20,000 nucleotides of DNA from Flectonema sp. DT1601. Taxonomy: Eukaryota. The notes under the pieces were generated by a model. The model had not been told where the DNA came from. It did no database searches and saw only the letters and a program-made list of their open reading frames with translations. The translations under genes were made by a program, and so were the position numbers. The stretch is taken from assembly GCA_964019425.1 (NCBI GenBank), contig OZ025784.1, forward strand, positions 1,721,502 to 1,741,501. The letters run 5' to 3'. Shown here one piece after another: positions 1 through 20,000 of this stretch. How positions within the stretch are numbered: the stretch's first letter is position 1; each line of letters starts with the position of its first letter.

Positions 1-1
1 C

Positions 2-424
2 GCGTCTGTAGGTAGTCGTCGTCAGATCGTTCACATACCATTAACAAACCTAACTCATGAAAATGCCCTGAATCTATTGAGACTTGACGAACTTAAAGGG
101 GCAGGGGATCTGGTAACTGAGTGGTCATTGAATATGTGTGCTGGTAATCCCCGTGCGATTGTGAGTCTCCCCGGAGTGATTAATGACGCAAAGTGTTTTG
201 GTACAGCTGGTCTTGCTTCACGCATAGCTAGTGGAATTTATAGAGCATGTATGTTTCAAACGCTTCACATTTCATTTGTTGAGGACCACCTCGCTGCAGT
301 TCTCACAAAGTCACTCAACAGTGCCACAGAGGATGCATTAAGAATTAGGGGTGCTCTCCACAAACTCTCCAATGGTGTTGAATGCTTAATTCCAATTTGG
401 TTTGGTTTGGGCATGGGCAAATGA
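2..424 (+). CDS. N-terminal portion (cut by the window edge) of a probable Crinkler/RHS-like protein; likely the C-terminal part of a P-loop NTPase module; frameshifts near 401-403 into the 402..1223 frame
   Basis: The frame of ORF 77..424 is open from base 2 (ASVGSRRQIVHIPLTNLTHENALNLLRLDE...). 'IVHIPL...CAGNPRAI' resembles the hhPL...GxPR motifs that follow STAND/Crinkler-type NTPase cores. Family call is motif recognition by eye, not a search. Confidence 0.5.
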   Translation, partial: ASVGSRRQIVHIPLTNLTHENALNLLRLDELKGAGDLVTEWSLNMCAGNPRAIVSLPGVINDAKCFGTAGLASRIASGIYRACMFQTLHISFVEDHLAAVLTKSLNSATEDALRIRGALHKLSNGVECLIPIWFGLGMGK

Positions 425-1223
425 AAAGCACACAAAGATGGTTGGGGAGTGGCTGGTTGGGGAGTGGTTGATTGAATATTTCGGCAGTGATGCAAACATG
501 AACCCCAAAACATTTGAAGAGACAACACTCTACTTTGAAGGGCTTCTGAACCATGCATACAGACAGCTGAAGAAAACACCATTTCTGAGTGAATATTTTG
601 ATGGGGCTGACCATATCCAGGAAAACATAAAAGAATTGATTGTTCACCCCAGGAAAGTGTTAAGAGCGGAAGAACCTTCATCCCTTAGCAGCTTGGGATC
701 TGAAGAGCTTTACAATAAGCTCCAATCTGGACAAGCTGTGTACTCGAAAAATGTTGTCGGAGAGGGTGGTGACATTCTGATCCCTTTGATGCTCTCTGAA
801 GGAAAGAAAAAGGCAACGCTCTACCTATTCTGTGCCCAGTGCAAACTAGCAAAGAGAGTCGATAGCCTCCAAGAAGTAGAAACGAAGGCTGTGGAAATTC
901 CAGCTGTCCAGGAACTCCAGGCTTGGGCGAATAAACAGAAGAAACCACTTGATGTACATGGTCTTTATTTCACCACACACACACCCAAGCTTCAAACTGC
1001 AAAGCGGAAGGGTGTTTGGTTCACAAAGGATTCTATGGAGAAGTGGCTGAGCAGACTTGGTTTGCCAAGAGTCAATTACCACCATGCAAGAACCTCAACA
1101 TCTGGTAGCTCCGCATTACTCAGACACCGGGCGATGAGCTGGTCTACACAACAAAGACCCCATCTACCCACAGCTAGATGCAATGCCCCAAACCTTTTAC
1201 GGCGAATCTGTAGATTTTTGTAG
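402..1223 (+). CDS. C-terminal portion of the same gene; probable PD-(D/E)xK restriction-endonuclease-fold domain (CR-REase-like)
   Basis: 273-codon non-repetitive ORF. Motif order 'TFEE' ... 'GGDIL' ... 'LFCAQCK' fits the E..D..QxK pattern of REase-fold domains in Crinkler/RHS proteins. Removing one T from TTT at 401-403 fuses it to the upstream frame (LIPIWLVWAWANEK). Confidence 0.6.
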   Translation: MVWAWANEKHTKMVGEWLVGEWLIEYFGSDANMNPKTFEETTLYFEGLLNHAYRQLKKTPFLSEYFDGADHIQENIKELIVHPRKVLRAEEPSSLSSLGSEELYNKLQSGQAVYSKNVVGEGGDILIPLMLSEGKKKATLYLFCAQCKLAKRVDSLQEVETKAVEIPAVQELQAWANKQKKPLDVHGLYFTTHTPKLQTAKRKGVWFTKDSMEKWLSRLGLPRVNYHHARTSTSGSSALLRHRAMSWSTQQRPHLPTARCNAPNLLRRICRFL

Positions 1224-2558
1224 AACTTTGATTTCTTATATTTCTATGGTGGCTTCAGTTACACCTTGAGAAAGAAAAAAAGAACCTTCTGGTACAATGC
1301 TGAGTCATCGTCCATTGCCTTCTCGGATCCCATGAGTTCTTTTAAGATGCTTTAATCCGCCGTTCTCCAATAGATTTAAGAAAGGTCCCTCAATTTCTTT
1401 TTAAGGGAAAATGCGTGTCTACTACTGCGTTCCATAGGCTAATCGAGCTGGTATTCGCTATGTAGGTTTACTGTTCCTTGATAGAAGAAATTCCCAAAAG
1501 TCCTTCAAAGTTTGTTTTAAAAAAAACCAAAAACTATGAAACAATAAAGAAGAAGAAGACGAATAGGAAGAATGAACGTGTGAAGGAAAAAAATAAATAA
1601 ATAGTATGCTAAAATCCAAGGTCCGGCGCAGTTATGACATTAAGTTGACTGTCATCTTACCTGATCCTTTTGGTTTTCATTTCTTGCTGAGTGATATGGC
1701 TATGTGCTGCCCAAATCTTTTGTGGTACGTTTCTAAAGCTTTTCGGTAAGCCCACAGTACAATTATAATGCTTTGGGCAACTGGGGGTGAACGATCCTCG
1801 GCACTGTTCCGGGGTTTTCTATTTTCTTTCGTGGAGTGTGGGCATATGGCACATGTGGTCGTATTATAAAGAAAGGTGTATATGAAAGAAAGAAGATTTT
1901 TTATTTTTTTCACCTTCAGATCATTTCTCTTTTATTTTCTTTAGTTGTTTACAACCTGTTAGCCTCTGGGCAAGGCTCGCTTCGCTTGCGCAAAGTTATT
2001 TATTTTTTCTGAATTAAGCTTGTTTTTCCTTTGCCTAAGCATGCAAAACTTAAAACGATGGCTAGGTAATAGTGAGTACGTCGCTTATTTCAAGTTGCCC
2101 ATTTTTATCTTTCTGAACAACCTTATTTTACAACCAAGTGAGTTTTTATTCCCTGTCAGGCTTTTTGGCCTCATCCTTTCTGTTGTTCTATCTCTCAGTT
2201 AATTTTAGTTTTCTGTTTCATTCAGCTTTTTCTTAGCAAACGCAAACTGAACTTAAAAACAAATAATCTTCTGCCAAAGCTTTTTGCAGCAGACATTGAA
2301 TTTTATGTCTGCTTCTTCCCTCCTTCGTTCCTTCTCGGTTCCTCTTTCTCAGTATTTTAAGTAACCCATTTCTATTTTCTTGATGTGATACTTCTGCTTT
2401 GCCTTCCGCTAACTTTTGGGAGGGCTTCATCACCAACGCTTTCTTTTTTGAGCCTTTTGTCGTTGTTCTGTTAGTTTCTGTCCCACCCAGCTCTTAGGCA
2501 GCACCTTATAGTAGGCCCCAATTTCCTTGGAACCCAAAAAATCCCCAATACTGGTATT

Positions 2559-2584
2559 AAACCCGCAAAACCTGCAAACCTGCA
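2559..2584. repeat. Degenerate 3-unit remnant or seed of the octamer repeat (AAACCCGC AAAACCTGC AAACCTGC A)
   Basis: Followed by the same CTAGAGATACCC junction as the arrays ending at 4282 and 8734. Upstream flank ATTTCCTTGGAACCCAAAAAATCCCCAAT resembles ATTTCCTCAGAACCCAAAATATCCCCAAT upstream of the 8430 array. Confidence 0.85.
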
Positions 2585-2699
2585 CTAGAGATACCCTTCC
2601 AGGCTCGCACACAACTTTTTTTTTTAAAGCTTTCTGAGCAAACATCATTTTTACAACCAAGTCACGTCTGTTTTTATTCCCTGGCTAGGTACCCGTCCA

Positions 2700-2763
2700 G
2701 GGTACAAATTTGAACTTAACTTTACGCTCGCTTCGCTCGCGTTAAGTTAAGTCCAATGTACCC
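2700..2763. other. Imperfect hairpin with a GCTCGCTTCGCTCGC centre, copy A (right arm 3 nt shorter than in B and C)
   Basis: GGGTACAAATTTGAACTTAACTTTACGC ... GCGTTAAGTTAAGTCCAATGTACCC. Confidence 0.85.
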
Positions 2764-2802
2764 TTTTCCTTGCTAATTTTTCTGGTTGAAAAACACAAAA
2801 AA

Positions 2803-2872
2803 TGTGCCTGGGAATTGAACCCTTGCCACGGCTACCGAAGAGATTTAAGGTATCCACTCGGCTGTGCAGCCC
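2803..2872 (-). pseudogene. Degenerate tRNA-like / Pol III type-2 promoter unit (also at ~4524-4593 and ~8980-9049)
   Basis: Minus strand reads CAGCCGAGTGG (A-box-like), then GGTTCAATTCC (B-box) ~44 nt later, then a T-run. Cloverleaf stems do not pair well, so it is not an intact tRNA. Confidence 0.45.
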
Positions 2873-2895
2873 TGGGATTTTCTTTTTTTTTTATA

Positions 2896-2977
2896 CTGTA
2901 AAGGGAAATTCTTGTGGGGAAAAACCCGCGAGTTTGAAAAAAAATCTCCAAATCCGCGAGAATATTTCCCTTTACAG
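2896..2977. mobile_element. 82-bp MITE with 14-bp perfect TIRs and a TA target-site duplication (Tc1/mariner-pogo-type signature)
   Basis: TA|CTGTAAAGGGAAAT...ATTTCCCTTTACAG|TA. Removing the element and one TA gives TTTTATATTTATTTATTTGTGTG, the sequence at the paralogous empty site in copy C (~9066-9088). Confidence 0.88.
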
Positions 2978-4060
2978 TATTTATTTATTTGTGTGTTCTT
3001 AGCCTCTTTATGGAAATCCTTCCATTTTCCCTTCCCTCCAGTCTTAACATAGGAGAGTCTACCAGGTGCCTACCCTGGACGCCCTTCGGGCGCGGGATTT
3101 GAACTAATTGCGTGTACGGGCGCGATGGGTTATTGCAGTGGCAGGGGGTCGAACCAGCGATCACCCAGCCTTTTTTTTTTAACAGGCCCAAAGGGCGACA
3201 ATGAAAGATGCTGACCAAGGAATAATATTCAAATGAATTTTTGTTTCAAAGAAACAAACAGGATTAAGGGAGAGGCAGAAAAAAAAAAAAAAAATAATAT
3301 GAAGAGGAAATAATCAAACATGAAAAAAAAAGATAAAATAAAAATAAATAAACGTTATATATAAGCAATTTCTTTTTTTTTCCGCAATTTTCTATTTATT
3401 TATTACTTTTCTGTCCCAACGGGACGACAAATGAAAAATGTCCTCCCTTAGCTGAAAATGCACACTGCACCCTGTTTTATCAAGTCCTTTGTTTTTGTTT
3501 TTCTGAAAGATATCTGTAGTTGTTGTTATATGCTAGCACGAAAACGACAGCTAGGTTTATGATGATTGGATATCTGTTTGTTACATTTGGAAGTATTTTA
3601 CAACAGGTTTATCGAACCTGTATCTGCAATGTGTGCGACCCTGGGATGGGAATATAGGAATTTAGTTATATTAATAAGGTTATCGTTCATTATTTCCAAT
3701 AAAATAGAAATGTGGGAAGAACTATGGGATGGCGGGACGCAGCCCCCCCCCCCAACCCCCCCCAAGGGGGGGGAGCCACTAATAAAGGCCAACCTCCTGA
3801 AAAAGAATCAAGAAAAAACAAAAATGCCCTCACCCAGGGTCGAACTGGTTTACAGCCATTTTGGGTTTTGTAAAGAATGGTTAGTTCTGAAACTATTTGT
3901 GTAGGAAAGACCCTTTACCCAAAAAGAAATGAAATCAAAGATTGCTTTTTCACAGCTTGGCACCTAAAATCCAAAACTCATTAAGAAGGAAAAAATTATT
4001 TCAAAAAGAAAGTTTTTGCTAACTAAATTGGCAGCCATACACCTAAATTTCAAAACCATA

Positions 4061-4282
4061 CCCGCAAACCCGCAAACCCGCAAACCCGCAAACCCGCAAA
4101 CCCGCAAACCCGCAAACCCGCAAACCCGCAAACCCGCAAACCCGCAAACCCGCAAACCCGCAAACCCGCAAACCCGCAAACCCGCAAACCCGCAAACCCG
4201 CAAACCCGCAAACCCGCAAACCCGCAAACCCGCAAACCCGCAAACCCGCAAACCCGCAAACCCGCAAACCCGCAAACCCGCA
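4061..4282. repeat. Telomere-like octamer array (CCCGCAAA), ~28 units
   Basis: Perfect tandem 8-mer, 222 bp. Confidence 0.98.
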
Positions 4283-4403
4283 CTAGAGATACCCCTTCCA
4301 GGCTCGCGTTGCTCGCACAATTTTTTTTTTAAGCTTTCTGAACAAACATTATTTTTACAACCAAGTCACGTCTGTTTTTATTCCCTGGCTAGGTACCCGT
4401 CCA

Positions 4404-4470
4404 GGGTACAAATTTGAACTTAACTTTACGCTCGCTTTGCTCGCGTTAAGTTAAGTCCAATTTTGTACCC
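4404..4470. other. Hairpin with 28-bp arms (25/28 complementary) and 11-nt loop, copy B (copy C at 8860-8926)
   Basis: Left arm GGGTACAAATTTGAACTTAACTTTACGC versus reverse complement of the right arm GGGTACAAAATTGGACTTAACTTAACGC. Confidence 0.9.
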
Positions 4471-4770
4471 TTTTCCTTGCTACTTTCTTCTTACTAATTT
4501 TTCTGGTTGAAAAACACAAAAAATGTGCCTGGGAATTGAACCCTTGCCACGGCTACCGAAGAGATTTAAGGTATCCACTCGGCTGTGCAGCCCTGGGATT
4601 TTCTTTTTTTTTTTTATTTATTTATTTGTGTGTTCTTAGCCTCTTTATGGAAATCCTTCCATTTTCCCTTCCCTCCAGTCTTAACGTAGGAGAGTCTACC
4701 AGGTGCCTACCCTGGATGCCCTTCGGGCGCGGGATTTGAACTAATTGCGTGTACGGGCGCGATGGGTTAT

Positions 4771-4841
4771 TGCAGTGGCAGGGGGTCGAACCAGCGATCA
4801 CCCAGCCCCAGGGCGAGGGTTATACCACTACCCTGGGATAT
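4771..4841 (-). pseudogene. Degenerate tRNA-like sequence resembling tRNA-Gly (also ~9227-9298; partly deleted in copy A)
   Basis: Minus strand TAGTGGTATAACCCTCGCC...GGTTCGACCCCCTGCCACTGCA resembles the eukaryotic tRNA-Gly pattern CAGTGGTAGAATTCTCGCC...GGTTCGATTCCCGGCCAATGCA. Acceptor and anticodon stems are not intact. Confidence 0.4.
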
Positions 4842-5463
4842 CGCAACTTTTTATTATTATTACTTTTCTGCAATTTTTATTTATAAATAAGTTTTCGAAA
4901 AGGTGAGAAGTAACGGGCTGGGAGCTTTTGGCTCCTGCCCTATTCCCGATGTAAACTTTCTTTTCTTTTTTTTTTTTTTTTTAAACAGGCCCAAGGGGCG
5001 ACAATGACTGTTGCTGACCAAGGAATAATATTCAAATGAATTTTCGTTTCAAAGAAACGAACAGGATTAAGGGAGAGGCAGAAAAAAAAAAAAAAAATAA
5101 TATGAAGAGGAAATAATCAAACATGAAAAAAAAAAATAAAATAAAAATAAATAAACGTTATATATAAGCAATTTCTTTTTTTTTTTGCAATTTTTTATTT
5201 ATTTATTACTTTTCTGTCCCAACAGGACGACAAATGAAAAATGTCCTCCCTTAGCTGAAAATGCACACTGCACCCTGTTTTATCAAGTCCTTTGTTTTTG
5301 TTTTTCTGAAAGATATCTGTAGTTGTTGTTATATTAATATGCTAGCACGAAAACGACGGCTAGGTTTATGATGATTGGATATGTGGCTTAGGTTATCTGT
5401 TTGTTACATTTGGAAGTATTTTACAACAGGTTTATCGAACCTGTATCTGCAATGTGTGCGACC

Positions 5464-7246
5464 GAAATAAGCAGCTAAGGTTTGCTTGCGGGAAGAGAAT
5501 CAGCAGCTAAAATTTGCTTGCGGGAAGAGAATCAGCAGCTAAAATTTGCTTGCGGGAAGAAAATAAGCAGCTAAAATTTGCTTGCGGGAAGAAAATAAGC
5601 AGCTAAAATTTGCTTGCGGGAAGAAAATAAGCAGCTAAGGTTTGCTTGCGGGAAGAGAATCAGCAGCTAAAATTTGCTTGCGGGAAGAGAATCAGCAGCT
5701 AAAATTTGCTTGCGGGAAGAAAATAAGCAGCCAAAATTTGCTTGCGGGAAGAAAATAAGCAGCTAAAATTTGCTTGCGGGAAGAAAATAAGCAGCCAAAA
5801 TTTGCTTGCGGGAAGAAAATAAGCAGCTAAAATTTGCTTGCGGGAAGAAAATAAGCAGCTAAGGTTTGCTTGCGGGAAGAGAATCAGCAGCTAAAATTTG
5901 CTTGCGGGAAGAAAATAAGCAGCTAAAATTTGCTTGCGGGAAGAAAATAAGCAGCCAAAATTTGCTTGCGGGAAGAAAATAAGCAGCTAAGATTTGCTTG
6001 CGGGAAGAGAATCAGCAGCTAAAATTTGCTTGCGGGAAGAAAATAAGCAGCTAAAATTTGCTTGCGGGAAGAAAATAAGCAGCTAAAATTTGCTTGCGGG
6101 AAGAAAATAAGCAGCTAAAATTTGCTTGCGGGAAGAAAATAAGCAGCTAAGATTTGCTTGCGGGAAGAGAATCAGCAGCTAAAATTTGCTTGCGGGAAGA
6201 AAATAAGCAGCTAAGGTTTGCTTGCGGGAAGAGAATCAGCAGCTAAAATTTGCTTGCGGGAAGAAAATAAGCAGCTAAGATTTGCTTGCGGGAAGAGAAT
6301 CAGCAGCTAAAATTTGCTTGCGGGAAGAGAATCAGCAGCTAAAATTTGCTTGCGGGAAGAGAATCAGCAGCTAAAATTTGCTTGCGGGAAGAAAATAAGC
6401 AGCTAAAATTTGCTTGCGGGAAGAAAATAAGCAGCTAAAATTTGCTTGCGGGAAGAAAATAAGCAGCTAAGGTTTGCTTGCGGGAAGAGAATCAGCAGCT
6501 AAAATTTGCTTGCGGGAAGAGAATCAGCAGCTAAAATTTGCTTGCGGGAAGAAAATAAGCAGCCAAAATTTGCTTGCGGGAAGAAAATAAGCAGCTAAAA
6601 TTTGCTTGCGGGAAGAAAATAAGCAGCTAAGGTTTGCTTGCGGGAAGAGAATCAGCAGCTAAAATTTGCTTGCGGGAAGAAAATAAGCAGCTAAAATTTG
6701 CTTGCGGGAAGAAAATAAGCAGCCAAAATTTGCTTGCGGGAAGAAAATAAGCAGCTAAAATTTGCTTGCGGGAAGAAAATAAGCAGCTAAGATTTGCTTG
6801 CGGGAAGAGAATCAGCAGCTAAAATTTGCTTGCGGGAAGAAAATAAGCAGCTAAAATTTGCTTGCGGGAAGAAAATAAGCAGCTAAAATTTGCTTGCGGG
6901 AAGAAAATAAGCAGCTAAAATTTGCTTGCGGGAAGAAAATAAGCAGCTAAGATTTGCTTGCGGGAAGAAAATAAGCAGCTAAAATTTGCTTGCGGGAAGA
7001 AAATAAGCAGCTAAAATTTGCTTGCGGGAAGAAAATAAGCAGCCAAAATTTGCTTGCGGGAAGAGAATCAGCAGCTAAAATTTGCTTGCGGGAAGAAAAT
7101 AAGCAGCTAAAATTTGCTTGCGGGAAGAAAATAAGCAGCTAAAATTTGCTTGCGGGAAGAAAATAAGCAGCCAAAATTTGCTTGCGGGAAGAGAATCAGC
7201 AGCTAAAATTTGCTTGCGGGAAGAAAATTAGCAGCCAAAATTTGCT
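5464..7246. repeat. 32-bp minisatellite, ~56 units, consensus AAAATTTGCTTGCGGGAAGAAAATAAGCAGCT
   Basis: Head-to-tail units without spacers. Variants AAAA/AAGG/AAGA, GAAAATAAG/GAGAATCAG, GCT/GCC. Confidence 0.98.
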
Positions 7247-7380
7247 CTGGGGTGCTACATAAGCATTGATTGCAGAAAGGTGGCAAAAATGAAAGGAATT
7301 ATTTATTAAAACCCAAATTGTCTAAACCATAACAGAAAGAAAGCTTGGCACCAAAACCCTAAAACCTATTCTCCTCAGGG

Positions 7381-7632
7381 ATTTGTGAAGCCTTTTCGGG
7401 ATCGATAGGCCAAGGGATAACCATAAAAAAGGTGTAACCATGATTTCTTGGAGGTGAGTGGCACAAAAAGCAGTAAAAAAAAAAAAAAAAAATCCCGTGA
7501 CAAAGGCAAATAACTGCAAAAGCAGCAATTCTCTTTCCGCAAACGCCCCCCCGTTTAACATGCCACACTCTACCTTTCTTCCCGTAATGCGTGACACCAT
7601 TCAACACTTACGTAGCACTTAGCACCAGGCCT
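7381..7632 (+). repeat. Diverged ~250-280 bp direct repeat, copy 1 (copy 2 at ~8025-8304)
   Basis: Shared ATTTGTGAAG.CTTTTCGGG, GATAACCATAAAAAA, TGGAGGTGAGTGGC, poly-A, CCGTGACAAAGGCAAATAAC and CCGTAATGCGTG.CACCA.TCAACACTTA. Confidence 0.88.
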
Positions 7633-7968
7633 GCCAGCAGGAAGAAACAGAAGCCTCATTCTCAGTACGGAAGTAGCTAGGCCTGGCCAGCTTACATAGC
7701 ACTTCTGAGCAACCTAATATTATTCCTGCAATGCGTGACACTATTACGTAGCACTTGGCACCAGGCCTGCCAGCAGGAAGAAACAGAAGCCTCATTCCCA
7801 GTACGGAAGTGGCTAGGCCTGGCCAGCTTACATAGCACTTCTGGGTGACCTAATATTATTCCTGTAATGCGTGACACTATTACGTAGCACTTAGCATCAG
7901 GCCTGCTAGCAGGAAGAAACAGAAGCCTCATTCCCAGTACGGAAGTAGCTAGGCCTGGCCAGCTTACA
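7584..7968. repeat. 136-bp tandem repeat, ~2.8 units
   Basis: TTACGTAGCACTT recurs at 7608, 7744 and 7880 (period 136), with near-identical intervening sequence. Confidence 0.93.
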
Positions 7969-8024
7969 GTGCTGTGTAAGTTTTGACTGGCAAACAACTG
8001 CAAAACTTTTTTCTCCACCCAGAA

Positions 8025-8304
8025 ATTTGTGAAGACTTTTCGGGGCCGATAGATCGAGAGATAACCATAAAAAAAGATGTACTCATGATTTTTTGGAGGT
8101 GAGTGGCGCAAAGTGGTAAAAAAAAAAAAAAAAATTCCGTGACAAAGGCAAATAACAGCAATTTTCTTTCTGCAAACGCCCGCCGTGGATCATCAGACTG
8201 TCATTTGGTAGCGCCGACTTGCCACAGGTCAATATGCAACGCTACTTTTCTTTCCGTAATGCGTGGCACCAGTCAACACTTATGTTGCACTTAGAACCAG
8301 ACCT
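8025..8304 (+). repeat. Diverged direct repeat, copy 2 (of 7381-7632)
   Basis: Same shared motifs as copy 1. Confidence 0.85.
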
Positions 8305-8429
8305 TCTTGCTGGAATGCAAAGAAGAATTAGTGTGTAATTAGGTGAGGCCTGGCCTGGGTACCTGGCCCAGGACTTGGTGGATTTCCTCAGAACCCAAAA
8401 TATCCCCAATGCTGACAATTATATAGGAG

Positions 8430-8734
8430 AAACCCGCAAACCCGCAAACCCGCAAACCCGCAAACCCGCAAACCCGCAAACCCGCAAACCCGCAAACCCG
8501 CAAACCCGCAAACCCGCAAACCCGCAAACCCGCAAACCCGCAAACCCGCAAACCCGCAAACCCGCAAACCCGCAAACCCGCAAACCCGCAAACCCGCAAA
8601 CCCGCAAACCCGCAAACCCGCAAACCCGCAAACCCGCAAACCCGCAAACCCGCAAACCCGCAAACCCGCAAACCCGCAAACCCGCAAACCCGCAAACCCG
8701 CAAACCCGCAAACCCGCAAACCCGCAAACCCGCA
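8430..8734. repeat. Telomere-like octamer array (AAACCCGC), ~38 units
   Basis: Perfect tandem 8-mer, 305 bp, ending CCCGCA|CTAGAG. Confidence 0.98.
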
Positions 8735-10360
8735 CTAGAGATACCCCTTCCAGGCTCGCGTTGCTCGCACACAACTTTTTTTTTTTAAGCTTTCTGAACA
8801 AACATTATTTTTACAACCAAGTCACGTCTGTTTTTATTCCCTGGCTAGGTACCCGTCCAGGGTACAAATTTGAACTTAACTTTACGCTCGCTTCGCTCGC
8901 GTTAAGTTAAGTCCAATTTTGTACCCTTTTCCTTGCTACTTTCTTCTTACTAATTTTTCTGGTTGAAAGACACAAAAAATGTGCCTGGGAATTGAACCCT
9001 TGCCACGGCTACCGAAGAGATTTAAGGTATCCACTCGGCTGTGCAGCCCTGGGGTTTTCTTTTTTTTTTATATTTATTTATTTGTGTGTTCTTAGCCTCT
9101 TTATGGAAATCCTTCCATTTTCCCTTCCCTCCAGTCTTAACGTAGGAGAGTCTACCAGGTGCCTACCCTGGACGCCCTTCGGGCGCGGGATTTGAACTAA
9201 TTGCGTGTACGGGCGCGATGGGTTATTGCAGTGGCAGGGGGTCGAACCAGCGATCACCCAGCCCCAGGGCGAGGGTTATACCACTACCCCTGGGATATCG
9301 CAACTTTTTATTATTTATTTATTATTTATTACTTTTCTGCAATTTTTATTTATAAATAAGTTTTCGAAAAGGTGGGAAGTAACGGACTGGGAGCTTTTGG
9401 CTCCTGCCCTATTCCCGATGTAAACTTTCTTTTTTTTTTTTTTTTTTTCTTTTTTAACAGGCCCAAAGGGCGACAATGAAAGATGCTGACCAAGGAATAG
9501 TATTCAAATGAATTTTTGTTTCAAAGAAACAAACAGGATTAAGGGAGAGGCAGAAAAAAAAAAAAAAAATAATATGAAGAGGAAATAATCAAACATGAAA
9601 AGAAAAGATAAAATAAAAATAAATAAACGTTATATATAAGCAATTTCTTTTTTTTTTCGCAATTTTTTATTTATTTATTACTTTTCTGTCCCAACGGGAC
9701 GACAAATGAAAAATGTCCTCCCTTAGCTGAAAATGCACACTGCACCCTGTTTTATCAAGTCCTTTGTTTTTGTTTTTCTGAAAGATATCTGTAGTTGTTG
9801 TTATATTAATATGCTAGCACGAAAACGACAGCTAGGTTTATGATGATTGCATATGTGGCTTAGGTTATCTGTTTGTTACATTTGGAAGTATTTTACAACA
9901 GGTTTATCGAACCTGTATCTGCAATGTGTGCGACCCTGGGATGGGAATATAGGAATTTAGTTATATTAATAAGGTTATCGTTCATTATTTCCAATAAAAT
10001 AGAAATGTGGGAAGAACTATGGGATGGCGGAACGCAGCCCCCCCCCCAACCCCCCCCAAGGGGGGGGAGCCACTAATAAAGGCCAACCCCCTGAAAAAGA
10101 ATCAAGAAAGAACAAAAATGCCCTCACCCAGGGTCGAACTGGACGGTTTACAGCCATTTTGGGTTTTGTAAAGAATGGTTAGTTCTGAAACTATTTGTGT
10201 AGGAAAGACCCTTTACCCAAAAAGAAATGAAATCAAAGATTGCTTTTTCACAGCTTGGCACCTAAAATCCAAAACTCATTAAGAAGGAAAAAATTATTTC
10301 AAAAAGAAAATTTTTGCTAACTAAATTGGCAGCCATACACCTAAATTTCAAAACCATACC
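8735..10360 (+). repeat. Array-associated block, copy C (most complete; continues through 10361-10718 into the 32-bp satellite)
   Basis: Collinear with copy A up to CAAAACCATACC and with copy B up to GCGACC (9935). Confidence 0.95.
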
Positions 10361-10650
10361 ACTTACTAACAAAATTTCTTTCTCATCACTTTTTATATTT
10401 TAAGAAAATGGTTAACAGGAATTTATGAAGACTTTTGGATAGATCAACTATGTGTTCCCATCTTTTTTAGGAGATCTGTAGAAAAGAATAAATCTTTCAG
10501 AAAATATTATAAAGGGAAGATTTCTTCTGAAGAATTTTTTTTTAACTACCTACTAAATTGGCAACCATACACTTAAATTTCAAAACCATACTAAAAAAGA
10601 ATTTTCATCACATTTTATACTTTAAGAAAATAAATGGTTACCCATCTTTT
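10318..10650 (+). repeat. Diverged local direct duplication (~232-bp offset)
   Basis: CTAAATTGGCAGCCATACACCTAAATTTCAAAACCATAC (10321) versus CTAAATTGGCAACCATACACTTAAATTTCAAAACCATAC (10553). Similarity continues to TTTAAGAAAAT...GGTTA. Confidence 0.8.
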
Positions 10651-10718
10651 TTAGACCTGCTCGGGCACAAAAATCCAGCATTTTTCCTTAGGCAAATAAA
10701 TCTTACTTACTTCCTACT

Positions 10719-10871
10719 GAAGAAAATTGGCAGCTAAAATTTGTTTGCGGGAAGAAAATAAGCAGCTAAAATTTGCTTGCGGGAAGGGAATCAGCAGCTA
10801 AAATTTGCTTGCGGGAAGAAAATAAGCAGCTAAAATTTGCTTGCGGGAAGAGAATCAGCAGCCAAGATTTG
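10719..10871. repeat. Short copy of the 32-bp minisatellite (~4.8 units), interrupted by an octamer array
   Basis: Same unit as 5464-7246. The first unit is degenerate and contains a perfect TTTGCGGG (10744-10751). Confidence 0.95.
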
Positions 10872-11114
10872 CCCGCAAACCCGCAAACCCGCAAACCCGC
10901 AAACCCGCAAACCCGCAAACCCGCAAACCCGCAAACCCGCAAACCCGCAAACCCGCAAACCCGCAAACCCGCAAACCCGCAAACCCGCAAACCCGCAAAC
11001 CCGCAAACCCGCAAACCCGCAAACCCGCAAACCCGCAAACCCGCAAACCCGCAAACCCGCAAACCCGCAAACCCGCAAACCCGCAAACCCGCAAACCCGC
11101 AAACCCGCAAACCC
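10872..11114. repeat. Telomere-like octamer array (CCCGCAAA), ~30 units
   Basis: Perfect tandem 8-mer, 243 bp. Confidence 0.98.
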
Positions 11115-11572
11115 AAAGAGCTTAAGTTGATACTCTTTTCAATGTCACTATAGTCCATTTTGATAACGTTTTCCACAACAGATCTGGAAAATAGTAATTC
11201 GCGATTGCAGGTGTCGTTGAGAATCATATCCTTCGTACGGACTTTCATCTTAAGAGCACAGGTCTTTGAGACCGACAGGGCCATGTCGTTGTCAGAACAC
11301 CATTGATCCACTTTATCAAGTATTATTTGAGCACTTGAAAGAGCTTCTTCCATGTTATGTCCAGATACTACACATGCTGTATCATCCGCATACAGAGCAG
11401 ACGTCGTTGTTTCTTTCTCCAGTTCCAAAATCTTGCAGAGGTCATCAACGTAGATAAGATAGAGAAGAGGACCCAGGATCGATCCCTGTGGAACCCCCTT
11501 AGCCAGAGTACGGAATTCGCTAAAGTAACCATTCGCTTCAACTCTAACCTTCCTGTTTGTAAGAAAGTCTTG
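11115..11572 (-). mobile_element. Internal fragment of a non-LTR (LINE-like) retrotransposon reverse transcriptase, ~153 codons, truncated at both ends by octamer arrays
   Basis: Stop-free translation QDFLTNRKVRV...GVPQGSILGPLLYLIYVDDL...LYADDTA...WCSDNDMALSVSKT. GVPQGS at 11480-11497 and YADD at 11381-11392 are typical non-LTR RT core motifs. No endonuclease, 3' UTR or poly(A) tail. Confidence 0.93.
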
Positions 11573-14500
11573 CCCGCAAACCCGCAAACCCGCAAACCCG
11601 CAAACCCGCAAACCCGCAAACCCGCAAACCCGCAAACCCGCAAACCCGCAAACCCGCAAACCCGCAAACCCGCAAACCCGCAAACCCGCAAACCCGCAAA
11701 CCCGCAAACCCGCAAACCCGCAAACCCGCAAACCCGCAAACCCGCAAACCCGCAAACCCGCAAACCCGCAAACCCGCAAACCCGCAAACCCGCAAACCCG
11801 CAAACCCGCAAACCCGCAAACCCGCAAACCCGCAAACCCGCAAACCCGCAAACCCGCAAACCCGCAAACCCGCAAACCCGCAAACCCGCAAACCCGCAAA
11901 CCCGCAAACCCGCAAACCCGCAAACCCGCAAACCCGCAAACCCGCAAACCCGCAAACCCGCAAACCCGCAAACCCGCAAACCCGCAAACCCGCAAACCCG
12001 CAAACCCGCAAACCCGCAAACCCGCAAACCCGCAAACCCGCAAACCCGCAAACCCGCAAACCCGCAAACCCGCAAACCCGCAAACCCGCAAACCCGCAAA
12101 CCCGCAAACCCGCAAACCCGCAAACCCGCAAACCCGCAAACCCGCAAACCCGCAAACCCGCAAACCCGCAAACCCGCAAACCCGCAAACCCGCAAACCCG
12201 CAAACCCGCAAACCCGCAAACCCGCAAACCCGCAAACCCGCAAACCCGCAAACCCGCAAACCCGCAAACCCGCAAACCCGCAAACCCGCAAACCCGCAAA
12301 CCCGCAAACCCGCAAACCCGCAAACCCGCAAACCCGCAAACCCGCAAACCCGCAAACCCGCAAACCCGCAAACCCGCAAACCCGCAAACCCGCAAACCCG
12401 CAAACCCGCAAACCCGCAAACCCGCAAACCCGCAAACCCGCAAACCCGCAAACCCGCAAACCCGCAAACCCGCAAACCCGCAAACCCGCAAACCCGCAAA
12501 CCCGCAAACCCGCAAACCCGCAAACCCGCAAACCCGCAAACCCGCAAACCCGCAAACCCGCAAACCCGCAAACCCGCAAACCCGCAAACCCGCAAACCCG
12601 CAAACCCGCAAACCCGCAAACCCGCAAACCCGCAAACCCGCAAACCCGCAAACCCGCAAACCCGCAAACCCGCAAACCCGCAAACCCGCAAACCCGCAAA
12701 CCCGCAAACCCGCAAACCCGCAAACCCGCAAACCCGCAAACCCGCAAACCCGCAAACCCGCAAACCCGCAAACCCGCAAACCCGCAAACCCGCAAACCCG
12801 CAAACCCGCAAACCCGCAAACCCGCAAACCCGCAAACCCGCAAACCCGCAAACCCGCAAACCCGCAAACCCGCAAACCCGCAAACCCGCAAACCCGCAAA
12901 CCCGCAAACCCGCAAACCCGCAAACCCGCAAACCCGCAAACCCGCAAACCCGCAAACCCGCAAACCCGCAAACCCGCAAACCCGCAAACCCGCAAACCCG
13001 CAAACCCGCAAACCCGCAAACCCGCAAACCCGCAAACCCGCAAACCCGCAAACCCGCAAACCCGCAAACCCGCAAACCCGCAAACCCGCAAACCCGCAAA
13101 CCCGCAAACCCGCAAACCCGCAAACCCGCAAACCCGCAAACCCGCAAACCCGCAAACCCGCAAACCCGCAAACCCGCAAACCCGCAAACCCGCAAACCCG
13201 CAAACCCGCAAACCCGCAAACCCGCAAACCCGCAAACCCGCAAACCCGCAAACCCGCAAACCCGCAAACCCGCAAACCCGCAAACCCGCAAACCCGCAAA
13301 CCCGCAAACCCGCAAACCCGCAAACCCGCAAACCCGCAAACCCGCAAACCCGCAAACCCGCAAACCCGCAAACCCGCAAACCCGCAAACCCGCAAACCCG
13401 CAAACCCGCAAACCCGCAAACCCGCAAACCCGCAAACCCGCAAACCCGCAAACCCGCAAACCCGCAAACCCGCAAACCCGCAAACCCGCAAACCCGCAAA
13501 CCCGCAAACCCGCAAACCCGCAAACCCGCAAACCCGCAAACCCGCAAACCCGCAAACCCGCAAACCCGCAAACCCGCAAACCCGCAAACCCGCAAACCCG
13601 CAAACCCGCAAACCCGCAAACCCGCAAACCCGCAAACCCGCAAACCCGCAAACCCGCAAACCCGCAAACCCGCAAACCCGCAAACCCGCAAACCCGCAAA
13701 CCCGCAAACCCGCAAACCCGCAAACCCGCAAACCCGCAAACCCGCAAACCCGCAAACCCGCAAACCCGCAAACCCGCAAACCCGCAAACCCGCAAACCCG
13801 CAAACCCGCAAACCCGCAAACCCGCAAACCCGCAAACCCGCAAACCCGCAAACCCGCAAACCCGCAAACCCGCAAACCCGCAAACCCGCAAACCCGCAAA
13901 CCCGCAAACCCGCAAACCCGCAAACCCGCAAACCCGCAAACCCGCAAACCCGCAAACCCGCAAACCCGCAAACCCGCAAACCCGCAAACCCGCAAACCCG
14001 CAAACCCGCAAACCCGCAAACCCGCAAACCCGCAAACCCGCAAACCCGCAAACCCGCAAACCCGCAAACCCGCAAACCCGCAAACCCGCAAACCCGCAAA
14101 CCCGCAAACCCGCAAACCCGCAAACCCGCAAACCCGCAAACCCGCAAACCCGCAAACCCGCAAACCCGCAAACCCGCAAACCCGCAAACCCGCAAACCCG
14201 CAAACCCGCAAACCCGCAAACCCGCAAACCCGCAAACCCGCAAACCCGCAAACCCGCAAACCCGCAAACCCGCAAACCCGCAAACCCGCAAACCCGCAAA
14301 CCCGCAAACCCGCAAACCCGCAAACCCGCAAACCCGCAAACCCGCAAACCCGCAAACCCGCAAACCCGCAAACCCGCAAACCCGCAAACCCGCAAACCCG
14401 CAAACCCGCAAACCCGCAAACCCGCAAACCCGCAAACCCGCAAACCCGCAAACCCGCAAACCCGCAAACCCGCAAACCCGCAAACCCGCAAACCCGCAAA

Positions 14501-17500
14501 CCCGCAAACCCGCAAACCCGCAAACCCGCAAACCCGCAAACCCGCAAACCCGCAAACCCGCAAACCCGCAAACCCGCAAACCCGCAAACCCGCAAACCCG
14601 CAAACCCGCAAACCCGCAAACCCGCAAACCCGCAAACCCGCAAACCCGCAAACCCGCAAACCCGCAAACCCGCAAACCCGCAAACCCGCAAACCCGCAAA
14701 CCCGCAAACCCGCAAACCCGCAAACCCGCAAACCCGCAAACCCGCAAACCCGCAAACCCGCAAACCCGCAAACCCGCAAACCCGCAAACCCGCAAACCCG
14801 CAAACCCGCAAACCCGCAAACCCGCAAACCCGCAAACCCGCAAACCCGCAAACCCGCAAACCCGCAAACCCGCAAACCCGCAAACCCGCAAACCCGCAAA
14901 CCCGCAAACCCGCAAACCCGCAAACCCGCAAACCCGCAAACCCGCAAACCCGCAAACCCGCAAACCCGCAAACCCGCAAACCCGCAAACCCGCAAACCCG
15001 CAAACCCGCAAACCCGCAAACCCGCAAACCCGCAAACCCGCAAACCCGCAAACCCGCAAACCCGCAAACCCGCAAACCCGCAAACCCGCAAACCCGCAAA
15101 CCCGCAAACCCGCAAACCCGCAAACCCGCAAACCCGCAAACCCGCAAACCCGCAAACCCGCAAACCCGCAAACCCGCAAACCCGCAAACCCGCAAACCCG
15201 CAAACCCGCAAACCCGCAAACCCGCAAACCCGCAAACCCGCAAACCCGCAAACCCGCAAACCCGCAAACCCGCAAACCCGCAAACCCGCAAACCCGCAAA
15301 CCCGCAAACCCGCAAACCCGCAAACCCGCAAACCCGCAAACCCGCAAACCCGCAAACCCGCAAACCCGCAAACCCGCAAACCCGCAAACCCGCAAACCCG
15401 CAAACCCGCAAACCCGCAAACCCGCAAACCCGCAAACCCGCAAACCCGCAAACCCGCAAACCCGCAAACCCGCAAACCCGCAAACCCGCAAACCCGCAAA
15501 CCCGCAAACCCGCAAACCCGCAAACCCGCAAACCCGCAAACCCGCAAACCCGCAAACCCGCAAACCCGCAAACCCGCAAACCCGCAAACCCGCAAACCCG
15601 CAAACCCGCAAACCCGCAAACCCGCAAACCCGCAAACCCGCAAACCCGCAAACCCGCAAACCCGCAAACCCGCAAACCCGCAAACCCGCAAACCCGCAAA
15701 CCCGCAAACCCGCAAACCCGCAAACCCGCAAACCCGCAAACCCGCAAACCCGCAAACCCGCAAACCCGCAAACCCGCAAACCCGCAAACCCGCAAACCCG
15801 CAAACCCGCAAACCCGCAAACCCGCAAACCCGCAAACCCGCAAACCCGCAAACCCGCAAACCCGCAAACCCGCAAACCCGCAAACCCGCAAACCCGCAAA
15901 CCCGCAAACCCGCAAACCCGCAAACCCGCAAACCCGCAAACCCGCAAACCCGCAAACCCGCAAACCCGCAAACCCGCAAACCCGCAAACCCGCAAACCCG
16001 CAAACCCGCAAACCCGCAAACCCGCAAACCCGCAAACCCGCAAACCCGCAAACCCGCAAACCCGCAAACCCGCAAACCCGCAAACCCGCAAACCCGCAAA
16101 CCCGCAAACCCGCAAACCCGCAAACCCGCAAACCCGCAAACCCGCAAACCCGCAAACCCGCAAACCCGCAAACCCGCAAACCCGCAAACCCGCAAACCCG
16201 CAAACCCGCAAACCCGCAAACCCGCAAACCCGCAAACCCGCAAACCCGCAAACCCGCAAACCCGCAAACCCGCAAACCCGCAAACCCGCAAACCCGCAAA
16301 CCCGCAAACCCGCAAACCCGCAAACCCGCAAACCCGCAAACCCGCAAACCCGCAAACCCGCAAACCCGCAAACCCGCAAACCCGCAAACCCGCAAACCCG
16401 CAAACCCGCAAACCCGCAAACCCGCAAACCCGCAAACCCGCAAACCCGCAAACCCGCAAACCCGCAAACCCGCAAACCCGCAAACCCGCAAACCCGCAAA
16501 CCCGCAAACCCGCAAACCCGCAAACCCGCAAACCCGCAAACCCGCAAACCCGCAAACCCGCAAACCCGCAAACCCGCAAACCCGCAAACCCGCAAACCCG
16601 CAAACCCGCAAACCCGCAAACCCGCAAACCCGCAAACCCGCAAACCCGCAAACCCGCAAACCCGCAAACCCGCAAACCCGCAAACCCGCAAACCCGCAAA
16701 CCCGCAAACCCGCAAACCCGCAAACCCGCAAACCCGCAAACCCGCAAACCCGCAAACCCGCAAACCCGCAAACCCGCAAACCCGCAAACCCGCAAACCCG
16801 CAAACCCGCAAACCCGCAAACCCGCAAACCCGCAAACCCGCAAACCCGCAAACCCGCAAACCCGCAAACCCGCAAACCCGCAAACCCGCAAACCCGCAAA
16901 CCCGCAAACCCGCAAACCCGCAAACCCGCAAACCCGCAAACCCGCAAACCCGCAAACCCGCAAACCCGCAAACCCGCAAACCCGCAAACCCGCAAACCCG
17001 CAAACCCGCAAACCCGCAAACCCGCAAACCCGCAAACCCGCAAACCCGCAAACCCGCAAACCCGCAAACCCGCAAACCCGCAAACCCGCAAACCCGCAAA
17101 CCCGCAAACCCGCAAACCCGCAAACCCGCAAACCCGCAAACCCGCAAACCCGCAAACCCGCAAACCCGCAAACCCGCAAACCCGCAAACCCGCAAACCCG
17201 CAAACCCGCAAACCCGCAAACCCGCAAACCCGCAAACCCGCAAACCCGCAAACCCGCAAACCCGCAAACCCGCAAACCCGCAAACCCGCAAACCCGCAAA
17301 CCCGCAAACCCGCAAACCCGCAAACCCGCAAACCCGCAAACCCGCAAACCCGCAAACCCGCAAACCCGCAAACCCGCAAACCCGCAAACCCGCAAACCCG
17401 CAAACCCGCAAACCCGCAAACCCGCAAACCCGCAAACCCGCAAACCCGCAAACCCGCAAACCCGCAAACCCGCAAACCCGCAAACCCGCAAACCCGCAAA

Positions 17501-20000
17501 CCCGCAAACCCGCAAACCCGCAAACCCGCAAACCCGCAAACCCGCAAACCCGCAAACCCGCAAACCCGCAAACCCGCAAACCCGCAAACCCGCAAACCCG
17601 CAAACCCGCAAACCCGCAAACCCGCAAACCCGCAAACCCGCAAACCCGCAAACCCGCAAACCCGCAAACCCGCAAACCCGCAAACCCGCAAACCCGCAAA
17701 CCCGCAAACCCGCAAACCCGCAAACCCGCAAACCCGCAAACCCGCAAACCCGCAAACCCGCAAACCCGCAAACCCGCAAACCCGCAAACCCGCAAACCCG
17801 CAAACCCGCAAACCCGCAAACCCGCAAACCCGCAAACCCGCAAACCCGCAAACCCGCAAACCCGCAAACCCGCAAACCCGCAAACCCGCAAACCCGCAAA
17901 CCCGCAAACCCGCAAACCCGCAAACCCGCAAACCCGCAAACCCGCAAACCCGCAAACCCGCAAACCCGCAAACCCGCAAACCCGCAAACCCGCAAACCCG
18001 CAAACCCGCAAACCCGCAAACCCGCAAACCCGCAAACCCGCAAACCCGCAAACCCGCAAACCCGCAAACCCGCAAACCCGCAAACCCGCAAACCCGCAAA
18101 CCCGCAAACCCGCAAACCCGCAAACCCGCAAACCCGCAAACCCGCAAACCCGCAAACCCGCAAACCCGCAAACCCGCAAACCCGCAAACCCGCAAACCCG
18201 CAAACCCGCAAACCCGCAAACCCGCAAACCCGCAAACCCGCAAACCCGCAAACCCGCAAACCCGCAAACCCGCAAACCCGCAAACCCGCAAACCCGCAAA
18301 CCCGCAAACCCGCAAACCCGCAAACCCGCAAACCCGCAAACCCGCAAACCCGCAAACCCGCAAACCCGCAAACCCGCAAACCCGCAAACCCGCAAACCCG
18401 CAAACCCGCAAACCCGCAAACCCGCAAACCCGCAAACCCGCAAACCCGCAAACCCGCAAACCCGCAAACCCGCAAACCCGCAAACCCGCAAACCCGCAAA
18501 CCCGCAAACCCGCAAACCCGCAAACCCGCAAACCCGCAAACCCGCAAACCCGCAAACCCGCAAACCCGCAAACCCGCAAACCCGCAAACCCGCAAACCCG
18601 CAAACCCGCAAACCCGCAAACCCGCAAACCCGCAAACCCGCAAACCCGCAAACCCGCAAACCCGCAAACCCGCAAACCCGCAAACCCGCAAACCCGCAAA
18701 CCCGCAAACCCGCAAACCCGCAAACCCGCAAACCCGCAAACCCGCAAACCCGCAAACCCGCAAACCCGCAAACCCGCAAACCCGCAAACCCGCAAACCCG
18801 CAAACCCGCAAACCCGCAAACCCGCAAACCCGCAAACCCGCAAACCCGCAAACCCGCAAACCCGCAAACCCGCAAACCCGCAAACCCGCAAACCCGCAAA
18901 CCCGCAAACCCGCAAACCCGCAAACCCGCAAACCCGCAAACCCGCAAACCCGCAAACCCGCAAACCCGCAAACCCGCAAACCCGCAAACCCGCAAACCCG
19001 CAAACCCGCAAACCCGCAAACCCGCAAACCCGCAAACCCGCAAACCCGCAAACCCGCAAACCCGCAAACCCGCAAACCCGCAAACCCGCAAACCCGCAAA
19101 CCCGCAAACCCGCAAACCCGCAAACCCGCAAACCCGCAAACCCGCAAACCCGCAAACCCGCAAACCCGCAAACCCGCAAACCCGCAAACCCGCAAACCCG
19201 CAAACCCGCAAACCCGCAAACCCGCAAACCCGCAAACCCGCAAACCCGCAAACCCGCAAACCCGCAAACCCGCAAACCCGCAAACCCGCAAACCCGCAAA
19301 CCCGCAAACCCGCAAACCCGCAAACCCGCAAACCCGCAAACCCGCAAACCCGCAAACCCGCAAACCCGCAAACCCGCAAACCCGCAAACCCGCAAACCCG
19401 CAAACCCGCAAACCCGCAAACCCGCAAACCCGCAAACCCGCAAACCCGCAAACCCGCAAACCCGCAAACCCGCAAACCCGCAAACCCGCAAACCCGCAAA
19501 CCCGCAAACCCGCAAACCCGCAAACCCGCAAACCCGCAAACCCGCAAACCCGCAAACCCGCAAACCCGCAAACCCGCAAACCCGCAAACCCGCAAACCCG
19601 CAAACCCGCAAACCCGCAAACCCGCAAACCCGCAAACCCGCAAACCCGCAAACCCGCAAACCCGCAAACCCGCAAACCCGCAAACCCGCAAACCCGCAAA
19701 CCCGCAAACCCGCAAACCCGCAAACCCGCAAACCCGCAAACCCGCAAACCCGCAAACCCGCAAACCCGCAAACCCGCAAACCCGCAAACCCGCAAACCCG
19801 CAAACCCGCAAACCCGCAAACCCGCAAACCCGCAAACCCGCAAACCCGCAAACCCGCAAACCCGCAAACCCGCAAACCCGCAAACCCGCAAACCCGCAAA
19901 CCCGCAAACCCGCAAACCCGCAAACCCGCAAACCCGCAAACCCGCAAACCCGCAAACCCGCAAACCCGCAAACCCGCAAACCCGCAAACCCGCAAACCCG
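11573..20000. repeat. Long homogeneous telomere-like array (CCCGCAAA)n / (TTTGCGGG)n, >8.4 kb, ~1050 units, extending past the window
   Basis: No variant units seen by eye. The TnGGG-type unit with strong G/C strand asymmetry resembles telomerase-made repeats; telomeric function is inferred. Confidence 0.97.

What the first reader, a model, noticed from the sequence alone, without database searches (positions are those of the whole stretch)
10872..11620. Stop-free LINE reverse-transcriptase core embedded directly inside telomere-like repeats
Seen: 458 bp encoding only the RT catalytic core is flanked on both sides by same-polarity octamer arrays. It is in sense on the G-rich strand and has no TSD, poly(A) or 3' UTR. 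Its 5' junction is TTTGCGGG|CAAGAC. Its 3' junction is ...CTCTTT|GGGTTTGCGGG, a TTTGGG seed resembling the repeat. Known: SART/TRAS elements target insect telomere repeats (SART is in sense on the G-strand). Ordinary TPRT products keep their 3' end, and end-primed elements such as HeT-A/TART read antisense on the G-strand. Inference: either a telomere-repeat-targeting LINE that was 5'-truncated, broken and healed by new repeat addition, or a DNA fragment captured on a telomeric end and re-capped. The absence of stops suggests a recent event and an intact parent element elsewhere.
Basis: partly seen in the sequence, partly recalled or inferred. Interest (0 to 1): 0.85.

Follow-up and report, generated by a model that had tools for sequence, protein, structure and literature searches.

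The report
LINE fragment patched into telomere-like repeats
A 458-base middle piece of a jumping gene's copying enzyme sits between two flawless runs of an eight-base, telomere-like repeat in what is likely a diplonemid protist; it nearly matches an intact, many-copy parent element and is most likely a one-off repair patch at a DNA break rather than a telomere-targeting element.

Summary
Bases 11115-11572 (minus strand) are a stop-free LINE reverse-transcriptase (RT) piece between two perfect, same-polarity CCCGCAAA arrays of 30 and at least 1053 units. The piece is residues 546-696 of an intact 1253-1289-aa parent (2A, APE, RT, RNase H-like part), 149/151 identical to the nearest listed member of a 101-member cluster. 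The nearest named kin are from the diplonemid Flectonema. It is not the whole catalytic core: the first catalytic aspartate and the YLG motif are missing, so it is a relic. Telomere targeting finds no support. No truncated family member shows octamer-derived flanks, and 1 of 46 array flanks seen through predicted proteins is LINE (a sister family, antisense). Best reading: an array end captured a doubly truncated LINE segment without a site-specific endonuclease, and repeats then resumed. This is a known kind of repair scar. No genome or reads were available, so the parent's DNA context, an assembly chimera and the array's telomeric status are untested. Side findings are more striking: TTTGCGGG is a candidate telomere motif not found in my paper searches, and several flank families join it at a fixed CTAG register.

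The parts
11115..11572 (-). Internal, doubly truncated RT piece of a 2A-APE-RT-RNase H-like LINE (parent residues 546-696); lacks the first catalytic aspartate; relic
11570..11572 (-). 2-3-base filler (CA or CAA) at the 5' junction. The parent has a Thr codon here, which cannot read CAA. On the plus strand the same TTG precedes the array at 10872
   Evidence: inference from the parent protein, parent DNA not seen
11112..11117 (-). 3' junction. The match to the parent (N-S-S-R) ends within TCT-T, and the first repeat unit is the variant TTTGGG
   Evidence: inference
10872..11114 (.). Perfect octamer array, 30 units plus CCC, C-rich on plus
11573..20000 (.). Perfect octamer array, at least 1053 units, no mismatch in 8,428 bp, runs off the window; C-rich on plus
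10719..10871 (.). Five units of a 32-bp satellite carrying an octamer-like motif in the opposite polarity; joined to the array with 1 shared base
8735..10718 (-). Non-coding repeat unit A/B, copy 3; joined to the array at CTAG|TGCGGG
8430..8734 (.). Perfect octamer array, about 38 units
4283..8430 (-). Non-coding composite (unit C, 32-bp satellite 5465-7246, unit A) reading TC...CTAG between TT and T of the octamer register
4061..4282 (.). Perfect octamer array, about 28 units; left junction shares 2 bases with the truncated unit B
2555..4060 (-). Older copy 1 of unit A/B with three degenerate octamers at its left end

Best explanation
The 458-bp insert is an internal, non-functional piece of a many-copy LINE family, and it was most likely patched onto an octamer-array end during break repair rather than placed by a repeat-specific endonuclease. 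Shown: the piece matches parent residues 546-696 at 97-99%, is cut at both ends, and lies between same-polarity perfect arrays in a region of shuffled array-flank units. Inferred steps: (1) a broken or unprotected array end reading ...GCGGG-3' was joined to, or copied from, a LINE copy through a 2-3-base filler; (2) copying or the fragment ended at ...TCTT, where a 2-base TT match let repeats resume with one variant unit (TTTGGG), either by telomerase or by rejoining the other half of the array; (3) the event is recent. The open frame has no predicted function.
For: Parent at 147/151 to 149/151 identity, in a cluster of 101 members. Both ends are truncated, there is no poly(A), and the first codon cannot come from the parent's Thr codon. 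Other joins in the window link arrays to internal points of non-LINE repeats with 1-2 shared bases (4060, 10871). In predicted proteins that carry the repeat, left and right flank families recur in shuffled combinations. 1 of 46 flanks is LINE-derived, from a sister family and antisense (score 80 against a shuffle maximum of 45). None of 20 truncation ends among 76 family members is octamer-derived. Precedent: L1 insertions made without the endonuclease are typically cut at both ends and occur at dysfunctional telomeres (PMC4859970, passages); Pyricularia telomere repair captures other sequences and internalises telomeres (PMC8381367, passages).
Against: The parent's DNA was not seen, so microhomology at both breakpoints is inferred from protein only. 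An array of at least 8.4 kb is not a critically short telomere, unlike the internalised telomeres expected in Pyricularia. The TTG shared by the junctions at 10872 and 11573 points instead to a duplication (chance about 0.02-0.06, post hoc). The flank tests rest on possibly spliced gene models and cannot see copies preceded by an ATG-free array. Only 15 of 101 cluster members were listed. No reads were available.
Confidence: 0.6

Rival explanations
1. RNA-primed patch with a duplication. The C-rich strand's 3' end at 11114 primed LINE cDNA inside the RNA. After about 455 bases synthesis jumped back to the satellite/array junction, duplicating TTG plus about 30 units (about 246 bp). The short array would then be a copy, not new telomere.
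For: Both left junctions read TTG|CCCGCAAA, with AAG at the same offset before it. Chance of the shared bases is 0.06 (TG) to 0.02 (TTG) by local word frequency. The insert is antisense on the C-rich strand, as cDNA primed there would be. Internal priming is described for L1 (PMC4859970, passages).
Against: The match is 2-3 bases and was noticed after the fact. A fold-back of the array's own end would also give CAA. RNA and DNA templates cannot be told apart from sequence.
Confidence: 0.17
2. Assembly chimera: the RT piece was stitched between arrays by a chimeric read or by a mis-join in the perfect repeat.
For: Long perfect repeats and a 100-copy element are where assemblies fail (general knowledge). 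The long array's polarity is the reverse of what a right-hand chromosome end should show.
Against: It needs two joins within 458 bp into arrays of one polarity. The repeat copies nearby differ by 3-10%, so they are not collapsed duplicates. The same unit-A junction occurs in other predicted proteins.
Confidence: 0.1
3. A SART-like LINE that targets the octamer inserted in sense on the G-rich strand, was 5'-truncated, then broke and was healed by new repeats.
For: The orientation fits (SART orientation recalled, not checked). The register offset allows an 11-bp duplication. A sister-family RT segment lies near an array at a second locus.
Against: The 3' end is missing, which needs a second event. 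5 of 6 N-terminal extras are non-octamer, 3 of them in this family or its 96% relative. None of 46 array flanks is from this family. The second LINE case is antisense and about 10 codons from the array. The architecture is L1Tc/Ingi-like.
Confidence: 0.08
4. The chromosome end lies to the right and the C/A-rich strand runs to it. The RT piece is LINE cDNA primed at that terminal 3' end, cut short and capped by the 8.4-kb array.
For: An age gradient runs left to right: an 82% A-like remnant near 2100, degenerate octamers near 2560, perfect short arrays, the near-intact RT, then the long perfect array. A broken host gene lies at the far left.
Against: Every telomerase repeat I know has its G-rich strand running to the end (recalled). 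Capture of an old segment onto a canonical end gives the same picture. The window's place in its contig is unknown.
Confidence: 0.05

Closest known systems
Endonuclease-independent LINE-1 insertions, including those at dysfunctional telomeres (as reviewed in PMC4859970; passages seen)
   Same: LINE piece cut at both ends, no poly(A), at a break or telomere-like site
   Different: A protist L1Tc/Ingi-like element; sense on the G-rich strand; repeats on both sides; template (RNA or DNA) unknown
Internalised telomeres, duplicative capture and MoTeR relics in Pyricularia (Magnaporthe) oryzae (PMC7367193, PMC8381367; passages seen)
   Same: Interstitial repeat tracts between captured segments; rare relics with repeats at both borders
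   Different: MoTeR relics keep the element's 3' end and intact MoTeRs occur only in telomeres; this piece is internal and its family shows non-repeat flanks
L1Tc (Trypanosoma cruzi) and Ingi (T. brucei) (PMC3708506, PMC5814959; passages seen)
   Same: 2A motif directly before APE, then RT and an RNase H-like part in one long frame; likely euglenozoan host
   Different: One CX2C motif seen at the C-terminus rather than two C2H2 fingers; long family-specific insert after YADD; clade not tested on a tree with named references
SART1/TRAS1, R1 clade (PMC1919474; passages seen)
   Same: APE-type LINE sequence inside telomere-like repeats
   Different: These have two ORFs and insert specifically; here there is no 3' end and no evidence of family-wide targeting

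Membership tests
SART/TRAS telomere-specific LINEs (R1 clade) | Copy keeps its 3' end joined to the repeat | tested here: not met
   The insert stops at parent residue 696 of 1253
SART/TRAS telomere-specific LINEs (R1 clade) | Family copies lie in the repeat at a fixed register | tested here: inconclusive
   None of 20 truncation ends octamer-derived; 5 of 6 N-extras foreign; none of 46 array flanks from this family; protein-level only, blind to array-preceded copies
SART/TRAS telomere-specific LINEs (R1 clade) | Separate ORF1 upstream of ORF2 | not testable with these tools
   Parent DNA not available; a 2A motif before APE argues for one ORF
SART/TRAS telomere-specific LINEs (R1 clade) | RT phylogeny within R1 | not tested
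   No named R1 reference among the tree rows
Ingi/L1Tc clade | 2A motif GD(V/I)ExNPGP directly upstream of APE | tested here: met
   P0122, P0131, P0134 and six members of the sister cluster; motif from PMC3708506, which also finds 2A in Rex1, Crack, L2, L2A and CR1
Ingi/L1Tc clade | APE, RT and RNase H in one frame | tested here: met
   APE and RT by Pfam in P0002 and P0122; RNase H above cut-off in relatives P0006 and P0011, below it in P0009 and P0157, no hit in P0002 or P0122; RNase H-like acidic motifs in P0002 at 962, 1002 and 1030
Ingi/L1Tc clade | Two C-terminal C2H2 fingers as in L1Tc | tested here: inconclusive
   One CX2C motif at 1171 of P0002; L1Tc feature from PMC5814959
Ingi/L1Tc clade | RT phylogeny with Ingi/L1Tc; 5' Pr77/ribozyme signature | not tested
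   The tree shows only a 100/100 clade of the unnamed families plus two Flectonema elements; no 5' DNA
Endonuclease-independent (repair) insertion | Truncated at both ends, no poly(A) | tested here: met
Endonuclease-independent (repair) insertion | No target duplication and no endonuclease consensus | tested here: inconclusive
   The perfect array hides a duplication; offset 3 modulo 8; family consensus unknown
End-primed elements (HeT-A/TART, telomeric Penelope-like; features recalled) | Antisense on the G-rich strand, 3' end toward the centromere | tested here: not met
   The insert is sense on the G-rich strand
Telomerase-made telomere repeat | Long, homogeneous G-rich tandem array | tested here: met
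   No mismatch in 8,428 bp
Telomerase-made telomere repeat | At chromosome ends, G-rich strand running outward; matching RNA template | not testable with these tools
   No genome; the arrays seen here and in predicted proteins have flanks on both sides
Helitron (for the neighbouring C-A unit; features recalled) | 5' TC, 3' CTAG, no target duplication | tested here: met
   One copy: register preserved between TT and T; the first T could equally belong to the array
Helitron (for the neighbouring C-A unit; features recalled) | Short hairpin just before the 3' end; A|T target | tested here: not met
   Last 40 bases fold no better than shuffles (z -0.3); target is T|T; no terminal inverted repeat above the null

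The most novel reading that the evidence does not exclude
TTTGCGGG/CCCGCAAA is an undescribed telomere repeat of a diplonemid, and its arrays are hubs that several TC...CTAG non-coding element families colonise at a fixed register. In the boldest form, the C/A-rich strand is the one that runs to the chromosome end, and the RT piece is LINE cDNA primed at that end and then re-capped by 8.4 kb of repeats.
Probability: 0.06. Interest if true: 0.85.

Novelty: new member of a known kind. Interest (0 to 1): 0.38.

Why it matters
As a single event it is a clean natural example of LINE sequence used as filler at a telomere-like array outside animals and fungi. It dates such repair as recent in a genome with several intact LINE families. 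The larger value is the lead it gives. Kinetoplastids use TTAGGG (recalled), and my searches found no telomere motif reported for diplonemids. An 8-base candidate with many internal arrays and fixed CTAG junctions makes diplonemid telomere identity, polarity and telomerase template directly testable from an existing assembly.

Tried and rejected
No whole genome is held. For sequencing runs of 7250-8420, none was listed, so no reads were laid. The octamer scan of metagenome contigs gave 28 loci with perfect runs of 3-13 units, none similar to the window's non-array DNA or to the RT; viral contigs gave 0. The parent LINE in viral contigs gave no match. ARAGORN found 0 genes, and Rfam gave 8 weak matches, none at gathering score, in 1-11600. 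The solved-structure search gave only RT-domain matches (L1 ORF2 best, E 4e-20; R2 next) and nothing on endonuclease specificity. Earlier findings: nothing by place or sequence; four loose analogues by words. Rejected: a functional telomere-RT fusion protein, because the octamer is stop-free in every frame and the piece lacks a catalytic aspartate. Rejected: the lack of stops as a sign of selection, because 2 residues differ from the nearest member. Both of those changes are N-to-S, too few to argue for editing. The upstream phase that one search printed for the C-A unit is off through my slicing; I use the junction printed. A paper search for Helitrons in telomeric repeats with all five terms returned 0.

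Full report
Observation. The sequence at 10872-11620 is as described. An array of CCCGCAAA (30 units plus CCC, 10872-11114) is followed by 458 unique bases and then by an array of at least 1053 units that runs off the window. Two more arrays lie at 4061-4282 and 8430-8734. All four have no mismatch to the unit, including 8,428 bp in the long one, and all are C-rich on the plus strand. The minus strand of 11114-11572 translates without a stop to 153 residues and matches Pfam RVT_1 at E 9.1e-14. Any open frame of that length appeared in 8 of 10,000 base shuffles. No whole genome is held and no sequencing run was listed, so everything beyond the window comes from predicted proteins.

The parent. 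A search of longer proteins found P0002 (1253 aa, 97% identical), representative of a 101-member cluster, and several sister families. Of that cluster 40 members were read and 15 listed. Against those 15 and P0004, the insert aligns to P0002 residues 546-696 at 147/151 and to P0135 at 149/151. It holds PQGS and YADD but not the motif at 512-520 with the first catalytic aspartate or the YLG motif at 755, so it cannot be a working RT. The longest members begin with a GDVERNPGP 2A motif just before the APE domain. APE and RT are clear by Pfam. RNase H passes the cut-off in two relatives, falls below it in two, and is not hit in P0002 or P0122, though acidic motifs sit where expected. PMC3708506 (passages) places 2A directly before APE in L1Tc and Ingi, says they lack ORF1, and notes 2A in five other clades too. 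PMC5814959 (passages) gives L1Tc one ORF, two C2H2 fingers and a 9-base duplication. I therefore call the parent L1Tc/Ingi-like by architecture; membership was not tested against named references. An RT tree used 30 chosen rows (28 of the 120 listed hits plus two cluster members); P0005 was dropped as too short and the fragment itself was not included. It puts the unnamed families and two Flectonema neradi elements in one clade at 100/100. The host gene at 390-1223 has a 94% relative whose longest contig has the same length as that of a LINE member. The host is thus likely a diplonemid whose assembly, or a very close one, holds these families (inference).

Junctions. At the 5' side the parent has Thr before Asp546, and no Thr codon reads CAA, so 2-3 bases are filler. 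At the 3' side the parent continues N-S-S-R. The match ends within TCT-T, and the first repeat unit is TTTGGG, a unit lacking two bases. The upstream array ends at phase 8 and the downstream one starts at phase 6. A target duplication of 3, 11 or 19 bp is therefore neither shown nor excluded. Both 10872 and 11573 are preceded on the plus strand by TTG, with AAG at the same offset before it; local word frequencies give 0.06 for TG and 0.02 for TTG. This may mean that the short array and its junction were duplicated around the insert, or that the array end folded back. It was noticed after the fact.

Is the family targeted to the octamer? Two indirect tests found no sign. First, among 76 listed members of five families, 20 truncation ends carry 8 or more extra residues and none is repeat-derived. 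Of the 6 N-terminal extras, 1 is a frameshift and 5 are foreign sequence, two of them lysine-rich. Second, because the octamer is stop-free in all frames, gene callers read through arrays. A G-strand query gave 48 hits, 36 with at least one exact unit; I took 16 of them, chosen by eye as host-like for long perfect runs or shared flanks (27 flanks). A C-strand query listed 150 of 867 hits, 11 with six or more perfect units (19 flanks). A frameshift-aware comparison with six family proteins, whose positive control scored 192 against a shuffle maximum of 42, found LINE sequence in 1 of 46 flanks. That one is P0203, matching a sister-family RT in antisense, score 80 against 45, about 10 codons from the array. 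Limits: gene models may be spliced, not all hits need come from the host, and a copy preceded by an ATG-free array leaves no trace in the first test.

Context. The region is a mosaic of three copies of a non-coding unit A/B (90-96% alike), a 32-bp satellite and a unit C, separated by arrays. Arrays join internal points of B and of the satellite with 2 and 1 shared bases. Unit A always joins at CTAG|TGCGGG on the G-rich strand. The same unit-A junction occurs in P0239 and P0315, and other flank families translate compatibly with the same CTAG start; left and right flank families recur in different pairings. The stretch 8430-4283 reads TC...CTAG between TT and T of the register, which recalls Helitron ends (recalled). 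It has no hairpin at the 3' end and no terminal inverted repeat above the null; its strong hairpin lies 120-190 bases inside. So these arrays are exchange points where many kinds of sequence get attached, and the RT piece is one of them.

Is the octamer a telomere repeat? Length, purity and a T3...G3 shape say likely (my estimate about 0.7). Against this, every array seen whole has flanks on both sides, and kinetoplastids use TTAGGG (recalled). With canonical polarity the chromosome end would lie to the left, making 1-11572 distal to an array of at least 8.4 kb. Yet the repeats get older leftward and a broken host gene lies at the far left. Capture of an old segment, an end-to-end fusion, a non-telomeric satellite or a reversed polarity would each explain this; I cannot choose without contig ends. 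Paper searches found no report of this motif as a telomere. Listings only were seen for (20 of 704 papers holding the string; 20 of 37). PMC10161547 (passages; 7 supplementary files searched) gives no telomere motif. PMC13598402 (term search and outline) has no 'telomer' in the main text served, though the search index counts two occurrences in a longer stored text that I could not see. Subscription papers and telomere databases were not searched.

Mechanism and comparison. The best reading (0.60) is a repair patch: an array end ending in GGG took on a LINE segment through filler, and repeats resumed at a 2-base match. With the RNA-primed, duplicating variant (0.17), repair filler of some form totals about 0.77. 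A chimera is 0.10, a SART-like element 0.08 and end-priming with reversed polarity 0.05. PMC4859970 (passages) describes endonuclease-independent L1 insertions as typically cut at both ends and as occurring at dysfunctional telomeres. PMC8381367 and PMC7367193 (passages) show capture of other sequences at failed telomeres, internalised repeat tracts, and two MoTeR relics with repeats at both borders. PMC1919474 (passages) lists SART1 and TRAS1 as two-ORF, target-specific R1-clade elements. The finding works like the first two and fails the tested SART feature.

Verdict. Real in the assembly, unverified by reads, and of a known kind: interest 0.38, new member of a known kind. The side findings (candidate motif, fixed CTAG junctions, polarity puzzle) deserve a look at the whole assembly.

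Noticed in passing
window 4283-8430 (minus); also 2585 and 8735: A non-coding unit reads TC...CTAG between TT and T of the octamer register. Several flank families in predicted proteins start with a compatible CTAG at the array. Possibly a repeat-targeting element family; no 3' hairpin.
   Followed up: partly
window 11573-20000 and the whole window: All arrays are C-rich toward the right, while repeat age falls left to right (82% remnant near 2100, degenerate units near 2560, perfect arrays further right). This does not sit easily with a canonical chromosome end on either side.
   Followed up: partly
window 5465-7246 and 10719-10871: A 32-bp satellite (55.7 and 4.8 units) carries TTGCGGG in the polarity opposite to the arrays and shares a short motif with unit B.
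   Followed up: no
window 2894-2979: A short inverted-repeat insertion, MITE-like, present in unit A copy 1 only.
   Followed up: no
window 4403-4471, 8859-8927, 2699-2764: A strong 69-base hairpin in unit A (z -10.4 against base shuffles). B-box-like motifs on the minus strand near 4530 and 4785, read by eye; no tRNA or Rfam family.
   Followed up: partly
window 2-1223 (plus): A frameshifted copy of a low-copy 402-aa host gene (P0193, 94%). No Pfam family; the atlas gives unnamed fungal clusters (0.93-0.95, low recognition) and a weak euglenozoan cluster with RHSP in 11% of members.
   Followed up: partly
proteins P0004 and P0170: 5'-truncated copies of two different LINE families follow the same foreign upstream peptide, hinting at a shared non-octamer insertion hot spot or a shared exon.
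   Followed up: no
protein P0203: A second octamer array lies near an antisense RT segment of a sister LINE family.
   Followed up: partly
protein P0199: An array is followed in frame by a coding stretch that looks OTU-protease-like by eye (recalled motif; no Pfam hit).
   Followed up: partly
window 7576-7968: A 136-bp tandem repeat (2.7 copies) inside unit C; C's right end (8382-8414) has an 88% copy at 2521-2553 beside the degenerate octamers.
   Followed up: no

What the first reader, a model, noticed from the sequence alone, without database searches (positions are those of the whole stretch)
11573..20000. Candidate non-canonical telomere repeat TTTGCGGG
Seen: more than 1000 apparently invariant copies of an 8-mer with a T3-GC-G3 layout. 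Known: telomerase repeats are typically short, G-rich on one strand and very homogeneous (TTAGGG, TTTAGGG, TTTTAGGG, TTTTGGGG). TTTGCGGG is not a telomere motif I recognise. It has a CpG in every unit, and its G3 tracts with 5-nt loops could form G-quadruplexes. Inference: a lineage-specific telomere sequence, or else an unusually homogeneous satellite.
Basis: partly seen in the sequence, partly recalled or inferred. Interest (0 to 1): 0.75.

Follow-up and report, generated by a model that had tools for sequence, protein, structure and literature searches.

The report
New telomere-type repeat, probable diplonemid
A flawless run of over 1,000 copies of the eight-letter unit TTTGCGGG is likely the chromosome-end repeat of what is probably a diplonemid (a marine flagellate whose studied relatives use TTAGGG), but here it points inward among patched-together leftovers of what are likely former chromosome ends, so it probably is not the cap of the DNA beside it.

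Summary
The array is real: 1,053.5 units at 11573-20000, no mismatch. It reads CCCGCAAA on the + strand, so the G-rich strand runs out of the array into the unique DNA, the wrong way for a cap on that DNA. Three more perfect tracts (223-305 bp) and an eroded relic share this polarity. They bound duplicated blocks and a 458-bp piece cut from inside a LINE reverse transcriptase. That LINE's closest named relatives are from the diplonemid Flectonema (50% over 1,264 aa). The tracts show no variant in 9,199 bp, while 24 of 55 neighbouring satellite units vary. A pure 8-mer contig stands at depth 2,625-5,000 in two short-read runs of one sample. Best reading: a telomerase repeat left inside a subtelomere by rounds of breakage, capture and healing, as described in Pyricularia. 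Terminal position, TERT and the RNA template could not be tested. No rotation of the motif is among 543 TeloBase motifs or in my paper searches. This scan has not noted it on other DNA. Verdict: new variant of a known kind, moderate interest.

The parts
11573..20000 (-). T4: perfect (TTTGCGGG)n array, at least 1,053 units; + strand reads CCCGCAAA; open at the window edge
11115..11572 (-). Captured internal piece of an APE-RT-RNase H LINE ORF (residues 546-696 of 1,253), open frame, cut inside the ORF at both ends, joined directly to T4 and T3
10872..11114 (-). T3: perfect tract, 243 bp (30 units); on the G strand it begins with one variant unit TTTGGG at the LINE break
10719..10872 (+). 32-bp satellite, 4.8 copies, cut by T3; its TTGCGGG-like core lies on the + strand, opposite to the tracts
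8735..10360 (.). Duplicated block U2 plus extension (1.1-1.9% substitutions against the other copies), abutting T2
8430..8734 (-). T2: perfect tract, 305 bp (38 units)
5465..7246 (+). 32-bp satellite, 55.7 copies, 8 unit variants; serves as in-window control for purity
4283..5463 (.). Duplicated block U1, abutting T1
4060..4282 (-). T1: perfect tract, 223 bp (28 units)
2584..4059 (.). Partial block U0 and extension
2559..2583 (-). T0: eroded three-unit relic (two units with CG>TG on the + strand) in the same left and right context as T2
2..1223 (+). Broken (frameshifted near 400) copy of a multicopy P-loop gene family, remotely Crinkler-like; context only

Best explanation
TTTGCGGG is likely the telomerase-made chromosome-end repeat of a probable diplonemid, and the five same-strand tracts in this window are likely former telomeres that became internal. 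Shown: the purity, the shared polarity, the broken junctions and the duplicated blocks. Inferred mechanism, read along the G strand from right to left: an end carrying the long array T4 gained a 458-bp piece copied from inside a young LINE. Telomerase healed the new end at a 2-nt seed (T3). That end in turn picked up satellite and block U from another subtelomere. The U-tract unit was then recopied (T2, T1), T1 and T2 starting at a 3-nt TGC seed of the older relic T0. In this reading the chromosome body lies beyond 20000 and the present end lies left of position 1. The alternative is that T4 is another chromosome's telomere fused to a broken end.
For: No variant in 9,199 bp of four tracts, while 24 of 55 neighbouring satellite units differ from the commonest and the U copies differ by 1.1-1.9%: this fits copying from one template and argues against polishing having erased variation. 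Unit form T3-x-G3, one substitution from the listed telomere motif TTTGAGGG and one insertion from Perkinsus TTTCGGG. The LINE piece is 97-98.7% identical to full-length copies and cut inside the ORF at both tract junctions. G-strand entry at U is CTCTAG-TGC-GGG against native CTCTAG-TGC-AGG. T0 and T2 share left context (29 of 33 bases, above all 1,000 shuffles). T1-T3 are of similar length. A pure 8-mer contig lies about 770-1,300 times deeper than flank contigs (depth is no copy number), and one further tract-to-unique junction exists outside the window. No tandem TTAGGG occurs in the window (2 single hits). The same layout, interstitial telomeres bounding a 4-kb subtelomeric repeat, is described for Pyricularia US71 (PMC8381367 section 28). 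Lineage: P0002 is 50% identical over 1,264 aa to a Flectonema LINE, against 29-34% over part of the RT for the 5 outside hits compared; these LINEs form one clade with FastTree support 1.0.
Against: No chromosome end was seen (no genome), and TERT and the RNA template were not testable. Euglena and Leishmania use TTAGGG, so the prior for a euglenozoan favours TTAGGG. T4 is about 30 times longer than T1-T3, which is odd for the innermost tract. The most eroded tract lies at the supposed distal side, and the satellite's telomere-like core points the other way. Seeds of 2-3 nt are weak evidence, and the LINE seed is inferred from protein only. T1 and T2 share one entry junction, so five tracts are at most three or four independent events (chance of one strand for three events is 0.25). 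The lineage rests on one mobile-element family. The depth ratio, taken at face value, would also fit one or two large arrays.
Confidence: 0.65

Rival explanations
1. The 8-mer is an ordinary young microsatellite or satellite (possibly centromeric or subtelomeric) spread by recombination, and the true telomere is another motif.
For: The array is not oriented as a cap for the adjacent DNA. A related core sits in the 32-bp satellite. Short runs of 3-13 units occur in 79 metagenome loci with no similarity to the window. Known euglenozoan telomeres are TTAGGG.
Against: No variant in 9,199 bp while the satellite next door varies. Tracts are attached at breaks inside an ORF. One polarity throughout. 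No TTAGGG tract in a region that looks subtelomeric.
Confidence: 0.15
2. The repeat is the telomere unit, but the length of T4 or its join to 11572 is an assembly product (an over-extended or misjoined contig end inside a repeat shared by all ends).
For: The array reaches the window edge and is far longer than the other tracts. No laid contig covered 11115-11572 or the T4 junction in either run (a hole proves nothing).
Against: T4's junction ends on the same base of the unit as T3's (GCGGG then CAA). T1-T3 are short enough to be spanned by single long reads and have the same polarity, so the inward layout does not depend on T4.
Confidence: 0.12
3. The right edge of the window is the chromosome end and this organism extends the C/A-rich strand, so its telomere has reversed polarity.
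For: The longest and purest tract is outermost on the right and the eroded relic is farthest left. The satellite's G-like core and the P-loop gene both point right. T1 has a 3-nt ACC match on this side.
Against: G-strand-out polarity is, from my own knowledge, the rule for telomerase repeats. On the C strand T3 and T4 start with 0-1 nt of seed, and T3 ignores an available GC match, whereas the G-strand entry at U has a 3-nt seed.
Confidence: 0.05
4. The LINE targets telomere repeats (TRAS/SART or MoTeR type) and the tracts are its split target sites.
For: A LINE piece sits between two tracts, and its family is large and young (101 cluster members).
Against: Both junctions fall inside the ORF (residues 546 and 696 of 1,253), with no 3' end or tail. 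The other tracts border non-LINE DNA.
Confidence: 0.03

Closest known systems
Interstitial telomeres bounding a 4-kb subtelomeric repeat in Pyricularia oryzae US71 and Arcadia (PMC8381367, passages and section 28 read)
   Same: Perfect tracts of about 20-40 units interspersed with, and bounding, full and truncated copies of a few-kb repeat; capture of other genomic sequence at failed ends; here T1 and T2 start 4,370 bp apart.
   Different: Different unit; a tract of at least 8.4 kb; the captured piece is a LINE ORF fragment; nearness to an end and breakage at the tracts are shown there but not testable here.
Short TnGm-type telomere units: TTTGAGGG (TeloBase Table S1, species not given there), TTTCGGG of Perkinsus marinus and TTTGGG of Naegleria gruberi (PMC3622300 section 16)
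   Same: T-run then G3, strand asymmetry, 6-8 nt; TTTCGGG also carries a CpG.
   Different: TTTGCGGG is absent in all eight rotations from the 543 listed motifs.
Euglenozoan TTAGGG telomeres (Euglena by TRAP, PMC3622300; Leishmania, PMC12676763; passages read)
   Same: Probably the same phylum.
   Different: The unit is 8 nt with an internal GC and no A on the G strand; I found no report of any diplonemid telomere motif.
Yeast Y' tandem arrays separated by telomere tracts, and TRAS/SART telomere-specific LINEs (both recalled, not from a call)
   Same: Telomere tracts of one polarity between repeated subterminal blocks.
   Different: U has no ORF of note; the LINE piece lacks both ends, so it is not a target-primed insertion.

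Membership tests
Telomerase-maintained telomere repeat | Short unit with a G-rich strand | tested here: met
   8-nt unit, 4 G and 3 T on the minus strand
Telomerase-maintained telomere repeat | Near-invariant copies | tested here: met
   0 variants in 9,199 bp against 24 of 55 variant satellite units
Telomerase-maintained telomere repeat | Terminal position on chromosomes | not testable with these tools
   No genome held; short-read contigs cannot show ends
Telomerase-maintained telomere repeat | This array caps the adjacent DNA with its G strand running 5'->3' outward | tested here: not met
Telomerase-maintained telomere repeat | Abundant and joined to several different unique sequences | tested here: inconclusive
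   Depth 5,000 and 2,625; 1 outside junction among 3 contigs laid; depth is no copy number
Telomerase-maintained telomere repeat | TERT and an RNA with a matching template | not testable with these tools
   No genome; Rfam scan of 1-11600 gave 8 weak matches, none at gathering score
Internalised telomeres in subtelomeric tandem arrays (Pyricularia type) | Tracts of one polarity bounding full and truncated copies of a few-kb repeat | tested here: met
   T0, T1 and T2 each abut block U
Internalised telomeres in subtelomeric tandem arrays (Pyricularia type) | Located near a chromosome end, with reads that terminate at the internal tracts | not testable with these tools
   No raw long reads or assembly available
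Telomere-specific LINE (TRAS/SART, MoTeR) | Element 3' end joined to the telomere repeat | tested here: not met
   Both junctions lie inside the ORF; other family members' flanks could not be read

The most novel reading that the evidence does not exclude
The window's right edge is a true chromosome end, and this lineage builds telomeres with the C/A-rich strand (CCCGCAAA)n running 5'->3' to the terminus. The nested tracts, oldest on the left and longest on the right, would be successive healings by a polymerase with an inverted template.
Probability: 0.05. Interest if true: 0.92.

Novelty: new variant of a known kind. Interest (0 to 1): 0.47.

Why it matters
If confirmed, it is a telomere motif not found in the lists and papers searched, and I found no earlier motif for any diplonemid. 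It would break the TTAGGG pattern of the euglenozoans studied so far. It gives a direct handle to find the diplonemid telomerase RNA (template about 1.5 units of CCCGCAAA), to ask how telomere-binding proteins and base J adapted, and to curate chromosome ends that a TTAGGG scan would miss. The window also records repeated telomere failure and capture in a free-living protist. New telomere motifs turn up regularly, so the surprise is moderate unless the polarity proves reversed.

Tried and rejected
No whole genome is held, so contig ends could not be tallied. Sequencing runs: no RNA holder listed. The LINE piece 11115-11572 had no cover in either run, and 10 (X1) and 21 (X2) of 30 bins of 1-4070 had none; holes prove nothing. 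A three-unit pattern found 0 matches in viral contigs and 79 loci in metagenomes with longest runs of 3-13 units (69 of 79 have 3-4), none similar to the window by blastn or tblastn. Four of the 79 run into a contig end (L035 G-strand out; L048, L062, L066 C-strand out); I judged these uninformative. Rfam gave nothing at gathering score. Pfam found no family for the two window ORFs at 2-421 and 390-1220. The deep profile search for the P-loop family never ran. The long 'ORFs' through the arrays are mechanical read-through of a stop-free repeat. A mitochondrial origin was considered: block U is at low depth, the neighbours are nuclear-type, and PMC7049700 has no such motif. CpG decay as the cause of T0 is weak: CpG observed/expected outside repeats is 0.64 but TpG+CpA is 1.02. 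Paper searches for the motif with 'telomer' found 43 and 37 papers; the 20 listed in each are, by title and abstract, unrelated to this motif, and the rest were not seen. Four tandem spellings found 0 papers. A six-term search was uninformative. The tree used 32 sequences: 31 of the 91 (of 122) hits that covered the RT domain, plus the window piece.

Full report
Observation. Positions 11573-20000 hold 1,053.5 copies of an 8-mer with no mismatch in 8,428 bp. The array is open at the window edge. The + strand reads CCCGCAAA; TTTGCGGG appears once on + and is the minus strand of the array. So the G-rich strand runs out of the array into the unique DNA. For an ordinary telomere capping that DNA it should run the other way (my own knowledge; PMC3622300 section 16 likewise uses position and orientation as criteria). 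The repeat exists in short reads too. Both runs that share words with the window give a 38-bp closed-cycle contig at depth 5,000 and 2,625, against 2-6.5 for most long flank pieces listed, a ratio of about 770-1,300. The runs are one sample, may be the window's source, and depth is no copy number.

Anatomy. Four more tracts share the polarity: T3 10872-11114 (243 bp), T2 8430-8734 (305 bp), T1 4060-4282 (223 bp) and an eroded three-unit relic T0 at 2559-2583. T0, T1 and T2 each abut the same block U, whose copies differ by 1.1-1.9%. T0 and T2 also share left context (29 of 33 bases; score 46 against at most 31 in 1,000 shuffles). Between T3 and T4 lies a 458-bp open piece of reverse transcriptase (Pfam RVT_1, E 9e-14). 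It is 97-98.7% identical to residues 546-696 of the closest 1,253-aa LINE proteins and cut inside the ORF at both ends. A 32-bp satellite (5465-7246, 10719-10872) carries a TTGCGGG core on the opposite strand. At 2-1223 is a frameshifted copy of a multicopy P-loop family known only from unnamed ENA records, remotely Crinkler-like by language-model features (rank 19, score 0.93). This mix looks subtelomeric (inference).

Lineage. The LINE family has 101 members in one cluster, on contigs from tens of kb to about 1 Mb. It shares contig lengths with the P-loop family (608,294; 285,601), so both probably come from one assembly. The closest named relatives are two Flectonema neradi proteins from EukProt: 50% over 1,264 aa and 41% over 1,258 aa, against 29-34% over part of the RT for five outside hits. 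In a tree of 32 RT domains they nest with the window piece and the ENA families in one clade with support 1.0. Flectonema is a diplonemid. The organism is thus probably a diplonemid; this rests on one mobile-element family.

Telomerase product or satellite. The four perfect tracts total 9,199 bp with no variant. Next door, 24 of 55 satellite units differ from the commonest. Variation is therefore kept by the assembly, and the tracts behave as if copied from one template. On the G strand, T1 and T2 begin CTCTAG-TGC-GGG where T0 reads CTCTAG-TGC-AGG, a 3-nt seed. T3 begins at the LINE break with a 2-nt seed (inferred from protein) and one variant unit, TTTGGG. Exits show 3, 1 and at most 1 nt of match where the native sequence can be judged (T1, T3, T4). 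One short-read contig of 585 bp begins with 30 bases of C-strand repeat and continues in DNA unlike any window junction (1 of 3 contigs laid); it cannot tell terminal from internal. The window has 2 single TTAGGG hits and no tract.

Mechanism. Best reading (0.65): telomerase adds TTTGCGGG; ends fail, pick up DNA from other subtelomeres or from a young LINE, and are healed again, which leaves former telomeres inside. PMC8381367 (passages and section 28 read) describes this in Pyricularia: interstitial telomeres of 6-34 units bounding a 4-kb repeat, and duplicative capture during repair. Shown here are the sequence layout, purity and junctions. Inferred are telomerase origin, order of events and where the end lies. 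Against it: T4 is about 30 times longer than T1-T3, the most eroded tract is on the supposed distal side, the satellite core points the other way, and the five tracts are only three or four independent events. These same points feed the bold rival, a telomere with the C strand running outward (0.05). A plain satellite (0.15), an assembly-inflated T4 (0.12) and a telomere-specific LINE (0.03) remain.

Comparison with what is known. No rotation of the motif is among the 543 motifs of TeloBase Table S1 (PMC10767889; supplement read whole; all eight rotations covered). The nearest is TTTGAGGG. That list dates from 2023 and the live database was not queried. Four tandem spellings found no paper, and single-unit searches listed only unrelated papers (20 of 43 and 20 of 37 seen). 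CpG-bearing units are known: TTTCGGG in Perkinsus. Euglena and Leishmania use TTAGGG (PMC3622300 and PMC12676763, passages), and Naegleria TTTGGG. For diplonemids I found no motif: PMC10161547 (passages and supplement search), PMC7052976 (passages), PMC8061765 (passages), PMC7049700 (term search, no hits), and searches. PMC13598402 (abstract, outline, term search) has no 'telomer' in the text held, but the search listing counts two occurrences in a longer version that I could not see; these may bear on novelty. PMC9498494 (passages) gave only general points on interstitial repeats. The scan's own notes hold no match to this motif or DNA.

Verdict. The unit is probably a telomere motif new to the literature searched, in a group with none on record in these searches, but terminal position and template are untested. 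New variant of a known kind; interest 0.47.

Noticed in passing
window 2-1223 (+): Broken copy of a multicopy 628-694 aa P-loop protein family with no Pfam family at cut-off. Close paralogues and a second group of 12 at 38-43% identity occur only in unnamed ENA records; language-model look-alikes are eukaryotic and include Crinkler-family clusters.
   Followed up: partly
window 11115-11572; proteins P0002, P0003, P0007-P0009: Several young APE-RT-RNase H LINE subfamilies (26-101 members each, many full length) form one long-branch clade with Flectonema LINEs.
   Followed up: partly
window 5465-7246 and 10719-10872: The 32-bp satellite contains TTTGCTTGCGGG, resembling the 8-mer with a 4-nt duplication, on the strand opposite to the pure tracts; possibly derived from the repeat and later inverted.
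   Followed up: partly
window 4402-4472 and 8858-8928 (variant near 2700-2765): A long imperfect palindrome inside block U, about 120 bp from each tract (predicted DNA hairpin of -21.6 kcal/mol for 4391-4480); it could be a breakage or protein-binding site.
   Followed up: no
window 7608-7968 and 7381-7643 / 8025-8315: A 136-bp tandem repeat (2.7 copies) and an older duplication at 72% identity in the spacer before T2.
   Followed up: no
window 2567-2608; run X1 record 1: The eroded relic T0 with the start of U also occurs behind another copy of the P-loop gene in a different arrangement, so the relic is itself a dispersed element.
   Followed up: no
L006, L008-L010, L018, L025, L030, L035, L052, L054, L055, L062: Twelve of the 79 metagenome loci come from one data set and hold degenerate G-rich arrays mixing TTTGCGGG with TTGGAGGG-like units, some at contig ends; organism not identified, no similarity to the window.
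   Followed up: no
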